From Candidatus Egerieisoma sp. (lineage in GTDB: Bacteria > Bacteroidota > Bacteroidia > Bacteroidales > UBA932), in the NCBI GenBank assembly GCA_045645465.1, contig JAZRIV010000007.1:5114-69113 (forward strand): a stretch of DNA of 64,000 nucleotides, in the 5' to 3' direction. Made by a program: the position numbers and the translations under genes. This document shows positions 1 to 64,000 of the stretch, piece after piece (position 1 is the first letter of the stretch; the number at the start of each line of letters is the position of its first letter). Below the pieces are notes generated by a model. That model made no database searches. It was not told the origin of the DNA and saw nothing but the letters and a program-made list of their open reading frames with translations.

Positions 1-99
1 AATCGCTCCTGCCGGAGCCTCTGTACCATTAAGCACCTGGGCATTCATCTGTAAACCTGCAACCATAAATGCCACCAAAAACAATGCAATTTTTTTCAT
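1..99 (-). CDS. 5' end of a secreted or lipoprotein-type gene running off the left edge (partial)
   Basis: ATG at 99-97 on the minus strand gives MKKIALFLVAFMVAGLQMNAQVLNG..., a signal-peptide-like N-terminus. The frame stays open to the window edge. Confidence 0.4.
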   Translation of the reverse strand, partial: MKKIALFLVAFMVAGLQMNAQVLNGTEAPAGAI

Positions 100-104
100 A
101 ATTT

Positions 105-1070
105 CTACATTTGACAATTTCTAAAAGGCTTGCAGCCATATATTCTCTCATACTCAACACATTCGTCGGGAGTAAGATCCTTTTTCCATCTCTTATGGCT
201 CCACAACCAGTTAACTTTATTTGCAAAGATATCTTTTTGCAAAAAGTATGCAAATTTTCTTGTAAGTTCCCCGTGAGGTATCCCCTTGGTATTCTCTTCA
301 ATAAGGGTAAACCGTATCTCATATTTTCCTCTTGCCACCCTGTCAAATCCCATATAAACCATTGGAATGCTCAATTTTGCAGAAACATACTCCGCCCCCG
401 CAAAGAACAATGTAGGCTGGTTAAGAAAATCTGCCACCACCCGCTCCTCTTTTGGAGACTGGTCTGCAATGAAAATATACAACCCCGTAGCTTTCTTGTC
501 CTTAAGGATATGCCTTAAAATACTGCGGGACTCCAGAATATGCCCGCTGTTGCCAGATTTGCGGAAAGCCAACATCCTCATCTTAACAAAAAACTCATCA
601 AATATCTTGCTCTTTGCACTTTTGTAGCTCAGATAAATATTATGCAATGCAAATCCCCCTGTTACCAACGCACCTTGCGGCCCGCAAGAAGCTCCAAACA
701 ATTCCCAGTTTCCCAAATGCCCCATAACCACCACTATCTTGGAATGCTTTGCACAAAGTTCATCCATCACCTTCCTGTCGGGAACAGAAACAACCTCACA
801 AATCTGTTTCTGGCTTGCACTTATTGCCCAAATGCTCTCAAAAGTAATGTCAAGCATATACTTGTAATACTCCTTGCGCCACTTTTTTATCTCCCCATAC
901 TTTGCCTGCGGAAAACTTCTGGCCATGTTAATGTCAATCACACTGCGCCTGTACCCGAACAGATTAAGCAAGAATGCACAAAAATCCGACAGGAAGTAAA
1001 AGAACCTCCTTGGCAACAGTGAGACCACATACATTGTCCCCCACAAAATCCAAAACAAAAGCTTATGCAT
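105..1070 (-). CDS. LpxL/HtrB-like lipid A (lysophospholipid) acyltransferase family protein
   Basis: Translation from ATG 1070 starts MHKLLFWILWGTMYVVSLLPRRFFYFLSDF... and has the HX4E-type motif in VVMGHLGNWELFG. The ORF-track start at 1223 would run through the upstream gene and its terminator, so the internal ATG is preferred. Confidence 0.8.
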   Translation of the reverse strand: MHKLLFWILWGTMYVVSLLPRRFFYFLSDFCAFLLNLFGYRRSVIDINMARSFPQAKYGEIKKWRKEYYKYMLDITFESIWAISASQKQICEVVSVPDRKVMDELCAKHSKIVVVMGHLGNWELFGASCGPQGALVTGGFALHNIYLSYKSAKSKIFDEFFVKMRMLAFRKSGNSGHILESRSILRHILKDKKATGLYIFIADQSPKEERVVADFLNQPTLFFAGAEYVSAKLSIPMVYMGFDRVARGKYEIRFTLIEENTKGIPHGELTRKFAYFLQKDIFANKVNWLWSHKRWKKDLTPDECVEYERIYGCKPFRNCQM

Positions 1071-1110
1071 AATCCCTAAAACTTTCTTCCCGACAAAAAA
1101 CAAATTTAAT

Positions 1111-1140
1111 AAAAAAAGCCGGCTCCGCAAAGGAACCGGC
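1111..1140 (-). terminator. Rho-independent terminator of the POT transporter gene
   Basis: GCCGGCTCC (1118-1126) and GGAACCGGC (1132-1140) form a stem with one G-T pair around a 5-nt loop. An A7 run at 1111-1117 gives the T-run on the minus strand, 25 nt after the stop at 1165. Confidence 0.7.
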
Positions 1141-1164
1141 TCATATATGTAAAGTTGAATAAAA

Positions 1165-2724
1165 TTACGCAGTAACTCTCTCCAACCATTTGACCATACC
1201 AAGCATAACGCCCATAGATACAAGACATACTACCAAGAATACTGTCCAACACTGCCAGATTGGCCAAGCGTTGTACATAAGAGGTCCAATCCACAATAGA
1301 AGGTTACCAAGAGCGGTAGCGGTTAGCCATAGACCCTGGCAAAGGCCAAGCAAGTTCTTAGGAGCAACCTTAGAAACGAATGACAAACCAAGTGGAGAGA
1401 TGAACAACTCTGCAACGGTCAGGAAGAAGTAAACAGCAATAAGTACCCACCAGTGAGCCTTGTTAGCCATCTGCTCTGCAATTGGAAGAGCTTTGTAAGC
1501 GTCTGCTGAAGGATAACCTTTCATCATTGAGAAAATAGCAAGGAACAAGAATGCCAAACCTGCAATGAACATACCTATAGCAATCTTGCGTGGAGTGGAG
1601 ATAGCTTTGCCCTTTTTAGCAAGAGCAGCAAAGATTGCCATAATAACTGGGGTAAGGGTAATTACAAAGAATGGGTTGATAGCCTGCCAGATCTCTGGAG
1701 CAACTGCCGATGAATCTACAAAGTCACGAGCAAAGAATGAAAGTGACATACCATTCTGGTGGAATGAGAACCAGAAGAAGATTACAATACCAAGCACTGC
1801 AAACAAAGCATACATTCTCTGTTTGATCTCTTTTGCCATAGCAGCCTTCTCCTCTGCAGTATACTCAACGCTCTGAGCAGCAACTTTCTTGGCAGGGGTT
1901 GGGAACATCTTCTGTGAGAAGAAGAAGATAACCAATGAAATGACCATAGCTGCAACTGAAGCAATGAATGAGTAGTGGATACCCTCATTAAAGATCTGCA
2001 AGTAGCTCTGGCAAGAAGCAGCCAAGTCTGTAATCTGACCACCAGCTTTAACCATAAGCTCCTGCAAGTTTGCAAGTGCCTCTGGAGCCATTGCAGCTGC
2101 TGCGTTAATGTACTCGTGGCAAAGAGCTGGAAGCTGTGCATTGTACTCCATACCGTTAGTACCCAACCACCACTGGCGTAGAACCGGAGCTACAAAAGGA
2201 GCAATAAGACCACCTACGTTAATGAACACATAGAAAATCTGGAAACCTGCATCACGTTTGTCTTTAGCCTCTTTAAGTGCCTCTTCACCTTTTTTGGCAG
2301 CCTCAGCCTCAAAGTCATCATACATCTGACCAACGATAGCCTGAAGGTTACCTTTAAACAAACCGTTACCAAATGCAATAAGGAACAAAGCAAGACAAGT
2401 AAGAGAAAGCAACCAGGTAGTATTACCTGCAGTTGCAAGGATAGGAATAGAAAGGATAATGTAACCTGTTGCCATAATTACAAGACCTGTCTTGATGGTA
2501 CCCTTATAGTTCTGTGTACGGTCTGCAATAAGACCACCTACAAGAGCAAGAATATAGATACCAGCATAGAAGCAAGAGTAGATTGTACCACTCACACCCT
2601 CGCTCAAACCAAATTTTGAACATAGGAACAATACAAGAACGGCGTTCATAATGTAATAACCGAAACGCTCTCCCATGTTACTTAGAGCTGCTGCAAGCAA
2701 CCCTTTAGGATGTCCTTTAAACAT
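1165..2724 (-). CDS. POT/PTR2 family proton-dependent oligopeptide transporter
   Basis: 519-aa polytopic membrane protein. The N-terminus MFKGHPKGLLAAALSNMGERFGYYIMNAVLVLFL matches the ExxERFxYY signature region of the POT family. Confidence 0.9.
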   Translation of the reverse strand: MFKGHPKGLLAAALSNMGERFGYYIMNAVLVLFLCSKFGLSEGVSGTIYSCFYAGIYILALVGGLIADRTQNYKGTIKTGLVIMATGYIILSIPILATAGNTTWLLSLTCLALFLIAFGNGLFKGNLQAIVGQMYDDFEAEAAKKGEEALKEAKDKRDAGFQIFYVFINVGGLIAPFVAPVLRQWWLGTNGMEYNAQLPALCHEYINAAAAMAPEALANLQELMVKAGGQITDLAASCQSYLQIFNEGIHYSFIASVAAMVISLVIFFFSQKMFPTPAKKVAAQSVEYTAEEKAAMAKEIKQRMYALFAVLGIVIFFWFSFHQNGMSLSFFARDFVDSSAVAPEIWQAINPFFVITLTPVIMAIFAALAKKGKAISTPRKIAIGMFIAGLAFLFLAIFSMMKGYPSADAYKALPIAEQMANKAHWWVLIAVYFFLTVAELFISPLGLSFVSKVAPKNLLGLCQGLWLTATALGNLLLWIGPLMYNAWPIWQCWTVFLVVCLVSMGVMLGMVKWLERVTA

Positions 2725-2866
2725 AAATTATAGATTTTAGATTATTAATGATTTTTGGTTATAATTATTCCAATTTTTAAAACATATTTGGCAAAGATAT
2801 AAATATTTGGCATTTTTTAAGCATTTTTGCGTAAAACAGGAGCCAAAAAGTTATATTTGTACCGCT

Positions 2867-4027
2867 ATGGATAAAGCAGCTGTTGTAATATTGAACTGGA
2901 ACGGGGAGAAATTTCTCAGAAAATATCTTCCTGCACTTGTTGCGAACACCACACTGAGCGGTGTTTCCATTATTGTTGCAGACAACTGCTCTTCAGACAA
3001 TTCCATAGTATTCCTGCAAGGGAATTACCCACAGATAAGGCTTATACAATTAGACAAGAACTACGGATTTACCGGAGGATACAACCGCGCCCTGGCGCAA
3101 GTGGAAGCGGAATACTTCATTCTGCTGAATTCAGACATTCTTGTTCCCAATAGCTGGCTGGAACCTCTCATTTCATTTATGGACAAAAATCCTCAGGTGG
3201 GGATATGCCAACCCAAGATGCTCTCTGAAGCAAGGCATCAGCAATTGTGCATTGAAACTACAGGGAAAGAGGATCTCACAGGGCTGTTCAAAGTTTCCGG
3301 CAACAGTTGCTCTGGGGATAAAGATTCTGGCGGGAAGGATAACAGCAATGATTTGTCGGGAAGAAAATTTGAGACATTTGAATATGCAGGTGCCTGCGGT
3401 GGTTATATAGATGTATTGGGATTCCCTTTCTGCAGGGGAAGGGTGCTCTCAACCGTAGAAGAGGACAAAGGGCAATATAATGCTCCTGCACAGGTTTTCT
3501 GGGCATCGGGAGCCTGTATGGTAGTGAGAAGCAAAGTTTGGAGAGAGCTTGGAGGGTTGGATGAAGGGTTCTTTGCCCATATGGAGGAGATTGACTTCTG
3601 CTGGAGGGCCCAATTGCACGGACACCAGGTTTGGGCAGTACCGCAGAGCTGTGTTTTCCACGTTGGTGGGGGAACTTTACCAAACAACTCTCCAAGGAAA
3701 CTTTTCCTCAACTACCGCAACAACCTGCTTATGCTCTATAAGAATCTCCCTTTTAATGAGGGTTGGGAGGCGTTTGGTTTGAAAAAAGGGAACCGTAACT
3801 TTTATATCTTCTTAAGGATGTGTGTAGACGGGCTTACCGCCATTGTATATCTGCTGCAACTTAAATGGAGTTTTTTTACAGCAGTTCCAAAAGCTCATAG
3901 TGCATTCCGCAAAATAAAAAAAGAAACGGCAGTTACCCTACCGGATAACCGCCGTCACATTCCTTATGGCATCTCACCCAAAAGTCTCATTTTAGAAAAG
4001 CTCTTTGGAAGAACCATCAGATTCTAA
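2867..4027 (+). CDS. Family 2 glycosyltransferase (rhamnosyltransferase-like) with an internal low-complexity insertion
   Basis: Translation from ATG 2867 starts MDKAAVVILNWNGEKFL. Other GT2 hallmarks are ADNCSSDNS, FEYAGACGGYID, FWASGACMVV and FFAHMEEIDFCWR. Confidence 0.8.
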   Translation: MDKAAVVILNWNGEKFLRKYLPALVANTTLSGVSIIVADNCSSDNSIVFLQGNYPQIRLIQLDKNYGFTGGYNRALAQVEAEYFILLNSDILVPNSWLEPLISFMDKNPQVGICQPKMLSEARHQQLCIETTGKEDLTGLFKVSGNSCSGDKDSGGKDNSNDLSGRKFETFEYAGACGGYIDVLGFPFCRGRVLSTVEEDKGQYNAPAQVFWASGACMVVRSKVWRELGGLDEGFFAHMEEIDFCWRAQLHGHQVWAVPQSCVFHVGGGTLPNNSPRKLFLNYRNNLLMLYKNLPFNEGWEAFGLKKGNRNFYIFLRMCVDGLTAIVYLLQLKWSFFTAVPKAHSAFRKIKKETAVTLPDNRRHIPYGISPKSLILEKLFGRTIRF

Positions 4028-4031
4028 CCTG

Positions 4032-4325
4032 TCAAATTGTTGAATCAACGCTCCAGCTGAAGGCCCTAAGACCCATCAGAGGGTTGTTCTCATCCAAGAC
4101 TTTAAGCCTTTTCATAAAGATCTCGGATATATTATCCTCTACAATTGCAATCATTGCAGAGTTAAGGGTAGGCCAGGCGTGGTCACCAAGGTGAGGCTCA
4201 CCTCCACGTGAACCTCTACCTGTAACCTCTTCCCAGTTTGTATAGCCCTTTACACCGGCCTTTAGCATAATATCAAGAATCTCATCCTTGAATGCCTGGT
4301 TATATGATATAAAAACTGCTTTCAT
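4032..4325 (-). CDS. Small P-II-like / transporter-associated protein (PG0541-like), last gene of the efflux operon
   Basis: 97-aa soluble protein (MKAVFISYNQAFKDEILDIMLKAGVKGYTNWEEVTGRGS...) lying 24 nt downstream of the RND pump. The family assignment is from memory of similar Bacteroidetes proteins and is not verified. Confidence 0.5.
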   Translation of the reverse strand: MKAVFISYNQAFKDEILDIMLKAGVKGYTNWEEVTGRGSRGGEPHLGDHAWPTLNSAMIAIVEDNISEIFMKRLKVLDENNPLMGLRAFSWSVDSTI

Positions 4326-4349
4326 CTTATACTTTTTACTGGGTTAACA

Positions 4350-7300
4350 CTATTTTGCAAGGGCTTTCATTGCCTTAAGCTCAGCCTTCCTCTTCTTCTT
4401 GAGGCCATTGCCTGCAAATACACAATACATTACCGGTACAATCACAAGGGTAATAAGGGTTGATACTGAAAGACCCCAAGCCACACAAGTACCCAAGCCT
4501 CTCCACATCTCGGCACCCTCACCGGTACCAATTGCCATTGGAACCATACCCAACACAGTGGTAAGGGTTGTCATAAGTACAGGACGGAGACGTGATCTTC
4601 CCGATGTAACAATGGACAATGCAATACCCATTCCCCTCTCACGGCAAAGGATGATATAGTCGATAAGCACAATACCGTTCTTAACCACAATACCCATAAG
4701 CATAATCAGACCAATCATTGACATTACGTTAAGAGGCTGTCCGGTAACCACAAATCCCATAATCACACCCACAAAGGCAAACGGAATTGAGAACATGATT
4801 ACAAACGGATATGTAAGTGACTCAAACTGTGCCGCCATTACAATGAACACCAGGATAATGATAAGGGCCATAAGCAAAATCAGATCTCCGAATGTCTCCT
4901 GTTGGTCCTCATATGTACCTCCAAGCTGCCAGCTCATACCCATTGGAAGGGTAGTTGCAGCCATAAACTTGTTTGTCTCGTTTACAAGGTCAGACATTGC
5001 CATACCTTTTGGTACAATGGCAGTAACTTTTACAAGACGCTCACGGTCCTTTCTGTCAATTGCAGGAGGGGTAAGAATCTCCTTAACATCTCCAAGGTCC
5101 CTAAGCTTGATACCCTGACCCATTGCATTATAAATGGTAATGTTCTCAATATCCTCTACAGTTGTACGGAATTCAGGGGCATATCTGATAATGATATCAT
5201 ACTCCTCTCCGTCCTCTCTGAAGTAAGAAGCTGTAACACCATTTATGCGGTTTCTCAAATAAGTGGAAACTGTAGCAGTATTAAGGCCGTTAAGGGCAAT
5301 CTTCTCACGGTCAAAATCAACCTGGAACTCAGGAGTATACTCGTCACGGCTTACAATAACCTGTTTTACGCCAGGGATGCTGCGGAAACCTTTTTCAACC
5401 ATATCTGCAGCCTTATCCGAATTTGTAAAGTCGTGTCCATAGATCTCAACCTCTACAGAAGCCTCGCCTCCCATTCCACCGCCCTGTCCGCCGGCTGTAA
5501 CCTGGAATGTCCTGATAATAGGATACTCAGACAAATCATTACGCATCATATCACATATCTCAAACACACTTCTTTCACGGTCCTCAATACTTCCTATGTT
5601 TATATTGAAACTCATTGCGTGTGTACCGCCGCCCTGCATAAGCTCAAAGGCACTGTTGCTGGAACCTGATGCACCCTCACTTACGTTACAGGTAATGATC
5701 TCGGGATATTTTGTCATAAACTTGTTTACAAGTTCCAAAGCCAAATCTCTGGTAATATCCTGTCTTGTACCCATAGGCAACTTAACGGAAACCGAGATAC
5801 GTCCGTCATCCGATGCAGGGAAATACTCGCTCTTTACAAGTGAACCGCCGCCAACTACCACAAAGATGAAGAATGCAAATGCAATTACAATGGTCTTTCT
5901 CCTGTTCTTCACACACCACGCAAGCAGTTTTGCATAACCGCCGTCCAACCAGGTAAGGAAGTTGTGGAACGGAGTAAGTACAATTCTCTGGAACTTGCCC
6001 TTATGAGGGTTAAGTCTCAACATCTGCGAGCACAACATTGGGATAAGGGTAAGAGCACCAACAGTTGAAACAATCATAATGATACTTACAATCCAGCCCA
6101 ACTGACGGAACATCACACCGGCCATACCGTTGATCATTGTCAAAGGAAGGAATACCGCCAACATTGTAAGGGTAGATGCAATAACTGAGATTGCCACCTC
6201 ATTTGTTGCATATACAGCAGCACTCTTAGGACGGCTTCCCCTCTCAATATGGGTTGTAACGTTCTCCAATACCACAATGGCATCATCCACCACCATACCA
6301 ATTGCAATTGACAACGAGCTCAATGAAATGATGTTAAGAGAGTTGCCGGTAGCAAACAAATAAACCAAAGATGCCAACAATGAAATAGGGATTGTAAGCA
6401 TAATGATAAATGTAGCCCTCCATCTTCCCAAGAAGAGGTATACAACCACCATAACCACCAGGAATGTGATTGCAATAGTCTCACCCAATGATTTTATGGT
6501 GTTTATGATATTGTCTGATGAATCTATAATAACACCAATCTTCACATCTGAAGGCAAGTTTGCCTGCAGCTGAGGCAATATCTCCTTAACTTTTTTGGAA
6601 ATGTTTACTGAGTTTGCTCCCGACTGTTTCTGCACAATAATCATTCCACCCCTCTTTCCATTGTTGAAAGTCTCCCTTGAGCGCTCCTCAAGACCATCCT
6701 GGATGGTTGCAACATCCTTAAGATATACAGGTCTGCCGTTTCTCACACCCACTACAAGGGTAGCCATCTCCTCTGCACTTGCAAACTCTTTCTGTACACG
6801 CAATGAATATGTGTTTGATCCAACATCAATCTGGCCGGCAGGCATATTCATGTTCTCAGCACCAATGATGCTTGCAATTGACTCAATTGGAATATTGTAA
6901 GCCTCAAGTTTGTGAGGATCACAATAAATTGTAAGCTGACGCTGCGGCGCACCTGAGATTGATACTGTACCTACACCGCCAAGACGTGCAATAGGGTTTA
7001 CCACAATATCATCCAATATCTTGTACAAACCAGGAGTACTCTCCTCTGCTGTTACAGAAAGCAACAGGATTGGAATTGCATCCGCACCAAACTTAAAAAT
7101 CATAGGATTGTCCACGTTATCTGGAAGCATCTGTTTTACAAGCTCCAGCTTGTCGCGGACATCATTTGTTGCCACATCAATATCAATACCATACTCAAAC
7201 TCCAAAGTAACAATGGAAACGTTCTCTCTTGAGCTTGAAGAGATGTGTTTAAGGTCACTCACACTATTGAGAGTGTTCTCCATTGGTTTGGTAACGTTAT

Positions 7301-7481
7301 TCTCAATATCGGAAGCATTCGCACCCTGGTAAGTTGTCATTACCATAATGGTGTTTGTCTCAATCTCCGGAATAAGGTCAATTGGGATATTGACAAGGGA
7401 GAAGAGACCAAAGATAGCCACTGCCACAAAAATGAGGGCTGTGGTTATAGGTTTCTTTACCGCTGATTGATATAAACTCAT
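4350..7481 (-). CDS. RND (AcrB/HAE-type) efflux permease
   Basis: 1043 aa with 12-TM RND architecture. It starts MSLYQSAVKKPITTALIFVAVAIFG and has the family-typical GMVVDDAIVVLEN motif. Confidence 0.95.
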   Translation of the reverse strand: MSLYQSAVKKPITTALIFVAVAIFGLFSLVNIPIDLIPEIETNTIMVMTTYQGANASDIENNVTKPMENTLNSVSDLKHISSSSRENVSIVTLEFEYGIDIDVATNDVRDKLELVKQMLPDNVDNPMIFKFGADAIPILLLSVTAEESTPGLYKILDDIVVNPIARLGGVGTVSISGAPQRQLTIYCDPHKLEAYNIPIESIASIIGAENMNMPAGQIDVGSNTYSLRVQKEFASAEEMATLVVGVRNGRPVYLKDVATIQDGLEERSRETFNNGKRGGMIIVQKQSGANSVNISKKVKEILPQLQANLPSDVKIGVIIDSSDNIINTIKSLGETIAITFLVVMVVVYLFLGRWRATFIIMLTIPISLLASLVYLFATGNSLNIISLSSLSIAIGMVVDDAIVVLENVTTHIERGSRPKSAAVYATNEVAISVIASTLTMLAVFLPLTMINGMAGVMFRQLGWIVSIIMIVSTVGALTLIPMLCSQMLRLNPHKGKFQRIVLTPFHNFLTWLDGGYAKLLAWCVKNRRKTIVIAFAFFIFVVVGGGSLVKSEYFPASDDGRISVSVKLPMGTRQDITRDLALELVNKFMTKYPEIITCNVSEGASGSSNSAFELMQGGGTHAMSFNINIGSIEDRERSVFEICDMMRNDLSEYPIIRTFQVTAGGQGGGMGGEASVEVEIYGHDFTNSDKAADMVEKGFRSIPGVKQVIVSRDEYTPEFQVDFDREKIALNGLNTATVSTYLRNRINGVTASYFREDGEEYDIIIRYAPEFRTTVEDIENITIYNAMGQGIKLRDLGDVKEILTPPAIDRKDRERLVKVTAIVPKGMAMSDLVNETNKFMAATTLPMGMSWQLGGTYEDQQETFGDLILLMALIIILVFIVMAAQFESLTYPFVIMFSIPFAFVGVIMGFVVTGQPLNVMSMIGLIMLMGIVVKNGIVLIDYIILCRERGMGIALSIVTSGRSRLRPVLMTTLTTVLGMVPMAIGTGEGAEMWRGLGTCVAWGLSVSTLITLVIVPVMYCVFAGNGLKKKRKAELKAMKALAK

Positions 7482-7526
7482 TTTCAGTTCTTTCTAATTG
7501 TTCAAAATTACCTTTGCAGCTGCAGC

Positions 7527-8564
7527 TTATTTCACAATCTCTGCCTTGCCACCGTTTACTACTCTTGAGTGTCCCTCTGTAACCACATTATCACCAGAAG
7601 CAACACCGCTTACAAGCTCGTACTCTGTATCCATCCTTCTGCCCAACTCCACTTTCTTGAACTCAATTGTACCATTGTTATAAACGTACACATATCTGTC
7701 ACCTGAACCTGTCTGTTTTACAACTGCCTTGTCTGGAACCACAACGTGATTTGCAGTACCGTATGAGAATGTTACCCTTGCAAACATACCAGGACGTACT
7801 CTCTGGTTTGCATTAGCAATTGTAATCTCTACAGGGAATGTTCTGGTAGCAGCATCAATTGTAGGATAAACCAAAGATACTTTACCTTTGAAAATCTCAT
7901 CTCCGTAAACATCAAGTTTCACATCTACCTCCATACCCTTTTTAATTTGGGTAAACAGTTTCTCTGAAACGTTAACTTTAAGTTTCACAGGTGTTATCTG
8001 CTCAACAACATATACTGGAGCAGCCATAGCATACATATCACCTGCATCATAGTTTCTTGCAGTAACAATACCGTTAACCGGGCTTCTTAAAATAGTGTTC
8101 TCCAGAAGATTGTTGTAGTTGCTTCTTGAAACATTTGCAGCCATCTTCATTGCATCCCAGTTGCTCTTTGAAATGCCGCCAACCTGATAAAGCTGGTCAA
8201 TTCTGGCAAACTCAATAGAGTCATTTACCATTTTAAGTCTTGCCTGCTCAAGGTTTGTAGCATCAAGAGTTGCAAGTATCTGTCCTTTCTTTACGTTGTC
8301 ACCAACCTCAACAAGAACCTTTTTGATTCTAAGGCTCATCATAGGTGAAATGTTGTTCTTCACCTCTGCCTCAACAGTTGCTGTAAATGTCTCAATCTGC
8401 TCAACCTCCCTCTCAAAAACTTGCTGGGTCTTAACCTGTGGGATAACCTCTACCTCAACAGCCTCACCCTCACCTGATTTGCAGGAGAAAACCACTCCTG
8501 CCAACAATAGTACCGATAGTGCTCTATACAAACTTTTCATATCTATAATTTTAATATTTTCCAT
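7527..8564 (-). CDS. RND periplasmic adaptor (membrane fusion protein, HlyD family) lipoprotein
   Basis: Lipobox LLAGVVFSC, then a biotinyl-lipoyl-like motif (VGDNVKKGQILATLD) and a beta-barrel region. Its ATG directly abuts the TolC stop (TAAATG). Confidence 0.9.
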   Translation of the reverse strand: MENIKIIDMKSLYRALSVLLLAGVVFSCKSGEGEAVEVEVIPQVKTQQVFEREVEQIETFTATVEAEVKNNISPMMSLRIKKVLVEVGDNVKKGQILATLDATNLEQARLKMVNDSIEFARIDQLYQVGGISKSNWDAMKMAANVSRSNYNNLLENTILRSPVNGIVTARNYDAGDMYAMAAPVYVVEQITPVKLKVNVSEKLFTQIKKGMEVDVKLDVYGDEIFKGKVSLVYPTIDAATRTFPVEITIANANQRVRPGMFARVTFSYGTANHVVVPDKAVVKQTGSGDRYVYVYNNGTIEFKKVELGRRMDTEYELVSGVASGDNVVTEGHSRVVNGGKAEIVK

Positions 8565-9902
8565 TTATTCGTTAATCTGGTTTACACCCAAAATTTTATC
8601 CAAAGAAGATTTTAGAGTCATATATGTATACACAGACTGGTTAAGGTTCAACCTTGCCTGCAACATACCCAACTGCGCATCCTGAAGCTCCAACAATGTA
8701 CCGCTTCCAACATCATATCTTTTCTTTGCTATCTCATATCCGGCCTGAGCCCCCTCTATAGTCTTCTGAGCTGCCTGATATTGTTTAAGGCTGGTTTCAA
8801 GAGAGTTAAGCACCTGCATTACACTAACCTCAAGGTTTCTTATTGCATCCTCTTTCTGAAGTGCAAGCTGCTCCTGCTGAACACGTGTCTGTCTCAGTTC
8901 ATTCCTCTTCTGTCCACCTGCAAAAATAGGGATAGACAAGGCAACTGCACCTGTTGAATAAGGGTTCCATTTATATTCACCTATCCTCAAATGCTCCGAC
9001 ATTGCTATCCAGTTGTATGAGAGCTGGGCTGCAAGTGTAGGATAATATTTTGCAAGTTGCATCTCGTATGTCTTGTCAAGCATCCTCTCCTGAATATCCA
9101 ACTGCTTGATTGCAGAGTTGTTCTCTACAGAAAGGTTATCATAAGAGGCAGTTGAAGCAACAGCACTCTCATAATCTGAAAGGGAACCTGTGCACTCTAT
9201 CTCCTGTGCCAAATCCAATCCAATAAGAGCTTTAAGTCTCCAGTTTGCAAGAACAATGCTGTTCTGCGCATCATACACATTAGGCTCTGCGTTCTGCATT
9301 GCAACTTCTGCACTCAAAAGCTCAAACTTTGAAGCAAGACCTGTATCAAATTTTGCCTTAACATCATTGTAATTGTCTTTTGCGTTGTCATAGTTCTCTT
9401 TGTAAACATTGTAAAGGTCCTTAGCCAACAACACACCATAGAAAGCCTGCTGCACCTGGTCAATCAAATCTACTCTTGAACCTTTAGCTTTCTCCACTGC
9501 CAGTTCCACATCCATACCTGTAATCTGAATAGCCTTCCAAAGCTGCACATTAACCAAAGGTAGAGCAGCTGTAAATCCTGCAGACCAAGTGTTGTTTACA
9601 CCAACTGTTATCTCCATCTCCTGCTCACCCATATTCATAACCATCTTCTGTTTCTTTATGGCACGCTGGTAACTGCCGCTGAAATCAATCTGAGGGAACA
9701 AAGAGGCGTATGTACCTTTCTCTGCATACTCTGTCCTCTTAATCTCCTTGTCTGCCACCTTTACTGCTATGTTCTCGCTCATTGCAACCTTAAGAGCATC
9801 ATCCAAGGTAAGGTGCAATGTATCCTGCGCCCAAGCAGAAGAAGACATAAATAGGGTTGCAACCACTGCAACCACGAACATTGTAAATTTAGTTCTTCTC
9901 AT
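8565..9902 (-). CDS. TolC family outer membrane efflux protein
   Basis: Signal peptide MRRTKFTMFVVAVVATLFMSSSAWAQ from ATG 9902 (the ORF-track start at 9926 is a TTG). Duplicated coiled-coil/barrel repeats are typical of the OMF family. Confidence 0.9.
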   Translation of the reverse strand: MRRTKFTMFVVAVVATLFMSSSAWAQDTLHLTLDDALKVAMSENIAVKVADKEIKRTEYAEKGTYASLFPQIDFSGSYQRAIKKQKMVMNMGEQEMEITVGVNNTWSAGFTAALPLVNVQLWKAIQITGMDVELAVEKAKGSRVDLIDQVQQAFYGVLLAKDLYNVYKENYDNAKDNYNDVKAKFDTGLASKFELLSAEVAMQNAEPNVYDAQNSIVLANWRLKALIGLDLAQEIECTGSLSDYESAVASTASYDNLSVENNSAIKQLDIQERMLDKTYEMQLAKYYPTLAAQLSYNWIAMSEHLRIGEYKWNPYSTGAVALSIPIFAGGQKRNELRQTRVQQEQLALQKEDAIRNLEVSVMQVLNSLETSLKQYQAAQKTIEGAQAGYEIAKKRYDVGSGTLLELQDAQLGMLQARLNLNQSVYTYMTLKSSLDKILGVNQINE

Positions 9903-10107
9903 TTTTTTATCTTTAATAATTATCAATTTTCAAAAACCAGTAAACCGGCTGCAAATATCTTGCAATAATACTCAAGAAATTTGGCGCAAAAATAAGTATT
10001 TTGGTTTAAAACTTAATAAACATATTGCCATTATTCCCGACAGTAGGTCATCCTGATATTTTTTATTCCAAAAAACAACAACATTCGCACAAAAAACTCC
10101 AAAAAAC

Positions 10108-10115
10108 TATCTTTG
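10108..10115 (+). promoter_or_regulatory. Bacteroidetes -7 promoter box (TATCTTTG) upstream of the AraC regulator
   Basis: Exact match to the TAnnTTTG consensus, 45 nt before ATG 10160. Confidence 0.5.
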
Positions 10116-10159
10116 CATAGATTTTGCAACCAAATTTTTCTACAAAATCCAAAACTGAA

Positions 10160-11089
10160 ATGAGAAAAAGAAGCATAAGTTCAAAAATAAATCTGCAACG
10201 ATTTGTAAAGATGATAGAGAGTTACAGTTTCAACGACAAACTGATAGCTGTAAACGTATCCCCATTTTCCCAAAGCAATCTGAAAGAATTCCCACCCTCA
10301 AATTCTGAGCCAAACCTCACTGAAACAATGATGGGATTCATGTTCATTATAGCCGGAGAGGTAGAGCTCTCTATAGATTATGTAAATTATACGTTTACAG
10401 AAAATTGCTGGGTAGAACTGAAACCATCTGCAGATGTGAAGCTGCTGGGGCACAGCGAAAATTTTACCGCATATTTGATTTTGGCTACAGAATCTTTTAT
10501 GCTTGATACACTTTTGGACAAAAAACCTATTCCTATTTCCCATTTTGTGGATATGAATGAGTCTCCACACATAAAAATTACAGATGAAGAGCTGGAGGCA
10601 TTAAAATTCAGTGCAGACAGGATACTCTATTATATGAAGCGGGAGCACAACTTTAAAAAAGATATGCTCCACAACACTTTCTACAACTTTATACTGGAAT
10701 CCAGCAACATATTCCGCAACAGAGACGGTGCAAGGAAACAGATGCAGAACCTCTCCCGCAAAGAGAATATAATAAGACACTTCCTTCACCTTGTAGAGGA
10801 ATATGCCATGACAGAGCACAACCCCTCTTTCTATTCAGACAAACTTTGCATCAGCACCCAGTATCTCTCAATCATCCTTAAAGAGACCACCGGGCATACC
10901 GCAAACTACTGGATTGCAAAGAAAATTACTGCCCAGGCAAAGGTTCTCCTTAGAACTCCAAACCTTACCATTAAGGAGATTACAGAGAAACTCCGTTTTG
11001 CAGACCAGTCATCTTTTGGCAAATTCTTTAAAAAGCACACCGGCATATCACCAAAAAAATACCGGGAAGACTTTTCTACTCCCCGGTAA
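10160..11089 (+). CDS. AraC family transcriptional regulator, divergent from the efflux operon
   Basis: C-terminal double HTH (...YSDKLCISTQYLSIILKETTGHTANYWIAKKITAQAKVLL...LRFADQSSFGKFFKKHTGISPKKYR). The start is ambiguous between ATG 10160 and ATG 10211; the ORF-track start at 10124 is a TTG at the predicted transcription start. Confidence 0.85.
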   Translation: MRKRSISSKINLQRFVKMIESYSFNDKLIAVNVSPFSQSNLKEFPPSNSEPNLTETMMGFMFIIAGEVELSIDYVNYTFTENCWVELKPSADVKLLGHSENFTAYLILATESFMLDTLLDKKPIPISHFVDMNESPHIKITDEELEALKFSADRILYYMKREHNFKKDMLHNTFYNFILESSNIFRNRDGARKQMQNLSRKENIIRHFLHLVEEYAMTEHNPSFYSDKLCISTQYLSIILKETTGHTANYWIAKKITAQAKVLLRTPNLTIKEITEKLRFADQSSFGKFFKKHTGISPKKYREDFSTPR

Positions 11090-11114
11090 TTCTTAACATA
11101 AATCTTTTGTGCTA

Positions 11115-12479
11115 TTACAGAACCTCAATAATCCTTTCAAGGCGTTTCCCACGTGAACCTTTTATAAGTACGGAGCAGCCTGAAAGGGGGTTTTCTTTCA
11201 GCTGCTGCTGCAATTGCAAAGAGTCATCATACAACTGGACATCTGCCCCTTGCAGCTTCCCCTCCAATTGGGCCGCCGCCGCTGCAAACTCCCCACCTAC
11301 AAGGAAAATCCTCTCAAAACCTTTCTCCAGTGCCAAGGCAAGTATCCCCTTATGTTCCTGAAGAGAATCAGCTCCAAGTTCAAGCATATCTCCCAACATA
11401 AGCACCTTGCAAGGCATCTTAAGAGCAGCAAAATTCTCTAACGCAGCCCTCATACTGGTTGGATTTGCATTATATGCATCAATTATGAGAGAATTGGAAG
11501 CGGTTCTGGCAAGCTGCGACCTGTTGTTTGAAGGATGGTACCCCCCTATTGCCGCAACCGCATCCTCTGCCGGCACATCCATATAGGAAGAGACACATAA
11601 AGCCGCCAGAACATTATCTGAATTGTACGCACCAATAAGATTTGTGGCAACAGTTATCCACTCTGGTTTCCCTTCCTCATTCACAGAGGTATATGATGGA
11701 TTGGGAATCATCATCTTCAGAAAAGGAGATCCACCCTCATCTACTATTACCTTTGCCCCGTCATTATTTATACCATAAGGGACAATCTGCAATTTCTGTC
11801 TTTGGGCAGCCATTTTCATCAACAGAGGGTTGTCTATATTTACAAAAGCAATCTTGCGGTGCTCCTGCAAATCATCATAAAGTTCCCCTTTTGTAGCCAT
11901 TACCCCCTCAAGCGAGCCAAAACCCTGCAGATGCGCCTTTCCGACATTTGTTACAAGGCCAAAACTTGGGCATGCAATTCTCATTAAAGTGCTTATCTCT
12001 CCCGGATTGCTTGCCCCCATTTCTATAACTGCCGCCTGAGTATCACTGCCAAGCCTCAACAATGTAAGTGGAACTCCAATATGGTTGTTCAGATTCCCCT
12101 CTGTTGCCACAACATTATATTTTGTGCGCAAACAAGCAGCAATAAGTTCCTTGGTAGTGGTCTTTCCATTTGTCCCTGTAAGGGCTATTACCGGAATCCT
12201 GAACTGTTTTCTATGATATCTTGCAACCTGCTGCAATGCGACAAGCACATCTTCCACCAGAACAAACTTCTCCGGATTTGACTCTTCAACCTCCTGCTCA
12301 TCTACAACAGCATAAGCCGCCCCGGCATCCAAAGCAGCCTGGGCAAATCTGTTACCATTGAATGTTTCCCCCTTAAGGGCAAAAAACATCCCACCCCCAA
12401 CAATATTTCTTGTATCTGTACATACTCCCGACGTATGGGAATACAACTCATATATTTCCTCAATCTGAAGATTTTTCAT
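11115..12479 (-). CDS. murF: UDP-N-acetylmuramoyl-tripeptide--D-alanyl-D-alanine ligase
   Basis: 454-aa Mur ligase with P-loop ALTGTNGKTTTKE. The N-terminus (TDTRNIVGGGMFFALKGETFNGNRFA) is characteristic of MurF. Confidence 0.9.
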   Translation of the reverse strand: MKNLQIEEIYELYSHTSGVCTDTRNIVGGGMFFALKGETFNGNRFAQAALDAGAAYAVVDEQEVEESNPEKFVLVEDVLVALQQVARYHRKQFRIPVIALTGTNGKTTTKELIAACLRTKYNVVATEGNLNNHIGVPLTLLRLGSDTQAAVIEMGASNPGEISTLMRIACPSFGLVTNVGKAHLQGFGSLEGVMATKGELYDDLQEHRKIAFVNIDNPLLMKMAAQRQKLQIVPYGINNDGAKVIVDEGGSPFLKMMIPNPSYTSVNEEGKPEWITVATNLIGAYNSDNVLAALCVSSYMDVPAEDAVAAIGGYHPSNNRSQLARTASNSLIIDAYNANPTSMRAALENFAALKMPCKVLMLGDMLELGADSLQEHKGILALALEKGFERIFLVGGEFAAAAAQLEGKLQGADVQLYDDSLQLQQQLKENPLSGCSVLIKGSRGKRLERIIEVL

Positions 12480-12489
12480 ACAGGCCCCC

Positions 12490-12924
12490 TTATTTTACAC
12501 CTGTTGAACCAAAACCACCCGCTCCACGCTCTGTCTCACCCAAAACCTCAACCTCTTCCCACTCAATCTTCTCATACTTGGCAATAACCATCTGGGCTAT
12601 CCTCTCTCCTGGATTAATCACAAACTTCTCCTTTGAAAGATTTACCAGAATAACCTTTATCTCTCCACGATAATCTGCATCCACCGTTCCAGGGCTATTG
12701 CAAACAGTAACCCCATGTTTTGCAGCCAGACCGCTTCTTGGCCTTATCTGAGCCTCATAACCTGCAGGAAGCTCTATGTACAACCCGGTAGGGACCATTG
12801 CCCTGCAAAGGGAATCCAATTCAACAGGCTCATCTATGGCAGCCTTAAGATCCATTCCTGCAGAGAGTTCTGTTGCATAAAAAGGTGCATCAAACCCACT
12901 CTTGTTTACAATCTTAACTTTCAT
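12490..12924 (-). CDS. dut: dUTP diphosphatase
   Basis: 144 aa with motifs [26 protein letters not shown] and [11 protein letters not shown]. Confidence 0.95.
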
Positions 12925-12940
12925 AATATATCTTGTTTTA

Positions 12941-14428
12941 TCATTTTCTTATTCCCGACAAAATTCGCCCTGCTCCACCGTTCATCTTCACAACCGCCGC
13001 CATATACCCCAATAGCAACAATGTGTTAATTCCAAGTTTTAAAACCAGATTGCCACGTATGAATACCAGTTGCTGCAATACCACCGAGATTGCAAAAATC
13101 AGAAGACCGCACAACACGTACCTGCATATCTTCTTCCAATCATACGGAATATAGTAATGTCTGTTACCCAACCACACACTGTACACCAGCATTACCAGAC
13201 AACTCAACACGTGTGCTGCAACCGATGCCCAATAAGAGAACAACGGCATAAAAACTATATTCACCACAACTGTTACCGCCAATCCCACAAGTGTAATGTT
13301 TATTGCGTATCTGGTTTCTCCGCTAAGTTTGTACCACATAGATACATTAAAGAGCATACCCAAAAGCATATACGAAATGAGCATAAACGGTACTGTACCC
13401 AACGCTCCCCTAAAATCTTTACCTAAAATAAGTCCAATTATATCCATATAAAGGGTAACACCAAGGAAGATGAGTACACAAAATGCCGTAAAGTACTCCA
13501 TAACCTGTGCCAGCAGTTCCTTGTTCTTGCCTCTTGCAAAAAAGAACGGCTCTGCCGCATACCTGAACATCTGAATAAACAGGTTCATTATTACAGCAAG
13601 TTTTACAGCTGCCTGATATTCACCCAAATCAGCTCTCCAAATAGCGCCATCTGGAGCAAAGAAGCGGAAGAGGATACGGTCGAAACTCTCATTAACAATA
13701 CCTGGCAAACCTGCCACCATAAGTGGTATTGAATATATCATCATCTCTCTCCACAACCCTTTGTTGAAGGAAACTTTCATCCGCAAGATGTCGGGAATAA
13801 AAAGTAGTGCACACATCACACAACTGAGAAAAACTGCAAATATTATATATGAGAAATCTGCGTTTGCCGGTATGAAATTAAGGATAAAACTGTGGGGATT
13901 ATCAGCCAGATACCCTGGTACCACAAAGAAGAGGAGAAGATTGAACCCCAACTCGCTCAAAATCTTTACAGTTTTGAATACTGCAAACTTGAGTGCCTTC
14001 TGCAGAAACCTCAACCTTGCAAAAAGTATTGCTGTAATTGAATCCAGAGCCAGAATACCTCCTGTATACAGAATCATCTTGCCATAACCTGCATACCCCA
14101 TTGCAGAGGCTATACTGTCTGAGAAAAGCCACATTAATGCAAAGAACAGGAAACTGATTCCCGACACAGTAGTAAAAGCTGTCCCAAAAGGTTTTGAAGA
14201 ATCCTCAACCTTGTTGGCGAACCTGAAACACCCTGTCTCCAGACCAAGGACAAGCACCACCTGCAATACTGCTATGTACGACATTATCTCTGAGTACGAT
14301 CCATATTCACCCGTTGTAAGGATACGGGTATAGATAGGGACAAAGAAGAAATTTATCATCCTTGCCAATATGGTGCTTAGACCGTATATTGCAGTCTCAC
14401 CTGCCAGTTTTTTAAGTACGCCCATCAA
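12941..14428 (-). CDS. MOP-superfamily polysaccharide/oligosaccharide flippase (Wzx-like)
   Basis: 495-aa polytopic membrane protein starting [37 protein letters not shown], typical of polysaccharide biosynthesis flippases. Confidence 0.8.
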
Positions 14429-14431
14429 ATA

Positions 14432-16651
14432 CTATTCTGTCATTCTATTTTTGAACAGAAGAAAGCCTATATCCAGTTGAGGGTACCATTTATGCTGCTC
14501 TCCCCGTTCATAGTAACTTAAAGAGAGTGAGACCGGTCCTATTGGCAGTTGCCACACCAATGCAGCATTTGCCAGAAATGCCCCCTTTGGAAACCGTTTG
14601 GTATAACCGTATGCTCCTCCCTCTGTTTCATAAATCTGCCGGTAAGGCTGGAAGTATGAAACATTTGTATGCAAAAATAGTGTTTTTAGCACACAAATCA
14701 CTGGAGAAATTCCAATTCCTGCATAACTGTTTGCCCGGTACCCTTTAAGGAGCTTTGTATAAGCATTTGGAAAAGGTGCAAAAGAGGGCATACTCAAAAG
14801 AGCCGGAACATACCCGGCCAACCCCATATCTTCCTTAATGGAGATAACAGCACTGTACCCCAACTTTAATCTCCGGCCAATATCTGCAAAAGATTCATAA
14901 CTGGCCCTGAAGCCCAGATTGTTGTGCCTGACATCTTCCAAAAGCAAATTACCGTTAGACTCCACAGCATAAGTCCATCTTGCCACAACATCCATTTTCA
15001 CCCCCTCTGTAGGATATAACGGATAATTTTGGGTATTGCGGCTCAATGCCACAGATGGGGAGACAAGGGAAATTGCAGTTCTTTCCCCATATTCATATAT
15101 CCCTTTCCCCAATGATGCATTTGCTCCAAGCTGCAAACTTCCGTCGGGACTTAAAGCAACCGCCCCTCCCCCATTAAAGTAAAACTCCTTCTGCAAAATA
15201 TCCTCCCTTTTATAATTGGAACTGTTTGCAACAATCCGGGCAGTATAATACACCTGTGGATGAGCCCCAACATTATAACGCCACTTTACAGCCGCCCCTT
15301 TATAGAATGAGCCCAAGTTCCCCTGAAACATAATTTTGTACGGAGTCTTACCCAAATGTTGCCAGGAGAGTTCCAGATACCCCTGGTTCAAATTTGCAGA
15401 AGAGATGTTTCCTCCCAATCCCACACCAAGACGGGGAGCTCTGGAGGCCTTTATCTTTAATGTAAACAGAGAATCATCTTCAGGAATGTATGAAGGATAT
15501 AAAGTCTTGAACATCCCAGTAGATGCCACTCTGTAATACCCCTGCCTGAGTTTTGCAAAATTGAACGGAGATTCCCCGCCTTCCATTATTGTATTCTTTA
15601 TAAACTCCATCTCCCCCTCTCCAATATTCCCTTCAAAGAGAATATCAGGAGCAAATTCAATCTTCCTGTTCTTCTGCCTGAATACAAATCTCATTGAGTC
15701 CAACTCCCTCTGTGACCGCCTGCGTTCCACCTTGTGTAAAATTGAATCCATCATATTATTTGCATTGGCATACCCCAATCCAATGATTTCTCTCCCCTTC
15801 TCAAATTCCATAACGCCATAGGGGTATCTTCCCGATACCACCATCCCCTTATCTGGAGGTATATTGAAGTCTGTGGGATGCACTATCATATTGGTAATCT
15901 GCCCTATAACATCCTCATCATCTAATGGGGCATCTTCCGAGACACATTTTGCCCCAATTATGACATCTGGAGAATAAAGCCGGGCCAATTCTTTCCACGG
16001 AAAATTATCATAAAACCCACCATCAAACAAGACTGTGGAATCTATGGTTATTGGTTTGAATACAAACGGATATGTCATTGAAGCCCTTACAGCACTACCC
16101 AAATCTCCAGTCGTATGAATGACCTTCCTTTTGTTCTTCACATCAGAAGAGACACAGAAGAACGGAACCATCAGGTTTGAAAAATTGTATCCTGCCGCCA
16201 CAGATGGAGAAGCATACGTATCCATCATTGCAAGGTCCATTGGAAATGGCTCTACAATACTGCTTGGGAATGAAATATTTATCTTTCCCTGTTTGCGATG
16301 AAACAAGAGTGTAACCATTTTAGGCGATACTTCATCTTTATAGAACAGGCTTCCCAACCCCTTTTCCTGCTTTCCACTGCACCAGGCCGCAAAATCCTCT
16401 GATGTGACAATATCTTCCATTTCACTGGGAGAAAGCCCTATTGCATATAAAGATGCTATTACCGCCCCCATTGATGTTCCACATATATAGTCAATTGGAA
16501 CATTGTTCTCCTCCAATGCTCTTATCACTCCAATATGGGAGAGCCCTTTTGCTCCTCCACCACTCAATACAAGCCCCACTCTCTGTTGCTGGGCAACAGC
16601 AGCTATCGGGAGTATTATTGCAACCATTATTTTTAAAATGTATCTGCTCAT
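14432..16651 (-). CDS. Patatin-like phospholipase fused to a C-terminal outer-membrane beta-barrel region
   Basis: Signal peptide, then the oxyanion motif GLVLSGGGAKG, the serine motif GTSMGA and DGGFYDN. The ~450-aa C-terminal part is rich in alternating beta-strand sequence. Confidence 0.85.
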   Translation of the reverse strand: MSRYILKIMVAIILPIAAVAQQQRVGLVLSGGGAKGLSHIGVIRALEENNVPIDYICGTSMGAVIASLYAIGLSPSEMEDIVTSEDFAAWCSGKQEKGLGSLFYKDEVSPKMVTLLFHRKQGKINISFPSSIVEPFPMDLAMMDTYASPSVAAGYNFSNLMVPFFCVSSDVKNKRKVIHTTGDLGSAVRASMTYPFVFKPITIDSTVLFDGGFYDNFPWKELARLYSPDVIIGAKCVSEDAPLDDEDVIGQITNMIVHPTDFNIPPDKGMVVSGRYPYGVMEFEKGREIIGLGYANANNMMDSILHKVERRRSQRELDSMRFVFRQKNRKIEFAPDILFEGNIGEGEMEFIKNTIMEGGESPFNFAKLRQGYYRVASTGMFKTLYPSYIPEDDSLFTLKIKASRAPRLGVGLGGNISSANLNQGYLELSWQHLGKTPYKIMFQGNLGSFYKGAAVKWRYNVGAHPQVYYTARIVANSSNYKREDILQKEFYFNGGGAVALSPDGSLQLGANASLGKGIYEYGERTAISLVSPSVALSRNTQNYPLYPTEGVKMDVVARWTYAVESNGNLLLEDVRHNNLGFRASYESFADIGRRLKLGYSAVISIKEDMGLAGYVPALLSMPSFAPFPNAYTKLLKGYRANSYAGIGISPVICVLKTLFLHTNVSYFQPYRQIYETEGGAYGYTKRFPKGAFLANAALVWQLPIGPVSLSLSYYERGEQHKWYPQLDIGFLLFKNRMTE

Positions 16652-16666
16652 TTCTGCAAAAAAGGC

Positions 16667-16674
16667 TAACTTTG
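16667..16674 (+). promoter_or_regulatory. -7 promoter box (TAACTTTG) for the cyclophilin gene
   Basis: Exact TAnnTTTG match 37 nt upstream of ATG 16712. Confidence 0.5.
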
Positions 16675-16711
16675 TACAAACAGGAATGTATTCACTTTAA
16701 AAACAAAAAAT

Positions 16712-17374
16712 ATGAAAACAAGATTAATCAGTTTGCTATTTATTGCAACAATCCTTGTTGCCGGATGTAAAAGCGGCAATAAAGAGGCTGCCCAGAGCAC
16801 CCCTGCACCAGTAGAGGTTAAAGCTCCAGCATTGGCATTTGACCCGCAGACATTACCTGAAGAGCCAATCTTTAACATTGAGACAACAAAAGGAACAATT
16901 AAAATCAAACTTTACAAGGAAACCCCTCTTCACAGAGACAATTTTGTAAAACTTGCTTCTGAGAGATTTTACGACAACATTATGTTCCACCGCGTAATCA
17001 AAGGATTTATGGTTCAGGTTGGTGATCCTCTAACAAAAGACAAAAATGCAGATCCTGCACAATACGGCACAGGTGGTCCTGGTTATACTATCCCTGCAGA
17101 GATTCTTCCTCAATTCAGTCATAAGAAAGGTGCTTTGGCAGCAGCACGTAAAGGGGACAAAACCAACCCTGCAAGAGAATCTTCGGGTTCACAGTTCTAT
17201 TTTGTGGAGGATGAGACAGGTTGTTCACACCTGGACGGACAATACACCATCTTTGGTGAAACTCTTGAGGGTCTTGAGGTAATTGATGCAATTGCAGCAG
17301 AGCCTGTAACTGCCCCTAAAAATGCCCCAGTAAACCCTATCAAGATTATCAGTGTTATGCCTGCTGCCGAATAA
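16712..17374 (+). CDS. Cyclophilin-type peptidyl-prolyl cis-trans isomerase, lipoprotein
   Basis: Lipobox ILVAGC, then FHRVIKGFMVQVGDP and SGSQFYF motifs. Confidence 0.9.
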   Translation: MKTRLISLLFIATILVAGCKSGNKEAAQSTPAPVEVKAPALAFDPQTLPEEPIFNIETTKGTIKIKLYKETPLHRDNFVKLASERFYDNIMFHRVIKGFMVQVGDPLTKDKNADPAQYGTGGPGYTIPAEILPQFSHKKGALAAARKGDKTNPARESSGSQFYFVEDETGCSHLDGQYTIFGETLEGLEVIDAIAAEPVTAPKNAPVNPIKIISVMPAAE

Positions 17375-17395
17375 GATTACGGCATACCTCAAACA

Positions 17396-17453
17396 AAGAG
17401 GCTGACTCAAAAGGGTAAATTTTACGTTACTCCATCTTTTGAGTCAGCCTCTT
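17396..17453. terminator. Bidirectional terminator hairpin between convergent genes
   Basis: Perfect 18-bp stem: AAGAGGCTGACTCAAAAG (17396-17413) pairs with CTTTTGAGTCAGCCTCTT (17436-17453) around a 22-nt loop. Confidence 0.7.
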
Positions 17454-17454
17454 C

Positions 17455-18405
17455 TTATCTTCTCCACCACTTGACACGCATCCTGTGCACCCATTCTCTC
17501 ACCGGAGTTATATAACGGTCTACCTTTTCAGGGTACATATCAGGAATCTTAACAAGAATTCCGGTCTCTTCAACTCCACCAAATCCATGATTCACTGCTG
17601 TACCAAACACTTTCATAGAAGGGGAAAGATTCATATATGAATTGATAAGTGGAGGGATGTGTTCTCCATTGTTCTTAATCTCTTTCTGCAACACCTTGTA
17701 GCCATCTTTATATTCCATATCTTTAAAAAGCTCTGCAAAATATGGGTTGTCAATATCACAATCCAACGACACAACCGGCCTTACTAGTGACAGATGGTCA
17801 TTAAAGTACTTCCTTAAGAAATGGAGCAACATGTTCCTCGCTCTTGCATTATAGGAGGTGTACATTGTAACCTTTCCAAAAAAGTATTTGACATTGGGGT
17901 TCTTTACAATAAGTGCTCCCAATCCATCCCAAAGATTGTCCAGAGCATATAGGCTCTTGCGCCTGATGTTAGTACTCTGGTAGTTTGGCTGTACAAATGA
18001 TCTGCCAAGTTCTATGGTAAATGGCATATAGTCGTTTATGAACTCGTCTGAGAAATCAAACAGTTCCTTTGTTGCCATTTTCCTGATATCCAACCCGCCG
18101 CAATGTATATAACGGTAACCTCCTATAATCTCCTTGTCGTGCGGATCCCAAACTATAAGCTGGCGGTAAGGCTCGTGCGGATCAATATCATATTCATCTA
18201 TATCAACAGCCTTGCCTGTTCCGCCACCTGCAAGTCTGAACGAAATCTCCCTCAAACGCCCAATCTCCTGCATTACATTAGGAGAGTCCTGCGCCGTAAC
18301 CTCATACAGATGATTACGTCCTTTTCTGGTTATCCTTATAAATTTCTCTTTTGTAAGTTCTTTTATAATAAGTTCCCTGTCCACGGGTGCAATTATCGGT
18401 TCCAT
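17455..18405 (-). CDS. GNAT-fold N-acyltransferase of the OlsB/GlsB (amino-acid lipid) type
   Basis: 316-aa protein followed by a PlsC-type acyltransferase, the two-gene layout known for glycine-lipid/flavolipin synthesis in Bacteroides. The assignment rests on context plus general family resemblance. Confidence 0.7.
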   Translation of the reverse strand: MEPIIAPVDRELIIKELTKEKFIRITRKGRNHLYEVTAQDSPNVMQEIGRLREISFRLAGGGTGKAVDIDEYDIDPHEPYRQLIVWDPHDKEIIGGYRYIHCGGLDIRKMATKELFDFSDEFINDYMPFTIELGRSFVQPNYQSTNIRRKSLYALDNLWDGLGALIVKNPNVKYFFGKVTMYTSYNARARNMLLHFLRKYFNDHLSLVRPVVSLDCDIDNPYFAELFKDMEYKDGYKVLQKEIKNNGEHIPPLINSYMNLSPSMKVFGTAVNHGFGGVEETGILVKIPDMYPEKVDRYITPVREWVHRMRVKWWRR

Positions 18406-18426
18406 TTTACTTAAGTCTGGTTTAGT

Positions 18427-19260
18427 TTAGTTTTGTTTCAGTTCATAACATTTCTCCCTTATCACCTTGCACCACTCATCCAAACTTTTGCTTGAATCTA
18501 TTGAAGATATGGGTACAGGCTCCCCTATGATGACTTCAAAGATACTGTTTTTTTGACGGAACATTTCATCGGGAAGAAAAATCATCTCTATATTGAACTT
18601 TATTCCAAGAAATTTTCTGATTTTGGCAAGACGGTAAAAGAAATTTGAATTCTGCCCGCCAAAATATATTGGAACTATATCTCTGTTGTACCGTTTGGCC
18701 TGCTTTATAAAATTCTTCTTCCACTCAAGGTCTGTAATTTGTCCATCAATGAGTCTTGAACACAATCCTGCCGGGAAATAGAGAATCTGGTCATCTGAAG
18801 CATAGGCATTATGAATACGCTCCCCATACTCCTTGCCCATTCTGCCGTGCTTGTTTATGGGTACAAAGATATTTCTCATAGGGACAATGTTCAAAAGGAT
18901 ATCATTCACAACAAATTTTATTCCTCCAAACAATTTGCCAATAAGAGATATAAGGGTAAGTCCGTCAAGCCCGCCCAATGGGTGGTTTGAAACAAAAATA
19001 TATCTCTTCTCGTGGTCCAAACTATCTCTGTCAATGAACTTTACATTACTTTTTGCGTTAAGCCACTGAAGCACCTTGTCTGCAAACTCCACATCAATGG
19101 CACCATTGCTGAACTCCAGGATACTGTTAAGTTCATCCTGATGAATTATCTTTTTTAACCAACGCATAAGAAACTTTGGTGTGAATTTTGCCAAGCGTTC
19201 ACTTTTGGATGCAATTACTGCATTCACATCTATTTTCAAATCTTTGTTGTAGCTCTCCAT
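18427..19260 (-). CDS. PlsC-type lysolipid O-acyltransferase (GlsA/OlsA-like)
   Basis: HX4D-type motif in FVSNHPLGGLDG and a downstream FPAGLCSR motif. It lies directly upstream of the N-acyltransferase gene in the same operon. Confidence 0.75.
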   Translation of the reverse strand: MESYNKDLKIDVNAVIASKSERLAKFTPKFLMRWLKKIIHQDELNSILEFSNGAIDVEFADKVLQWLNAKSNVKFIDRDSLDHEKRYIFVSNHPLGGLDGLTLISLIGKLFGGIKFVVNDILLNIVPMRNIFVPINKHGRMGKEYGERIHNAYASDDQILYFPAGLCSRLIDGQITDLEWKKNFIKQAKRYNRDIVPIYFGGQNSNFFYRLAKIRKFLGIKFNIEMIFLPDEMFRQKNSIFEVIIGEPVPISSIDSSKSLDEWCKVIREKCYELKQN

Positions 19261-19300
19261 AACGGGTTTTGAATTATAGATGCTAAGTTAAAAAAAATTG

Positions 19301-19308
19301 TATCTTTG
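19301..19308 (+). promoter_or_regulatory. -7 promoter box (TATCTTTG) only 5 nt before the rpoN ATG
   Basis: Exact TAnnTTTG match. The ATG is at 19314, so the mRNA is predicted to be leaderless or nearly so. Confidence 0.5.
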
Positions 19309-19313
19309 CCATT

Positions 19314-20717
19314 ATGTTAAAACAAGGGTTACAGCAAAAACAGCAACAAAAGTTATCACCTCTCCAGATTCAGACCATAAAACTTCTGGAGCTTCCAACA
19401 CTTGAGCTTGAGCAGAAAGTAAGGAAAGAGTTGGAGGAGAACCCTGTATTGGATGAAATTACAGAGAGTGCAGATCTGGAGGATGATGCTCCAAAGAATG
19501 TATCTTTAAATGAATATCCGGCAGATGACCCTACACCATCATACAAACTGTATGTAAACAATCAGGGGAAAGATATCAAACCCCAATACAATACATTTTC
19601 AGTTAAAGAGAGTTTTCAGGAGAATCTTGTTGTCCAGCTTGGGTACAGGAAGTTGGATGAGAGGAGCCGTGCAATTGCCATATTCATCATTGGCAGCCTG
19701 GATGATGACGGATACCTCAGGAGAGATCTTGAATCCCTTTCTTATGACATCCTGTTGAGGCTTAATATTGAGACAGATGAGCAGGAACTTGAAAAAATCC
19801 TTAAAGTCATTCAGGAGTTTGACCCGGCTGGCGTAGGTGCAAGAGATTTGCAGGAGTGCCTGTTGCTTCAGATCAATCCCAAAACAGAGGCTGGCGAAAG
19901 GGCTAAAACCATATTGAGCGACTATTTTCTGGAGTTTACAAAAAAACACTACTCAAAAATTATCTCAAAAATGGGTATTACCCAAGAAGAACTGAAAGAG
20001 GCAATTGATGAGATAGTAAGGCTTAACCCACGTCCTGGCGGACAAATAGATGACTCTTACGATGAGCAGGCACAACAGATTGTACCTGACTTTCTGTTGG
20101 AAGAGAAAGATGGCGAACTTATTATGAGTATGCCAAAGTTCTCGCTCCCTGAACTTAAGGTAAACAAGAGATATGCGGAACTTCTTATGAACTCTTCCAG
20201 CACAAACACAAAAGCCGGAAGAGAGGCAGCAAGTTTTGTAAAACAGAAGCTGGATTCTGCAAAATGGTTTATTGAGGCATTAAAGCAGAGACAGAACACC
20301 CTGCAGAACACTATGAACGCCATAATAGATTTCCAGAGAGACTACTTTATGGATGGTGATGAGACCAAACTCAAACCAATGGTCCTTAAGAACATTGCAG
20401 AAAAAACCGGCCTTGACATATCTACAATCTCAAGAGTTGTCAACTGCAAATACATTCAGACCCACTTTGGGATCTACCCTTTGAAATACTTCTTCTCAGA
20501 GGGACTTATGACAGAGGGTGGAGAGGAGGTTTCTACCAGAGAAATAAAGAAAATACTTGCAGAGAGTGTAGATGCAGAAGACAAGAGCAAGCCTCTTACA
20601 GATGAAGAACTTGTTGATGTACTGCAACAAAAAGGTTACAAAGTTGCCCGCCGCACTGTTGCCAAGTACAGGGAGCAACTCAGTATCCCTATTGCCAGAT
20701 TAAGAAAAGAGCTATAG
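19314..20717 (+). CDS. rpoN: RNA polymerase sigma-54 factor
   Basis: N-terminal Gln/Leu-rich region I (MLKQGLQQKQQQKLSPLQIQTIKLLELP) and a C-terminal RpoN box (VARRTVAKYREQLSIP). Confidence 0.95.
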   Translation: MLKQGLQQKQQQKLSPLQIQTIKLLELPTLELEQKVRKELEENPVLDEITESADLEDDAPKNVSLNEYPADDPTPSYKLYVNNQGKDIKPQYNTFSVKESFQENLVVQLGYRKLDERSRAIAIFIIGSLDDDGYLRRDLESLSYDILLRLNIETDEQELEKILKVIQEFDPAGVGARDLQECLLLQINPKTEAGERAKTILSDYFLEFTKKHYSKIISKMGITQEELKEAIDEIVRLNPRPGGQIDDSYDEQAQQIVPDFLLEEKDGELIMSMPKFSLPELKVNKRYAELLMNSSSTNTKAGREAASFVKQKLDSAKWFIEALKQRQNTLQNTMNAIIDFQRDYFMDGDETKLKPMVLKNIAEKTGLDISTISRVVNCKYIQTHFGIYPLKYFFSEGLMTEGGEEVSTREIKKILAESVDAEDKSKPLTDEELVDVLQQKGYKVARRTVAKYREQLSIPIARLRKEL

Positions 20718-21365
20718 TTTGTCTCCAAATGCCAGATCTCCGGCATCGCCAATACCCGGCACTATATACGACTTATTTGTAAGCTCCTCATCTACAGCAG
20801 CTACCCATAGAGTAACCTTCTTATGAGGGAGGTGCTTTGAAAGATATCCCAAGCCAAATTCACTTGCAATAGGACATACCAAATGTGTGTGGGCCGGTTC
20901 ACCCAGCTCACACAATTTATTGTATGCAAGTACCAAAGACGAGCCTGTGGCCAGCATTGTATCTGCAAGAACCAATACCTTATCTTCTATCTTTGGAGAG
21001 CTCACATATTCCAAATGGATGGAAAACTTATTGTCCTTGCCATACTTTCTGTAAGCGGCAATAAATGAATTCTGGGCATTATCAAAATAATTGAGGAGTC
21101 CGTTATGCAAAGGGAGCCCGGCCCTCAATATAGAAGAGATTACAAGTTCATCCTTCGGCAGGCTGCAATTTGCAATTCCAAGAGGAGTAGTAACCTCTAC
21201 AGTAGAATAATTTAAAGTTTTGCTTATCTCGTAGGCAAAAATTTCGCCAATACGCTCAAGGTTACACCTGAACCTCATACTGTCTTTCTGAATATCCTTA
21301 TCTCTGAGCTGCGCAACAAACTTGTTCAAAATAGAATTACTCTCGCCCAAATTGACTACTTTCAT
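20712..21365 (-). CDS. upp: Uracil phosphoribosyltransferase
   Basis: Starts MKVVNLGE, has the PRPP-binding loop VLVLADTMLATGSS and ends YIVPGIGDAGDLAFG. ATG 21365 is preferred over the longer ORF start. Confidence 0.9.
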   Translation of the reverse strand: MKVVNLGESNSILNKFVAQLRDKDIQKDSMRFRCNLERIGEIFAYEISKTLNYSTVEVTTPLGIANCSLPKDELVISSILRAGLPLHNGLLNYFDNAQNSFIAAYRKYGKDNKFSIHLEYVSSPKIEDKVLVLADTMLATGSSLVLAYNKLCELGEPAHTHLVCPIASEFGLGYLSKHLPHKKVTLWVAAVDEELTNKSYIVPGIGDAGDLAFGDKL

Positions 21366-21403
21366 ATCTCTAAATTTTAAGTGCATTACAAATATAGGAA
21401 AAT

Positions 21404-22093
21404 TTACAACACCCCTTCATCTGCAAAACTGAAATAGCTGTTTCCTCCAACAATAATATGGTCGAGAAGCTGTATATCACACAATCTTGCCGCCTCCTTC
21501 AGTTTTTTTGTAACCGCCATATCTGCTTTCCCTGGTCTTAAGCTTCCCGACGGATGATTATGTGCCAGAATTATATGGCTGCTGTTCCTCTCCAGAGCAT
21601 TCTTGATTATAATGCGGACATCCACCACAGTGGTATCTATACCTCCAGAAGAAATCCTCTCTTTCCATATCAGCTGGTCTGCAGAATTCAGATACAGCAC
21701 CCAACACTCCTCTGTAGGCAAATCTCTGAGAATTGGGACAAGAGTAGTGGCAGCCGCTTCAGAAGAATGAATCCTGGCCATAACAGGAGTCTGGGCCATA
21801 TCACATCTGGCCGCCAGTTCAAAAGCTGCCATTACCGAAATAGCCTTCCCTATCCCAATGCCTTTGAACTTTTTAAAATCATTGAAGGTAAATTTACGCA
21901 GCAACAACAAATTATTACCTGCACCTGCCAAAATCTTTCTGGCCAACTCTACTGCATTCTCCTGACGGTTCCCTGAATTGATAAGTATAGCCAACAGTTC
22001 AGCATCAGAAAGGCTACGCGCCCCTCTCTCCAAAAACTTCTCTCTGGGCCTCTCACTTGCAGCCCAATCCTGAATTGTCAATTTCTCTCGCAT
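21404..22093 (-). CDS. radC: RadC-family JAB/MPN domain protein
   Basis: N-terminal HhH region (RPREKFLERGARSLSDAELLAILI) and a C-terminal JAMM motif (IILAHNHPSGSLRPGKAD). Confidence 0.85.
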   Translation of the reverse strand: MREKLTIQDWAASERPREKFLERGARSLSDAELLAILINSGNRQENAVELARKILAGAGNNLLLLRKFTFNDFKKFKGIGIGKAISVMAAFELAARCDMAQTPVMARIHSSEAAATTLVPILRDLPTEECWVLYLNSADQLIWKERISSGGIDTTVVDVRIIIKNALERNSSHIILAHNHPSGSLRPGKADMAVTKKLKEAARLCDIQLLDHIIVGGNSYFSFADEGVL

Positions 22094-22107
22094 ATATACA
22101 TAAAAAT

Positions 22108-22134
22108 AAAACTTCCCAAAGGTTGGGAAGTTTT
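22108..22134 (-). terminator. Rho-independent terminator of rpsT
   Basis: AAAACTTCCCAA and TTGGGAAGTTTT form a 12-bp stem. A T-rich tract follows on the minus strand. Confidence 0.7.
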
Positions 22135-22161
22135 ATTTTTATCTTGCGACAAAAAGTAAAT

Positions 22162-22416
22162 TTACGCCAATTTGTTAACATATACAGCCAAGCCACTCTT
22201 AAGGTTTGCAGCTTTATTGCTGTGAATAATGTTTCTCTTAGCCAATTTATCCAACATTGCTGCAACTTTAGGCATTAGTGCCAAGGCTGCCTCTTTGTCT
22301 GTTGTATTACGCAATGCTTTAATTGCACTACGTGTTGCTTTTGCATAATAACGATTATGCAATCTACGCTTCGCATTCTGGCGATTGCGTTTTTCTGCTG
22401 ATGCGTGATTTGCCAT
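22162..22416 (-). CDS. rpsT: 30S ribosomal protein S20
   Basis: 84 aa starting [36 protein letters not shown]. Confidence 0.95.
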
Positions 22417-22442
22417 AGTTTATTTTTTTTTAATATTTTTTG

Positions 22443-22514
22443 TAGTCGGTAGGGGAATCGAACCCCTATTGCAAGAATGAAAATCTTGAGTCCTAACCGT
22501 TAGACGAACCGACC
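22443..22514 (-). tRNA. tRNA-Glu (anticodon UUC)
   Basis: The minus strand reads GGTCGGTTCGTCTAACGGTTAGGACTCAAGATTTTCATTCTTGCAATAGGGGTTCGATTCCCCTACCGACTA. It folds as a cloverleaf with anticodon stem CAAGA/TCTTG, loop TTTTCAT and T-arm AGGGG-TTCGATT-CCCCT. Confidence 0.85.
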
Positions 22515-22531
22515 TTTCCACTTTGGGACTG

Positions 22532-22562
22532 CAAAGGTATGAAATTTTTTTATACCTGCAAA
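22532..22562 (-). promoter_or_regulatory. Promoter of tRNA-Glu (-33 TTTG and -7 TACCTTTG)
   Basis: On the minus strand TTTG (22562-22559) and TACCTTTG (22539-22532) are spaced 19 nt apart. The -7 box ends 17 nt before the tRNA 5' end. Confidence 0.65.
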
Positions 22563-22563
22563 T

Positions 22564-23568
22564 TTATTTTCCAAAATCTTCTTTCCAGTCAAAAGAATAC
22601 AAAATGGATTCAACCTGTCTTATATAATCTCTCTTGTCGTATCTTGGAGCATAAACAAATCCCTCAACCACTATAATATCCTTTGGATTGTTCTTGTCAT
22701 AGAATGCGTGGATAACAAATGGTCCTCCCATAAAGTCATTTTTAACCTCCCACAAACCTCTCATTTCTACGAAATTACGATTCTTGTACTTCATAACCTG
22801 CAAACCTGGAACCACCTCACTGCTTATAGTCATATAGCTGTTGTCAACCATTCCTGGCACATTCTCCTGCATAATATCATTTGTTGCCGCCATCAGATTT
22901 TCCAACTGTACAGAAGTTGAATCCTTATAAGGAATTCTGTAAACAAAAACTCCAAGATTTGTATAAGTGGTCTCGTATGAGATCCAAACAAAATTATCTG
23001 TCTGCTTCTTTAGAGAGTATCCTTTAGGGAAATAAGGTGATCCGCCAAACTTGTCTGCCACAAAGTTCCTCAGTGCCACATCCTCATATCTTTTTGAGTT
23101 TCTCATAATTCTGTTCCTCTCAGCCTGTCCTATGATATTGAACAGCTGGTTCGCATTCTGGGCAATAACCTCGGCCGCCTCCTCTTTGGTTGGTGCTGTT
23201 ATCATAATTACAGTCTGGGGAGCTGCCCAAACATCCTCTACAGCTTTAAACTCTGCCTTAAGTTGTGGGTCAACCTTTAGGATAACTATATTTCTGTGAT
23301 ATTCAAAAAGAGATGTAAAACTCTTGTGCGGAATATTTATAAGTGTGTATGACGGCTCCGACTGAGGAAGATACGGATACGGAACAGCCAATACAGACCG
23401 CAACTCAGAACCGGGCTCGCTCTCCCACTCTGCTTTATTGGCAACAATTATCACCTCACCGGCCTTACCCCCCACATTCTGTTTTACAAGTTCCGAAGTA
23501 TCATCGCAAGCTACGGCCATTACAGCAACCAAAGCCAATACAAAAAGTTTTACCAGTCTCATAATCAT
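22564..23568 (-). CDS. Conserved hypothetical lipoprotein (possibly DUF4837 family)
   Basis: Lipobox MAVACDD with no catalytic motifs recognised. The family name is recalled from synteny with rseP in Bacteroidetes and is not verified. Confidence 0.5.
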   Translation of the reverse strand: MIMRLVKLFVLALVAVMAVACDDTSELVKQNVGGKAGEVIIVANKAEWESEPGSELRSVLAVPYPYLPQSEPSYTLINIPHKSFTSLFEYHRNIVILKVDPQLKAEFKAVEDVWAAPQTVIMITAPTKEEAAEVIAQNANQLFNIIGQAERNRIMRNSKRYEDVALRNFVADKFGGSPYFPKGYSLKKQTDNFVWISYETTYTNLGVFVYRIPYKDSTSVQLENLMAATNDIMQENVPGMVDNSYMTISSEVVPGLQVMKYKNRNFVEMRGLWEVKNDFMGGPFVIHAFYDKNNPKDIIVVEGFVYAPRYDKRDYIRQVESILYSFDWKEDFGK

Positions 23569-23575
23569 ATTCTAT

Positions 23576-24901
23576 TTAATTGAACAGTCTGAAAATGTCA
23601 TTTCCAAATGCAAGTACCATAAGTCCCATAAGAATCACCATTCCTACAGTCTGGGCATACTCAAGGAACTTGTCACTTGGTTTCCTCCCGGTTATCATCT
23701 CATAAAGGGTAAATACAAGATGGCCTCCGTCAAGTGCCGGAATAGGCAGTATGTTAAGTACAGCCAACATTACAGAGAGGAATGCTGTAATATTCCAAAA
23801 ACTGTGCCAGTCCCAAGCATCAGGAAATATCTTTCCTATTGTAATAAAGCTGCCTACAGATTTGTAAGCCTCTGTCTTAGGAGAGAATATAAGTTTCAAC
23901 TCTTTAAAGTAATTGCCCACTGTTGTAACAGCCTTATCTATACCTGCAGGAATTGCAGAGAAGAAAGAGTACTCCTTTTGGGTAATTGTATAGAAAGAAG
24001 AAAGATCTGCATTTGCAATCACTTGTATTCTGCCCAAAGTGTCTGTAGCAAGAGGTACAAGTGCAATCCCATCACCTCTGGCAATTGTTGCCACCACAGA
24101 ATCACCTTTATGTTTTGCCAGCACCTTCTGGGTCTGGTAGAACATCTCACACTCTTCTCCGTTAATGGCCATAATCCTGTCTTTGGCAACAAGACCGCTT
24201 GCAGCATTGATTGATGTGTCAGGAATTTCAAATACTTCAAACGGAATTCCATAGCTGAACATCCCGGGTGTGTTAAGAATGGTTGGAATATACACCGGAT
24301 CAATCGTTACAGTTACAGTGTCCCCGCCTCTAAGCACCTTGGCCTCTTTAGCCTGCGTACGTACAAGCTCTACCTGAAGGTCAGTAAATTTTACAGGTAC
24401 AACATCATCAAAAGAGAGGATAATGTCACCATTCCTGAAACCAATCTCCTGAGCCAGCTCACTTGCATAAATTCCGGTTGTAACATCTGTATTCTTGATA
24501 TACTGCTCACCCCAGGCATACATAATACCACAGTAGATTACAATAGCAAGGATAAAATTGAAGAGGACTCCTCCAAAAATGACAAAGAATCTCTGCCAGG
24601 CCGGTTTGCTGCGATACTCCCAAGGCTGCGGCTCCTTTGCCATTGCCTCCTTGTCCATAGATTCATCTATCATTCCCGATATCTTGCAGTAACCGCCAAG
24701 AGGAAGCCATCCCAAACCGTACTCTGTATCTGAATTCTTTGGCTTGTATTTGAACAGGCTGAACCAAGGGTCAAAGAAAAGATAGAACTTCTCAACTCTA
24801 ATCTTGAACAATCTTGCAAAAATAAAATGTCCGAACTCGTGTATAAGGACAAGTATACTGAGTGCAAGCACTACTTGTAGAATCTTTATCAAAACTACCA
24901 T
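23576..24901 (-). CDS. rseP: RIP (site-2) zinc metalloprotease RseP
   Basis: HEFGHF zinc motif in the first TM region, central PDZ-like segments and a C-terminal NILPIPALDGG motif. It sits next to dxr. Confidence 0.9.
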   Translation of the reverse strand: MVVLIKILQVVLALSILVLIHEFGHFIFARLFKIRVEKFYLFFDPWFSLFKYKPKNSDTEYGLGWLPLGGYCKISGMIDESMDKEAMAKEPQPWEYRSKPAWQRFFVIFGGVLFNFILAIVIYCGIMYAWGEQYIKNTDVTTGIYASELAQEIGFRNGDIILSFDDVVPVKFTDLQVELVRTQAKEAKVLRGGDTVTVTIDPVYIPTILNTPGMFSYGIPFEVFEIPDTSINAASGLVAKDRIMAINGEECEMFYQTQKVLAKHKGDSVVATIARGDGIALVPLATDTLGRIQVIANADLSSFYTITQKEYSFFSAIPAGIDKAVTTVGNYFKELKLIFSPKTEAYKSVGSFITIGKIFPDAWDWHSFWNITAFLSVMLAVLNILPIPALDGGHLVFTLYEMITGRKPSDKFLEYAQTVGMVILMGLMVLAFGNDIFRLFN

Positions 24902-24910
24902 AAATCTCTC

Positions 24911-26059
24911 TTAAATTAAACTGTTGGCTATCTCTTTTGCCTGATTATGTGACTCATATATATCATCTATATCCGGCAGGGGCACAAAGGTAGCCTTTTC
25001 CATTGTTTTTTCAATAATTTCCGGAATTCTGTGGAACAGTATTTTATCTTTCAGGAATGCATCTACTGCAATCTCATTTGCACCATTCATTATACAAGCC
25101 ATATTGCCACCTATGCGGTGAGCAGAATATGCAAGATCAATTGCTGGGAATCTGGTACTGTCGGGAGCATAAAAATCCAAATGTGCAAGCTCTGCAAAAC
25201 TCAACCTCTGAGTATCCAAAGAGACCCTTTCCGGGTATGAAAGGGCATACTGTATTGGAACCCTCATATCAGGAGCACCCAGCTGCGCCTTAAGGCATCC
25301 GTCTGTAAACTGCACCATTGAGTGGACAATAGACTGCGGGTGCACCACAATCTCTATATCGTCGGGACTCACATTAAACAGCCAGGAGGCCTCAATCATC
25401 TCAAGCCCCTTGTTCATCATACTTGCAGAATCTATAGTAACCTTGGCTCCCATATCCCAGTTGGGATGTTTGAGAGCCTGCTCTCTGGTTGCCTTTGCAA
25501 TATCCTCTTTGCTCCAATTGCGGAATGGTCCTCCCGATGCCGTAAGAATTAGTTTCTCTATAGTGGTATGTTCCCCCTGAAGGCACTGGAAAATTGCCGA
25601 ATGCTCAGAGTCTACCGGAAGGATAGGGCTGTTGTAATCCCTTGCCAGCCTTGTAACAATGCTGCCGGCAGCCACAAGTGTCTCCTTGTTGGCAAGCGCA
25701 ATAACCTTGCCTGCCTTAATTGCATTTATTGTTGGCTCAAGACCGCTGAATCCCACCATTGAGGCAAGCACTATATCTACATTGCTGCTCTGGACAAGGG
25801 AATTTACAGACTCCATTCCTGCAAAAACCTTAATATCCTCTTTTGCAAGTGCCTCATTTACCTTGTTGTACAGTTCTTTATTGCATATTACTACATTATT
25901 GGGCTTAAACTTCAATGCCTGCTCAATCAGCAGATCCGCATTGTTGTTTGCAGTAAGGAGATCTACCTCAAACATATCTTTATGCTGGGAAATCACATCC
26001 AATGCCTGTGTTCCTATAGAACCGGTGGCACCCAATATGGCTATCTGTCTCTTATTCAT
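24911..26059 (-). CDS. dxr: 1-deoxy-D-xylulose-5-phosphate reductoisomerase
   Basis: N-terminal NADPH fold IAILGATGSIGTQALDV, plus the DSEHSAIFQCL and NKGLE motifs. Confidence 0.95.
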   Translation of the reverse strand: MNKRQIAILGATGSIGTQALDVISQHKDMFEVDLLTANNNADLLIEQALKFKPNNVVICNKELYNKVNEALAKEDIKVFAGMESVNSLVQSSNVDIVLASMVGFSGLEPTINAIKAGKVIALANKETLVAAGSIVTRLARDYNSPILPVDSEHSAIFQCLQGEHTTIEKLILTASGGPFRNWSKEDIAKATREQALKHPNWDMGAKVTIDSASMMNKGLEMIEASWLFNVSPDDIEIVVHPQSIVHSMVQFTDGCLKAQLGAPDMRVPIQYALSYPERVSLDTQRLSFAELAHLDFYAPDSTRFPAIDLAYSAHRIGGNMACIMNGANEIAVDAFLKDKILFHRIPEIIEKTMEKATFVPLPDIDDIYESHNQAKEIANSLI

Positions 26060-26070
26060 TCAAAAATCTG

Positions 26071-26901
26071 TTAGAATTTGATGTATTGTAATGGGTTTAC
26101 AGGCTCACCTTTATGCCATAACTCAAAGTGCAGGTGAGGAGCACTGCTTAAAGTTCCTGTATTTCCCACAAGTGCTATTGGTGTCCCTGCCGCAACTTTG
26201 TCTCCAAGTTTGGCAAGCAGTTTGGAATTGTGCTTGTATGCGGATACAAGATTATTGTCGTGCTGCAGTTGTATTGTATATCCTGTTTCGTCACTCCACC
26301 CCGCATATATGACAGTTCCGTTCAAGGTTGCAGAAACAACACTGTTCTCCGGTGCAGCAATATCCACATAAGGGTGTCCTATTGCCATATTGTATTCCTC
26401 AGTCACTACACCTTTAAGCGGAGGAAAGAAATGAAGTCCCTCTATCTGCTCTATCTTCTGCTCCCTGTCAGTAAGATTGAACTGCTCTTCCGCCAATACT
26501 GTCGCCCTGAGCAAAGAATCATATCTTGAGAAGTCCCCCTCTTGAACAGCCAGAGAATCTGCCCGTTGCTGCAAATTCAGCAAACTGTCTATTGCAAGCG
26601 GTCTCTGTCCTGTTGTAATTCTCTGAATATTTGCCAGCTGTAATCTCCATACATTTATCTCATTCTGCAGAGAGTCTATCTTTATGGCATTTTGTATAAG
26701 ATCCTTTCTGGTCTGAGGTGACGGATATCCGGGGATAAGTTCCCTCAATGATGTGAACGAGATGAGAACCGTAACAGAGACTACCAGAAATACAACAAGC
26801 ACCACTATTGCCACAATAGAGTACACCCCACTGGCCCTAAAGGAAAACACCTCCTCGTGCGTAGTGTCATTAAAGATGGAGAATCTATATTTTTTAGCCA
26901 T
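26071..26901 (-). CDS. M23 family metallopeptidase with N-terminal membrane anchor
   Basis: One TM helix and a coiled region. The LytM motifs are HPYVDIAAP and GNTGTLSSAPHLHFELW. Confidence 0.85.
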   Translation of the reverse strand: MAKKYRFSIFNDTTHEEVFSFRASGVYSIVAIVVLVVFLVVSVTVLISFTSLRELIPGYPSPQTRKDLIQNAIKIDSLQNEINVWRLQLANIQRITTGQRPLAIDSLLNLQQRADSLAVQEGDFSRYDSLLRATVLAEEQFNLTDREQKIEQIEGLHFFPPLKGVVTEEYNMAIGHPYVDIAAPENSVVSATLNGTVIYAGWSDETGYTIQLQHDNNLVSAYKHNSKLLAKLGDKVAAGTPIALVGNTGTLSSAPHLHFELWHKGEPVNPLQYIKF

Positions 26902-26919
26902 ATTTCTCTATAAAAAAAT

Positions 26920-26927
26920 TAACTTTG
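26920..26927 (+). promoter_or_regulatory. -7 promoter box (TAACTTTG) 4 nt before the ruvX ATG
   Basis: Exact TAnnTTTG match; the ATG is at 26932. Confidence 0.5.
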
Positions 26928-26931
26928 CAGT

Positions 26932-27348
26932 ATGGACAGGATTGTTGGAATAGACTATGGCAGAAAAAGGGTGGGTGTTGCTGTAAGCGACCCGCTTGGC
27001 ATTTTTGCCTCTGCGCTGGAGACCGTTCCGGCTGCAAAGATAATTGATTATCTCAAAAATTATACCCAAAACAATAAAGTGGTACGTTTTGTGGTAGGCT
27101 ATCCAATGAATCTGAATGGCAAGCCGGCCGAGTGTGCGCAATATGTTGATGTGTTCCTCAAACAGCTGAAAAAACAATTTCCCCAAATACCTGTTGTTCT
27201 GGAAGATGAAAGGTTTACATCACAGCTTGCAATGAAAGCTATGATTGCCGGTGGCATGAAGAAATCAGACAGGAGGGAGAAAGAGAATGTAGACAAAATA
27301 AGTGCAGCCATAATACTGCAGTCCTATATGGACAATCCACACGAATAA
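26932..27348 (+). CDS. ruvX: Holliday junction resolvase-like protein RuvX (YqgF)
   Basis: Starts MDRIVGIDYGRKRVGVAVSD, has ...DERFTS... and is 138 aa long. Confidence 0.9.
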   Translation: MDRIVGIDYGRKRVGVAVSDPLGIFASALETVPAAKIIDYLKNYTQNNKVVRFVVGYPMNLNGKPAECAQYVDVFLKQLKKQFPQIPVVLEDERFTSQLAMKAMIAGGMKKSDRREKENVDKISAAIILQSYMDNPHE

Positions 27349-27403
27349 CACCCCCCACACACTGTACAACCTACAGAAGGGGCACTAAAATTATAAGACA
27401 ATA

Positions 27404-27973
27404 ATGGTATTACCTATTTACGTATATGGGGCAGATGTCCTTAGAGAGAACGCAAAAGAGATAGATTTTGCAAACTATGAAGGTTTGCAGGAGCTTATAG
27501 CCAATATGCAGGAGACTATGGAAAAGGCAGATGGTGTTGGTATTGCAGCACCTCAGGTTGGTCTTGCCATAAGACTTCTGATTGTAGATGGAGCACCTTT
27601 TGGCGAAGATGATCCGGAACTTGCAGCATTCAGAAGAGTTATGATAAACCCTGTACTCCTGGAAGAGAGTGAGGAAACTGCAGATTACAACGAGGGGTGC
27701 CTGAGTGTTCCCGACATTCACGCAGACATAACCCGCCCTGCAAAAATTAAAGTAAAATACCTTAACGGAAACGGAGAGGAGGTTACAGAGGAGCTTGACG
27801 GATTCAAATGCCGTATGGTACAGCACGAGATGGACCACCTTAACGGAAAAATGTTTGTAGACCGTGCAACCCCTATCCGCAAAAAAATGATTGCCGCAAA
27901 ACTGGGCAAAATTGCCGCCGGTAATGTACGCACACACTACAAAGTGGCAAGACCAGTTGCAAAAAAGAAATAA
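27404..27973 (+). CDS. def: Peptide deformylase
   Basis: The three PDF motifs are present: GIAAPQVG, EGCLSVP and QHEMDHLNG. Confidence 0.95.
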   Translation: MVLPIYVYGADVLRENAKEIDFANYEGLQELIANMQETMEKADGVGIAAPQVGLAIRLLIVDGAPFGEDDPELAAFRRVMINPVLLEESEETADYNEGCLSVPDIHADITRPAKIKVKYLNGNGEEVTEELDGFKCRMVQHEMDHLNGKMFVDRATPIRKKMIAAKLGKIAAGNVRTHYKVARPVAKKK

Positions 27974-28030
27974 CAGGAGCTTGTAACACACAAGAAATAG
28001 CAGACGCTTGTCCCATAAAGGATATATATT

Positions 28031-29383
28031 ATGACAAAACAGGGGGAAAGATATCTGTCACTGGATTTTCTCAGGGGACTCACAATCTTTGGGATGGTTC
28101 TGAGTGCCATACAGCCACACGGCGTAATGCCAGGATGGATGTACCACGTACAGAACCCGCCTCCTACCCACGCCCTTGATATGGGTGTACCCGGTATAGG
28201 TTGGGTAGACCTTGTCTTCCCTATCTTCATTTTTTGTATGGGAGCAGCCATACCCTTTGCAAAACCCACAATAAAAGGGATCTTTGGCAGATTTGTGATG
28301 CTGTGGCTCTTCTCCTACCTGTATGTATTCATAAACTCCAGCAACAATTGGGTAACATTGGCGGGATTCCTCTCTCTGTTCCCGTTGTATATGGTATTCA
28401 AGACACCGCCAAAACTCTTTGGCAAAGAGATACCCGTTACAGCAATACGCATTACAGGAGCCCTTTTAGTATTGGGAGTCATAGCTGTAAACCACTTCTG
28501 CTTTGAGGAGGTGATATCTGTACAAAGAAGAGGCATAATAATCTTCCTACTGGCATTCCTGTACCTTTTTGGCTCCCTAATATGGTATTATACAAGAGAA
28601 AACCTTACCAGAAGAGCAGCCATCTTTGGCCTCATTCTGGCATTTACCCTTGTCACACAATATAAAGAGTGGCCAACAATCACATACGCAAACCCCAACA
28701 TCAGATGGTGGTTCAATGTAGAATACTTCTACTTCCTGCTGCTCCTTATCCCAGCCACCTACATTGGAGATCTGCTTCAGAAAAGGATTAAAGGTGGGGT
28801 GCAGATTTTTACTCCCGACAATAAAAAGTGGGCAGTTGCTCTGGCAACCCTCTCTTTGGGACTTGTTGTATGGATGACATTTGCATTCTATATGCAACTG
28901 TACTGGTGGAATCTGGCACTGTCGGGAATAATGCTGTGGGGAATATGGAAAATTGCCGCAAAACACTTCCCTGCATACATACCTATTGTGCAAATGGCTG
29001 CATACCTTATAATTGCAGGGGAAATCATTGAGCCTTACGGTGGGGGAATAAAGAAAGTCCCTTGCACCATACAATACTGTCTGGCAACCTGCGGAATGGC
29101 TATGCTTCTGCTGATGGCCTCAGATTGGATATGTCACAAAATTCCAGGTTCATTCTTTGTAAAAGTGTTCCACAGAGCCGGCAAAAACCCTCTTATGTGC
29201 TACATTGCTTTCAGCGGATTTGTACTCCCATTGATGCAGGTATCGGGAGCAATATACCTCTACAAGTTGGCATACCCGGAGGGAATGCACATATTGGGCT
29301 TCATCAGATCAGTGGCAGCCGTACTCTTTACAATGTGGATTGTGGGGTTGTTCACCCAAAAGAAAATTTTCTGGAAAGCCTGA
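28031..29383 (+). CDS. DUF5009 / heparan-alpha-glucosaminide N-acetyltransferase-like polytopic membrane protein
   Basis: Starts MTKQGERYLSLDFLRGLTIFGMVL and has about 11 predicted TM helices. Confidence 0.65.
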   Translation: MTKQGERYLSLDFLRGLTIFGMVLSAIQPHGVMPGWMYHVQNPPPTHALDMGVPGIGWVDLVFPIFIFCMGAAIPFAKPTIKGIFGRFVMLWLFSYLYVFINSSNNWVTLAGFLSLFPLYMVFKTPPKLFGKEIPVTAIRITGALLVLGVIAVNHFCFEEVISVQRRGIIIFLLAFLYLFGSLIWYYTRENLTRRAAIFGLILAFTLVTQYKEWPTITYANPNIRWWFNVEYFYFLLLLIPATYIGDLLQKRIKGGVQIFTPDNKKWAVALATLSLGLVVWMTFAFYMQLYWWNLALSGIMLWGIWKIAAKHFPAYIPIVQMAAYLIIAGEIIEPYGGGIKKVPCTIQYCLATCGMAMLLLMASDWICHKIPGSFFVKVFHRAGKNPLMCYIAFSGFVLPLMQVSGAIYLYKLAYPEGMHILGFIRSVAAVLFTMWIVGLFTQKKIFWKA

Positions 29384-29398
29384 ATCTTCCCGACAAGA

Positions 29399-29935
29399 TC
29401 AATTATCCAACAAACCTGACGGAATCGTCATTGAAATAACCCTTTTCTTGGCATCAAGTTTAAGGATAAGGTCCTCATTGAACGGCACAAGATGCTCCCC
29501 GTCAATCTCTATACAAGGGTTATTAGGATAATTGTAATAATCAGAAATCTCTCCCACAACCTTGTTGCTCTGGTCTTTAACCTTAAAGCCAATAAGGAAT
29601 GCAGCCATAGCGTCATCCTCATCCATCTCTATAGAATCAGGATCTATTGCTGTGGCATCTACAAAAATCTCCTTCTTTACAAGCTCCTCAGAGTGGGAAA
29701 AATCATTGATGGTCTCAAACTTCACAAGAGCACCGTTTGTACCCTTGGTCTTGAACGATGAAATAAAGAAAGGAACCGGAAGTCCATCAAAATAGATGAA
29801 TACCGGTTCCTTTTTAAAGTCGTAATCCTCCAATATGCCTGAGGTCATTCTAATCATAACCTCACCATTCACATCATAGGATTTTACAATTTGCGCAACT
29901 GGCAACAAATCCATATCTGCTACACTGCGCAACAT
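29399..29935 (-). CDS. rimM: 16S rRNA processing protein RimM
   Basis: PRC-barrel protein lying directly downstream of rpsP (conserved synteny). Family resemblance is seen in VAQIVKSYDVNGEVMIRM. The start could be Met1 or Met8. Confidence 0.85.
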   Translation of the reverse strand: MLRSVADMDLLPVAQIVKSYDVNGEVMIRMTSGILEDYDFKKEPVFIYFDGLPVPFFISSFKTKGTNGALVKFETINDFSHSEELVKKEIFVDATAIDPDSIEMDEDDAMAAFLIGFKVKDQSNKVVGEISDYYNYPNNPCIEIDGEHLVPFNEDLILKLDAKKRVISMTIPSGLLDN

Positions 29936-29941
29936 TGCAAA

Positions 29942-30487
29942 TTACGCCTCTGGGTTCTCAACTGTCTCCTCAGTTGCAGCTGCTTCAGCAGCAGCCTCAG
30001 CCTCTGCAGCAGCTTTTGCAGCCTCTGCCTCAGCTTTTTTCTTGGCAAGCTCTGCAGCTCTATCTGCATTAACTTTAGCCTCAGCCTCAAGAGCAGATTT
30101 CTTAGCAGCAACTTTACCCTGTGCAAGAGCAGTTTTCTTCTGGCTAACTTTAGCCTCTTTCTCTGCAACCCAAGCGTTATATTTAGCTTCAGCCTGCTCT
30201 AGAGTAAGAGCGCCTTTCTTAACACCCTCAAGAAGGTGTTTCTTAAGAAGCACACCTTTGTAAGAAAGGATTCTTCTACAAGTCTCGGTTGGCTGAGCAC
30301 CGTTGTTCAACCAGTTAAGTGCTTTCTCATTGTCAAGAACAATGGTAGCAGGGTTAGTGTTAGGGTTGTAAGATCCAATTAGATCAATAAAGCGACCATC
30401 ACGTGGTGCTCTGCTGTCGGCAGCAACAATGTGGAAGAAAGCGTAGTTCTTTTTACCGTGGCGTGCCAATCTGATTTTTACAGACAT
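29942..30487 (-). CDS. rpsP: 30S ribosomal protein S16 with A/K/E-rich C-terminal extension
   Basis: Starts [42 protein letters not shown], followed by an ~80-aa Ala/Lys/Glu tail. Confidence 0.95.
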
Positions 30488-30548
30488 CTTTAATAAAGTT
30501 TAAATTAATGAATTATATAACTTCCTAATCTTCTCGAGAAAAGGCCCG

Positions 30549-30556
30549 CAAATATA
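30549..30556 (-). promoter_or_regulatory. -7 promoter box (TATATTTG on the minus strand) for rpsP-rimM
   Basis: Exact TAnnTTTG match 61 nt upstream of the rpsP ATG. Confidence 0.45.
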
Positions 30557-30739
30557 AGGCATTTTTTCACAACTGCCAAGTTTTTATGCAAATACAGGCA
30601 TCAAATTATCTCAGGAGTTCCTCATGAATCCTGGTTTGGAATGGGGGAGTGAGGCAACATCCCAATAATGGGAATTATTTGTTAACTTTGCAGAATTGGG
30701 CATCATATGCCAAAAACCTAATTAAAAAAGAGGGAAATA

Positions 30740-31270
30740 ATGACTAAAAATTATAAAAGGAATTTCTCAGAGATAGTGACTTTCCAATTTGTAGTTGATT
30801 CACTCATAATGATATTCTCAATATGGGTTATCTGTAAGTACATTCTCTTTTCTGGAATACTGGTTGATTATGCCGGTTGGATTGCATTGGGCATCTTATC
30901 TCCCGGCATATTGGCTGTGTGGTATTCAATTATAGGCAAGTACTTCTACATCACCTTGCATGACAACGATATTGTTGTACAAAACTATTTTCTTCCATTT
31001 TTTAGAATAAACAGAAAATACAAGGAAATAAACAAGGTGAGGTTTTGGATGCCTACCCCTAATCAATGGGGAATAGAATCAATGGAGATAGCAAAGATTG
31101 GCAGAAAAAGAGGTGGATTATTTCTGGGCATTTTAATGGTTAATCCAAAAGACTATCCCCAAATAATTTCATCTTTAGAAAGTAAAGGTGTAAATGTAGA
31201 TGTTTATAAAAATCTCTCACTCAAGGAATACCGAGAGGTGCACACGAAGATTCGGAAAGGAGAGTTATAG
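30740..31270 (+). CDS. Hypothetical membrane protein (2-3 TM helices plus a soluble C-terminal domain)
   Basis: 176-aa ORF with a TAACTTTG -7 box at 30683-30690. No recognisable motifs. Confidence 0.5.
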   Translation: MTKNYKRNFSEIVTFQFVVDSLIMIFSIWVICKYILFSGILVDYAGWIALGILSPGILAVWYSIIGKYFYITLHDNDIVVQNYFLPFFRINRKYKEINKVRFWMPTPNQWGIESMEIAKIGRKRGGLFLGILMVNPKDYPQIISSLESKGVNVDVYKNLSLKEYREVHTKIRKGEL

Positions 31271-31286
31271 AATAATAAGGAAGGCG

Positions 31287-31379
31287 CATCTGAAGAATAT
31301 TTATACCGAAGGGGAATTGTTGGAGCCAACGACTATTTCCAAAACGGGAACAGTCGTTCTGAGGGATCTGATAATGTGA
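31287..31379 (+). pseudogene. Short RhuM-family-like gene fragment
   Basis: The frame reads HLKNIYTEGELLEPTTISKTG..., resembling the conserved HLKNIFxEGEL segment of RhuM-family proteins. There is no start and the match is lost after ~20 aa. Confidence 0.3.
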
Positions 31380-31455
31380 AAGATGTTCCTGACAACAGAT
31401 CTTACCCGCCCAATTATGATAGACTGTGTTGAGTTTTGATTTCTTTGAAGTGTTT

Positions 31456-31493
31456 ATTAGCGGAATCCATCAAAATTGAGAAATTCCGCTAAT
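31456..31493. repeat. Stem-loop element, copy 1 (ATTAGCGGAAT N16 ATTCCGCTAAT)
   Basis: Perfect 11-bp stem. Copy 2 at 36958-36996 has the same stems, a partly shared loop start (ATCAAAA) and a shared 3' flank (TAT...CTGCCAaATT vs CTGCCAgATT). Confidence 0.75.
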
Positions 31494-31722
31494 TATATTT
31501 ATTCTTAAGGTATCACCTGCCAAATTACTGTTGAAGCTCCAGAAACCTTCAATGGCAGAACCACACTATAAGGTTGGAAAGACTCTCTCAACTGCAGAGC
31601 CAGAGCAACTGAAGGAAATTCTGAGGATTCTGTATAAAAATGCAGTAGAAAAAAGAAGCAAGCAAAGATTAAGGATTCTAACCTGGATTCAAGTATTTTT
31701 ACCTTTAAGAAAAAATACCGCT

Positions 31723-32019
31723 ATGAATAATATCAAAGATATAGAAATTAAAACTATAGTAAATCGTATTGGCCGAGAGGCTTTTATTACAATATTTTAT
31801 CCTGAAATCAAGTTGGATTCAGAGATCACCAGCAATGAAATTTCTTTAAAATATTCTGACAGAAAATACACAGACAAGAGTTGGAATTCCAGAACTAGCA
31901 ATAGTAAAAGATTATTCCGCGAAGGTCTAGAAAAAGAGGCTTTAAAGTATATCATTGAGTCATCTGGGAAGTTAGATGCTGATATTGTCAAAAAAGCAGA
32001 ATCTTATTTAAAAGATTAG
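31723..32019 (+). CDS. Hypothetical small soluble protein
   Basis: 98 aa from the first ATG (MNNIKDIEIKTIVNRIGREAF...). The ORF-track start at 31531 is a TTG. No motif recognised. Confidence 0.35.
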   Translation: MNNIKDIEIKTIVNRIGREAFITIFYPEIKLDSEITSNEISLKYSDRKYTDKSWNSRTSNSKRLFREGLEKEALKYIIESSGKLDADIVKKAESYLKD

Positions 32020-32053
32020 TCATTATAGGAATTTGCAGGCCCGTTTAGGAGGT

Positions 32054-32130
32054 ATGTGGTGCAAGAAAAAAGAAAAACCCTCTCAGAATTGCTTCTAAGA
32101 GGGTTTTTCGTACCCAGAGCCGGGGTCGAA
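32054..32130. repeat. att junction distal to the tRNA: ATGTGGTGCAA motif, terminator hairpin copy and 21-bp copy of the tRNA-Leu 3' end
   Basis: GTACCCAGAGCCGGGGTCGAA at 32110-32130 is identical to 43693-43713. The hairpin CCCTCTCAGAA/TTCTAAGAGGG (32078-32103) and the motif at 32054-32064 parallel 43626-43686. Confidence 0.8.
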
Positions 32131-32253
32131 AATAGCAATCTTTTGCAATGCTATAAAATCGGATGAAATGTATATAATAAGCTGATATACAATTAGATAC
32201 AAAGGATAAATTTTTGCATTTATTTCCGTAAAATTCTCCTAAATTGCGTTTAT

Positions 32254-32282
32254 GTGGTGCAAATTTTGTAAATTTGCACCAC
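32254..32282. promoter_or_regulatory. 29-bp palindrome overlapping the integrase promoter (putative integrase arm/operator site)
   Basis: GTGGTGCAAATTT-tgt-AAATTTGCACCAC has perfect 13-bp arms. It contains the -7 box TAAATTTG (32269-32276), 25 nt upstream of the int ATG. Each arm is a copy of the ATGTGGTGCAA motif seen at both att ends. Confidence 0.6.
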
Positions 32283-32301
32283 CGATTTAAGAGAGAAAGA
32301 G

Positions 32302-33660
32302 ATGGCAACAGTAACAGCATTTATCAGAACATCTGCCAAAAAAGTAAGGGATGTAAATGTCCGTTTCCGCTTGAGGGATGGCAGGCAAATCCAATTGTTG
32401 TACAGCAGTGATATAACTGTTAATCCTGAACATTGGAATCCAAAAAAGGAGGAAATAAAGGCAAAGGTTCTGATGGATCCGGTTCTGAAGGCAGAATTCA
32501 ATAGAAATGTTGCCAGAATAAAGGAGATAATTATAGAGGTTTACAATAAGGCTGAGGATAAGGCGGCCCTAACTTCTGAATGGTTGGCTCTGCAGGTGGA
32601 AAGAACCCTTCACCCGGCTGTTCATGATGAGAAGGAAGAAAATAATTTCTTTGAGGATTTTGACCAGTTCCTGGAGGTGAAGAAGCTCTCCGAAGTGCGC
32701 ACCAGAAACTTTAAGGTAATTTACCGTGCCCTGCAAAGATTTGAACTGTATAGGAGATTCAACCGCTACAGCAAGTTTGCACTCTCTTTCAAATCTGTTA
32801 CTCCCGATATATTACGTGAATTTGAGGAGTTCCTTAGAATGGAGCATACCTTTTTTATCAAGGATGAGGAGACTGGCAAATTCAAATGCAGCAGGAAATA
32901 CAAACCTGTTTACGATGTGTTCCCTGAGGCAAGGACTCCTCAGCAAAGGGGGCAGAACACCATCAATGACATTTTCACCAAATTGAGAACTTTCTTCCGT
33001 TGGGCAGTGGAACAAGGGAAAACAGAAAACAATCCATTTAAGCATTTCTCAGTAGAGGATTGTGTATATGGTACGCCATATTACATCACTATAGATGAAA
33101 GGAACAAACTGTACCATACCAATATGGATGATAATCCTTCACTGGCTGTACAAAGAGATATATTTGTTTTTCAATGCCTGATAGGTTGCAGGGTGGGTGA
33201 TTTATATAATCTAACCAAGAAAAACATAATAAACGGTGCGGTAGAATATATCCCTCGTAAAACAAAAGATGGAAGACCGGTAACAGTAAGGGTGCCGCTC
33301 AATTCAATAGCAAAAGAGATACTGATGCGCTACAGGGAAACTCCAGGTACTGCACTATTCCCATTGGTCTCCCAGCAGAAATACAATATAGCCATAAAGA
33401 AAATGTTCCTGGCTGCTGACCTTACCCGCCCGGTAGTGGTATTCAACCCCACCACTAGCGAAGAAGAAATCCGCCCACTGCACGAAATTGCCTCATCCCA
33501 CCTGGCCCGCAGATGCTTCATAGGGAACCTCTATAAACAAGTGAAAGATCCCAACCTGGTAGGCGTTCTCAGCGGCCACAAAGAAGGCAGCAAAGCCTTC
33601 TCCAGATATAGGGAGATTGATGAACAAATGAAGAAGGATTTGGTGGGGATGTTGGAGTAG
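32302..33660 (+). CDS. Tyrosine site-specific integrase (Bacteroidetes phage-integrase type with N-terminal arm-binding domain)
   Basis: The N-terminus is MATVTAFIRTSAKKVRDVNVRFRLRDGRQIQL. The catalytic region has CLIGCRVGDL (Arg), ASSHLARRCF (HxxR) and SGHKEGSKAFSRYREID (His, Tyr). Confidence 0.9.
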   Translation: MATVTAFIRTSAKKVRDVNVRFRLRDGRQIQLLYSSDITVNPEHWNPKKEEIKAKVLMDPVLKAEFNRNVARIKEIIIEVYNKAEDKAALTSEWLALQVERTLHPAVHDEKEENNFFEDFDQFLEVKKLSEVRTRNFKVIYRALQRFELYRRFNRYSKFALSFKSVTPDILREFEEFLRMEHTFFIKDEETGKFKCSRKYKPVYDVFPEARTPQQRGQNTINDIFTKLRTFFRWAVEQGKTENNPFKHFSVEDCVYGTPYYITIDERNKLYHTNMDDNPSLAVQRDIFVFQCLIGCRVGDLYNLTKKNIINGAVEYIPRKTKDGRPVTVRVPLNSIAKEILMRYRETPGTALFPLVSQQKYNIAIKKMFLAADLTRPVVVFNPTTSEEEIRPLHEIASSHLARRCFIGNLYKQVKDPNLVGVLSGHKEGSKAFSRYREIDEQMKKDLVGMLE

Positions 33661-33664
33661 AATC

Positions 33665-34723
33665 CTAAACTAGGGGTAATGTTATAATAAATTTATTTTC
33701 TGCATACTCAATTCCATCGATTATTTTATTAACTTCTCCTGGTTCTATACCTAAGGTTCCACCATTTAGTTCTATTAACGTTTTTGCTCTGAACATGCCT
33801 ATTCCTTGACCAGCTTTGTTTGTTTTAATAGCCAGATGGCCTGAATATCCTTCATTAAAAATGTCCTTCTCTTCAATAGGTTCAATATACAAACTGCTCA
33901 TCTTAAATATAATATACTGCTCTTTGGCTGATCTTTCAAAATAAATATAAGCAGTTGAATTTGGTTCAATATATTTACATGCATTTTCTATTATGTGGTA
34001 TATTGCAACCTGAAAGGATTCGTAATCTAAGTTGACAGTTTCAAAACAATCTGCAACATCAACTCGCACTTTTATTGTATTAAAATCAATAAAGAACGAA
34101 TAAAGGATTCCAAGAATAACATTGCGAACATTATGACTCCTTTTGTTAATAGACATACGTCCCTTTAGAAGTTTCTCATAGATTGTAAATTCAGCTTTTG
34201 TCGCGATAGTATTCTTGGTAATACGAAATAATACTTCTGGAATATCGCGATTTTTGCTTAAAATTCTTGATTTTATGAAATCTAAAGCTTCGCGGTGATT
34301 CTTTGTCTTGATCAGCTCTTCTTGTGGAATAAGAGCATATATTTCACCAAGTGAATGAGCATTTAATGATCGTAGGTTGTGTACGACTCTATCTACTCTC
34401 TGGGTAATCTCAGATATGCACTGATCTTTGACAGAATTATAGGTTTCTATTAATGTTTTAATAGCTGGTATAATAATCTCAAAATCTGCATGGAAATTGC
34501 AAGTTTTTGTATAATTTTCGCCACATGCAAATAGATTGCCTTTGCAGCTCTCATTTAGTCTTATCCTTTTGAATGAATTGTCAAGAGGGCATACAATTCT
34601 GTTATAACTCTTAGGCGGTTGTACATTAGAAATTATGCAATGTTGACATTTGTCCGAGACAAGTTCGTTAATTATAGCCTGTCCACATTCATTTGTTATT
34701 AATTTGTGCAATTTCTTTTGCAT
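33665..34723 (-). CDS. Soluble histidine-kinase-like protein with a Cys-rich N-terminal domain
   Basis: There is no TM segment. Seven Cys lie in the first ~75 aa (CGQ..., KCQHC, VCPL, ESCKGNLFACGENYTKTC). An H-box-like VVHNLRSLNAH is followed by HATPase_c motifs: the N-box IIENACKYIE and G-box KAGQGIGMFRAKTLIELNGG. Confidence 0.75.
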   Translation of the reverse strand: MQKKLHKLITNECGQAIINELVSDKCQHCIISNVQPPKSYNRIVCPLDNSFKRIRLNESCKGNLFACGENYTKTCNFHADFEIIIPAIKTLIETYNSVKDQCISEITQRVDRVVHNLRSLNAHSLGEIYALIPQEELIKTKNHREALDFIKSRILSKNRDIPEVLFRITKNTIATKAEFTIYEKLLKGRMSINKRSHNVRNVILGILYSFFIDFNTIKVRVDVADCFETVNLDYESFQVAIYHIIENACKYIEPNSTAYIYFERSAKEQYIIFKMSSLYIEPIEEKDIFNEGYSGHLAIKTNKAGQGIGMFRAKTLIELNGGTLGIEPGEVNKIIDGIEYAENKFIITLPLV

Positions 34724-35309
34724 AGTCTGATATCAACTCTAAATATTCAATAGGATCTGCATCCTTACGTAAACAGTAATCAACTTTTCGTAAATCTTCA
34801 TCAAAACGATCTCCAACTGTTTCCGCAGAATAAATTATTACTTTTTTCTCAGGGAAGGTTTGCTTAATACGAGCTGCAAGGCCAAGTCCTTGCTTTGAGG
34901 ATAATTTTACAGCTACACCATTAATATCAATGAATATAATATGAGCAGCTCTAATATCAGCATCTTCTAGACTGTTGATGTCTTTTTTGTAAAGTACATT
35001 GTGCCAACCTGCTGATTTTACTGTTTTAGTCATGCCAAATTTTTGATCATCAACAAATAAAATGTTTGTTGATTTTTTTAGCACCTCTATATCAATTGTG
35101 TAGATCGAATTTGTAGTGTCTACTTTATCATTCGGATTTGTAAAGTTAATGTCTATCTTTTGGGTTAACGATTGTGTCTGTTGTTGTTTTTGTGTCTGCT
35201 TTTGTTTTTGACCTTGCTTTTGCTTTTGAAAAATTTTTTCAAATCCCCACAAAGAAGTAATAATAGTTATAATGATACCTAAAATTGCAATGATTTGATC
35301 TATTGTCAT
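34689..35309 (-). CDS. Membrane-anchored stand-alone receiver (REC) domain protein with a Q/K-rich linker
   Basis: The N-terminal TM helix is IIAILGIIITIITSLWGF, followed by the linker QKQKQGQKQKQTQKQQQTQ. The REC signature residues are present: ILFVDDQ, HIIFIDING, KVIIYSAE and CLRKDADP. Its 3' end overlaps the kinase start by 35 nt. Confidence 0.7.
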   Translation of the reverse strand: MTIDQIIAILGIIITIITSLWGFEKIFQKQKQGQKQKQTQKQQQTQSLTQKIDINFTNPNDKVDTTNSIYTIDIEVLKKSTNILFVDDQKFGMTKTVKSAGWHNVLYKKDINSLEDADIRAAHIIFIDINGVAVKLSSKQGLGLAARIKQTFPEKKVIIYSAETVGDRFDEDLRKVDYCLRKDADPIEYLELISDYAKEIAQINNK

Positions 35310-35356
35310 GTTTTTTTAGCAAGTTAATATATTTTTTTTGTTTATTGTCATTATAT

Positions 35357-36307
35357 ATGAGAAAAGTACTTAATGGAACAAATTTTGAGTTACATAAATT
35401 ATTCATTACATTTGACACTATGATTATTAATGACAACATAAATGTTCAGGATGACCGTTTAATGAACGGTCTTATTCCTATGGTGCGAATCATGTCTAAG
35501 ATTGAAAAATCTGGGGATGATAGGGTTGTTATAGATTTTTCTAAAACGGATTTTATTTCACCTGTTTTCGTGCTCTCTCTACTTGTTTATGCTAAAAAGA
35601 GTGGTAAAGAGATAATTTTTGAAAACTTGAATGAGTATATGAAAGCTATTCATATGGATGGCGGAATAAAACCCGATGAATTGAGAAATAGTGAGTTCCT
35701 TGCTATAATGGAAGGATACTCTAAGAGAACATATATTCCAGTTATTAATTTCCCTGCCAACAAAAATAATGATGAGAAAGAAGGTATTCTTTCAGCAGTT
35801 GAAGAATTAATAATAAGGCAGTTGAATATACCTAACAATGTTGCGTATGGTATAAAGTATATGTTAGGTGAAACTATTGATAATATCACTGAACATTCAG
35901 AAACTGATAGAGGTTTTTTATTCTGTCAGGCTTATAAAAATAAAGGATATTTGGATATATGTATAGCGGATAGTGGTGTTACATTGTTGGGTAGCTATCA
36001 AAAATTGGAAGATAAATTTATAGAGAATGATTTGGAAGCTATTAAGGCCGCAAATAGACAGATTTCAAGTAAGAACTTGCCAGATGCTGAAAATAGGGGT
36101 TATGGTATCTACACTTCTAAAAAGATGTTGATAAAAGGATTGTCCGGCCAATATATGATAATGTCTGGAAGTGCTATATACATGAAGAGTAAGACAATTG
36201 ATCAATTCTTTACTCTTCCAGAAGGATTGAGATGGGATGGTACAATTGTTGCACTTAGAATACCGTACCAAGCATCACAGTTTGATTATATTAAATACAT
36301 TGAGTAA
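35357..36307 (+). CDS. STAS-like N-terminal domain fused to a SpoIIAB/RsbW-type GHKL ATPase (serine-kinase-like) domain
   Basis: Taken from the first ATG at 35357; the ORF-track start at 35303 is a TTG. The N-domain is DDRVVIDFSKTDFISPVFVLSLLVYAKK. The GHKL motifs are GETIDNITEHSE, ICIADSGVTLLGS and NRGYGIYTSKKM. The exact start is uncertain. Confidence 0.65.
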   Translation: MRKVLNGTNFELHKLFITFDTMIINDNINVQDDRLMNGLIPMVRIMSKIEKSGDDRVVIDFSKTDFISPVFVLSLLVYAKKSGKEIIFENLNEYMKAIHMDGGIKPDELRNSEFLAIMEGYSKRTYIPVINFPANKNNDEKEGILSAVEELIIRQLNIPNNVAYGIKYMLGETIDNITEHSETDRGFLFCQAYKNKGYLDICIADSGVTLLGSYQKLEDKFIENDLEAIKAANRQISSKNLPDAENRGYGIYTSKKMLIKGLSGQYMIMSGSAIYMKSKTIDQFFTLPEGLRWDGTIVALRIPYQASQFDYIKYIE

Positions 36308-36319
36308 AAGAAGAAAGCT

Positions 36320-36682
36320 ATGATAACAATTGATATTACAAGACTTTTGTCACAGGATTTGAAATCTAGGTCAAGGGCGCAAGATTTGCTATTGTATGTT
36401 CAGAATTGTGATGAGCAAGAGGTTGTGATAGATTTTCAGAATGTTAAGTTTGCAACCAGAAGCTTTATTGATGAATTCTACAATTTATTCATAAAGGAAA
36501 CTTCAAATTTGCCTTTCAAGGTGGAAATTGATAATGTTCCTGAGGATATACAAATAATGCTTAATTCTGTTAGCAATACGCAAACAAGAGCAAAGAACAG
36601 GACGGTTAATGCAACAGCTGAAGTAATAAATTTTGATAGTATGGATAGCATGCTCAAGTATATGAGCACAGTCGCATTTTGA
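36320..36682 (+). CDS. Free-standing STAS-like (DUF4325-like) protein
   Basis: 120 aa. The core EQEVVIDFQNVKFATRSFIDEFYNLF is paralogous to the N-domain of the upstream gene. It starts 12 nt after that gene and is followed by a terminator. Confidence 0.65.
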   Translation: MITIDITRLLSQDLKSRSRAQDLLLYVQNCDEQEVVIDFQNVKFATRSFIDEFYNLFIKETSNLPFKVEIDNVPEDIQIMLNSVSNTQTRAKNRTVNATAEVINFDSMDSMLKYMSTVAF

Positions 36683-36703
36683 GAAATAAAATATTTCTAT
36701 AGA

Positions 36704-36729
36704 GGGTTGGATAAGTTCCAGCCCTTTTT
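36704..36729 (+). terminator. Rho-independent terminator of the STAS/GHKL operon
   Basis: GGGTTGGA and TCCAGCCC form a stem (one G-T pair) with a 5-nt loop, followed by TTTTT. Confidence 0.65.
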
Positions 36730-36957
36730 GTTGTCTATGGATAATAAAATCCCCTCTTCCCACAATTTCATTGTCTATAGACAACGAAATTTCTCTCAGC
36801 AATGATTCCTGTTAAAAGGATGATATGTTACCTTTAATCAATAATATTTCAAAAAACTGTAGGTTGTAAAGACAATGTGACGGAGGGGTTAAGTTGGGGG
36901 TCAAGTCAGAAAAAGGGTACAAGTCAAAGCTCACGTACCCCATGTTTTTGCATTATA

Positions 36958-36996
36958 ATTAGCGGAATCTATCAAAAAAGACACGATTCCGCTAAT
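36958..36996. repeat. Stem-loop element, copy 2 (ATTAGCGGAAT N17 ATTCCGCTAAT)
   Basis: It has the same 11-bp stems as 31456-31493 and shared flanking bases. Confidence 0.75.
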
Positions 36997-37193
36997 TATC
37001 TTTTATCCCAAGTGGGTGTTTCTGCCAGATTGCCGTATCAAACGTACACCTATGTGTAGTTCTGTGCAGCTCTGTGGAGATTAAAATGGGGTAAAATGTT
37101 ACTTTTTGTTACACAGAGTATTACGTAGCTGTACGGGTCTTTTTAGGCATAAAATTTGTGGCAATTGATGATGCTGAACAAAGAGGATGATAT

Positions 37194-37877
37194 ATGGATT
37201 TTAGGGAATTTGTTACACGAAAAAAAGAGAATCAAACGCTTAAGGATATGATACTGGAGTTGGATAAATCGCTTCTCTTTAAGCTATATGTGGATTTTAT
37301 ATGGGATGCGTTTAAGTTTTTGGCACTTGTGACTGCTATGAAAGTGTATTTTGACTGTAGGGTAGATCGTGGTATGGGGTGTTTTGATTCTTTGATGTAT
37401 TCAGCATTTATTTTTGTTGTAATCATACTTGCTCTAATAATCCTTGCATATGCAATCTATAGCCTTGTTGTCATTATCGGTTCATGGCTTGATGGGTACT
37501 TTGCAAGCAGACGTTTAAGAAAGAGTACACAGGAGGTAAAACAAATCATTCAGCCAGAACTCCCTCCCATCAACAAAGAGCTTCTTTCCCAATATCTGTC
37601 AGCCAAATTCAAGGGTATGGGTGCGAACGAAAATTATGTGCCCCAGCTGCTGAAAGATTTGGAAATTCTCCAGAAAACTTCCCCTACGGAGGTGCAGCGG
37701 TTTGCAGTTATGCTGTATGAGTCAAAGGTTATGGTAAATAAACCGGCGCAGTTCAATGAGTGGGTGAAGATCTTTTTCAATATTGTTGGAATGGAGCATC
37801 CTAAATATATCTCCAGGAGCAAGCATAAGCCTACTCCGGATATGATTAACCGTTATTATTACATAAATTTACCCTAA
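37194..37877 (+). CDS. Hypothetical membrane protein (two TM helices, soluble C-terminal domain)
   Basis: 227-aa ORF followed by a hairpin (AATAAGC...GCTTATT) and a T-run at ~37931-37965. No recognisable motifs. Confidence 0.5.
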   Translation: MDFREFVTRKKENQTLKDMILELDKSLLFKLYVDFIWDAFKFLALVTAMKVYFDCRVDRGMGCFDSLMYSAFIFVVIILALIILAYAIYSLVVIIGSWLDGYFASRRLRKSTQEVKQIIQPELPPINKELLSQYLSAKFKGMGANENYVPQLLKDLEILQKTSPTEVQRFAVMLYESKVMVNKPAQFNEWVKIFFNIVGMEHPKYISRSKHKPTPDMINRYYYINLP

Positions 37878-38121
37878 GGTAAGTGGAAATACCCCATTTT
37901 AACCCCACCGCTATACCCCATTGATATGTAAATAAGCTGCTGTTCTACAGTGGCTTATTCTTTTTTAATGCCCCATTATTGCAATGAGGTGAATTTCCCG
38001 TGCAATCTTTGCAATGCAACGCAAGCGTTCTGATTGCTGGCAGAATTGCAGCCGTTGCCAATCCCATACACTGGTACACCAGCAAGTGCCGGTGAGGGGA
38101 TAATCTAAAATCAAATGCAAT

Positions 38122-38421
38122 ATGGAATACGATCTAATTCATCTGGCAAAGTAATGTCCTGGGCTTACTGTATCAATCAAACTTACTGATCTTGTAGAAG
38201 CCAACAAAAAACTTATTGAGGAAACAAAAAGAAACCTTCAGCAAACCCTGGAGGATGCCAAGAGTGAGGAATATCTCTCAAGGGAAAAGGTCATTGAGTG
38301 GCTGGAGGTGTCGGCAACCACATTGTGGAGGTGGGAGAAATGCGGATATCTGATTCCTATAGCTGTCGGGAATAAGAAAAAGTACCGCATGTCTGATATT
38401 CAGAAAATCCTGCAGCAATGA
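38122..38421 (+). pseudogene. MerR/excisionase-type HTH gene interrupted by an in-frame TAA (or using a non-canonical internal start)
   Basis: The frame reads MEYDLIHLAK-TAA(38152)-CPGLTV...EYLSREKVIEWLEVSATTLWRWEKCGYLIPIAVGNKKKYRMSDIQKILQQ. The C-terminal part is a typical small HTH of Bacteroides mobile elements. Its stop overlaps the next ATG (ATGA). Confidence 0.45.
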
Positions 38422-38900
38422 AATCCAAGAATGGTAGGCCGTTCTTTATGGTTTATCAGTTTTTTGCTCAGGAACTGGGGTTGCGGGGAGCGGCAAAGGA
38501 GGTATATGCAATCATCTATGGCCGTTATGTGTCATTTGATGGGGTGGCGAAAGTCTCTCTGAGGGAAATGATGCGCCTTACAGGACTTACCAAGCAGAGC
38601 GTCATAAATGCACTTAAGGCCCTGCAGGAGGCAGGACTCATAGAGAAAACCGCCTCTACCAACAAGAAAAGCACCTACAAAATCCAGGGTATAGAGATTA
38701 GTCCCGACGGCAAACCGGTAAAAATTTTAGACCAGTCAAAAATTTTGACCAGTAAGGGGTCAAAAAACTTTACCAGTAGAGGTGAAAAAATTAGACCACA
38801 TATAGATAAAACAGATACTCTTAATAAATACAGTAAAAATGAAAATTCATCAATTAATCTTGAATCTCCAAGCAACTTCAGAGGGAGAACAACTCTGTAA
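38418..38900 (+). CDS. Winged-helix replication-initiator-like protein
   Basis: The wHTH segment is VSLREMMRLTGLTKQSVINALKALQEAGLIEK. The gene contains four iteron-like repeats and is followed by a DnaC/IstB-like ATPase gene. Confidence 0.55.
   Translation: MKSKNGRPFFMVYQFFAQELGLRGAAKEVYAIIYGRYVSFDGVAKVSLREMMRLTGLTKQSVINALKALQEAGLIEKTASTNKKSTYKIQGIEISPDGKPVKILDQSKILTSKGSKNFTSRGEKIRPHIDKTDTLNKYSKNENSSINLESPSNFRGRTTL
38720..38800 (+). repeat. Four 17-bp iteron-like direct repeats (putative replication origin) inside the initiator gene
   Basis: The repeats are aaaaattttagaccagt (38720), caaaaattttgaccagt (38737), caaaaaactttaccagt (38761) and gaaaaaattagaccaca (38784). A very AT-rich stretch follows. 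Confidence 0.55.
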
Positions 38901-39483
38901 ACCGGGTAAATTGCAAGAGAAAAAAGAAAATATTGAATCTGCTCTGCAGATGCTTTATAAAATACAGGTGGAAGCCAGAGGAAGGGAATTTATAGCTGAT
39001 GCCCCAACCCTCGACAAGCTGAATCTCGCTGCAAAATGGCTTGGCTGTAGTCAAAAATTTGGACTAGTGCTTTATGGAAATGTAGGTTCCGGCAAAACCA
39101 TGCTCCTGAACTCTCTTACGCAACTGTTTTTCCGTACTGGCTGCTTTATACCTCACATAATTAGCACTACGGCAGCAGAACTGCAAAGATACTATGTGCA
39201 GGATCAAAGCGCAGAAGGCTTCTACGGAGTAGCTAAAAACTGCAAAATCCTACTGCTTGACGACCTTGGTTGCGAACCAGAGAACTGCATCATATACGGC
39301 ACTTCATACCATCCCATCTCAGAAATAATCTACCACCGTTACCGCAACCAGCTCACCACAATTCTAACCACAAACCTCACCGACAGCGAACTTGCTTCCC
39401 GATATGGTCCCCGCATAATGGACCGCCTTGAAGAGTCATTTGATTTCATTGCCTACACCAACCCCAGCTACAGGAAGAGGTGA
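38839..39483 (+). CDS. DnaC/IstB-like AAA+ ATPase (helicase-loader-like)
   Basis: Walker A is LVLYGNVGSGKT and Walker B is ILLLDDLGCEP. The start is ambiguous between ATG 38839 (overlapping the upstream gene) and ATG 38950. Confidence 0.75.
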   Translation: MKIHQLILNLQATSEGEQLCKPGKLQEKKENIESALQMLYKIQVEARGREFIADAPTLDKLNLAAKWLGCSQKFGLVLYGNVGSGKTMLLNSLTQLFFRTGCFIPHIISTTAAELQRYYVQDQSAEGFYGVAKNCKILLLDDLGCEPENCIIYGTSYHPISEIIYHRYRNQLTTILTTNLTDSELASRYGPRIMDRLEESFDFIAYTNPSYRKR

Positions 39484-39668
39484 AAAAGTATAAAAGTGCT
39501 TAAGTATAAAAGTGCAGAATTAGAAAGGAGCATAAGTGCTTTTGTAAATGGGCGGGAGCGAAGGAAAAGCAAGATGTGTTTTTGTATTACAAAAACGGCT
39601 TAGCGCCCCTTCATGGCGGGGGAATCTGCGCCTGAAAGTCGGTTAATAAAACTCAAAATTCGTTTTAT
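39484..39668 (+). promoter_or_regulatory. Candidate oriT / regulatory region upstream of the MobC-like gene
   Basis: Direct repeats AGTATAAAAGTGC lie at 39487-39499 and 39503-39515. A perfect palindrome GTTTTTGTA-T-TACAAAAAC lies at 39578-39596. The function is inferred from position only. Confidence 0.3.
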
Positions 39669-40049
39669 ATGCTTCCAAAGATGAATAAAACCAAGATGCT
39701 CACACTCAGAATGACTGAGGCTGAGTTTGTGGAATTCAAGTATATTATGAATGAGGCCGGATATAAATCAATGTCCAAATTCATCAGGTATAAAGTATTT
39801 AGAGGAAAAGAGCGGACAGTGCGGACCAAGCTGCATGATGAGAATGTGATTACCGTTCTCAAAGCTCTGATTATGGAGGTTAACAAGGTTGGTGTAAATT
39901 ACAATCAACTGGTAAGAAAATTCAATGCCCAAAAGCCATATGGTCCCGATGATTATAGATATAAACTGATGCACGATCTGCAAGAACTGACAAAAAAGAT
40001 GTTAAGGACTCTTTCGGAGGTGAAGGAGGGGATTGTGGGGAAATCTTGA
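39669..40049 (+). CDS. MobC-family (ribbon-helix-helix) mobilisation relaxosome accessory protein
   Basis: LTLRMTEAEFVEFKYIMNEAGYKSMSKFIRY is the RHH part. VNKVGVNYNQLVRKFN is the family-typical xGxNxNQxxRxxN motif. Confidence 0.7.
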   Translation: MLPKMNKTKMLTLRMTEAEFVEFKYIMNEAGYKSMSKFIRYKVFRGKERTVRTKLHDENVITVLKALIMEVNKVGVNYNQLVRKFNAQKPYGPDDYRYKLMHDLQELTKKMLRTLSEVKEGIVGKS

Positions 40050-40068
40050 TAATTTTGTAAATTTGGCT

Positions 40069-40257
40069 ATGCGAAAATTCAAACCTGTCATACTCCTTTT
40101 CTGCCTGGCTGTTTTAATGTATGGCCTTAGCTATATCCCAACTCTTCATTGGGCCCATGATGGGTTCACACAATCATTATGCAGGGGAATATCTTATTTC
40201 CTTTTGGGATGTGGGATTTTGATGATAATTACTTTATTTGTAAGCATGAGAAAATGA
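40069..40257 (+). CDS. Possible small two-TM membrane protein
   Basis: 62 aa from ATG 40069 (MRKFKPVILLFCLAVLMYGL...). The -7 box TAAATTTG at 40058-40065 lies 3 nt upstream. No homology recognised. Confidence 0.3.
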   Translation: MRKFKPVILLFCLAVLMYGLSYIPTLHWAHDGFTQSLCRGISYFLLGCGILMIITLFVSMRK

Positions 40258-40292
40258 ACTGTAAGCTCAATTAGATTTAAAATATTTTAAGA

Positions 40293-41537
40293 ATGAGTTT
40301 TATAGAAAAAGATACATATGGGATTGAAGATATTCAGTCCTTAATAGAAATTCAGGCAGAAGAAAATACATACTATGAATTTAAGGATGCAAGGGCTATT
40401 GATGATAAGCAGAAGGCTGAAATCTCAAAAGATGTGTCTGCATTTGCAAATGCCGATGGGGGTGTTATTATCTATGGTTTGAATGAAGATAGAAATACCC
40501 ACAAGGCATCATGTTTGAGTTTTGTTAACTCTTCAAGATATTCAAAGGAATGGCTTGAAAATGTTATTCTGTCTAATATACACAGAAAGATTGATGGGCT
40601 TTATCCAACTACTGAAAGTTTTAAAGTATGGGCACAATACTCAGCTTCTGATCTTACAGCGTGGGAAAACGGTAATACATACATGGATGCTGTTACATGT
40701 GTACATGACGCGACTAAAAAAGGCTGGATCCCTAGCGGGGCCCAATATTACTGGCCTAAAAACGGAAAGTTGTCTTTTGCAGCATTTTCGCCTGCATCAA
40801 CGACCAATGTAACATATGATAAAACAGGTGTAACAGTTAAAGATTATATTGTTCCAAGTACAGAAAATCATACCGATCTTTTGTACAGTCACAGAGCATA
40901 CAATAAGACTGCTACTAATCAGGATGATATTCCAGATATTCCTAATTACACAGGAGTTGACATTAACTTCCATCATGCATTGACTTCTGTTATATTCAAA
41001 GTAAAACAGGCTGCAGCATATACAGGCACCACTTTAACATTAAAATCAATACAATTAAACAATGTATATAGCAAAGGTACTTTCAAAGAGAATATAACTG
41101 CTCAAACTGGGGGGACAGATGATGATAAATGTACAAGAGCACCTGGTTGGAGTGATCAAGAACAAGAGGTGATTTATACAGTAATAAGTGATATCTCCCA
41201 AGTTTTAACTACATCAGCTGTTGTTGTATCTGGTGCAAAAGACATGCTTTTGATTGGACAGAAATATAATCATGGAACTAAATACGTAAGCATGACTGTT
41301 ACCTATACTATAAAGAGTCCTACCGGTAGTGAAATTTTACAGAGTAGTACAGTAGAATTCAAAGGCCTTACACACAAGGTTAATGGTACTGATGCAGTAA
41401 GCAGCATTCAAGATGGGTGGTACCCAGGATACGAATATACTTATATAATATCTATTGGATTGAATGGTGAAATTCAATTTGAGCCAATTGTTAGTGAATG
41501 GACTCCTATTTTGGCTGATCCAGAAATTGGATTGTAA
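40293..41537 (+). pseudogene. Chimeric ORF: AlbA_2/Schlafen-type N-terminal fragment fused in frame to a signal-less fimbrillin (FimA/Mfa-like) C-terminal portion
   Basis: The first ~105 aa (YYEFKDARAIDDKQKAEISKDVSAFANADGGVIIYGL) match the AlbA_2 DNA-binding domain. The rest (FKVWAQ..., YYWPKNGKLSFAAFSP, HTDLLYS, INFHHALTSVIFKVK, IQLNNVYSKGTF) matches fimbrillin family proteins lacking their lipoprotein leader. The junction is near 40600-40620. Confidence 0.6.
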
Positions 41538-41624
41538 GAAACAATTGTAGAGAGTATTAAAACTGCAACTGCCACGAGAGGGGAGACCCAATCGTGGCAG
41601 TTTTATTTGAATTGTTAGGGTTGA

Positions 41625-42830
41625 TTACAATCCTAATTTCTTGAGGATATGGGCAGGAACTGCCGCTTTGTTTACAAGGATGTTCATGGTCTTGTAACGT
41701 GCATAAGATTCTGAAACGTAGTTGTGACCGTTGTATTTGCCCTCTTCTCCAAAGGAGTTCTTGACCATATAATATTTTGTACCGTTCTGGTCTTTTGCAA
41801 TACCGTAAATGTGCATTGCATGGTCATCCGTAGTTTCTTTGTTGTCGTAAGCAATCTGGCGCATCTGCTGGTCAATTTTCTTTTCCGGACCAGGGGTGTT
41901 CTTGTTGTATAGCATAGCCTCTTTTTCTGCTCTGCTGGCACCAATCCATCTTGCTTCATCCGAACCGGCAGCAGTCTGGTTGGCGGCAACATCAGGAACA
42001 GTTGAAACCTCGCCCCAACTCTTCTCGCTCATATCGGATGTCCAGCCTACAGTATAGCCGTTCTCTATTGCATAATCCATAATCTCCATCATTTCTTCAA
42101 GAGGAATGTTCCAGTAACGGGTCCATCTCCAGTTGTCGGGAACATCAAGAACCATTGTATGATAGAATGGCTCATGGGTGAATGATGTGAAGAGGATATA
42201 ATCGTCGGGATTAAGATTCAGGGATTCTGCATAGGTTTTTGGTGTGTATTCTTTTCCCTCATAAGTGAATTTTTCCGGGATTTCTCCAAGATATGCATCC
42301 AATACATTATTGAATCCGTTTACCCAAGCGGTTGAAATCTTTCTGTTGGGGTTCTTGGCTACGGCTTCTACAACACCTCTGAGAACCTCTGTAAGTTCCC
42401 ACTGTACATGTTTGGTTGTTCCATAGTTCAAACCGGGCATTACAGAGTTTGGAACAAGACCAAATTCTTTAAATACAGCAAGTACATCGCCCATATCACT
42501 GCCGGCGTCAAACTTGAAATGCCCATCCAGCCTTACATATTTGATTGCCCTGCCGGTATAGGATTTAGAGACTATAAACATCTCTGCAAGGTCCAATGTT
42601 TGAGGGGCTCCTTTTTTAATTGCCTCACTCTCAAGGAAACTAAGTCCTGCATGACACCAGCAGGTACCGGTCTCGTACTGGTCTTTGGTTGATGTTACAG
42701 GGTTTGCCTTAACGGTTGTGAAAACATAACCTTGCGGTTTTTCTTCTGCTTTTTTCTTTTTCTGGGCTGTGCCCGGAACGGAAATACATCCAGCCAAAAG
42801 CAGCAATGCAACAGTTTTTGTAAATTTCAT
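41625..42830 (-). CDS. C1 (papain-fold) family peptidase, aminopeptidase C-like, lipoprotein
   Basis: Signal and lipobox LLLAGC, with the catalytic Cys motif DQYETGTCWCHAG and a downstream HAMHIYG (His). Confidence 0.85.
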   Translation of the reverse strand: MKFTKTVALLLLAGCISVPGTAQKKKKAEEKPQGYVFTTVKANPVTSTKDQYETGTCWCHAGLSFLESEAIKKGAPQTLDLAEMFIVSKSYTGRAIKYVRLDGHFKFDAGSDMGDVLAVFKEFGLVPNSVMPGLNYGTTKHVQWELTEVLRGVVEAVAKNPNRKISTAWVNGFNNVLDAYLGEIPEKFTYEGKEYTPKTYAESLNLNPDDYILFTSFTHEPFYHTMVLDVPDNWRWTRYWNIPLEEMMEIMDYAIENGYTVGWTSDMSEKSWGEVSTVPDVAANQTAAGSDEARWIGASRAEKEAMLYNKNTPGPEKKIDQQMRQIAYDNKETTDDHAMHIYGIAKDQNGTKYYMVKNSFGEEGKYNGHNYVSESYARYKTMNILVNKAAVPAHILKKLGL

Positions 42831-43049
42831 GGTATAGAATATTATATTTTACTATAAGTTTTTCATTTTGAGACAATAAAGCTACAAAACAATCGGCATA
42901 TAGCATAATATATTATAATAAAAAATGCTAAAACTGATAGCAAAAAGCATTTTATGACAGCTATACAGATGATATAAAACCAATACTCACATTCATATCA
43001 CCAAACTTCAACAGCAATGGACCACAAAATATCCTGAATGCGTAGGCAA

Positions 43050-43325
43050 TCACCTCATCAGCTCTTCAATCATACCCGGCAATTCCCTGTTCTGGAAGAT
43101 GCCGGCAAATTTTTCAGCTCCTGCTCCGTATGCAAAGATTGGGACTACGGTTTCGGTATATCCTTTAGTGCTGAAAGTTAGTTTCATCCCCTCCGGTGCA
43201 TTTACCGGATAGCTCTTGTCGCCCACACCTGTTCCGCCGGTATCGTGGTCTGCTATTACCACCAAAAGGGTATTTGGATGTTCATTCACATACGCAACAA
43301 GTGCCTTGAACGCCTTTATTGATAG
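43050..43325 (-). pseudogene. 3' fragment of an alkaline phosphatase gene
   Basis: Only the C-terminal ~90 aa are present: IKAFKALVAYVNEHPNTLLVVIADHDTGG...VVPIFAYGAGAEKFAGIFQN. There is no N-terminal part or start upstream. Confidence 0.6.
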
Positions 43326-43476
43326 ATTTTTGAATTAAGATTTGCTTAATTTCTTCTTTTGTAATATCACCGCAGATCATTTCTGCATTTGGATGCCAAA
43401 ATTCATGAGCTTGGGCTCTAACTGGAAGTAATTCATTAGCTAAGCAGACATCTACATTGCACTTTGACAAATTCAT
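43326..43476 (-). pseudogene. Possible 5' fragment of a DNA (cytosine-5) methyltransferase gene
   Basis: MNLSKCNVDVCLANELLPVRAQAHEFWHPNAEMICGDITKEE resembles the region after motif I of C5-MTases (xxxExdxxAxxtyxxNxpxxxxxxgDI). It breaks off where the phosphatase fragment begins. Weak call. Confidence 0.3.
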
Positions 43477-43625
43477 CTCCGCTATACCCGCAATGGCAAA
43501 AAGTTATAATCCTCGAAATCGTTTCATTACTTAACTAAGTATTCCAAAGTTTTAAAAAATAATCCCAATGATAGCTAAAATTATTTTCATTAATTTTGTT
43601 AAGGATGCAGAAAGTTTTATAAGAT

Positions 43626-43713
43626 ATGTGGTGCAAATGTGGTGCAACCAAAAAGAAAAACCCTCTTAGAGATATCTCTAAGAGGGTTTCAAGTACCCAG
43701 AGCCGGGGTCGAA
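43626..43713. repeat. att junction at the tRNA: tandem ATGTGGTGCAA motifs, terminator hairpin and 21-bp core (part of the tRNA)
   Basis: ATGTGGTGCAA occurs at 43626-43636 and again at 43637-43647. The core GTACCCAGAGCCGGGGTCGAA lies at 43693-43713. Confidence 0.8.
43651..43686 (-). terminator. Rho-independent terminator of tRNA-Leu, supplied by the end of the integrated element
   Basis: Perfect 13-bp arms CCCTCTTAGAGAT/ATCTCTAAGAGGG, followed on the minus strand by TTTTTCTTTT. Confidence 0.7.
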
Positions 43714-43775
43714 CCGGCACGGGTCGCCCCACTGGTGTTTGAGACCAGCGCGTCTACCGATTCCGCCATCTGGGC
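43694..43775 (-). tRNA. tRNA-Leu (anticodon CAA), type II with long variable arm
   Basis: The minus strand reads GCCCAGATGGCGGAATCGGTAGACGCGCTGGTCTCAAACACCAGTGGGGCGACCCGTGCCGGTTCGACCCCGGCTCTGGGTA. The anticodon stem is CTGGT/ACCAG with loop CTCAAAC, and the T-arm is GCCGG-TTCGACC-CCGGC. Confidence 0.85.
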
Positions 43776-43831
43776 TTCTCATTTGTGCTCTTACGAGCAC
43801 CATCAACTTGCGTTATGAACTTTAGAGGGTG

Positions 43832-43839
43832 CAAAAGTA
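43832..43839 (-). promoter_or_regulatory. -7 promoter box (TACTTTTG on the minus strand) upstream of tRNA-Leu
   Basis: Exact TAnnTTTG match 56 nt upstream of the tRNA 5' end. Confidence 0.4.
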
Positions 43840-43975
43840 TGCACATTTATTTAAACTTCCAAATTTTTTTTGCCATAAATGTAAAATTCACAAAAAACTG
43901 CCCTTCTGGAATTCAGTTCCGAGCAGGGCAGCCTTAAATTTATAATTACAGAATCCCGCATACGCAGGAAATTGT

Positions 43976-44383
43976 CTAATAATTGAAAGTAATTGATTTC
44001 TTAATCTCAGGGTGCAAGCTGTTATACACAGGGCAAGATTTTGCTGCAGCCTCAATAACCCTCTTCTGCTGGTCTGTATAGTTATTGTCCTTAGGGAATG
44101 TGATGTCAAGTTTCAACTCAACAACCCTTCTTGGATTGGTTCCCATAATTTTCTCAGTCTCAATTACAGTACCCTCAAGATTGTAACCATATGCAGGGGC
44201 AGAAATACCCATAATTGTAAGCATACAGCTTCCCAAAGAAGTTGCCAACAAATCAGTTGGAGAGAATGCCTCACCCTTACCGTTGTTGTCAAGCGGTGCA
44301 TCTGTAATAATTTTGTTGCCTGATTGCAAGTGCTCAGCCTCGGTTCTAAGATTACCAAGGTAAACGGTTTTCATTTTTGTCAT
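43976..44383 (-). CDS. OsmC family peroxiredoxin-like protein
   Basis: 135 aa with family-typical segments FSPTDLLATSLGSCM and AAAKSCPV. Confidence 0.85.
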   Translation of the reverse strand: MTKMKTVYLGNLRTEAEHLQSGNKIITDAPLDNNGKGEAFSPTDLLATSLGSCMLTIMGISAPAYGYNLEGTVIETEKIMGTNPRRVVELKLDITFPKDNNYTDQQKRVIEAAAKSCPVYNSLHPEIKKSITFNY

Positions 44384-44437
44384 AATCTGTATTTTTTAAG
44401 TGTTTATATTCAGTTTTCTTCCCGACAGCCTCCAGAC

Positions 44438-45814
44438 CTACTCCACCAACTCCGCCATAAGCGTCGCCGATGTACAAGCAGTAACCTTAACAGTCACATA
44501 ATCACCAATCTTGTGACCTTTACCGTCAAATACACAAACCTTGTTCTGCGGGGTGCGTCCAATCAACTGCTCTGCAGACCTCTTTGAAGTACCCTCAATA
44601 AGCACCTCATACTCCTGCCCTACACATTTCTGGTTGCTGGCCAAAGACATGCCGTTCTGCAACTCAATAATCTCATTCAACCTGCGGGTCTTCTCCTCAA
44701 GTGGGACATCATCTGTAAAATGTCTGTGAGCCTTTGTATTAGGTCTCATAGAGTACTGGAACATAAATGCAGAATCATACCCAACCTCCCTCATAATTGA
44801 AAGGGTTGCAGCGTGATCCTCCAATGTCTCCCCACAGAAACCGGCAATTATATCTGTAGAAATAGCGCAGTCTGGAATAATCTCCCTTATCTTGGAAATC
44901 CTGTACAAATACCCCTCTCGGGTGTATTTTCTGTTCATCTTATCCAACATTGCATCACTTCCGCTCTGAACAGGCAAATGAATATGATTGCAGATATTAG
45001 GATACATCGCCATTGTGTACAATACACCGTTCCCCATATCCTTAGGATGTGATGTGGAGAACCTTACCCTCAGCTGTGGGCTTATCAGGGCCACAAGCTC
45101 AAGCAGTTGCGCAAAATTTACTGTCTCTGTAGTATTGTCGGGATTAACCCACTTGTAAGAATCCACATTCTGGCCAAGAAGGGTTACCTCCTTGTAGCCT
45201 GCATCAAACACCTCCTGTGCCTCCCTTACAATGCTGTGAGGGTCTCTGCTCCTCTCTGCACCTCTAGTGTAAGGAACCACACAATAAGAACACATATTGT
45301 TGCATCCCCTCATAATTGAGATAAATGCAGAAACGCCGTTCTTATCCAAACGTACCGGTGTAATATCTGCATAAGTCTCCTCACGCAACAATTTTATATT
45401 TATCTGTTTGTCTCCTGTCTCATCCAATGCGGCCAACAGATTGGCAATATTCCTGTATGAATCCGGGCCGGCAACAAGATCAACAGCAGGGTGCTGCAAC
45501 AGCTCTTCCTTCAATCTTTCAGCCATACAGCCCAACACTCCAACAATCACATTCTTTCTCTTCTTTTTCTCCTGATAGAACACATCAAGCCTTCCCCAAA
45601 TTCTCTGCTCTGCATTATCCCTTATGGAGCAAGTGTTTACAAGAATCACATTTGCTGTACTCAAAGAATCGCACAAAGCATAACCGGCCTTCTGCAACAC
45701 AGAAAGCACCACCTCACTGTCATTCACATTCATCTGACACCCGTAGGTTTCAATAAAAACCTGTGGTAGAGAACCATCTTTAATTGGCTTTACAGAACAA
45801 TATTTGTTTGTCAT
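44438..45814 (-). CDS. miaB: tRNA-i6A37 methylthiotransferase MiaB
   Basis: The UPF0004 N-domain is VFIETYGCQMN and the radical-SAM motif is GCNNMCSYCVVPYTRG, with a C-terminal TRAM domain. ATG 45814 is chosen because the -7 box TATATTTG sits at 45840-45833. Confidence 0.9.
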   Translation of the reverse strand: MTNKYCSVKPIKDGSLPQVFIETYGCQMNVNDSEVVLSVLQKAGYALCDSLSTANVILVNTCSIRDNAEQRIWGRLDVFYQEKKKRKNVIVGVLGCMAERLKEELLQHPAVDLVAGPDSYRNIANLLAALDETGDKQINIKLLREETYADITPVRLDKNGVSAFISIMRGCNNMCSYCVVPYTRGAERSRDPHSIVREAQEVFDAGYKEVTLLGQNVDSYKWVNPDNTTETVNFAQLLELVALISPQLRVRFSTSHPKDMGNGVLYTMAMYPNICNHIHLPVQSGSDAMLDKMNRKYTREGYLYRISKIREIIPDCAISTDIIAGFCGETLEDHAATLSIMREVGYDSAFMFQYSMRPNTKAHRHFTDDVPLEEKTRRLNEIIELQNGMSLASNQKCVGQEYEVLIEGTSKRSAEQLIGRTPQNKVCVFDGKGHKIGDYVTVKVTACTSATLMAELVE

Positions 45815-45832
45815 CTCTAAAATATTATTCCG

Positions 45833-45840
45833 CAAATATA
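45833..45840 (-). promoter_or_regulatory. -7 promoter box (TATATTTG on the minus strand) for miaB
   Basis: Exact TAnnTTTG match 18 nt upstream of ATG 45814. Confidence 0.5.
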
Positions 45841-45859
45841 AGTTTTTTATAACTTTTTT

Positions 45860-45867
45860 TACCTTTG
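45860..45867 (+). promoter_or_regulatory. -7 promoter box (TACCTTTG) 4 nt before ATG 45872
   Basis: Exact TAnnTTTG match, divergent from the miaB promoter. Confidence 0.5.
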
Positions 45868-45871
45868 CTGA

Positions 45872-46345
45872 ATGAAGAAATTTATACTCATACTGGTAGC
45901 TGTAGCGTCAATACTTGGAGGCTGCGCCAATTACAGACAAATACAGATCAATGATGCAGAATTAGGGAAACTCAGGATTGTTGCCTTGAATGCTGCAGAA
46001 GCAGATATCAAATTACAAATAAACAACCCTACCAAGGCTACATTTGAGATAGCCGGCGTTGACCTTGTGATTTCAAACGGCAAATCAGAGTTTATGAAAA
46101 TCACCCAAGTAAAGAGAGAAGCCGTACTTGTTACCCCGGGCACACCAACCCAGGTAAAAATTACATTAAGGGGAGAACTTACAGACCCCCTTGCAGCATT
46201 GGCTCAGGGATTCAATCCGCAGTCGTGGGACCTTAACAAACTTACTGCCAGCGGTTCTATGACCTTCAGAAAAGGAAAAATGTACAAAACGATAAAAGTT
46301 GAAGAGGTATCATTGGCAATCCTTGCCGGATATTTCCAGAAATAA
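45872..46345 (+). CDS. Small lipoprotein (tentatively LEA type-2 / NDR1-HIN1-like fold)
   Basis: Lipobox ILGGC in a 157-aa beta-rich sequence. The family assignment is tentative. Confidence 0.5.
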   Translation: MKKFILILVAVASILGGCANYRQIQINDAELGKLRIVALNAAEADIKLQINNPTKATFEIAGVDLVISNGKSEFMKITQVKREAVLVTPGTPTQVKITLRGELTDPLAALAQGFNPQSWDLNKLTASGSMTFRKGKMYKTIKVEEVSLAILAGYFQK

Positions 46346-46347
46346 TT

Positions 46348-46851
46348 ATGAGAAGAATATTATTCATATTGCTTTTATGTGCAACATCAGTTGTTCAAGG
46401 ACAGAATATTCTGCAACATAATGTTGCAGCAGACACTGTAAATTTAAAGATGGCCCCCCTTGCAGACTCAACCCTTGTAGGTACAACCATTTTCCAACTG
46501 CTGCAACAACAGGCAAGTGGCTCTGTGGAGCTGAACCAGCCACAGGAGATGGAACAGGCATACCAGCTTTACATAAAAGCAAACGGCGAAAAGAAACGTA
46601 ACGGCTACAGAATCAGACTATTCTTCAGCAACAAACAGAGCGCCCGCATTGAGTCTGAAGAGTTGGAGAAAGAATTCCAGCAGCAATTCCCTCATATTCC
46701 AACATACCGCAGCTACACAAACCCTTTCTTTAAAGTTGTAGTTGGAGACTACCGCACCAAATCCGATGCAATAAGGGCCCTAAATAAAATACTCCCTTTC
46801 TACCCACAGGCAATTGTGGTGAAAGAGAGCATTTACTACCCGGCAATATAA
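46348..46851 (+). CDS. SPOR domain-containing protein
   Basis: Signal peptide and a C-terminal SPOR-like segment GYRIRLFFSNKQSARIESEELEKEF...FFKVVVGDYRTKSDAIRALNKI. Confidence 0.75.
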   Translation: MRRILFILLLCATSVVQGQNILQHNVAADTVNLKMAPLADSTLVGTTIFQLLQQQASGSVELNQPQEMEQAYQLYIKANGEKKRNGYRIRLFFSNKQSARIESEELEKEFQQQFPHIPTYRSYTNPFFKVVVGDYRTKSDAIRALNKILPFYPQAIVVKESIYYPAI

Positions 46852-46855
46852 AGGA

Positions 46856-47359
46856 TTACTTGATCTCCATAGCCATAATATAGTCAGTCATATAATACCC
46901 GTGGCCTATATCAAAATCGCCACGTGAGGCTTTGTGCATCCCCATCCGCTCATAAAAGGCCACCGCCTTTACATTATCTCTGTTCACATTCAGTTCCATA
47001 GTACAAGGAAGCAACCCATTCTCCCTGATATACTCCACAGCCTTGCAGAACATCTTCTTCCCGACAGATTTTCCCTGTAACCCTTCCCTCAAATAAATCT
47101 TCTGCAAATGCCACAACCTCTCACCCTGTTGCTGCACAGAAAGGTACCCTACCGGAACATCATTATCATACACAATATGATATATATGCCCCTCCTCTTC
47201 TATCTGCTTGCACAGGCTCTTCTGGGAATACATCCAGTCCATCATATAATCTATCTGCCCAGGAGAGAGCATCACCTTATAGGTAGACCTGAATATCTCC
47301 TGAGCCAACTCCTCAATAAGAGGAGTATCCTCCAATGTCGCTTTTTTGAAAGTTAACAT
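46856..47359 (-). CDS. GNAT family N-acetyltransferase
   Basis: 167 aa with the acetyl-CoA binding motif region LQGKSVGKKMF and AVAFYERMGM. Confidence 0.85.
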   Translation of the reverse strand: MLTFKKATLEDTPLIEELAQEIFRSTYKVMLSPGQIDYMMDWMYSQKSLCKQIEEEGHIYHIVYDNDVPVGYLSVQQQGERLWHLQKIYLREGLQGKSVGKKMFCKAVEYIRENGLLPCTMELNVNRDNVKAVAFYERMGMHKASRGDFDIGHGYYMTDYIMAMEIK

Positions 47360-48744
47360 TGCATCTCTTTCTCAACCTCCTCCGGTGTAATAGGAAGTCT
47401 CTTGCTACCCAACATTCTGCAACCGGTTTCAGTAATTACAATATCATCCTCAAGTCTTATACCACCAAAAGTCCTGTATGCTTTAAGAGCCTCAAAATTG
47501 ATGAAGTCTTTATTGGTTCCCTCTGCCTCCCACTGGTCTATAAGGGCTGGGATAAAGTAACAGCCTGGCTCTACGGTAAGTACGTGACCTGTCTTAAGCA
47601 TCTTGCCCATTCTCAAACTTGCAAGACCAAACTGGGTAGAAGGACGGCACTCGTCGTCGTAGCCTACATAAATCTGGCCCAAATCCTCCATATCGTGAAC
47701 ATCCAAACCCATATTATGACCCAAACCGTGAGGCATAAACAATGCGTGTGCTCCAGCTGCAACAGCCTCATCTACGTTACCTTTCATAAGGCCCAAATCT
47801 GCAAGTCCTTGAGCCAGTACCTTACAGGCTGCAAGATGGACCTCTTTATAGGTAATGCCAGGTTTTGCAATATCCTGTGCAAGATTGTTTGCTGCTGCCA
47901 CAATATTGTAAATCTCTTTCTGCTGCTGTGTAAACTTGCCGCTGCTTGGGATTGTACGGGTAAAGTCAGAACAGTAGTTCATATTGTTCTCTGCACCTGC
48001 ATCAATTACAATAAGTCTTCCATCGGTAAGAATCTGATGATGGGAGTGGTTATGAAGAGTCTCTCCATTCTGTGAAAGAATTGTCGGGAAGGAAGTCATT
48101 GCTCCGTATGAATGTGCAATACCCTCCATAACACCTGCTATCTCCTGCTCCACCATACCCAACTTGGCCATCTTCATTGCAGTAAAATGCATCTGGTAAC
48201 CAATATCACACGCCTTGTGAATCTCATCCAACTCACACTGCTCCTTAATGATTCTCAAATCTACAACTGCCTTAATAAGCTCCAATGAAGCCTCTGCTTT
48301 AAGATTTGCAATAGGGATATTCAAAAGGGCATTCAAAAGAATTTTGTTGTGATTACGGTAAGGTGGCAAAAAATGCACCTTTCTACCCTCTTTCTGAGCC
48401 TGCTCCAAATATTTGCCAAGTGCACCAAAAGGCTCTGTGTGAGAAATACCCACTTTCTCACCTTTCTCTGCTATGGTTGGCTGAGGACCCATCCAAATGA
48501 TATCATCCATATCCACATTATTTCCAAACAGAATCTCCTCCCCACTCTGAGGATCCAAAATTGCAGCCAAATCAGGCTCATTATGGCCAAAGAAATAAAG
48601 GAAAGTACTGTCTTGTCTGAACTTGTAGGTATTTGCAGGATAATTGCTTGAAGCCTCACTGTTACCCAACAAAAGGATAATTCCATTATCTATTTTCTCC
48701 ATCAGACGCTTGCGTCTATTTATATAAGTCTCTTTTGCAAACAT
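47353..48744 (-). CDS. Aminopeptidase P family (M24B, Xaa-Pro aminopeptidase)
   Basis: N-terminal AMP_N-like domain, with M24 metal-ligand motifs DAGAENNMNYCSDFTRT, HGLGHNMGLDVHD, LTVEPG and IRLEDD. Confidence 0.9.
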   Translation of the reverse strand: MFAKETYINRRKRLMEKIDNGIILLLGNSEASSNYPANTYKFRQDSTFLYFFGHNEPDLAAILDPQSGEEILFGNNVDMDDIIWMGPQPTIAEKGEKVGISHTEPFGALGKYLEQAQKEGRKVHFLPPYRNHNKILLNALLNIPIANLKAEASLELIKAVVDLRIIKEQCELDEIHKACDIGYQMHFTAMKMAKLGMVEQEIAGVMEGIAHSYGAMTSFPTILSQNGETLHNHSHHQILTDGRLIVIDAGAENNMNYCSDFTRTIPSSGKFTQQQKEIYNIVAAANNLAQDIAKPGITYKEVHLAACKVLAQGLADLGLMKGNVDEAVAAGAHALFMPHGLGHNMGLDVHDMEDLGQIYVGYDDECRPSTQFGLASLRMGKMLKTGHVLTVEPGCYFIPALIDQWEAEGTNKDFINFEALKAYRTFGGIRLEDDIVITETGCRMLGSKRLPITPEEVEKEMQC

Positions 48745-48802
48745 AGTATTTGAAATTTTTGTGTCTGTACCAAAGATAAATATTATTTCTCCATTTGAAG
48801 AT

Positions 48803-50218
48803 TTATTTTAAATCTATTTCTTCTGTATATTTCTTTCCTGCTGCATCAGTTACAACAATTTTCACTACTCCGGCATTTGCTGATGGTGTTGCAGAAAAAT
48901 AGAAATAGCTGTCGGGAATAGCTGATACCGCACCTTTACATCCATTGAGCGCATATCCCATTTGCAAAGCTGTGTGATAATCCGGATCTTTTCCGCTATA
49001 TTGCTTCATATCCCCTCTATATTCATTATCCTCATACCATTCCACCTTCCACCGGTTGTCCCAATTCCAAACTTTAACACATATATCATTAAGGTGTCCT
49101 TTTACTGTACCAATCGGATAAACTTTCATCTGATAATCTTCAGGCTTGCCTGTAGACTTCCAGAAATTTGTTATCCCCTTATGATTTGAATCAAACACCT
49201 GGTATCCGCACGGAGTTCCATCCCTGCTGTACATAACATCCCATATCCACCATGCACCCCCTACAGAAGCAATATTGAACTCCCTCATATTCTCATTTAT
49301 CTCATAGTTGTATTGTATATGGGTATGACCGCTTATAACGGTTACTTTATAATCTTTGAACAAACCAACAAACTCATCAGCCATAACCATCTTATAGTCT
49401 TTCCATCTGTAAAAGAACACAGGAGCATGCATCGCCACAAAAATATGCGAACCTTTTGGAACATATTTCAGATAATCCTTAACCCAGTTTATCTGTCTGC
49501 TATCCAACCCTTCCTTATAATTTTCAATACCATTATACAAAATGTTGTCCAGTACTATATAATAATCCCTACCCGCGTTAAATGCATAATACGCAGGACC
49601 AAAATGTTTGCTGTATTCACGTGAACTTGCCAAATCCTCTGTCACATTCATATCATGATCATGATTTCCAATAACTGGCCATACAGGCATCTGGATATTA
49701 TGCATCATCTCCTGAATGTGTGGATACAGATTCAGGTTATCATATAGGATATCGCCCAAAAAAATACTGAATACCGGCAAATTATTTTCTCGGCACTTCT
49801 TGCCCATCTCCCTAAGATCTGCAAAAGCCTCATGTTCCAATCTGTAAAAAGCATTGTCACCTTTTGGCTGGGGGTCTCCAACTGCCAATAACCTGTAAGT
49901 TCCACCCGGAACACCAAACTCATATAGCTCAAAGTCAAAATCAGAGCCATTCAAATCTCTATAAAATAATGGAGTACCACCCTTGCATGCAGGTATATAT
50001 CCCGACGGAGTTACAATATATATATGTTCAGCATCTTTGGAAACTTTTAAAGAATAAACTCCTTTGGAATCTGTTACTGTAAAGTATTTTCCATCTGTTA
50101 CAACAACACCAGACAAACCTTTACCAGCGTTAAAAACTTTACCGCTTATTGTTTTTGCATAACTGTTGCCCAAAAAGCAAAGAGTCAGGAATAATGTGAG
50201 AAGTATTTTCATAATCAA
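48803..50218 (-). CDS. Secreted calcineurin-like metallophosphoesterase with an N-terminal carboxypeptidase-regulatory-like domain
   Basis: Signal peptide with motifs VGDPQ, LGDILYDN, GNHDHD and SGHTH. It lies downstream of a SusC/SusD pair. Confidence 0.85.
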   Translation of the reverse strand: MIMKILLTLFLTLCFLGNSYAKTISGKVFNAGKGLSGVVVTDGKYFTVTDSKGVYSLKVSKDAEHIYIVTPSGYIPACKGGTPLFYRDLNGSDFDFELYEFGVPGGTYRLLAVGDPQPKGDNAFYRLEHEAFADLREMGKKCRENNLPVFSIFLGDILYDNLNLYPHIQEMMHNIQMPVWPVIGNHDHDMNVTEDLASSREYSKHFGPAYYAFNAGRDYYIVLDNILYNGIENYKEGLDSRQINWVKDYLKYVPKGSHIFVAMHAPVFFYRWKDYKMVMADEFVGLFKDYKVTVISGHTHIQYNYEINENMREFNIASVGGAWWIWDVMYSRDGTPCGYQVFDSNHKGITNFWKSTGKPEDYQMKVYPIGTVKGHLNDICVKVWNWDNRWKVEWYEDNEYRGDMKQYSGKDPDYHTALQMGYALNGCKGAVSAIPDSYFYFSATPSANAGVVKIVVTDAAGKKYTEEIDLK

Positions 50219-50292
50219 TCATTTGTTAAAAAAAGAGGAGACCGTAAATACGGTCTCCTCAAAATTAGCAAATATTTGTTAATTTATAACAA

Positions 50293-52218
50293 TTATTCCC
50301 AACCTGGGTTCTGCTCAATAGTGTAACCTCTTGTAATGTACTGAGAAATAACATCTGTACAAACTGGCTCAAGATAGTTTCTCTCCTCAACATTGTATCT
50401 GTTGGCAACGTTTGTAGGAATTACAAAACCAACCATGTCAGCTTTATTCTCACCATCATATACAACTACTGAACCGTCAAGTTTCTGAACTTTAAGTTTA
50501 CCAATCTGGTTATCTTTCAACAAGTCAAATACTTTCTGGTTTCTTGCAGGATCTGAAGTCTCATTGTAATCAATCCAAGCACCAACAAGGATGTCTGGGT
50601 TGATGTCACCATCCATTAGCTCAAGTTTACCCCAACGGCGGATATCCATCATACGAGTCTGCTCCATGTAGAACTCCATACGGCGCTCTCTACGGATCTC
50701 CCATAGAAGTGCAGAACCTGTAATACCACCTTTAGTCTTAGCCTCAACCTCTGAAGTACGAGCAGGATCATCAACTAGCTCAGCAAGGATAAGCGGAGCA
50801 GTTTTCTGTACACCTACAGCAATTGCCTCATCATCAAGTGGACGGTTACGGATAGCATTGATTGATCTGTCAATATCATCCTGAGTAACTTTAGCACCAC
50901 CAAAGTGGATAGCAAGCTCCTCTTTAGCCTCAATCCAGTTAAGGACAACCTCAGCCAAACGGATAATAGGAGCACCGTTGGTATTGGTGTTAGAAGCATA
51001 TTTTGCAGGTCTTACTTTACCCTGTTTAACGCTCTCATCAAGAGAGTAAGTAGGACCCTCACGGTCGATGAATTTAGTACAGTAGATACCAGTTGGAGTG
51101 TTTGCTGGCTCTCTCCAGAAAGTAGCCTCAAAACGAGGGTCACGGGTAACAGCCATATCCTGAATTCTCCAGCTGTCAGCATTAGCTACAGCAGACTCAG
51201 TATAAGGTTTACCATCGTTACAAATCCAAGATTTAAGGTTAGATAGGTTAGCTGTATAACCCTGGCTCTCAGTAAGGTTAGAGTATGAAGCAATACAGTG
51301 GGTAGATTTACCCTCCAAAGATGCTCTAAACATAATGGTCTCAGTACCTTTCTGTGCAGTTGAACCAAACAATGAACGGAAATCTGTATCAAATGCAAAT
51401 TTGCCTGAGTTCATTACAACCTCTGCATATCTAACAGATGCCTCCAAGAATTTCTTAGCATCAGCAGAATAGTCGTACCAGTTTTTATGGTAGTTATACC
51501 AAGTAGCCTCAAACAACATGAATCTCGAAGCGAATGCTGCAACAACATATTTGTTAATGTAGTTTGCGCCATCATTCTCTCTTACGTTTGCAACAGCATA
51601 GTCCAAATCCTCCATAGCTTTGGTCATAACCATATTACGAGGGTCTCTTGCTTTGTACTGGTTATCGAAATCCTCAGCATCTACAACATAGTCATAGTAA
51701 GGAACATCACCAAATGACATTACAAAACGGAAATACTCGTATGCTCTAAGGAAACGTGCAACACCTGTCCAGTGGCCATAAGCCTCATCGTTAAGTACGC
51801 CGTTCTCTTTCATCATATCAAGTCTGTCAATCATAAGGTTCCATTTACGGATCCATCCAAAGTTCCAAGGACCTGCACCAGTATACTGAATCCAGTATGG
51901 AGCAGAACTCTCAGCTCTGTACCAGTTATCAGCAGGAACAGCTTGTCTTAGGTTAGCCTGCATAGCAGTTTTAGTGTTGTCATCACTCCACTCACCAGGA
52001 TATACACCTGGAACATAAGGAGTGGTCCATCCTGATGCATAACCAACAAAATAAGTAGGATATGCATAGTTTACAAAATAACGTAGGTTATTCTCTGATG
52101 TCCAGAAGTTTCCATCGTCCATTGTGGTCTTAGACTCACGATTTAGGAAACTTTCACAACTTGTCAAGGCAAGTAGTGTTATTGAGAACAATAAATATGT
52201 TAATTTTTTCATTTTCAT
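50293..52218 (-). CDS. SusD/RagB family nutrient-binding outer membrane lipoprotein (pair 1)
   Basis: Lipobox LALTSC, a TPR-like SusD fold sequence and the C-terminal ...EQNPGWE typical of the family. It starts 8 nt after its susC. Confidence 0.9.
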   Translation of the reverse strand: MKMKKLTYLLFSITLLALTSCESFLNRESKTTMDDGNFWTSENNLRYFVNYAYPTYFVGYASGWTTPYVPGVYPGEWSDDNTKTAMQANLRQAVPADNWYRAESSAPYWIQYTGAGPWNFGWIRKWNLMIDRLDMMKENGVLNDEAYGHWTGVARFLRAYEYFRFVMSFGDVPYYDYVVDAEDFDNQYKARDPRNMVMTKAMEDLDYAVANVRENDGANYINKYVVAAFASRFMLFEATWYNYHKNWYDYSADAKKFLEASVRYAEVVMNSGKFAFDTDFRSLFGSTAQKGTETIMFRASLEGKSTHCIASYSNLTESQGYTANLSNLKSWICNDGKPYTESAVANADSWRIQDMAVTRDPRFEATFWREPANTPTGIYCTKFIDREGPTYSLDESVKQGKVRPAKYASNTNTNGAPIIRLAEVVLNWIEAKEELAIHFGGAKVTQDDIDRSINAIRNRPLDDEAIAVGVQKTAPLILAELVDDPARTSEVEAKTKGGITGSALLWEIRRERRMEFYMEQTRMMDIRRWGKLELMDGDINPDILVGAWIDYNETSDPARNQKVFDLLKDNQIGKLKVQKLDGSVVVYDGENKADMVGFVIPTNVANRYNVEERNYLEPVCTDVISQYITRGYTIEQNPGWE

Positions 52219-52226
52219 TTATCTTA

Positions 52227-55200
52227 TTAGAAAGTTAACTGAACACCAAATGAAGCACTCTTGAAGGTTGGAGTACCAACACCAGCTCTACCACTGTTGT
52301 AGTTGCTCTCGTTGAATGATGAGTAACCTGGAGTCTCCTCAACGTCAATTGGAAGTCCGTTCAAGTTATCAAATGTCAAGAAATTCTCCAATGATGCATA
52401 TACGCGTAGTTTGCTGATATGAGCTTTCTTAAGAATCTTCTCAGGGATTGAGTAACCCAAAGTTACGTTCTTAAGTCTCAAGTAAGACATATCCAAAAGA
52501 TATTTGTCTGATACCTGCATATTGAAACCAGTTGATGATGTACCAAGGTTATAAGCTCTTGGATAGAAAGCATCATAATTAGCATCAACAACTTTACCGT
52601 CTACGATAGTCTCATACCAGAAGTCCTCTGCAAATGCCTGAGCCATACAACCACCACCTGTATCAAATCCTGGGATTGACAAGTGTGAAGAACCCCACAT
52701 CTGTTTTGAACCGATACCCTGGAAGAATGCAGAGAAATCGAATCCTTTGTATGCCAAGTCAACACGGAAGTTATACTCATAACGAGGAGTAGTGTTACCA
52801 ATAACTGTAAGGTCACCGTGGTTCTCTACTGTACCAATACCATACTCTTTGTTTGAAGGATCACCGTTGTTGATTACGCCGTCACCGTTAAGGTCTTTGA
52901 ATTTAACGTCACCAGGGCCAAAGATATACTGACCAGAGTTGTATTTACCCTGAGTTGGCATATTAGGGTCTGAGAACTGGTAAACATTGTAACCATCATC
53001 AGATTTTACAGTAACCAAGTTACCGTTTGCATCGTATACGAAGTCATCTTTTGTAAATAGTCTGTCAACTTTGAAACCCCAGATCTCACCGTAAGTTTTA
53101 CCGTTGTACCAGTTACCTACTGTACGGCCTGTACCATACTCGTCAATTGTTGTTACAGCATCTGCAACACCAGCAGTTACGTTAATGCTGAAACCACTCT
53201 CAAATACGTGGCCATAATCCAAAGCCAACTCCCAACCTTTAGTTGTTAGGAAACCGAAGTTACCCTTAGGAGCTGAAGAACCGAAACCATAACCAACACC
53301 CTCCATAGGAACGATCATGTTGTTGGTTTTTCTCTGATACCAGTCAAATGTTACACCCAATTTGTTGAACAATTTAGCGTCCAAACCAAAACCAAGGGTA
53401 GTAATATCCTGCCAAGTGATAGTTGAAGCTACTGCTGAAGGAGTTGCAAAGTAAGGGTCATTTACTTTACCATCGTGAACCCAAGAAGTAGAACCCAAGC
53501 CCATAGTAGGAATATACAATGAACCTGCTACTGACTGGTCACCGATAGTACCCCATGAACCTCTAACTTTCAAAGAAGAAAGAACAGATTTTGCACCCTC
53601 CATCCAAGGCTCCTCAGTTACACGCCAAGCAGCAGAGAATGATGGGAACCATCTCCATTTAAGCTCACCAGGGAATTTTGAAGTACCATCGTAACGAAGG
53701 TTAGCCTCAACAAGATATTTCTCTTTGTAGTTGTAGTTGATACGGCCAAATACACCAAACTGTGAGTTCCAAGAGTGGCTACCGCCAGTTGTCTGGTCAC
53801 CAGTTGCAAGATCGAACTGAGGGTTGTCATAAACCAACAAGTTTTTCTTGTTACCCCATACACTCTCGTACTCGTAGCTAACTGCCTGAAGACCTAGCAT
53901 AAAGTTGAAGTTGTGGTTCTCCTTAATCTGAAGGTCATAAGTAGTTTTAGCGTTGAAAGTCTGACGCTCAGAAACACCAGCATCTTTGTAAATTCTGTTG
54001 AAAGAAGATGCAGAAGATGTATTTACATACTCATAAGGAGCAAAGTACTGTGCAGTTAGAGTGCTTCCCATTTTGTTGAACTCGTTCCACTCATTATTTA
54101 CAGTGTGACCATCTGGATATGCTGTTGAAGAATACCATAGGTGACCACCAGTAAAGCTTGAACCAGGATAAGTGTTTCTTACCTCGTTAGTAGCATAAGT
54201 GTAGTCGAAATCAATATTCCAGTCTTTTAGAGGAGTAATTGTTGTACCTGCATTTACACTGGTATATCTGTTGATTGTAGAAGCTTTGTTAGCAATTGAA
54301 GTCTCATAAGTTGCACTGTTCAAGTTGTTGCCATACTCATCTGTAGGAACAAGAGGATAGTTGGCACCCCAACGGAACAAGTAGTACCATACGTCTGAAG
54401 TAGTTGAAGTACTTGAGTATGCCCAGTTCTTCTCAGTTTTAGAGAACATCAAACCTGCACGTACGCTAATCCAGTCATTAACTTTAGTATTAACGCGAAC
54501 GTTAGCATTGTAACGGCTGTATTTGTCAAAATCGGTAGTTTTCATCATACCGCTCTGATCCAAGAAACCCAAGCTGATGTTGTAGTTGGTGTTACCAGAT
54601 TTACCTGCAACAGACAAGTTGTGAGTCTGAGAAGGAGCATTCTTTCTTACCAAATACTCATATGGATCATAAGTACGGATACCTACTTTATATTTGCCAT
54701 CCAAAAGATACCAGTCACGACCGTAAGTTAGAGGAGACATAGGATCAAGGTCAGCATATTTCTCTTTCCAAGCTTTAGCAGCATTGTAACCAGCACGGTC
54801 AATCAACCAGAAAGCACCTGAAGGAGTGTAAGTACCACCACGCTCAGCAGCCTCAACTACATAGTGCAAACCATCAACACCTGCAATCTCGAAATCTTTA
54901 GCCTGGTTCTGGAAAGCAACGTTACCAGAGTAAGATACACTTACAGACTCAGTTTTAGCACCTTTCTTAGATGTGATCAAGATAACACCAAACGCAGCTT
55001 TAGCACCGTAGATAGCTGAAGAAGCAGCATCTTTCAATACTGAGATTGACTCGATGTCATCTGGGTTAACCATCTGGATTGAAGGAATCTCAACGTTATC
55101 CAAAAGGATAAGTGGTGCAGAAGAACCCTGAGCTGAACCAACCTGACCACGGATTCTGATAGTAGACTCTGAACCTACCTCACCAGAACCTGAGTTAACG

Positions 55201-55673
55201 TTCAAACCAGGAGTCATACCCTGAAGACCACGACCAACGTCAGCAATAGGACGGCTCTCCAAAGCCTTAGAAACGTTAACTGAAGCTACAGCACCAGTAA
55301 GGTTCTCTTTTTTCTGAGTACCGAAACCGATAACCACAACGTCATCCAACATCTCTGAATCCTCTTTCATTGTTACGTTAATAACAGCTTTGCCATTAAC
55401 TGCAACAACCTCATTTTTCATACCCACCAAAGTGAACTCTAGAGTGCCATTTGAAGGTACGCTGATCTGGTATTTACCATCTACATCGGTAGAAGTACCG
55501 TTTGAAGTACCCTGTACCAATACATACGCACCAATAATTGGCTCTCCATTCACATCTGTAACAGTACCTGTAACAGATATGTTCTGTGCCCAAGCGCTAA
55601 TTGAGAACGCTACAGCCACAAGTGTCATCATTACAAAACGTAATGAGCGACTTAGATTTTTGTGAATGAACAT
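52227..55673 (-). CDS. SusC/RagA family TonB-linked outer membrane transporter (pair 1)
   Basis: 1148 aa with a signal peptide and a carboxypeptidase-regulatory-like domain (VTGTVTDVNGEPIIGAYV). A plug and TonB box region (DVVVIGFGTQKKENLTGA) precede the terminal aromatic ...FGVQLTF. Confidence 0.95.
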   Translation of the reverse strand: MFIHKNLSRSLRFVMMTLVAVAFSISAWAQNISVTGTVTDVNGEPIIGAYVLVQGTSNGTSTDVDGKYQISVPSNGTLEFTLVGMKNEVVAVNGKAVINVTMKEDSEMLDDVVVIGFGTQKKENLTGAVASVNVSKALESRPIADVGRGLQGMTPGLNVNSGSGEVGSESTIRIRGQVGSAQGSSAPLILLDNVEIPSIQMVNPDDIESISVLKDAASSAIYGAKAAFGVILITSKKGAKTESVSVSYSGNVAFQNQAKDFEIAGVDGLHYVVEAAERGGTYTPSGAFWLIDRAGYNAAKAWKEKYADLDPMSPLTYGRDWYLLDGKYKVGIRTYDPYEYLVRKNAPSQTHNLSVAGKSGNTNYNISLGFLDQSGMMKTTDFDKYSRYNANVRVNTKVNDWISVRAGLMFSKTEKNWAYSSTSTTSDVWYYLFRWGANYPLVPTDEYGNNLNSATYETSIANKASTINRYTSVNAGTTITPLKDWNIDFDYTYATNEVRNTYPGSSFTGGHLWYSSTAYPDGHTVNNEWNEFNKMGSTLTAQYFAPYEYVNTSSASSFNRIYKDAGVSERQTFNAKTTYDLQIKENHNFNFMLGLQAVSYEYESVWGNKKNLLVYDNPQFDLATGDQTTGGSHSWNSQFGVFGRINYNYKEKYLVEANLRYDGTSKFPGELKWRWFPSFSAAWRVTEEPWMEGAKSVLSSLKVRGSWGTIGDQSVAGSLYIPTMGLGSTSWVHDGKVNDPYFATPSAVASTITWQDITTLGFGLDAKLFNKLGVTFDWYQRKTNNMIVPMEGVGYGFGSSAPKGNFGFLTTKGWELALDYGHVFESGFSINVTAGVADAVTTIDEYGTGRTVGNWYNGKTYGEIWGFKVDRLFTKDDFVYDANGNLVTVKSDDGYNVYQFSDPNMPTQGKYNSGQYIFGPGDVKFKDLNGDGVINNGDPSNKEYGIGTVENHGDLTVIGNTTPRYEYNFRVDLAYKGFDFSAFFQGIGSKQMWGSSHLSIPGFDTGGGCMAQAFAEDFWYETIVDGKVVDANYDAFYPRAYNLGTSSTGFNMQVSDKYLLDMSYLRLKNVTLGYSIPEKILKKAHISKLRVYASLENFLTFDNLNGLPIDVEETPGYSSFNESNYNSGRAGVGTPTFKSASFGVQLTF

Positions 55674-55695
55674 AAAATAAATTTTAGGTTAATAA
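55622..55695. repeat. Left arm of a 74-bp inverted repeat (5'UTR plus first 17 codons of susC pair 1)
   Basis: Its reverse complement matches 56048-56121 at 70 of 74 positions by manual alignment, with perfect blocks of 30 and 29 bp. Confidence 0.85.
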
Positions 55696-55739
55696 ATAAT
55701 TGTTATAATGTTTGGTTTTAGTTTCTCCATACTATCTTG

Positions 55740-55747
55740 CAAAGGTA
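55740..55747 (-). promoter_or_regulatory. -7 promoter box (TACCTTTG on the minus strand) facing susC pair 1
   Basis: Exact TAnnTTTG match 66 nt upstream of ATG 55673, inside the spacer between the inverted repeats. Confidence 0.45.
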
Positions 55748-55993
55748 TAAATTATATTGTGATTTCCTTAAAAAACATGCTTTTTTTATCCATGGAAACC
55801 ACTTTTTATTTAAAATTCACACCTTAAACCCAATTATGCAAGATTCACACTTTTAACGCTCCATACTAACCAATGAGACATCTGACGCATAAAAACTACA
55901 CTAAAGATTACCTCAAATAAAATTAAATTTATCATATATAGGTATTCCCGACAAAAAAGTACTTTTGAAATAACAACTTTATGATATTTTTTT

Positions 55994-56001
55994 TACATTT
56001 G
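55994..56001 (+). promoter_or_regulatory. -7 promoter box (TACATTTG) facing susC pair 2
   Basis: Exact TAnnTTTG match 68 nt upstream of ATG 56070, inside the spacer between the inverted repeats. Confidence 0.45.
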
Positions 56002-56047
56002 TTTGATAATTTGCTCGAATATTTATTCAAACCAAAACAACATTTTA

Positions 56048-56121
56048 TTATTAACCTAAAATTTATTTTATGTTCACTCAAAAAAATCTAAGTCGCTCAT
56101 TACGTTTTGTAGTGATGGCAC
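56048..56121. repeat. Right arm of the 74-bp inverted repeat (5'UTR plus first 17 codons of susC pair 2)
   Basis: See the left arm. It includes the ATG at 56070. Confidence 0.85.
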
Positions 56122-59100
56122 TTGCTTCTTTGATTCTATCTACAGGAGCAATTTGGGCACAGAATGTAAAAGTTAGCGGTACAGTATCCGATGTAAACGG
56201 AGAGCCTCTTATTGGCGCATATGTATTGCTACAGGGTACCTCTACAGGTACCTCTACCGACATTGACGGTAAATACGTTATTGATGTCCCAGCTAACGGA
56301 ACTTTGGTATTCCAACTAATGGGTATGCAGGAGCAGGCAATTCCTGTAAACAACCGTTCAGTTATCAATGTAACCCTTGAAGAGGATGCGGTTATGTTGG
56401 AGGACGTTGTTGTAACTGCATTGGGTATCAAAAAAGAGAGAAAATCATTGGGTTATGCAGTATCAGACATCAAAGCTGATGAGTTGATGAAAAACAAAAC
56501 TGCCAACCCTATTTCTTCACTTTCTGGTAAGATTGCCGGTGTTAACATCACTCAGTCTGGTGGTGGTGCAGGTTCTGGTGCTCAGATTATCCTACGTGGT
56601 GGTACTTCTGCTGCTGAGGGTAAAGATAACCAGCCTCTAATTGTTGTAGACGGTATCATCTATGATAACTCTTCTTCAGTTGGTGGTAACTCTGCATTTG
56701 ACGGCTCTACAAAATCTTCAACTACCACTTCTAACCGTTTGATGGACTTGAACCCAGAGGATATTGAGAACATGTCAGTTCTTAAAGGCCCTGCTGCTGC
56801 AGCTCTTTACGGTTCACGTGCTGCTAACGGTGTGATTGTTGTTACAACAAAGAGCGGTAAAGCTGGTACAGTTGAGGTTAACGTAAGCTCAAGATTCTCT
56901 TCTTCATGGGTAACACACCTTCCTCAGGTTCAGAACCAGTATACAAGAGGTTATATGGAGGAGGAGTATGATGCAAACGGTAACTATGTTAGAACTAACT
57001 TCAACGATTTTTCATACACTTCTTGGGGTGAGAAATCAAACGCAAAAACTTACGACAACATTGGAGACTTCTTCCAGACTGGTAACGTTTTTGACGAGAG
57101 CGTTAGTGTAGCCGGTGGTACAGAGAACAGCAAATACTACCTATCAGGTTCATACTATGATCAGACAGGTGTTGTTCCATTGACAGGTTACAACAAATAC
57201 ACTGTACGTTTCAACGGAGAGCAGAAAGTTGGTTTGTTTACTTTCTCTGCAAACGTATCTTACTCAGAGGCTCATACAGACAAAACCCTTACTTCTGCCG
57301 GTCTTTATGGTTCATCAGGTACAGGTGCTGTAGCAGCTGTTTACACTTGGTCTCCATTTGATGATATGAAACATTACTTGAACGAGGATGGTTCACGTTA
57401 TCAGATGTTTGGTGACAGATTGGATCCATGGGATGAGAAAGACAACCCTTACTGGATTATCAACAAAAACAAGATTTGGGATGACAACCAGCGTTGGACA
57501 GGTTCAGTGAAAGTTAAAGCTGACGTTACCAAATGGTGGTTCTTGTCTTACAACATTGGTTTGGATATGTATACTCAGGTCAACTCCAAGAGAATTGCTC
57601 CAGGTGGTGCAATCAAGGATGTATGGCAGAAAGGTATGATGTCTGACAATACAATGCGTTTCAAATATTTGTCTCACAACTTCATGTCAAACATGAACAA
57701 ACAGTGGGGTAAATTTGACGTTAACCTAATGTTGGGTGCTTCAATTGAGGATACTCAGACTGACCGTCAATCTATGTTGGCTTACAACTTCTCAGTTCCT
57801 AACTTCTTCTCTTACGCAAATGCTACTGATAATAATAAAGATTTCTCACACAGTTCTTCTCAGAAGAGACTTGCAGGTGTATTTGGTGAGGTTAGAGCTT
57901 CTTGGAACAGCACAGTATTCCTAACAGTAACAGGACGTAACGACTGGACATCTACTCTACCTAAAGAGAACCGTTCATACTTCTATCCATCAGTAAGTGG
58001 ATCAGTTGTATTCACTGAGCCTCTTGTAAAAGCTGGTATCCTTGACAATGACAGCGCAATTACTTTCGGTAAAATCCGTGCATCTTGGGCTGAGGTAGGT
58101 AAAGATACAGGTGTATACGAGACAAGTACAGCTCTATGGCCAGTAGGTACATATCTTGGTGGTGCTATTGGTGTTGGTAACAACTGGGAGCGTGGTAACC
58201 CTTACTTGAAACCAGAGAAAACAAGATCTACAGAGTTGGGTATTGAGATGGCATTCTTCAAAAACAGATTCCGTGTTGACTATGCTTACTATACTAACAA
58301 CTCATTCAACCAGATTCTAAGTCCACGTGGTCCTCAGTCTACCGGTTATATCTTCTGCTCTATCAACGCAGGTAACGTATATAATAAAGGTATGGAGCTA
58401 CAGATTTCAGGTACTCCAATTGAGAATAAAGAGTTCACTTGGGATATGAGCTTGAATATGGCTGGTAACCGTGGTACTTTGGACGGTCTTCCTGAGGGTC
58501 TTGACGTTATGTACTTAACAGATGTACAGTATGCTAACATGCAGGCTGCTTCATTTAACGGCGGTAAATTCATGGCTATCGCAGGTTACAAATGGAACAG
58601 AGATGAGGCTGGCAACGTAATCCTTGACGCTAACGGTATGCCTACTTACACTACTGCTCTTGAGGAGATTGGTAATCGTGAGTCTACTTTCACTGGTGGT
58701 TTCAATAACACTCTATCTTGGAAAGGATTTACATTCAACATGTTGTGGGAGTTCCGCGTAGGTGGTGACGTTGTAAACGGTACTCAGTACGCTATGGATA
58801 ATGCAGGTACCAGCCAGTTCTCTGCTGATTTCCGTAACAAACCTCTAACTGTTTCTGGTGTTGACAAAGACGGTAACCCTGTAACCAACACTTGGGAGGC
58901 TGACAAAACTTATATGTATTCAGGTAAAGTTACCAGCGGTTACAACATCATCCAAAGCTACTATCAGAGCTACTATAACAAGGAGTGTGCTAACTACATT
59001 ACAGATGTAAATCTACTAAGATTGCGCTCACTATCTTTGTCATATAACTTCCCTAAAGCTTTGATGAAGAAAACCGGTTTCTTGAAAGGTGCTAACGTAT

Positions 59101-59261
59101 CAGTTGCTGCAAACAACTTATTGTTGTTCACCAACTACAATGGCGATCCTGAGGCTGCTGCTGCAGGTGCTGGTGTTGGTGGTTCATCTTCAGTTGGTTT
59201 CGACTACTGCGGTATCCCTTCAACTTCAGGTATGACATTCGGTATTAACCTGACATTCTAA
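56070..59261 (+). CDS. SusC/RagA family TonB-linked outer membrane transporter (pair 2)
   Basis: 1063 aa with the same domain order as pair 1. The TonB box region is DVVVTALGIKKERKSLGYA and the C-terminus is ...FGINLTF. Confidence 0.95.
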   Translation: MFTQKNLSRSLRFVVMALASLILSTGAIWAQNVKVSGTVSDVNGEPLIGAYVLLQGTSTGTSTDIDGKYVIDVPANGTLVFQLMGMQEQAIPVNNRSVINVTLEEDAVMLEDVVVTALGIKKERKSLGYAVSDIKADELMKNKTANPISSLSGKIAGVNITQSGGGAGSGAQIILRGGTSAAEGKDNQPLIVVDGIIYDNSSSVGGNSAFDGSTKSSTTTSNRLMDLNPEDIENMSVLKGPAAAALYGSRAANGVIVVTTKSGKAGTVEVNVSSRFSSSWVTHLPQVQNQYTRGYMEEEYDANGNYVRTNFNDFSYTSWGEKSNAKTYDNIGDFFQTGNVFDESVSVAGGTENSKYYLSGSYYDQTGVVPLTGYNKYTVRFNGEQKVGLFTFSANVSYSEAHTDKTLTSAGLYGSSGTGAVAAVYTWSPFDDMKHYLNEDGSRYQMFGDRLDPWDEKDNPYWIINKNKIWDDNQRWTGSVKVKADVTKWWFLSYNIGLDMYTQVNSKRIAPGGAIKDVWQKGMMSDNTMRFKYLSHNFMSNMNKQWGKFDVNLMLGASIEDTQTDRQSMLAYNFSVPNFFSYANATDNNKDFSHSSSQKRLAGVFGEVRASWNSTVFLTVTGRNDWTSTLPKENRSYFYPSVSGSVVFTEPLVKAGILDNDSAITFGKIRASWAEVGKDTGVYETSTALWPVGTYLGGAIGVGNNWERGNPYLKPEKTRSTELGIEMAFFKNRFRVDYAYYTNNSFNQILSPRGPQSTGYIFCSINAGNVYNKGMELQISGTPIENKEFTWDMSLNMAGNRGTLDGLPEGLDVMYLTDVQYANMQAASFNGGKFMAIAGYKWNRDEAGNVILDANGMPTYTTALEEIGNRESTFTGGFNNTLSWKGFTFNMLWEFRVGGDVVNGTQYAMDNAGTSQFSADFRNKPLTVSGVDKDGNPVTNTWEADKTYMYSGKVTSGYNIIQSYYQSYYNKECANYITDVNLLRLRSLSLSYNFPKALMKKTGFLKGANVSVAANNLLLFTNYNGDPEAAAAGAGVGGSSSVGFDYCGIPSTSGMTFGINLTF

Positions 59262-59295
59262 ACTAAACAATAAATAATATTAATATTGAAATATT

Positions 59296-61167
59296 ATGAA
59301 ATTAATTAAATCAATTATATTGTGCGGTATTTGCTTGATGGCTCTATCGTTGACATCTTGCGACAAATGGCTGGATGTTAATACCGATCCTGAGAACCCA
59401 TCTTCAGCAAGTGCTACATATGAGAACCGTTTGGCGCATATTGAGTTCTATACCAACAGTGCCACACAATTCGCTTCTTGGCGTTCTACTATGTCAATGG
59501 GTGACTGGACACGTAACTACAATGGTAGTACTTATTGGCATATGTCATATTGGAATCCTCAGCAGGGTGCTGTAACTACAGCTTACCAGTGGTGGTTTGT
59601 AGGTGCTGCTTGTAACATTGAGGATATGTATACAAAAGCAATGGAGGCAGAGGCTTGGCACTATGCCGGTGTTGCAAGAATTATCTACGCTTACGGTTAT
59701 ATGCTAATGACTGACCTTCACGGTGAGATGCCTTTCACTGAGGGTATTGGCGAGGATGCAACTCCTGCTTATGACAATGGTAAAACTATCTACCTTGGCT
59801 GTTTGGAAGCTTTGGATCAGGGTCTTGATCTTCTTGCGAAATCTCAGTCTTCACTTCTTCCAGCTCTTTCAGTTGGTGACTGGTGGGGTGGCGGAAACGT
59901 TCAGAAATGGATTAAATTCGGTAACCTTCTAAAAGCTCGTTGGATCAACAAACTTAACAAGAAACAGGCTGGTTCTTACAAAGATGGAAAATATGATGTT
60001 GATGCTATCCTTACAGCTCTTGCAAATGCTCCACAGAGCAATGGTGACAATATGATTATCAACCATACTGATGACAACAGTACAACTCACGACGTTCTTG
60101 GTTGGGATGAGCCAGTTGACTACTCTCCACTTTACTCAGTATCAGGTATGAACTCAGGTTATATGGCAACAGAGATGTTGTATAATAACCTTACAAACTT
60201 TGCTGGTTATGGCGTAGAGGACCCACGTGCAGACAAGATCCTTCCTTGGGCATACTCTCCTAAAGCTGCTCCTGGTGAGTACAAACTGCTTAACGGCTGG
60301 AGACGTACTCTTGGTGTTGATATGACTTCTCAGAATTCTCCAAGCTTGGTTAACGGTCCTATCCGCGCTTCTTATGCTACAGCTGAGGGCGGTTGGTACA
60401 TTCAGACTGACCTTGTTGAGCGCAAAGGCGATACAGTTTATGTAGAGGCTACCTCTTCTTCTAAAGGTTATGCTGCAAACCGTGACCTTCTTTATAGAAG
60501 AGCTAACGTTCTTACAGGTGCTGCTGGTGAGGATGACCTACAGGCTGCAGAGTCTGGTACATACTACACTCGCGTTTCATCATACACTTACCTTTCTACT
60601 TATGCTGAGGCTTGCTTCATCAAAGCTGAGGTATTGTTCAACAAAGGTGACAAATCTGGTGCATACGCTGCTTACAAAGAGGGTATCAAAGCTTCTATGG
60701 AGCAGATGAACGTTAAATTAAACTTGTGGGTTAATGAGGATGCATCTCTTGCAAGATGTCCTTCATTCACTCCAATGGCTCAGGAGGATATGGATAACTT
60801 CCTTGCTAACGGTATCGGTTCTCAGAATGATCTTACTCTAGGTCACATTCTTACTCAGAAACGTATTGCAATGAATTTCTCTGTAGAAATCTGGAACGAT
60901 ATGAGAAGATATGACTTCAATCCTGATTTGTTCTTCGGTTGGGGTATCCCTGCATTGCACGATGTTACTGCTGCTGCTTTGAAAGGTATTCCTGCTGGCA
61001 AACAGTTCCGCAGATGGAGACAGTGTTCACACGAGTTCAACTACAATGCTGATAACCTGCAGGCTATCGGTAACGAGGTTCCAGGTGCAAATATGTCACT
61101 TGACCAGTGGAACCAGGCTGATGACGCTTGGACAATCAATGTATGGTGGGATTCAGACCAACAGTAA
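59296..61167 (+). CDS. SusD/RagB family nutrient-binding outer membrane lipoprotein (pair 2)
   Basis: Lipobox LSLTSC in a 623-aa SusD-like sequence, directly downstream of susC pair 2. Confidence 0.85.
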   Translation: MKLIKSIILCGICLMALSLTSCDKWLDVNTDPENPSSASATYENRLAHIEFYTNSATQFASWRSTMSMGDWTRNYNGSTYWHMSYWNPQQGAVTTAYQWWFVGAACNIEDMYTKAMEAEAWHYAGVARIIYAYGYMLMTDLHGEMPFTEGIGEDATPAYDNGKTIYLGCLEALDQGLDLLAKSQSSLLPALSVGDWWGGGNVQKWIKFGNLLKARWINKLNKKQAGSYKDGKYDVDAILTALANAPQSNGDNMIINHTDDNSTTHDVLGWDEPVDYSPLYSVSGMNSGYMATEMLYNNLTNFAGYGVEDPRADKILPWAYSPKAAPGEYKLLNGWRRTLGVDMTSQNSPSLVNGPIRASYATAEGGWYIQTDLVERKGDTVYVEATSSSKGYAANRDLLYRRANVLTGAAGEDDLQAAESGTYYTRVSSYTYLSTYAEACFIKAEVLFNKGDKSGAYAAYKEGIKASMEQMNVKLNLWVNEDASLARCPSFTPMAQEDMDNFLANGIGSQNDLTLGHILTQKRIAMNFSVEIWNDMRRYDFNPDLFFGWGIPALHDVTAAALKGIPAGKQFRRWRQCSHEFNYNADNLQAIGNEVPGANMSLDQWNQADDAWTINVWWDSDQQ

Positions 61168-61195
61168 TCCTTTAACATAACATTGTTTATATAGA

Positions 61196-61225
61196 ACAGG
61201 CAACCAAATGGTTGCCTGTTTTTTG
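61196..61225 (+). terminator. Rho-independent terminator between convergent SusD genes
   Basis: ACAGGCAACC-aaat-GGTTGCCTGT is a perfect 10-bp stem, followed by TTTTTT. Confidence 0.75.
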
Positions 61226-61233
61226 TATAGAAT

Positions 61234-62940
61234 CTACCACCCTGGGTTCTGAGGAAAATCCACCCCTTTGAGCTGGTAGAGGGTGAGCTGTCCGGTAGGG
61301 ATTGCATCAAGGTAGTTTTTAGGCACCTCAACCGGGCGCCCCACACCAACTCCATAAGGGAGAATGTATCCGTCTGATGAGATGGACAATCCGTCGGGAA
61401 GAGCATCAGGTGCTGCTGAGGCGGAGGCAATGCGGGCACCAAGGAATATATCCGGTTTTACTGCAGGATTAAGGTATTCCAGTTTGCCCCATCTGCGGAT
61501 ATCCCACTCCCTGAACCCATCCATAATGAGTTCGCTGCGGCGCTCCCTGCGTATCTCCCATAATAGAGGTGAAACATCTGCATCCCGCAATGGGTCATTT
61601 GGAACGGCTCCCAGAAGAAGTGGAGCCACCCCTGCCCTGGCACGAAGCAAATTCACCGTTGCATCCAAATCTCCCTGGGTAAGAACTCCAAGTTCTGCTG
61701 AAGCCTCTGCATAATTCAAAAGCACCTCGGCCAACCAGAAGATTGGGGCATCTGTAGGGTTATTTGGAGCCAGCACTTCAGAAGCTCCCAACCCCTCATT
61801 ATTGAATTTGGCAATAATATATCCTGTGCTGGAGGTGAACCCTTTCTCGTTAGGGTTGCCTATGTATGCCAGTTCCCCCTCCACAGACTGCACAAGGCGC
61901 AAATCCCTGTTTGAGAGAGTTTGGGAAATTGTCTCATCGCCCGCATACATTGGAGACAATGAGATTGGAAGCCCGTCGGAGCACAGGAATGAATTTACCG
62001 CATCTTTTGTAAGTCCGCTCATCATTGTACTGCTGTTTGTATACCCAATTACCGAGTGGGTAAGGATACCCGAAACATACGATTTATAAAGCAGCACCTC
62101 AGGATTTTTTGAGAGGTCCAATGAGCCGTACAGCTGGTGGTAAACTGGGGTAAGGGAGAAACTGTTCTTCCCGATAACATTTCCTGCAGCCTCCCTTGCA
62201 ATCTGCAGAAGTGCAGCAGCACGGGCAGCATCCCCTGCAACATATTTGGCATAACTTCCCTCATACAAGGCAACCCTGCTCATATATGCCCACACCACCT
62301 CCTGGGAAACCATATTTGCATCCCCAAGAGCCTTGTTCCTGTCTGTAGAGCGGATACTTTGGGCAGCAAACTGCAAGTCAGCCATTATACTGTCAACAAC
62401 AGCCGCACGTGGGGTACGTGGGGCATATATTGCCTCAACTTCACTCTGGTCCAGATACCTGTTTATATATGGTACATCTCCAAAATGGCGTACCAGGTTG
62501 GCATACTCAAATGCCCTGAAGAAACGGGCCACCCCCAAATAGTGGTTTGCAGCCTCAGCAGTAAGCGACTCCATAGCCGGCACCCTCTCCAACAACAGAT
62601 TTGCCTTTCTTATATAGGTATAATCCCAATGGGAGTTGGAGGCTGGGGCTGCTGTAGGGAACAAATCCATTGAGCGGGCCGCCTGGTCATCTGTAAATGT
62701 GGTGAAGTAAAAATCGCCGTTTGTACCTGTTCCATAACCTGTAAAAAGGTTGTAGAATTCCCAGCAATAGGATTTTACGTTGTTCTCACTTGTCCAGAAT
62801 GTTTCATCGCTGAACACAACTTTTGAACCCCTGTCCAAAAAATCTTTTGAACAGGACGCAAGCAATACTGCTATTGCAAGTATTGCAAAAACTCTTGCCC
62901 CTCCCCATTGTCTGCCTGTTGTATAATATCTCTTTTTCAT
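61234..62940 (-). CDS. SusD/RagB family nutrient-binding outer membrane lipoprotein (pair 3)
   Basis: Lipobox LLASC in a 568-aa SusD-like sequence ending ...PQNPGW. Confidence 0.9.
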   Translation of the reverse strand: MKKRYYTTGRQWGGARVFAILAIAVLLASCSKDFLDRGSKVVFSDETFWTSENNVKSYCWEFYNLFTGYGTGTNGDFYFTTFTDDQAARSMDLFPTAAPASNSHWDYTYIRKANLLLERVPAMESLTAEAANHYLGVARFFRAFEYANLVRHFGDVPYINRYLDQSEVEAIYAPRTPRAAVVDSIMADLQFAAQSIRSTDRNKALGDANMVSQEVVWAYMSRVALYEGSYAKYVAGDAARAAALLQIAREAAGNVIGKNSFSLTPVYHQLYGSLDLSKNPEVLLYKSYVSGILTHSVIGYTNSSTMMSGLTKDAVNSFLCSDGLPISLSPMYAGDETISQTLSNRDLRLVQSVEGELAYIGNPNEKGFTSSTGYIIAKFNNEGLGASEVLAPNNPTDAPIFWLAEVLLNYAEASAELGVLTQGDLDATVNLLRARAGVAPLLLGAVPNDPLRDADVSPLLWEIRRERRSELIMDGFREWDIRRWGKLEYLNPAVKPDIFLGARIASASAAPDALPDGLSISSDGYILPYGVGVGRPVEVPKNYLDAIPTGQLTLYQLKGVDFPQNPGW

Positions 62941-62952
62941 AATGTCTCCTTT

Positions 62953-64000
62953 TTACATAGTAAGTTGTATTCCAAATGAAAGTATCCTCTCAAACGGAGC
63001 AGTTCTGCCGTAGAAGTTTGAGGTAGAAGAACCTGCAGTAATCTCAGGGTCAATAGGAATCTTTTTCTGTGAGAATTCAAACAGATTCTCCCCACTGAAG
63101 TACACTCTTGCCTTTGTAAGGTTTGCCCTGCTGATCAATCTGTCGGGAAGAGAATACCCTATTGTAAGATTTTTCAGCCTCAAATATGAGAGGTTAAGAA
63201 GGTATTTTGTTTGTGGATAGAAGTTGTTACCGCTGTTTGCTGCCGCATTTGCCATATACCTTATACCGCTGATTGCTGTTGAGCCGTTGCCGGTGTATGG
63301 AAGCGGATATTTTGCATCAGGGTTCTCAGGGCTCCAGAAATCCATCTGGTGCTGGTACATCACATCTGCACCCCTGTAGTAAGGGATTGCCTCATTGCCT
63401 GTTGCCCAAAGTTGTCTCTTCCCTATGCCCTGGAAATAAATGTCCACATCAAACCCCTTCCAGGCACCTCCTACCCTAAAGCTGTACTGGTACCTTGGAG
63501 TTGTATTTCCTATTACCTTAAGGTCTCCGTGGTCCTGTAGGGTTGAAGCCCCTGCAGAAATTACATTGTCCCCGTTAAGGTCTTTGTATTTTATGTCACC
63601 AGGGCCAAATACAAAGTTGCCGGTCTGCAACCCCACCTGGCTTGGTGATGCCGCCACATCCTCTGCCGATGTAAAGTAACGGTCTGTTTCAAATCCCCAA
63701 ATCTCTCCAATAGTTTTACCTTTATAGTTGGAGGTAAGAAGATTGGCAGAATTTGCATTCCACTGGGTAATGACACTCTTGTAGTCACTCACATTTACAT
63801 TGGCGTAAATGCTCAAGCCATTTGAGAAGGTGTGGCCTCCATCTATGGTAACCTCCCAGCCACGGGTTCTCAAACGTCCGTCATTTACCATTGCGGCTGC
63901 AGTACCAAAACTCTCAGGGAGGGTTTCGCCCACACTCAACATATTGCGGTTCTCACGCTGGAACCAGTCAAAGGTTATTCCGTAGCGGTTATTGAAGAAC
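62953..64000 (-). CDS. SusC/RagA family TonB-linked outer membrane transporter (pair 3), C-terminal part only
   Basis: The frame is open to the window edge; upstream of the ORF-track Met it reads FFNNRYGITFDWFQRENRNM. The C-terminus ...FGIQLTM is typical of the family. Confidence 0.9.
   Translation of the reverse strand, partial: FFNNRYGITFDWFQRENRNMLSVGETLPESFGTAAAMVNDGRLRTRGWEVTIDGGHTFSNGLSIYANVNVSDYKSVITQWNANSANLLTSNYKGKTIGEIWGFETDRYFTSAEDVAASPSQVGLQTGNFVFGPGDIKYKDLNGDNVISAGASTLQDHGDLKVIGNTTPRYQYSFRVGGAWKGFDVDIYFQGIGKRQLWATGNEAIPYYRGADVMYQHQMDFWSPENPDAKYPLPYTGNGSTAISGIRYMANAAANSGNNFYPQTKYLLNLSYLRLKNLTIGYSLPDRLISRANLTKARVYFSGENLFEFSQKKIPIDPEITAGSSTSNFYGRTAPFERILSFGIQLTM

Follow-up and report, generated by a model that had tools for sequence, protein, structure and literature searches.

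Two apparently independent two-gene signaling modules, a PDC-M43 pair and a toxin-free VapK/VapS-like pair, side by side on a tRNA-Leu-linked island of Candidatus Egerieisoma

Beside an integrase gene on a contig of Candidatus Egerieisoma sp. (Bacteroidales; JAZRIV010000007.1), four genes for phospho-signaling proteins are arranged as two divergently transcribed pairs. A previous sequence-only reading of this 64,000-nucleotide stretch (here called the window) took them for one four-gene cassette, its main candidate for an undescribed defense or conflict system. Do these genes form one system, and what might they do? All four predicted open reading frames (ORFs) were recovered, including the exact 35-nt overlap of the two left-hand genes, which share a strand, the exact 12-nt gap between the right-hand kinase and STAS genes, and the terminator predicted after the last of them (Table 1). 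The domain calls were all upheld by AF2 models searched with Foldseek and by profile matches. As had been claimed, no DNA-binding domain, sigma factor, nuclease, or other enzymatic effector was found. The similarities are more than chance: homologues of each protein number from dozens to thousands, with E values as low as 1e-90 to 1e-200.

Table 1. Features of the island and its first cargo genes (window coordinates)
Feature	Position	Strand	Basis or remark
attL-like copy of tRNA-Leu 3' end with downstream hairpin	32054..32130		Left border of 11.6-kb island
Island tyrosine integrase	32302..33660	+	452-aa ORF
PDC-M43B, soluble histidine kinase, 352 aa	33665..34723	-	PADLOC PDC-M43B; invariant H115
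PDC-M43A, TM helix + Q/K-rich linker + receiver, 206 aa	34689..35309	-	PADLOC, AF2, Foldseek
Divergent intergenic region	35310..35419		Right 38 bp (35382-35419) belong to kinase/STAS module
VapK/CapK-like kinase, STAS-like::SpoIIAB-type GHKL Ser/Thr, 295 aa (most likely start)	35420..36307	+	AF2, Foldseek, profile
VapS-like small STAS (DUF4325) protein, 120 aa	36320..36682	+	Pfam, linkage, motif
Terminator-like hairpin	36701..36727	+	11-bp stem then T run; closes kinase/STAS operon
tRNA-Leu(CAA), 43693-43775, with attR repeat copy, 43637-43713	43637..43775	-	Right island border; ARAGORN + Rfam

The AT-rich, tRNA-linked mobile setting that had been proposed was borne out. A direct repeat of 77 nt, its copies 86% identical and spaced 11583 nt apart, brackets the island, and its last 21 nt, identical in both copies, are the tRNA-Leu 3' end. 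The integrase gene ends 4 nt before the four-gene block, across which the GC content is 30-34% versus ~42% in the flanks; an Rfam search found no RNA family in this region. A sister island (contig L019) carries an integrase gene 96% identical in nucleotide sequence, and related integrases also flank some other kinase/STAS loci. Homology to the sister island switches at 40587. This position was considered as the right end of the island but was dropped for the tRNA-Leu repeat, and it is an internal recombination breakpoint of the island.

The left pair encodes a histidine kinase and a membrane-anchored receiver. A PADLOC search, suggested earlier as a check, placed both proteins in a named candidate, and on these profile matches the pair is a member of PDC-M43. 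The kinase matched PDC-M43B with an E value of 2.3e-97 (residues 1-350 on profile positions 1-342 of 347), and the receiver protein matched PDC-M43A with an E value of 1.4e-53 (residues 11-199 on positions 14-200 of 203). The kinase consists of a Cys-containing N-terminal region of ~95 aa, a DHp domain with H115, and a CA domain that matched NCBIfam histidine-kinase models; invariant in its family are H115 (in VVHNLRS), N116, N247 of the N-box, and G305, G307, and G309 of the glycine box. In the AF2 model of the receiver protein, a TM helix (residues 3-29) leads through a disordered Q/K linker into a domain of (beta-alpha)5 type, the receiver (residues 73-205), for which all 50 of the 50 best Foldseek matches were receiver domains. 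D87, D88, D128 (the phospho-acceptor, in FIDING), S161, and K182 are invariant among its homologues, so that both phosphorylation sites anticipated from these motifs, H115 and D128, proved invariant.

PDC systems are 145 phage defense candidates predicted by a guilt-by-embedding screen (Payne et al., bioRxiv 10.1101/2024.01.29.577857), and PDC-M43 is number 43 of the multi-gene entries in PADLOC-DB; a literature search for "PDC-M43" found no paper. Elsewhere, the pair occurs without the kinase/STAS pair between hsdS and hsdR in type I restriction-modification (R-M) operons, in prophages between TerL (terminase) and portal genes beside an R-M moron, and on 6 IMG/VR contigs. Its repeated presence inside type I R-M operons points to defense. 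The single TM helix of PDC-M43A may be a minimal effector, or perhaps a mere anchor.

For the right pair, the start of the kinase gene required revision. The ORF was called at 35303-36307(+), and the protein had been given as ~316 aa, starting at 35357. The equivalent of ATG 35420 is the start in >100 kinase homologues, however, and in the sister island the sequence diverges upstream of 35382 and contains no in-frame upstream kinase start. The start is therefore most likely at 35420, yielding 295 aa, which would make the divergent spacer ~110 bp rather than the 47 bp (35310-35356) originally described. Within this spacer, a Bacteroides-type TAnnTTTG motif (TACATTTG at 35402-35409), kept in the sister island as TAAATTTG, is a putative promoter motif. 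In the AF2 model of the kinase (pLDDT 84), the C-terminal half resembles SpoIIAB, RsbW, and UsfX (TM score of 0.71-0.75 for SpoIIAB/RsbW) and the N-terminal half resembles STAS proteins in Foldseek searches. N-box residues E151 and N155, D184/G186, and G227/G229 are invariant in the family, and F45 is nearly so. The family profile aligned end to end with VapK of Escherichia (positions 25-292 of 302; E = 1e-16), pairing F45 with VapK F54. The relationship is remote (~23% identity); hhalign gave an E value of 4e-4 over 240 columns, with a probability of only 34% against the single sequence. Neither the kinase profile nor the STAS protein gave a useful result in PDB sequence searches, VapS/CapS entries being absent there or too divergent, and an exact-sequence look-up of the window's kinase returned no record.

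The partner protein matched Pfam DUF4325 below Pfam's cut-off (E = 4e-4), gave no HTH match, and has a C-terminal tail of ~35 aa. It carries the family motif DF..V.F[A/M][T/S]RSF.DE, in which [T/S]46 and S48 are invariant in 67 sequences and in register with VapS S48, and it has in common with VapS (around S48) the phospho-site motif F-x-[S/T]-x-x-F. T46 is our candidate phospho-acceptor; S48 is likewise invariant. The next ORF past the terminator (37194-37877) matched no Pfam family.

Across genomes, the kinase/STAS pair stands alone as a two-gene unit that is very common in Bacteroidales, both in human- and animal-gut genomes and in MAGs. The STAS partner was present at 158 of 167 kinase loci, and the two genes were spaced by 0-35 nt throughout 91 gene-called loci, bar a few frameshifted or miscalled genes. 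The pair follows the lysis genes in the isolated Bacteroides fragilis phage BF1-TP2, is likewise placed in viral contigs of a widespread group, and lies in the inserted fragment IFa of the archaeal prophage psiM100. The plasmid collection yielded only two remote matches (Halobaculum and Nostoc), and one representative of a distant kinase clade, used as a query, recovered nine mostly short contigs, again with kinase and STAS pairs. Many copies are chromosomal and have no mobile element visible to a distance of 8 kb.

The surroundings of the pair are totally variable, with neighbors changing in nearly every genome and no Pfam family exceeding 2 of the 115 downstream or 3 of the 110 upstream neighbors. 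Recognized defense genes were among the four nearest neighbors at only a minority of loci; most neighbors were housekeeping genes. Of nine tightly coupled downstream genes that were checked, six were housekeeping genes and the others encoded an APH-type phosphotransferase, an HTH_3 protein, and a DUF6922 protein, with no PIN domain among them. We also considered whether the STAS gene is followed by an overlooked third gene or effector and rejected this, since spacing and neighbor families at the 91 loci showed nothing conserved.

Given these distributions, are the two pairs in the window parts of one integrated phospho-signaling pathway, in which the TM-anchored receiver would be the common output of relay and switch? 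The pairs are adjacent and divergent, they have a common 110-bp control region, and the arrangement recurs in a second contig (L189). This contig, however, is the only other four-gene instance, and it belongs to the same island lineage because it is collinear with the window at 91.8% nucleotide identity. Apart from it, a histidine kinase/receiver homologue was found within 6-8 kb at 0 of 167 kinase/STAS loci, and a kinase/STAS pair at 0 of 13 histidine kinase/receiver loci. The sister island carries the right pair without the left: its integrase gene is followed by 11 bp and then by the kinase/STAS promoter region, where homology to the window begins (35382), and the 1.72 kb with PDC-M43 (33661-35381) is absent. 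The nearest kinase relatives (L020 and L021, 96-97% identical) likewise lack PDC-M43, and each pair occurs alone in many unrelated contexts. On the co-occurrence counts and the sister island we rejected the single four-gene cassette of the sequence-only reading, which had itself listed missing co-occurrence and placement in a named system as grounds for refutation, and an integrated pathway seems to us highly improbable. What is directly observed is the architecture of the domains, their catalytic residues, the linkage and homology of the genes, the independent mobility of the pairs, and their genomic contexts. These are probably two independent two-gene accessory modules, chance neighbors in the cargo of an 11.6-kb, tRNA-Leu-integrated, mobilizable island. 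The divergent promoter region that joins them in the window and in L189 may nevertheless bring about local coregulation.

Both modules are most likely of a defense or abortive-infection type, and the proposal of defense or conflict cargo survives as a general idea. For each module, we infer every trigger step and every output step. In the PDC-M43 module, an infection-related cue would act on the Cys-containing N-terminal region of PDC-M43B, which would autophosphorylate at H115 and pass the phosphate to D128 of the PDC-M43A receiver. Phosphorylated receivers might then dimerize or oligomerize, clustering their N-terminal TM helices so as to damage or depolarize the membrane and abort the infection, a Detocs-like logic with a TM effector. 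In the kinase/STAS module, by homology with CapK/VapK, single-stranded DNA (ssDNA) from phage replication or DNA damage would bind a groove between the STAS-like and GHKL domains that includes the conserved F45. The kinase, switched on by bound ssDNA, would phosphorylate the small STAS protein at T46 (or S48), and phosphorylation would alter the binding partners of that protein. The pair encodes neither a toxin nor a DNA-binding domain, and the output would therefore have to come either from the kinase itself, once released from STAS antagonism in the manner of a classical partner switch, or from a factor whose gene lies elsewhere.

The first of these outputs would make the pair a complete two-protein immune or addiction system without a separate toxin, widespread in gut Bacteroidales and their phages. 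The ssDNA-activated GHKL kinase would phosphorylate and thereby release the STAS antagonist and, once free, act as the effector by sequestering a host or phage factor (e.g., a sigma factor, in an anti-sigma-like manner) or by phosphorylating essential targets. We put this forward tentatively, as a minority possibility; if true, it would give the CapK/VapK family a new kind of output. Fairly unlikely is a role in the service of the element rather than in immunity, with kinase/STAS as a DNA-damage-sensing switch or a toxin-antitoxin-like addiction module (for example, timing prophage or island induction or stabilizing the element) and PDC-M43 as a maintenance or superinfection exclusion function. 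CapK/VapK-type kinases do react to ssDNA from DNA damage, the pair is carried beside the lysis cassette of prophages and on an integrase-bearing island, toxin-antitoxin modules are typically scattered among housekeeping genes in just this way, as tight two-gene units, and the authors of the VapKSC study call the line between immunity and stress response blurred (PMC13373217). The many chromosomal copies without a nearby mobile element, however, make it unlikely that the pair generally serves the life cycle of one element, and the type I R-M contexts of PDC-M43 also count against it. That the pairs are ordinary cellular regulators, namely, a housekeeping two-component system and a partner-switching module for a host sigma factor or nearby operon, would accord with the intact catalytic residues of both signaling chemistries and with SpoIIAB/RsbW as the closest solved folds. 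We nonetheless give this explanation very little credence: neither pair includes or adjoins a DNA-binding output, sigma factor, or PP2C phosphatase, neighbors vary in nearly every genome, islands, prophages, and R-M operons are where the pairs reside, and their GC content is atypically low.

With the two modules separated, the four-gene block requires no categorically new claim, and a false lead is removed. The candidate PDC-M43 would be a defensive two-component system in minimal, two-gene form, its receiver anchored in the membrane, and the window provides a clean natural example of it, on an island found in versions with and without PDC-M43. The VapK/VapS-like pair indicates that the family of ssDNA-activated kinase-STAS switches is also abundant in a two-gene form without toxin or repressor. 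Identifying the target of this form would extend a signaling principle so far known from three systems: CapKS, VapKSC, and the partner switches of sporulation and stress.

How, then, do the modules compare with named systems? The earlier statement that no named system has this composition holds for the accidental juxtaposition of four genes but not for its halves. Both left-pair proteins fit the PDC-M43 A and B profiles nearly full length, gene order and adjacency are equal, homologues lie inside type I R-M operons, as in the defining screen, and we found no structural difference. Detocs (DtcA/DtcB/DtcC) is the experimental precedent for a defensive His-Asp relay, and ~20% of Detocs systems carry non-PNP effectors, transmembrane ones among them (Rousset et al. 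2023). Like Detocs, the left pair has a relay without DNA-binding output, conserved phospho-His (here H115) and phospho-Asp (here D128) residues, and its putative effector on the receiver protein. In contrast to Detocs, it comprises two genes rather than three and has no stand-alone buffer receiver (DtcB), no second receiver being present in 32-37 kb; the N terminus of its kinase is small and Cys containing, whereas the Detocs kinase has TPRs; and its TM segment is N-terminal and its receiver C-terminal, whereas in DtcC the receiver is N-terminal and the effector (PNP, nuclease, TM) C-terminal. PADLOC assigned the left pair to no family other than PDC-M43 and to none named Detocs, in a release that may lack Detocs models.

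The right pair is related to VapKSC, which consists of the VapK kinase, the VapS STAS antitoxin, and the PIN toxin VapC (Chambers et al., EMBO J 2026, PMC13373217); the system protects against phage Bas42, and VapK F54 is needed for defense (PMC13373217). The right kinase has the same STAS-GHKL architecture without an N-terminal HTH (295 versus 302 aa) and conserves as F45 the aromatic residue that serves ssDNA sensing in VapK. The small STAS proteins (120 versus 116 aa) agree in phospho-site motif and in having a short C-terminal extension. The gene order is kinase then STAS in both systems, and the right pair is homologous to, and collinear with, VapK/VapS. The right pair differs from VapKSC in having neither VapC nor any third gene, its downstream genes being unrelated housekeeping ones, and its kinase belongs to a distinct, very large clade centered on Bacteroidales. 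CapK has been shown experimentally to be activated by ssDNA and phosphorylates CapS, a repressor of STAS-wHTH type that controls immune operons, CBASS and Bub among them (PMC13373217). The kinase-substrate chemistry of the right pair is equal to that of CapK/CapS, and the signal is probably equal too. However, its kinase begins at the STAS domain and so lacks the N-terminal HTH, its STAS protein lacks a wHTH, and it does not lie upstream of an immune operon, the downstream genes being variable. SpoIIAB-SpoIIAA and RsbW-RsbV, in which a Ser/Thr kinase acts on a STAS protein, provide the closest solved folds for both halves, but the right kinase has a STAS-like domain fused to it, the pair is mobile as well as phage borne, and no sigma factor or PP2C phosphatase was found in the island or among neighbors. 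By sequence comparison, the right pair is a member of the CapK/VapK-CapS/VapS kinase-STAS family and a toxin-free relative of VapK/VapS.

The ORF listing agrees with the four genes that the sequence-only reading had placed next to the island integrase, an observation that was accurate, and the segment carrying them has a GC content of 30 to 34% versus ~42% in its surroundings. Two copies of a 77-nt direct repeat, 86% identical and spaced 11,583 nt apart, mark the borders of the island, and the final 21 nt of the repeat match the 3′ end of tRNA-Leu(CAA) exactly. Because the border repeat ends in this tRNA 3′ end, the reading of the element as a tRNA-borne island holds. The start of the kinase gene in the right pair (kinase and small STAS protein) required revision: more than 100 homologues of 295 to 297 aa start at the position corresponding to ATG 35420, and in the sister island contig L019 (JAZSEZ010000011.1) homology begins only at 35382, with no in-frame start for the kinase upstream. 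With the start corrected to ATG 35420, the divergent spacer is therefore ~110 bp, not the 47 bp reported initially.

Features of the island and its borders (window positions; integrase and four-gene segment as in the ORF listing)
Feature	Position	Strand	Remark
Palindrome motif, copy 1	31456-31509		~20 nt upstream of ORF 31531
Direct repeat, 77 nt, left copy	32054-32130
att-flanking sequence TATGTGGTGCAAAT	32053; 43625
att-flanking sequence, third copy	32251-32269		partial; just upstream of integrase start
Tyrosine integrase	32302-33660		four-gene segment directly after
Histidine kinase, 352 aa	33665-34723	-
Receiver protein, 206 aa	34689-35309	-	35-nt overlap with 352-aa gene
Right kinase, ORF as listed	35303-36307	+
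Small STAS protein, 120 aa	36320-36682	+	starts 12 nt past kinase stop
Terminator-like hairpin	36701-36727		downstream of 120-aa gene
Palindrome motif, copy 2	36954-37012		~180 nt upstream of ORF 37194
Membrane protein ORF, 227 aa	37194-37877	+	downstream of kinase/STAS terminator
Iteron-like 20-mers (four)	38717-38777; 39049-39068		within overlapping HTH and ATPase genes
Chimeric ORF	40293-41537	+
Direct repeat, 77 nt, right copy	43637-43713
tRNA-Leu(CAA)	43693-43775

Several further features of the island were recorded. A ~55-nt motif with a palindrome (ATTAGCGGAATC...) is present in two copies, one of them outside the attL repeat, and could function as an operator or represent a small mobile repeat. 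Four iteron-like 20-mers (AGTCAAAAATTTTGACCAGT), which may mark a replication or transfer origin, sit within the overlapping genes for an HTH (MarR/RepL-like) protein and an IstB-like ATPase. The predicted 227-aa membrane protein is retained in L019 as a 72%-identical copy and matched no family in a Pfam search at E ≤ 0.01. The chimeric ORF combines a Schlafen/AlbA_2 domain (residues 24 to 103) with an Mfa-like fimbrillin (residues 110 to 403). Homology to L019 changes exactly at 40587 within this ORF, the right side being 99.8% identical and the left side unrelated; this position is a recombination breakpoint, which probably made the ORF a fusion or pseudogene.

In the left pair, alignment of the 206-aa protein with 34 homologues revealed a hydrophobic but variable N terminus and a low-complexity linker, with conservation in a C-terminal domain of ~125 aa. 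D87, D88, D128 (in FIDING), S161, and K182 are invariant and constitute the canonical receiver set. Its AlphaFold model (pLDDT 79.5) comprises a helix (residues 3 to 29), a disordered stretch (30 to 72), and a (beta-alpha)5 fold, and the best 50 Foldseek matches in the PDB were all receiver domains (TM 0.7 to 0.79 on the target). The 352-aa protein has several Cys residues at its N terminus and an invariant H115-N116 in RVVHNLRS; the N-box (N247) and glycine box (G305/307/309) are likewise invariant, and its C-terminal 140 aa align with many histidine kinases in NCBIfam. Both domain assignments made from the sequence, a receiver with FIDING as phospho-Asp motif and a Cys-rich histidine kinase-like protein with VVHNLRS, are borne out by these data. 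In PADLOC-DB, the 352-aa protein corresponds to PDC-M43B (E = 2.3e-97) and the 206-aa protein to PDC-M43A (E = 1.4e-53), both over nearly the full length, and on these profile matches we assign the left pair to the catalogued phage defence candidate PDC-M43. The PDC systems are 145 "phage defence candidates" identified through guilt-by-embedding at the loci of BREX, DISARM, and type I R-M systems; a literature search for PDC-M43 by name returned no paper mentioning it. Pairs of this type were found in the hsdS-to-hsdR gap of type I R-M operons (where other embedded genes include YhcG-type nucleases, AAA_15/21 ATPases, and Fic), in Alistipes-type prophages, where they separate the large terminase gene from the portal gene and adjoin an R-M moron, on six IMG/VR contigs, and beside a recombinase in Flavobacterium channae. 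No kinase/STAS pair was found at any of these loci.

The right kinase was modeled with a pLDDT of 84 and a pTM of 0.86. By Foldseek, its C-terminal half resembles SpoIIAB, RsbW, and UsfX (TM 0.71 to 0.75) and its N-terminal half STAS proteins, and the family alignment shows invariant E151 and N155 (N-box), D184/G186, and G227/G229, in keeping with the proposed STAS-like::GHKL fusion of SpoIIAB/RsbW type. The 120-aa protein, likewise correctly described as STAS-like and DUF4325-like, has a sub-threshold match to DUF4325, and its family shares the invariant motif DF..V.F[A/M][T/S]RSF.DE. The kinase also matched weakly to the N terminus of a PADLOC DrmA model, and one 1,266-aa protein (P0267) is a DEAD/ResIII helicase with a C-terminal copy of the STAS-GHKL module, a fusion that agrees with the DrmA match and with a nucleic acid-sensing role for the kinase.

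The sequence-only reading had treated the four genes as one undescribed system. The integrase of L019 is 96% identical to that of the window at the nucleotide level; 11 bp past its stop, homology picks up again (90% nucleotide identity) at window position 35382, in the region that precedes the kinase/STAS pair, and the 1.72 kb carrying PDC-M43 is absent. The two other closest relatives of the kinase (96 to 97%) also lack PDC-M43. The only other four-gene instance, the 3.1-kb contig L189, aligns collinearly with the window (91.8% nucleotide identity); it is the same element and not independent evidence. The absence of PDC-M43 from L019 and from the closest relatives, the sameness of L189, and the lack of co-occurrence elsewhere therefore count against a single four-gene system on that proposal's own terms, and we reject it. 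We conclude that the two pairs are independent. In all, L019 and the window share four aligned blocks (~7.3 kb, 90 to 99.8% identical). The window has Bacteroidales features, and the MAG containing L019 is labeled Candidatus Egerieisoma, a genus placed by NCBI in the Clostridiaceae; L019 is probably a mis-binned contig.

The kinase family is large, with 2,568 representative clusters at an E-value cutoff of 1e-3 and 231 at the stricter cutoff of 1e-30. Across 167 kinase loci (80 species-representative genomes, 11 metagenome loci, and 76 viral contigs), 158 had a match to the STAS gene. In the 91 gene-called genome and metagenome loci, the two genes lie 0 to 35 nt apart, except where a few genes are frameshifted or miscalled; Porphyromonas has them in the opposite order. 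Flanking genes differ almost everywhere, with the commonest Pfam family occurring at most two or three times among 115 downstream and 110 upstream neighbors. Of nine downstream genes situated 9 to 70 nt from the pair, six are housekeeping genes (polysaccharide flippase, Tex, choloylglycine hydrolase, a YhcH-family protein, and two peptidase C69 genes), and the remainder encode an APH-type phosphotransferase, a DUF6922 protein, and a small HTH_3 protein; a PIN domain is absent from all nine. Only at a minority of loci do known defence genes (GajA, AbiEi, DrmB, SoFic, type IIG R-M, and PDC-S01) adjoin the pair. A single kinase allele is shared by most of the 76 viral contigs, and in the representative examined (L106) the pair follows the lysis genes. 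In Bacteroides fragilis phage BF1-TP2, the pair is gp43/gp42, directly after the endolysin gene. In the archaeal Methanothermobacter prophage psiM100 (NC_002628.3, 7090-8221), ORFB is homologous to the kinase (E = 3e-45) and ORFC to the STAS protein (E = 9e-20); both lie within "inserted fragment IFa," which the record itself annotates as an insert, and the 492-aa ORFD comes next. The kinase/STAS pair is thus a free-standing unit.

Given the architecture, residues, linkage, and contexts observed for both pairs, we infer their triggers and outputs as follows. The left pair forms a complete His-Asp relay, in which the N-terminal TM helix of the receiver is the sole non-signaling part. Its trigger is presumably read by the N-terminal region of the kinase. 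In Detocs, a defensive two-component system, one fifth of the effectors are of types other than PNP, and transmembrane ones occur; by analogy, phosphorylation of D128 would lead to receiver self-association, clustering of the TM helices, and a compromised membrane. In the right pair, the kinase most likely senses ssDNA and phosphorylates the STAS protein at T46 (or S48), as in CapK/VapK. The target of the STAS protein or of the freed kinase is not encoded in cis. The output may be a partner switch with the kinase itself as effector, may act on a trans-encoded target, or may act in stress response or addiction on behalf of the element that carries the pair. The interest of the finding lies mainly in this output and in how abundant the effector-less pair is among gut Bacteroidales and their phages.

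The right pair is tied by profile comparison to the CapK/VapK-CapS/VapS family. CapK is an ssDNA-activated HTH-STAS-GHKL protein that phosphorylates CapS (STAS-wHTH) at a conserved serine, releasing CapS from DNA (Chambers et al., EMBO J 2026, PMC13373217). The three-gene VapKSC system encodes VapK (STAS-GHKL), with F54 as the putative ssDNA-stacking residue, VapS (STAS plus a short C-terminal region), phosphorylated at S48, and the PIN toxin VapC, and it protects E. coli against phage Bas42 (PMC13373217). Using Escherichia VapK and VapS sequences from the AlphaFold3 file of that study, a profile of 109 representatives of the window kinase's family matched VapK over residues 25 to 292 of 302 (41 bits; E = 1e-16 within this comparison), placing the family F-x-S-P-F motif on VapK F54 and VapS F46-A-S48-P-F. 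The close kinase family aligned with VapK by hhalign over 240 columns (E = 4e-4, 23% identity), and BLASTP between the two small proteins, the 120-aa protein and VapS, aligned EVVIDFQNVKFATRSF with EVILDFSNVKMFASPF. These alignments indicate that the right pair belongs to this family. It differs from CapK/CapS in lacking the Cap-type DNA-binding domains and from VapKSC in lacking VapC, the defining third gene of that system, to which its sequence kinship is remote. It resembles VapKSC in architecture, gene order, and protein sizes (295/120 aa versus 302/116 aa for VapK/VapS), and the sensing residue and phospho-site motif agree in the sequence alignment. We conclude that the right pair is a new, effector-less form of a family described in 2026.

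Follow-up and report, generated by a model that had tools for sequence, protein, structure and literature searches.

A membrane-anchored receiver domain and its partner histidine kinase in the candidate defence family PDC-M43

What might a receiver domain do when it is tethered to the membrane by a single helix and carries no output domain? The question is raised by a gene in a 64,000-nt stretch of contig JAZRIV010000007.1 (assembly GCA_045645465.1, Candidatus Egerieisoma sp.), which we refer to as the window and whose coordinates are used throughout. A preliminary description, made from the letters of the window, had proposed that the encoded protein (here TM-REC) is a possible effector of a kinase-containing cassette and had likened it to Detocs-type defence. 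We followed this up with profile, structure and neighbourhood analyses of TM-REC, its partner kinase and their homologues.

The receiver protein and its family

The TM-REC gene starts with ATG and ends with TGA, and its parts are as follows.

34689-35309, minus strand: TM-REC gene (PDC-M43A family), 206 aa, from the ORF listing and the PADLOC match
35241-35294, minus strand: single TM helix, residues 6-23 (AF2 helix 3-26)
35097-35231, minus strand: whole disordered linker, residues 27-71
35172-35228, minus strand: Q/K-rich linker repeat, residues 28-46, an imperfect hexanucleotide/18-nt repeat
34695-35090, minus strand: REC (CheY-like) domain, residues 74-205
35046-35051, minus strand: acidic pair D87/D88 of REC
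34926-34928, minus strand: predicted phospho-acceptor D128 of REC
34827-34829, minus strand: S161 of REC
34764-34766, minus strand: K182 of REC

The layout proposed in the preliminary description, one N-terminal TM helix followed by a QKQKQ linker and a receiver, was recovered from the ORF, the AF2 model, Foldseek and the alignment to CheY. The AF2 model (pLDDT 80.7), a structure prediction that the same description had called for, contains a helix at residues 3-26, disorder at 29-66 and a (beta-alpha)5 receiver domain at 74-205, with its five strand-helix units at 82-205. When the model was compared with the PDB using Foldseek, the best 50 matches were receiver domains without exception (50/50), among them NtrX with a target TM-score of 0.79. 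The REC active-site quintet consists of an acidic pair after beta1, an Asp at the end of beta3, a Ser/Thr at the end of beta4 and a Lys at the end of beta5, and in TM-REC these can be read in the motifs ILFVDDQ (D87/D88), IIFIDING (D128), IIYSAE (S161) and CLRKDADP (K182). All of the signature residues claimed earlier are present, and hhalign to E. coli CheY puts the five active-site residues in register: D87/D88 on D12/D13, D128 on D57, S161 on T87 and K182 on K109. Across 41 homologues D87, D128, S161 and K182 are invariant, while D88 is kept in at least 90%. The conserved, CheY-registered active site predicts that D128 is the phosphotransfer acceptor. The rival possibility that the region is another flavodoxin-like fold lacking the phospho-acceptor pocket is ruled out, as the pocket is intact and the best 50 Foldseek matches were all REC domains.

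The REC domain is divergent, because Pfam Response_reg (PF00072) fails to match the 206-aa protein at E<=0.1; only noise such as DUF4834 was returned, and NCBIfam likewise gave noise only. The REC assignment is therefore based on structure and profile evidence. A precomputed PF00072 match exists for one homologue, P0043. When the family profile was run against PDB sequences, real REC matches were weak (E 0.015-0.2, with the NtrX REC at 0.015); that search was headed by de novo designed TIM barrels, taken here as an artefact of similarity between beta-alpha repeats. The beta3-alpha3 loop is 11 residues long with an invariant G-L-G-L-A motif, and conservation is strong in the alpha4/beta5-alpha5 region (G166, R168, F169, L180, A184, P186, F189).

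Both proteins of the window belong to a catalogued family. TM-REC matches PADLOC profile PDLC04646 (PDC-M43A) with E 1.4e-53, residues 11-199 aligning to positions 14-200 of 203, and the kinase matches PDLC04647 (PDC-M43B) with E 2.3e-97 over residues 1-350. The two genes lie adjacent on one strand in the A>>B order of PDC-M43, given as FAM_00604>>FAM_02649 in the supplement of Payne et al. (bioRxiv 10.1101/2024.01.29.577857); with both profiles covered nearly full length, we see no difference between the window pair and the family. PDC-M43 is a catalogue entry, one of the 145 candidates of Payne et al. (bioRxiv 10.1101/2024.01.29.577857), picked by 'guilt-by-embedding' because it lies inside BREX, DISARM or type I R-M loci, and its anti-phage activity is predicted from genomic position only. 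Our literature search, which extended to LPO_1073, Vpar_1526 and kinase/receiver defence systems, found no domain description, mechanism or experimental work for the family. The protein database holds 46 homologues, and an exact-sequence look-up returned no record of either the window REC or the window kinase. Some sources annotate homologues plainly as 'response regulator' or 'sensor histidine kinase'.

The partner kinase and the mobile cassette

Downstream of TM-REC lies its partner.

33665-34723, minus strand: cytoplasmic histidine kinase (PDC-M43B), 352 aa, from PADLOC, alignments, AF2 and Foldseek
kinase residues 1-72: N-terminal 4-Cys alpha/beta domain (C26, C29, C45, C67)
34379-34381, minus strand: phospho-accepting H115 of the kinase DHp helix, invariant
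kinase residues 194-350: CA domain (N247; G305-x-G307-x-G309)

The AF2 model of the kinase has a pLDDT of 89.6, and its best Foldseek matches are HK853, WalK and DivL (E 1e-12 to 1e-13); against Pfam HATPase_c it scores 20.4 bits, under the 26.4 cut-off. H115, N247 of the N box and G305/G307/G309 of the G box are invariant in the kinase alignments. Domain searches of the kinase recognised no TPR and nothing toxic or enzymatic beyond DHp and CA, and the 4-Cys N-terminal domain, its sole non-catalytic part, is presumed to be the sensor. The two ORFs share a 35-nt overlap and are probably translationally coupled. Among 76 homologous loci, 55 show an overlap of the two genes and the other 21 a separation of no more than 12 nt.

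The pair is strictly conserved as two genes. Of 80 genome loci with a homologue, 79 have the kinase directly downstream of TM-REC, as do all eight of the viral contigs (8/8). The earlier reading of a single-pass anchored receiver that has no output domain and is closely linked to a kinase was upheld. Clustering of 1070 flanking ORFs revealed no third system gene, other genes recurring in at most 6 of the 80 genome loci. No second receiver gene is conserved across these 80 loci, no DNA-binding regulator family is recurrent among 145 flanking proteins, and the recurrent neighbours include no Cas or CARF family. The possibility, also raised earlier, that homologues always occur with a separate classical output regulator can be set aside, as neither a regulator nor any third gene recurs. 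Next door in the window, a divergent HATPase_c_2/DUF4325 pair was considered as a component and rejected, there being no co-occurrence with homologues; a PDB sequence search with a neighbouring 295-aa protein was empty.

The genes reside in an integrated element, delimited as follows.

32054-32130: putative attL, the left 77-nt direct repeat, within which the 3' end of tRNA-Leu is copied
32302-33660, plus strand: tyrosine recombinase of the element (Pfam Phage_int_SAM_5, Phage_integrase, Arm-DNA-bind_5)
43637-43713: putative attR, the right direct repeat, which overlaps the 3' end of tRNA-Leu(CAA)
43693-43775, minus strand: tRNA-Leu(CAA)

The two repeat copies are 86% identical, and the TM-REC/kinase pair is low-GC cargo of this 11.6-kb element integrated at tRNA-Leu, with a GC trough of 0.30-0.36 inside the element against ~0.43 in the flanks. 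A promoter and terminator scan gave counts no better than chance.

Elsewhere the cassette is found in Bacteroidota, Proteobacteria, Firmicutes, Verrucomicrobiota and Patescibacteria, with a patchy distribution (127 of 185,579 species genomes; a single one of 5426 E. coli genomes). Four IMG/VR contigs and E. coli DETEC-P881 carry homologues in the P2 gpA-gpQ interval, a documented defence hotspot; the DETEC-P881 copy (NZ_CP116100.1, 2445-4106), a natural one in an E. coli prophage, would be tractable in a laboratory host. In several loci the homologues are adjoined by HsdR and HsdS of type I R-M systems and by PDC-S02. Clear defence genes make up roughly a dozen of 145 neighbour proteins, a raw count without background comparison and not a dominant share; many homologous loci have no recognisable defence neighbour. 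Phage-borne copies (L086-88) sit just 3' of lysis genes. No match emerged from a tblastn search of 50,697 GenBank phage records, and the link to phages is drawn from IMG/VR contigs and the one E. coli prophage.

The membrane segment and how the receiver may act

The TM segment of TM-REC (residues 6-23) is IIAILGIIITIITSLWGF, and because a Lys-rich segment comes after it an N-out/C-in topology is likely. One face of the helix is small or polar, with A8, G11, T15, T18, S19 and G22 falling in a 100-degree arc (P ~0.001), and this stripe is preserved in the closest homologue, P0001 (88% identity), whose changes in the helix fall on the hydrophobic face. The linker that follows has AF2 pLDDT below 50 at residues 29-57. 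Tandem Repeats Finder placed an imperfect period-6/18 repeat at 35172-35228, close to the earlier estimate of about 35170-35235, and the suggestion that linker length varies was upheld by comparison with P0001, which differs by a 2-aa indel within the Q/K repeat. Across the family the linker after the TM core spans 24-73 aa.

The membrane segment behaves as an exchangeable module. In ~73 of 78 homologues the N-terminus carries a hydrophobic segment, while ~6% (L071, L076 and the phage-borne L086-88) lack any TM helix and have a ~65-aa C-terminal helical extension in its place; a membrane-spanning helix is thus not strictly required. At least six N-terminal TM types, with one or two helices and of several unrelated sequences, have been exchanged on the conserved REC. 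The commonest consists of an NKEW-FSGIGV helix, a basic stretch and an NSTNIQ-G-D-N tail, shows high sequence conservation, and is found free-standing too, as proteins of 45-77 aa paired with an unrelated partner and neighboured by Thoeris or AbiL-like genes. It is represented by 2757 representative clusters plus many fusions; the module search, with a 44-aa alignment, gave short proteins only, and the fusions came from the representative-library search. Against the portable-module profile the window helix scores a marginal 12.6 bits and lacks the NKEW-FSGIGV signature, so the modularity argument carries over to it by architecture only. The swapped and free-standing TM segments support, though they do not prove, that the helix may be the effector, as in the CRISPR-associated protein Cam1. 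Repeated TM-segment exchange would also fit an anchoring role alone.

The explanation we favour, with confidence a little short of even, is that TM-REC is the A component of PDC-M43, a self-contained, horizontally mobile two-gene phosphorelay, and acts as follows. One N-terminal helix would put TM-REC in the inner membrane, with the Q/K linker and REC in the cytoplasm. The kinase N-terminal domain would receive an infection-related cue, His115 would autophosphorylate, and the phosphoryl group would then pass to Asp128. Phosphorylation, as the activating direction of control, would alter the alpha4-beta5-alpha5 surface of REC and promote self-association, upon which the TM helices may pack anew through their small/polar face and form a leaky bundle; depolarisation of the membrane would follow and growth of the infected cell would stop, an abortive infection. 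For the steps of oligomerisation and membrane damage we draw on the analogy with Cam1, the small/polar helix face and the modular membrane segment, which together suggest them. A further proposal is more tentative and to our minds doubtful: that phosphorylated REC gates its own TM-helix bundle as a phosphorylation-gated pore, and that the NKEW-FSGIGV helix is a widespread portable membrane-effector module. If the pore reading is true, PDC-M43 would stand as the minimal two-component system of defence and as the first His-Asp relay whose output is a bare TM helix.

Other explanations were weighed. The helix might be an anchor that merely places REC, with phosphorylated REC binding a host or phage factor (a transporter, lysis proteins or DNA entry, for example) much as CheY or DivK do, the outcome being superinfection exclusion without membrane damage. 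The interchangeable TM segments, with one or two helices of unrelated types, point to such a localisation role, as do the members without a TM helix and the position of phage-borne copies beside lysis genes, and the conserved alpha4/beta5-alpha5 residues would suit a partner-binding surface. However, the cassette has spread across phyla with no conserved partner gene, so that the target would need to be universal, and a simple anchor has no need of an N-terminal module so conserved and able to work free-standing; on balance we regard the anchor as unlikely. Stand-alone receivers are common in normal signalling, and an ordinary accessory two-component pair with no immune role, whose single-domain response regulator would serve the mobile element or the host in transfer, maintenance or an envelope response, would be in keeping with the plain annotation of homologues in some sources and with the many loci that have no recognisable defence neighbour. 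Yet the kinase is devoid of any sensor in the membrane or periplasm, neither a DNA-binding nor an enzymatic output is encoded in the cassette, the flanking genes vary and the distribution among species is patchy, and both the P2 gpA-gpQ placement and the selection of the family by its embedding in R-M, BREX or DISARM loci speak against a non-immune pair, which we consider quite unlikely.

The direction of control could also be the reverse, with unphosphorylated TM-REC a membrane toxin that the kinase renders harmless by phosphorylation, in the manner of a toxin-antitoxin pair; host shut-down, low ATP or loss of the element would then let the labile acyl-phosphate decay and free the toxin. The anatomy suits this reading as it does the favoured one; the tight ORF overlap, with probable synthesis in fixed proportion, and carriage by prophages and integrative elements are in line with it, and in Detocs loss of the acceptor Asp of the buffer receiver DtcB is toxic (10.1101/2023.01.24.525353), a sign that phosphate flux is balanced there against autoimmunity. 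The conserved 4-Cys domain, however, resembles a sensor for an activating cue and not part of a constitutive kinase, and we think reversed control rather unlikely. Very improbable is a phosphate sink, in which TM-REC would be a membrane-tethered, DtcB-like buffer and the kinase or its 4-Cys domain the true effector: Detocs does include a stand-alone buffer receiver, and the kinase N-terminal domain is conserved with no assigned function, but nothing recognisably toxic or enzymatic accompanies DHp and CA in the kinase, and in a cassette of strictly two genes a buffer without an effector would have little purpose.

Comparison with known systems

Detocs consists of the kinase DtcA, the stand-alone buffer receiver DtcB and the receiver-effector DtcC, and detection of the system needed all three (10.1101/2023.01.24.525353). 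Its effectors are PNP nucleosidases in 80% of cases and membrane-spanning in a minority, for example a TM alpha/beta hydrolase (10.1101/2023.01.24.525353), so the preliminary description was right that Detocs variants with membrane-spanning effectors are documented (Rousset et al., 10.1101/2023.01.24.525353). Both systems are His-Asp phosphorelays with an anti-phage role shown or proposed, and both use a cytoplasmic kinase with a non-membrane sensor. In other respects they differ: Detocs has three genes including the buffer receiver and PDC-M43 has two; the kinase sensor is made of TPR repeats in Detocs and of a ~70-aa 4-Cys domain in PDC-M43; and in Detocs REC comes first and the part that kills (PNP, nuclease or TM hydrolase) is C-terminal to it, whereas PDC-M43 places a bare helix, with no enzyme, before REC. 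We conclude that by its architecture the window pair is not Detocs, because it has two genes, lacks the TPR sensor and carries its membrane segment N-terminal to REC. Among the families of the PADLOC release used, which may or may not include Detocs models, PDC-M43 was the only one to match either protein at E<=0.1. Of the earlier proposal, the Detocs-type reading fell away, while the defence setting was borne out by the PADLOC family and the hotspot locations. If the cassette is anti-phage, defensive two-component signalling would have a second architecture, far simpler than Detocs, with two genes and a membrane helix as the sole output.

CheY, DivK and CpdR are likewise receivers without fused output and share an identical active-site quintet. 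These are soluble proteins that work through binding to defined partners, whereas TM-REC is membrane-inserted and below Pfam detection, and its 11-residue beta3-alpha3 loop with G-L-G-L-A sets it further apart from them.

The LPO_1073/Vpar_1526 (NF045477) cassettes share a component with the family: their small TM protein is the N-terminal module of most PDC-M43A proteins, its gene likewise overlaps that of a downstream partner, and the context is again a prophage or defence island. Those cassettes pair it with an uncharacterised protein that is not a kinase, and they lack REC; the TM-REC of the window lacks the module signature of these small proteins. If the module reading is true, the NKEW-FSGIGV helix would be common to these cassettes and to many single-protein fusions. 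The thousands of free-standing module proteins of ~60 aa beside LPO_1073/Vpar_1526 in defence islands point to a larger set of small membrane effectors.

A similar design is that of Cam1, a type III CRISPR CARF effector in which a single N-terminal TM helix is joined to a cytosolic sensor and which depolarises the membrane (PMC10808066), with growth arrest as the outcome (PMC10808066). Like TM-REC, Cam1 has ~200 aa, an N-terminal TM helix with one face lined by polar or small residues, a linker, a cytosolic Rossmann-like domain that receives the signal, and no enzyme. The two differ in that the CARF domain of Cam1 binds cA4 and is linked to Cas10, whereas the window protein has REC and a histidine kinase, and they share no sequence relationship; the resemblance is one of design and not of homology. 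The pore model has experimental support in Cam1 and for TM-REC is a proposal. If that reading is true, the Cam1 design of a single TM helix plus a cytosolic receiver domain would also have been built on phosphorylation.

The receiver and its partner kinase

The pair is encoded on the reverse strand by two overlapping reading frames:

34689..35309 (-), TM-REC, 206 aa, ATG start, TGA stop
TM-REC residues 6-23, hydrophobic helix IIAILGIIITIITSLWGF
TM-REC residues 28-46, Q/K run; the coding DNA at 35172-35228 is an imperfect repeat of period 6/18
TM-REC C-terminal 130 residues, receiver motifs ILFVDD (D87/88), FIDING (D128), IIYSAE (S161) and LRKDADP (K182)
33665..34723 (-), kinase, 352 aa, the next ORF on the same strand, overlapping TM-REC by 35 nt

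The preliminary description had read TM-REC as an N-terminal TM helix, a Q/K linker and a receiver with all signature positions present, and every motif it quoted was found in the translation. Pfam Response_reg did not match TM-REC even at E<=0.1, so that independent proof of receiver identity was required. In an alignment of 41 homologues, D87, D128, S161 and K182 are invariant and D88 is kept in at least 90%; profile alignment puts these five residues in register with D12/D13, D57, T87 and K109 of E. coli CheY. An AlphaFold2 model built from the same alignment (mean pLDDT 80.7) has a helix at residues 3-26, is disordered from 29 to 66 and folds at 74-205 into a domain of five strand-helix units, in which strands 1, 3, 4 and 5 carry the conserved residues at their C-terminal ends. 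In the PDB, every one of the best 50 Foldseek matches is a receiver domain (NtrX, NtrC1, PhoP, CheY, RcsB, PorX). Taken together, conservation, modeled fold, structural matches and the CheY alignment indicate that the C-terminal domain is a divergent yet complete receiver, placed in the CheY-like superfamily by fold and active site although its Pfam score failed. The proposed architecture is thereby borne out, and fold and active site speak against another flavodoxin-like fold lacking a phospho-acceptor pocket. The TM-REC family is set apart by its long beta3-alpha3 loop and by a G-L-G-L-A motif that is invariant. When the family profile was compared with PDB sequences, TIM barrels designed de novo (DeNovoTIM6, E 5e-7) came out on top, ahead of any natural receiver; the match spans beta1-alpha1-beta2-alpha2-beta3 and is taken to be an artefact of repeat or beta-alpha similarity.

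The kinase contains no hydrophobic segment. Its model (pLDDT 89.6) begins with an alpha/beta N-domain of ~70 residues, continues as a long helix over residues 74-131 and ends in an ATP-binding domain, and its closest structural matches are HK853, WalK, DivL and CusS. Homologue alignments show H115, within R-x-x-H-N-L-x-S-x-N-A-H, to be invariant, as are N247 and G305-x-G307-x-G309. Among database homologues, C29, C45 and C67 reach at least 90% conservation; C26 is kept less often, in 73% of the genome-locus set. The protein is thus a soluble class I histidine kinase whose sole extra part is a small four-Cys domain, which probably binds zinc and is the obvious candidate for the sensor.

Family, distribution and carrying element

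Both proteins match, near full length, the two components of the PADLOC candidate defence system PDC-M43 (TM-REC to PDC-M43A at 1.4e-53, the kinase to PDC-M43B at 2.3e-97). PDC systems are 145 predicted candidates, selected for their embedding in BREX, DISARM or type I R-M loci, among which PDC-M43 is cassette CAS_00151, FAM_00604>>FAM_02649 (bioRxiv 10.1101/2024.01.29.577857). As the family is already catalogued as a candidate defence system, the pair is not a new one; our literature search found no paper testing PDC-M43 or giving its domain description.

When one genome per species was scanned by pattern and tblastn, 127 of 185,579 species proved to have relatives, spanning Bacteroidota, Proteobacteria, Verrucomicrobiota, Planctomycetota, Firmicutes, Patescibacteria and others. 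In 79 of 80 fetched loci the very next gene downstream, in the same orientation, is a kinase homologue; the exception is a contig end. Of 76 loci, 55 have overlapping genes, with an overlap of 4 nt in 30 cases, and in the remaining 21 the gap does not exceed 12 nt. When all 1070 flanking ORFs were clustered, no third gene occurred in more than six loci. The 145 proteins within two genes of the pair include no recurrent response-regulator output family, contrary to the possibility that a separate classical output regulator is always present; the families that do recur are HsdR (3-4), HsdS (3), YhcG/PDC-S02 (3), reverse transcriptase (2) and Fic (2). The pair is also present on eight IMG/VR contigs, four of which have it between gpA, the P2 replication endonuclease, and gpQ, the portal. 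The same placement is found in E. coli DETEC-P881, the only carrier among 5426 complete E. coli genomes. This locus is a documented P2 hotspot housing old, tin and many defence systems.

The window's own copy of the pair sits in a GC trough (0.30-0.35, flanks about 0.43) that falls within an ~11.6-kb integrative mobilisable element delimited by direct repeats:

32054-32130 and 43637-43713, imperfect 77-nt direct repeat, 86% identical, copies 11,583 nt apart
32302-33660, tyrosine recombinase
39669-40049, Bacteroides-type MobA

The right repeat copy overlaps the 3' end of tRNA-Leu(CAA) (43693-43775, -), and the element also encodes an HTH protein and an IstB/DnaC-like ATPase. Within or adjoining these last two genes are four copies of a 20-nt unit (AGTCAAAAATTTTGACCAGT-like; 38717-38777 and 39049-39068), three spaced 17-24 nt, which could be iterons or another protein-binding array. 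A 414-aa ORF at 40293-41537 (+) joins Schlafen AlbA_2 (residues 24-103) to fimbrillin-like Mfa_like_1 (110-403), an odd pairing that may be a fusion arising from rearrangement within the element. Divergent from the TM-REC gene lies a second low-GC pair. Its first protein (35303-36307, +; 334 aa) weakly matches HATPase_c_2, STAS-like DUF4325 and, in PADLOC, the N-terminal part of DrmA (E 8.6e-6); its partner (36320-36682, +; 120 aa) matches STAS-like DUF4325. The two resemble a partner-switching module, do not co-occur with PDC-M43 homologues elsewhere and have no PDB sequence match.

The membrane segment

A hydrophobic helix at the N terminus, with Lys/Arg residues after it, is present in about 73 of the 78 genome homologues, which places the receiver in the cytoplasm. 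Helix sequence varies across the family (at least six types, some two-helix), and five loci lack the TM helix altogether: L071, L076 and three Bacteroidales phage contigs. At the C terminus these five variants bear a helical extension of ~65 residues, the last helix of which is weakly hydrophobic.

L086:4730-5410, TM-less PDC-M43A on phage contig
L087:7902-8594, TM-less PDC-M43A on phage contig
L088:7914-8594, TM-less PDC-M43A on phage contig

On these contigs the pair lies directly 3' of lysis genes (amidase/endolysin and a spanin-like gene).

The commonest TM type (52 of 79 homologues) has a strongly conserved head, W-I-I-E-N-K-E-W-x-F-S-G-I-G-V. Its profile also retrieves free-standing proteins of 45-77 aa with the same helix, basic stretch and NSTNIQ-G-D-N tail (loci L090-L100, e.g. 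L098:5001-6222; proteins P0100-P0326). In Clostridium perfringens, Fusobacterium and Aliivibrio fischeri, representing three phyla, each of their genes overlaps the one downstream, a member of the uncharacterised LPO_1073/Vpar_1526 family (NF045477, PF28206), whose product begins with the same GSTNIQ-x-D-I-H-I motif; these pairs appear to be a two-gene cassette family not described before. Nearby genes also include Thoeris ThsB/ThsA, within a P2-like prophage, and those of an AbiL/AriA-like ATPase and a DUF4276 protein. Among 1.84 billion representatives searched, the module occurs in 2757 clusters, mostly of small proteins, with some fusions to OB-fold or unknown domains. Because the commonest module is also free-standing and in fusions, the PDC-M43A membrane segment behaves as a portable functional unit on different regulators.

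TM-REC itself lacks the module signature (marginal profile match, 12.6 bits). Its helix places A8, G11, T15, T18, S19 and G22 within a 100-degree arc, with a probability of about 0.001 under random placement. The 88% identical protein P0001 keeps exactly these residues and differs at hydrophobic positions 9, 13, 14, 17 and 23. The receivers (residues 72-206) show three differences, the N-terminal 71 residues are far more diverged, and the linker, which the preliminary description had suggested might vary in length, differs by two residues.

Possible output and relation to known systems

Neither protein contains an enzymatic or DNA-binding module. This, together with the lack of a conserved third gene, implies that the output is the membrane helix, a protein contact of the receiver or the kinase N-domain. 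Since the cassette crosses phylum boundaries its target should be universal, and the membrane is the simplest candidate. We therefore tentatively favor a relay in which a cue would act on the kinase, His115 would be phosphorylated and pass its phosphoryl group to Asp128, and the receiver would then self-associate; the TM helices might repack along their small/polar face, depolarising the membrane and halting growth. Past the presence of the residues, each step is one that we infer. The TM-less variants, the interchangeable helices and a literature search that found no experiment on the family keep our confidence in this mechanism short of an even chance. If the helix were an anchor only, the receiver would have a protein target, which we consider unlikely. 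The relay could also run with reverse polarity, unphosphorylated TM-REC being the toxic form, but this seems rather unlikely. That a pair catalogued as candidate defence serves non-immune signalling appears more doubtful still, and a receiver acting as a buffer is very improbable. The preliminary description had suggested that phosphorylation-driven oligomerisation of the tethered receiver perturbs the membrane or recruits partners to it; the observation behind it is confirmed, and the interpretation is reasonable and partly supported.

The reading of a bare membrane helix as phosphorelay output, the placement of PDC-M43 in the P2 hotspot and the wide modular use of its membrane segment are new, and make the cassette a variant of known defensive signalling that is worthwhile and easy to test. 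By every testable feature it is a member of PDC-M43. Cam1, a type III CRISPR CARF effector of ~200 aa with one TM helix and a cytosolic signal-receiving domain, depolarises the membrane (PMC10808066) and provides a precedent for the proposed mechanism, though TM-REC is alike in design only. Detocs demonstrates that a His-Asp relay can serve in defence and that its effectors can be membrane-spanning (10.1101/2023.01.24.525353). The window cassette is not a member: it has two genes where Detocs has three, lacks both a TPR sensor and an enzymatic effector, and has its domains in the reverse order.

Follow-up and report, generated by a model that had tools for sequence, protein, structure and literature searches.

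What does a kinase-type protein control when it is encoded next to a STAS-like partner but without an output gene in cis? This question is raised by two adjacent genes on the forward strand of the window, i.e. the whole stretch of 64,000 nucleotides that was analysed. The first gene (35420..36307, +) encodes a 295-aa STAS-like::GHKL serine-kinase-type protein, here called K, which was placed in the VapK/CapK superfamily using the open reading frame list, its homologues, an AF2 model searched with Foldseek, and hhalign. The second gene (36320..36682, +) encodes S, a 120-aa free STAS-like protein that is VapS-like and of the DUF4325 type according to AF2, Foldseek and hhalign. The preliminary description had called the role of such pairs undescribed. 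This does not apply to the sister families CapK/CapS and VapK/VapS/VapC, which were characterised in 2026 (Chambers et al., EMBO J, PMC13373217). The effector-less two-gene form remains undescribed.

The gene for K had been described as starting at 35357. This upstream ATG is an alternative start, which adds 21 residues that are not conserved. The homologues of K are 295-296 aa long and their alignment opens at MIINDN..., so that the true start is most likely the ATG at 35420. In the AF2 model K begins 13 residues ahead of the first STAS helix. The stop at 36307 and the position of the small gene at 36320-36682 were retained, and all motifs quoted earlier for both proteins were found in the sequences. 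In K these are DDRVVIDFSKTDFISPVFVLSLL (residues 33-55), GETIDNITEHSE (residues 150-161), IADSGVT (182-188) and GYGIYTSKKM (227-236), and S contains EQEVVIDFQNVKFATRSFIDEF (residues 32-53).

Profile searches gave weak matches. HATPase_c_2 matched the C-terminus of K with E=0.026 (14.9 bits, gathering cut-off 27.4), and DUF4325 matched the N-terminus of K with E=0.077 (13.2 bits, cut-off 23) and S with E=4e-4 (20.5 bits, cut-off 23). The proposed assignment to PF14213 (DUF4325) and HATPase_c_2 was thus recovered as matches to both families, but every score was below the gathering threshold and Pfam alone would not confirm the folds. Some close homologues of S have precomputed PF14213 matches, and the DUF4325 relationship is therefore real, though the proteins of the window are sub-threshold. 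K matched phrog_3364 (E=4.5e-32). In NCBIfam no match was obtained for K and only noise for S, and a profile search with the S alignment for domain fusions returned only the same close family. PADLOC had no model matching S; its DrmA model matched residues 113-245 of K weakly (E=7.6e-6). Membership in DISARM was considered on account of this match and rejected, and the match was read as a GHKL-like module in common. When the K profile was searched against PDB sequences the sole match was a superoxide reductase (E=0.49), and no PDB anti-sigma factor was returned, so that a fold search was needed.

The AF2 model of K had a pLDDT of 85.8 and a pTM of 0.87. With Foldseek, its C-terminal half matched SpoIIAB (1til/1thn/1tid, prob 1.00, TM 0.71-0.77) and also RsbW (6m37), and its N-terminal part matched the STAS proteins TM1442 (1vc1, prob 1.00) and RsbS, as well as 6jhk. 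The N-terminal STAS-like segment and the C-terminal GHKL domain of SpoIIAB/RsbW type, both of which had been proposed from the letters, are hence borne out at the level of the fold.

The GHKL (Bergerat-fold) kinase domain comprises residues 116-295 (35765..36307, +). Its conservation was followed in 117 diverged relatives that are 28-39% identical to the protein of the window. The N-box residues E151, N155 (codon 35882-35884) and H159 were present in all 117. In the G1 box (D184-x-G186) and the lid (S216-S-K218...R226-G227-x-G229), D184 was kept in 114 relatives, G186, G227, G229 and K218 each in 116, and S216 and R226 each in 115. With its ATP-binding residues intact, K is predicted to be a catalytically competent GHKL serine kinase.

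The STAS-like domain of K comprises residues 1-115 (35420..35764, +; Foldseek 1vc1, 6jhk). Among 110 aligned relatives position 45 was aromatic in 99 (F85/Y7/W7), and P48 was kept in 103. F45 (codon 35552-35554) aligned in MAFFT with F54 of VapK, and the F54A mutation in VapK abolishes phage protection (PMC13373217). The kinase had been suggested to carry a tethered pseudo-substrate. We did not find this: the residue of K that aligns with the invariant Ser48 of S, the phosphosite equivalent, is hydrophobic (V49), and the adjacent S47 is not conserved (H30/N18/S16/Y12 among the same 110 relatives). The tethered STAS domain has no conserved serine at this place.

S was modelled with a pLDDT of 82.4, as a STAS core (residues 1-92) followed by a disordered linker and a C-terminal helix (108-117). 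The model matched the STAS domains of SLC26/prestin, RsbS, SpoIIAA (1tid_B, prob 0.95) and MlaB in Foldseek, in agreement with the earlier view of S as a free STAS-like partner of K. The further claim that the small protein repeats the STAS-like core of K was supported by a profile-to-profile alignment of the two cores over 29 columns (E=5.6e-4). Ser48 of S (codon 36461-36463), the predicted phospho-acceptor, lies in the motif T46-R47-S48-F49-x-D51-E52. In 74 unique homologues of S (24-100% identity) positions [TS]46, R47, S48, F49 and E52 were invariant; position 46 was always T or S and is an alternative acceptor candidate. The C-terminal tail was poorly conserved among the homologues.

S follows K closely. 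Wherever a genome locus had sufficient flanking sequence it adjoined K, usually immediately downstream and separated by -8 to +28 nt, and it was present in 79 of 80 viral loci with K; the pairing also held in four distant members. A terminator-like hairpin (36701..36727, +), with an 11-bp stem containing 5 GC pairs and then a T-run, is located directly 3' of the S stop and marks the end of a two-gene operon. In the window the S gene is followed by a gap of 512 nt and then by an unrelated membrane-protein ORF. The hairpin is part of a 1.39-kb cassette (35407..36794, +) that was found by blastn at about 93.5% identity in two otherwise unrelated contexts (L012 and L013).

A kinase of this fold with a STAS partner might work as a classical partner switch in trans, in which K acts as an anti-sigma factor, sequestering a sigma factor or other transcription protein that the host or phage encodes elsewhere, and S is its anti-anti-sigma antagonist. 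The nearest solved structures are indeed SpoIIAB, RsbW and their STAS antagonists, K has the lid motif ISSKNLPDAENRGYGI, which we take to resemble the SpoIIAB lid, and JGI labels homologues of the pair as 'anti-sigma regulatory factor' and 'anti-anti-sigma regulatory factor'. However, neither Sigma70 nor SpoIIE/PP2C recurred among 150 neighbour proteins, where each was found at most once, and neither was present in the integrative element of the window; the absence of a linked sigma factor, noted from the start, was thereby confirmed. The pair also occurs on phages, plasmids and integrative elements of archaea as well as bacteria, and archaea are, to our knowledge, without sigma factors. K also has a fused STAS domain and is closer in homology to VapK/CapK, which suggests that it belongs with the sensor kinases and argues against a partner switch; we consider such a switch decidedly unlikely.

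Pairs of this kind had been proposed to recur as two-gene modules of mobile DNA, and this was found to be so in both bacteria and archaea, on phages, on plasmids and on integrative elements. With clustering at 50% identity, a profile search returned 232 clusters for E<=1e-30 and 801 for E<=1e-10; the members came from Bacteroidales, Cyanobacteria, methanogens and haloarchaea, among others. In the window K-S is carried by a tRNA-Leu integrative element of 11.6 kb, of which a second copy (L011) was found with 94-99.8% identity. In IMG/VR, 124 phage contigs contained K-S. In the plasmid collection the only two matches were distant ones, a K-S pair on a plasmid of the haloarchaeon Halobaculum and a K::S fusion in Nostoc.

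This distribution could mean that K-S serves the mobile element, either by timing the induction of a prophage or element after DNA damage or as anti-defence against CapK/VapK-type signalling of the host. The pair was conserved in identical arrangement across a lineage of Bacteroides phages of about 60 kb (63 IMG/VR contigs and phage BF1-TP2, in which the genes are gp43/gp42), was found as ORFB/ORFC within the inserted fragment IFa of the archaeal prophage psiM100, and came directly after an integrase in four loci and in L011. A probable Francisella prophage pair is located between repressor and integrase (PMC7924643). On the other hand, S is acidic (pI 4.6) and without a DNA-binding domain, and many copies were found on chromosomes among capsule or housekeeping genes, away from any element. 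We therefore judge service to the element to be unlikely. S was also considered as a repressor that binds DNA in the manner of CapS, and this was rejected on account of its size, fold, acidity and lack of similarity to CapS. No notable palindrome was found in the 110-nt region upstream of K; the sole palindrome was inside the neighbouring gene.

The neighbourhoods of about 160 loci (80 genome and 80 viral) were inspected for an output gene. Clustering of 555 neighbour ORFs from 90 loci revealed no conserved third gene, and only integrases recurred (6 loci). The gene downstream of S was co-directional in 40 of 71 loci and within 100 nt in 10 of 71. Nine close downstream genes were compared with Pfam: six were housekeeping or metabolic (polysaccharide flippase, Tex, bile-salt hydrolase, peptidase C69, APH and DUF386), and the remaining three were a small HTH_3 protein, a DUF6922 protein and one without a match. 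None of the nine recurred, none was a PIN nuclease and none belonged to a known immune operon; PIN was also not among the recurrent neighbour families of K-S. The neighbourhoods showed only modest enrichment in defence genes, and capsule or housekeeping loci were frequent. We concluded that this is a form of the system without an output gene in cis, having no VapC, wHTH, sigma factor or conserved third gene.

The preliminary description had linked the pair to an adjacent His-Asp-like pair, which corresponds to the PADLOC candidate PDC-M43, and the two might form one four-gene system. They adjoin each other in the window and are divergently transcribed from a 110-nt intergenic region common to both. 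Yet homologues of PDC-M43A/B were absent from the surroundings of K-S both in 80 genome loci (within 10 kb) and in 80 viral loci (within 6 kb), and L011 lacks exactly the stretch 33661-35381 of the window, a 1.72-kb indel that holds PDC-M43. The linkage thus did not hold beyond the window. PDC-M43 is separate cargo, and a four-gene system is extremely improbable.

The pair could itself be a complete system of toxin-antitoxin or abortive-infection type, made up of two proteins of which one is toxic. K might, after S has been consumed or released, phosphorylate essential proteins of the host; alternatively S, phosphorylated or not, might be toxic and be neutralised or activated by K, similar to type VII toxin-antitoxin systems. 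In its behaviour the cassette resembles a toxin-antitoxin or small defence module: it is a small mobile unit in variable contexts, its genes are tightly spaced, both K and S are under strong purifying selection, and a natural fusion of the two exists in Nostoc. The sister system VapKSC is a toxin-antitoxin-type defence (PMC13373217). Against this, neither K nor S has a recognisable toxic domain, and no PADLOC model covers the pair except for the weak match in the DrmA region. We also know of no SpoIIAB-type kinase toxin. We regard a toxic partner as rather unlikely; it is a specific version of the output in the explanation that we prefer and does not contradict it.

In the preferred explanation K-S is a self-contained operon that probably works as a kinase-substrate switch of the CapK/VapK-CapS/VapS type. 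Judged by profile similarity, the pair is distantly homologous to VapK/VapS and CapK/CapS and is related to these DNA-damage-sensing switches. In the characterised systems an ssDNA-activated kinase phosphorylates a conserved serine of its STAS partner, with the ssDNA trigger being inferred for VapK; in both CapK and VapK the tethered STAS domain packs on the kinase and forms an ssDNA-sensing groove, and the free STAS protein fills the active site (PMC13373217). By analogy, K would be an active GHKL serine kinase of the SpoIIAB/RsbW class. Its own STAS-like domain would not be phosphorylatable and would pack on the kinase domain with a sensing or regulatory function. Infection or DNA damage would provide the cue that activates K, as ssDNA does for CapK, and K would most likely phosphorylate S on Ser48 in the T-R-S-F motif of helix 2. 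This phosphorylation would change the choice of protein bound by S. The output would lie in trans, with phosphorylated S, free S or free K acting on a partner encoded by the host or the invader; alternatively K or S itself may be the growth-arresting effector. We infer phosphotransfer, trigger and output from homology, at about 21% identity to VapK. The trigger in particular may differ from ssDNA, because K is acidic (pI 5.35, family range 4.9-6.9) and K175, which aligns with the ssDNA contact K239 of CapK, is a lysine in only 65 of 115 relatives.

Taken one step further, K-S would be a complete and autonomous stress or infection switch, in which phosphorylated S, released S or S-free K acts directly on a conserved protein that the host or an invader encodes at another locus, or itself arrests growth, giving an output unlike those of CapKS and VapKSC. 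We put this forward tentatively, as a possibility that we would sooner doubt than assume. If true, K-S would be the form of the CapK/VapK family that is ancestral, minimal and most widespread, common to bacteria, archaea and their viruses, and toxins, wHTH domains and helicases would be later additions to it. Both forms described in 2026 have an obvious output, a repressor domain in CapKS and an adjacent toxin in VapKSC, whereas the family studied here retains kinase, sensor domain and phospho-acceptor under strong selection and yet encodes no output. The target of S or K would reveal how a minimal two-protein phospho-switch works as a mobile module, which form of the family arose first, and whether phages and integrative elements of gut Bacteroidales use K-S for defence, addiction or induction timing. 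The assignment made here also provides annotation pipelines with a functional name for the many pairs of 'ATP-binding protein' and DUF4325.

How K-S relates to what is known can be seen at several distances. Pfam DUF4325 (PF14213, 'STAS-like domain of unknown function'), phrog_3364 and phrog_20761 are annotation bins to which no function is assigned, and the phage pair is deposited in GenBank as 'ATP-binding protein' and 'DUF4325 domain-containing protein'. Genes of the DUF4325 type have been reported as coupled with the PIN.4 group of VapC (PMC5499597). SpoIIAB-SpoIIAA and RsbW-RsbV were the best structural matches for K and S in Foldseek, and share with them the N, G1 and G2 boxes of Ser-kinase-type GHKL proteins and a STAS partner with a conserved serine on helix 2. 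Unlike these modules, K-S has a STAS domain fused to the kinase, has no linked sigma factor or PP2C phosphatase, and is found in archaea and phages.

CapKS consists of CapK, an ssDNA-activated kinase, and CapS, which carries a wHTH and represses the adjacent immune operon (PMC13373217; PDB 9z71-9z73). K aligned with CapK over the kinase domain (E=0.0036) with N-box and lid motifs in common, but residues 1-80 of CapK were unmatched and its N-terminal HTH is absent from K. S immediately follows K, as CapS follows CapK. The T-x-S-F motif of S corresponds to T-D-S58-F and A-T-D-S-S54-F in CapS, where S54 and S58 are experimentally proven phosphosites. Nevertheless, S is acidic and had no significant profile similarity to CapS (hhalign E=0.54), and it ends with the linker and one short helix in place of the C-terminal wHTH. 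CapKS sits upstream of an immune operon, and K-S has no conserved downstream immune operon.

A second close relative is VapKSC, composed of the kinase VapK, the STAS antitoxin VapS and the adjacent PIN toxin/nuclease VapC (PMC13373217; PDB 9z7o). The VapC-like third gene has no counterpart in the K-S loci; the order of K and then S is the same. K (295 aa) and VapK (302 aa) have the same STAS::GHKL architecture and share N-box, G1, lid and GT[IL] motifs in MAFFT, in addition to the aligned aromatic residues F45 and F54, although K is acidic and VapK basic (pI 8.8). With hhalign they aligned over 241 columns and both domains (E=3e-4), and S aligned with VapS (E=1.5e-5), both at probabilities that were modest (39% for K, 80% for S) because single sequences served as templates. 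VapS (9z7o_A) was also the best PDB sequence match of S. The two are of similar length (120 aa and 116 aa) and both have a STAS core and a short C-terminal helix; the tail of VapS blocks the active site of the toxin, whereas that of S is poorly conserved. A conserved serine is present at position 48 in both, within T-R-S-F in S and A-S48-P in VapS, and distant members of the S family have S-R-S-P, resembling VapS.

The open reading frame of the putative kinase, K, runs on the forward strand to a stop at 36307 and offers three starts: TTG at 35303, ATG at 35357, which had been chosen in the preliminary description, and ATG at 35420. Since nearly all of 669 database homologues were 295-296 aa long and aligned from MIINDN... 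onwards, ATG 35420 is the best-supported start. The gene for the free STAS-like protein, S (36320-36682, 120 aa), lies 12 nt 3' of K in the same direction, and is followed by a terminator-like hairpin with an 11-bp stem and a T-run (36701-36727). All motifs quoted earlier for the two proteins were found in their sequences.

Profile libraries by themselves gave equivocal domain calls. K matched HATPase_c_2 (E=0.026) and DUF4325 (E=0.077) and S matched DUF4325 (E=4e-4), in each case under the Pfam gathering score. No useful match was obtained for either protein in an NCBIfam scan, and PHROGs placed both in families of unknown function. A PDB sequence search with the K-family profile found no relative; the best PDB match of the S profile was annotated as Escherichia VapS (9z7o). 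The calls were settled by structure comparison. In the AF2 model of K (pLDDT 85.8, pTM 0.87) the C-terminal half resembled SpoIIAB (prob 1.00, TM 0.71-0.77) and RsbW, and the N-terminal part resembled the STAS proteins TM1442 and RsbS. The model of S (pLDDT 82.4) resembled the STAS domains of SLC26/prestin as well as RsbS, SpoIIAA and MlaB. The STAS-like cores of K and S also aligned with each other, profile to profile, over 29 columns (E=5.6e-4). The proposed architecture, a STAS-like::GHKL fusion with a free STAS-like companion, was thereby confirmed.

S proved to be obligately linked to K. Among 80 GTDB genome loci S adjoined K wherever a flank existed, usually directly 3' on the same strand with a gap of typically -8 to +28 nt. 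In three Porphyromonas loci (L081, L087, L089; ~9600-10852) the order was inverted, the S-like gene lying directly 5' and overlapping the start of K by 4 nt. S was present in 79 of 80 IMG/VR viral loci, and the remaining locus had no downstream sequence. The pair was found as gp43/gp42 of Bacteroides phage BF1-TP2 (annotated "ATP-binding protein" and "DUF4325 domain-containing protein"), as ORFB/ORFC of the Methanothermobacter prophage psiM100, within its "inserted fragment IFa", on a Halobaculum plasmid, where an unannotated S comes after K, and probably in a Francisella prophage. Four distant K representatives were each followed by an S-like gene of 113-118 aa. One of these (P0326; L174 1-3801, 3818-4171) carries an SF2 (DEAD/ResIII) helicase N-terminal to STAS::GHKL and is followed by a 117-aa S-like gene; another (P0330; L175 15-1598, 1608-1949) has a 264-aa N-terminus of no known identity and a 113-aa S-like gene. 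K modules fused to other domains thus still keep their own S gene. On plasmid pANSO36B of Nostoc cf. commune, K and S are naturally fused in one 414-aa protein (WP_251960854; L172 1914-3158), with K at residues 26-276 and the S-like STAS, bearing the motif I-S-S-S-F-A-D-E, at residues 338-396. This fusion provides Rosetta-stone support for a direct partnership of K and S. The gene that follows it encodes a DUF5895 protein. At E<=1e-3 the K family counted 2,498 representative clusters, the weakest of which may include other GHKL proteins; the number fell to 801 at E<=1e-10 and to 232 at E<=1e-30.

A conserved third component was not found in 555 clustered neighbour ORFs, among which only tyrosine integrases recurred (6 loci). 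The gene downstream of the pair was co-directional in 40 of 71 loci and lay within 100 nt in only 10 of the 71. Nine close downstream genes were scanned against Pfam and showed no recurrence: in six the domains were housekeeping or metabolic ones (polysaccharide flippase, APH, Tex, DUF386, bile-salt hydrolase, peptidase C69), one encoded a small HTH_3 protein, one a protein with DUF6922, and the last had no match. In psiM100 a 492-aa ORFD (L010 4964-6442), mostly inside IFa, begins 11 nt past the S homologue; it had no match in a Pfam scan and is a possible lineage-specific third gene. The neighbour families were heterogeneous and included some defence genes (GajA, PDC-S01, AbiL, SoFic, AriA/OLD-like), integrases, IS66 and capsule genes; sigma factors, PP2C phosphatases and PIN domains did not recur among them. 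The earlier reading of a kinase-substrate pair that lacks a sigma factor holds.

In the window an integrative element of 11.6 kb, probably mobilisable, carries the pair as cargo. Imperfect direct repeats of 77 nt with 86% identity flank the element (32054-32130 and 43637-43713); the second overlaps the 3' end of the insertion site, a tRNA-Leu(caa) gene on the reverse strand (43693-43775). The element encodes a tyrosine integrase (32302-33660), an HTH/RepL-like protein (38418-38900), an IstB/DnaC-like ATPase (38839-39483) and a MobC-like protein (39669-40049), and its GC content falls to 0.32-0.37. A 20-nt repeat (AGTCAAAAATTTTGACCAGT and variants) occurs in four copies at 38717-39068, three in tandem within the 3' end of the HTH gene; these may serve the replication/mobilisation module of the element as iterons or binding sites. 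At 36955-36999, 3' of the terminator, there is a perfect inverted repeat of 15 nt (ATAATTAGCGGAATC ... GATTCCGCTAATTAT). Both of its arms are copied at 31456-31509, ~5.5 kb away and outside the left repeat of the element, and it may be a small repeated palindromic element. An ORF at 40293-41537 on the forward strand (414 aa) joins an N-terminal Schlafen AlbA_2 domain (residues 24-103) to a fimbrillin-like Mfa domain (residues 110-403), an odd chimera that was possibly fused at a recombination joint.

The same element was found in a second locus, L011, at 94-99.8% identity. The two copies diverge at 39946-40585, just upstream of the Schlafen/Mfa ORF. L011 lacks exactly 33661-35381, so that its K-S cassette abuts the stop of the integrase gene. 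This 1.72-kb indel is the PADLOC candidate defence system PDC-M43, previously described as a His-Asp pair and encoded on the reverse strand. PDC-M43B (33665-34723, E=2e-97) has a HATPase_c-like C-terminus; PDC-M43A (34689-35309, E=1e-53) combines an N-terminal TM helix with a Q/K-rich linker, and gave no Response_reg match at E<=1 in a Pfam scan. PDC-M43 accompanied K-S in none of 160 other loci and was not mentioned in the literature searched. The suggested linkage of the two pairs was accordingly not borne out, and we concluded that they are independent cargo modules sharing a hot spot beside the integrase by chance. A 1.39-kb stretch (35407-36794) recurs by itself in two other contexts (L012, L013) at ~93.5% identity. 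K-S is a self-contained, mobile two-gene operon.

Two kinase-STAS systems have been characterised (Chambers et al., EMBO J 2026; PMC13373217), and their sequences were taken from the source data of that study. CapK (HTH-STAS-GHKL) is activated by ssDNA and phosphorylates the conserved serine of CapS (STAS-wHTH), S54, which breaks the repressor dimer and de-represses a downstream immune operon (PMC13373217). VapK (STAS-GHKL, 302 aa) is encoded with the antitoxin VapS (116 aa, a STAS domain and short C-terminal helix, conserved serine S48) and the PIN toxin VapC, in an operon protective against phage Bas42 (PMC13373217). The K profile aligned with both domains of VapK (241 columns, E=3e-4, 21% identity) and with the CapK kinase domain (E=0.0036). 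The S profile aligned with VapS (E=1.5e-5) and not significantly with CapS (E=0.54). K-S is thus homologous to VapK/VapS. A multiple alignment that took in phage and archaeal members showed the motifs common to these kinases: the N-box (E..N..EHS), G1, the lid (G.S[ST]K...RG.G) and GT[IL].

Among 117 diverged relatives of K (28-39% identity), the ATP-binding residues E151, N155 and H159 were kept in all, D184 in 114 and G186, G227 and G229 in 116; of the lid residues, S216 and R226 were kept in 115 and K218 in 116. In its STAS domain, position 45 was aromatic (F85/Y7/W7 of 110) and P48 was kept in 103 of 110. F45 aligns with F54 of VapK, whose mutation to alanine abolished defence (PMC13373217). 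Ser47 was unconserved (H30/N18/S16/Y12...) and the residue aligned to S48 of S is hydrophobic, so the tethered STAS is predicted not to be a phospho-substrate; in the published models it forms one wall of the groove for ssDNA and lies outside the active site (PMC13373217). The earlier view of a tethered pseudo-substrate is not supported. Sequence and model show K as a SpoIIAB-class kinase that looks active and carries a fused, apparently non-phosphorylatable STAS domain.

In 74 unique S homologues (24-100% identity) the invariant positions were [TS]46, R47, S48, F49, E52, R17 and V84; of these, S48 corresponds to the residue that is phosphorylated in CapS and VapS. The motif T-R-S48-F matches the proven CapS phosphosite T-D-S58-F (crystallised S58A protein, UniProt A0A9Q4UMM) and that of Enterobacter, A-T-D-S-S54-F; distant members have S-R-S-P, like A-S48-P of VapS. 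In the model S48 lies in the first turn of helix 2 (residues 47-58), the same place as the STAS phosphoserine. Activated K would phosphorylate S on Ser48, and conservation says that the switch is likely to be functional.

K may respond to ssDNA, as CapK does. We give this about an even chance, because K is acidic (pI 5.35; VapK has 8.8) and only 65 of 115 relatives keep the lysine that aligns with K239 of CapK. The helicase::K fusion and a weak PADLOC match of K to the N-terminal part of a DrmA model fit a nucleic-acid-related role of the K module. S is acidic and has no DNA-binding domain; its C-terminal tail, equivalent to the VapS tail that blocks VapC, is poorly conserved. No effector is encoded in cis, and the most likely outputs are a partner encoded elsewhere, K or S itself acting as a toxin-antitoxin-like effector, or a service to the mobile element (induction timing, counter-defence).

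In the literature searched, PMC13373217 alone joins a STAS domain, GHKL and anti-phage activity; it mentions neither DUF4325, two-gene forms nor Bacteroidales. A sensor kinase with fused STAS and a STAS substrate, and no sigma factor, is a kind of system known since 2026 (PMC13373217), and the pair can no longer be called undescribed in that sense. Unlike VapKSC, K-S has no VapC, and unlike CapK/CapS it has no HTH on K, no wHTH on S and no regulated downstream operon. The two-gene form thus fails the defining features of both systems.
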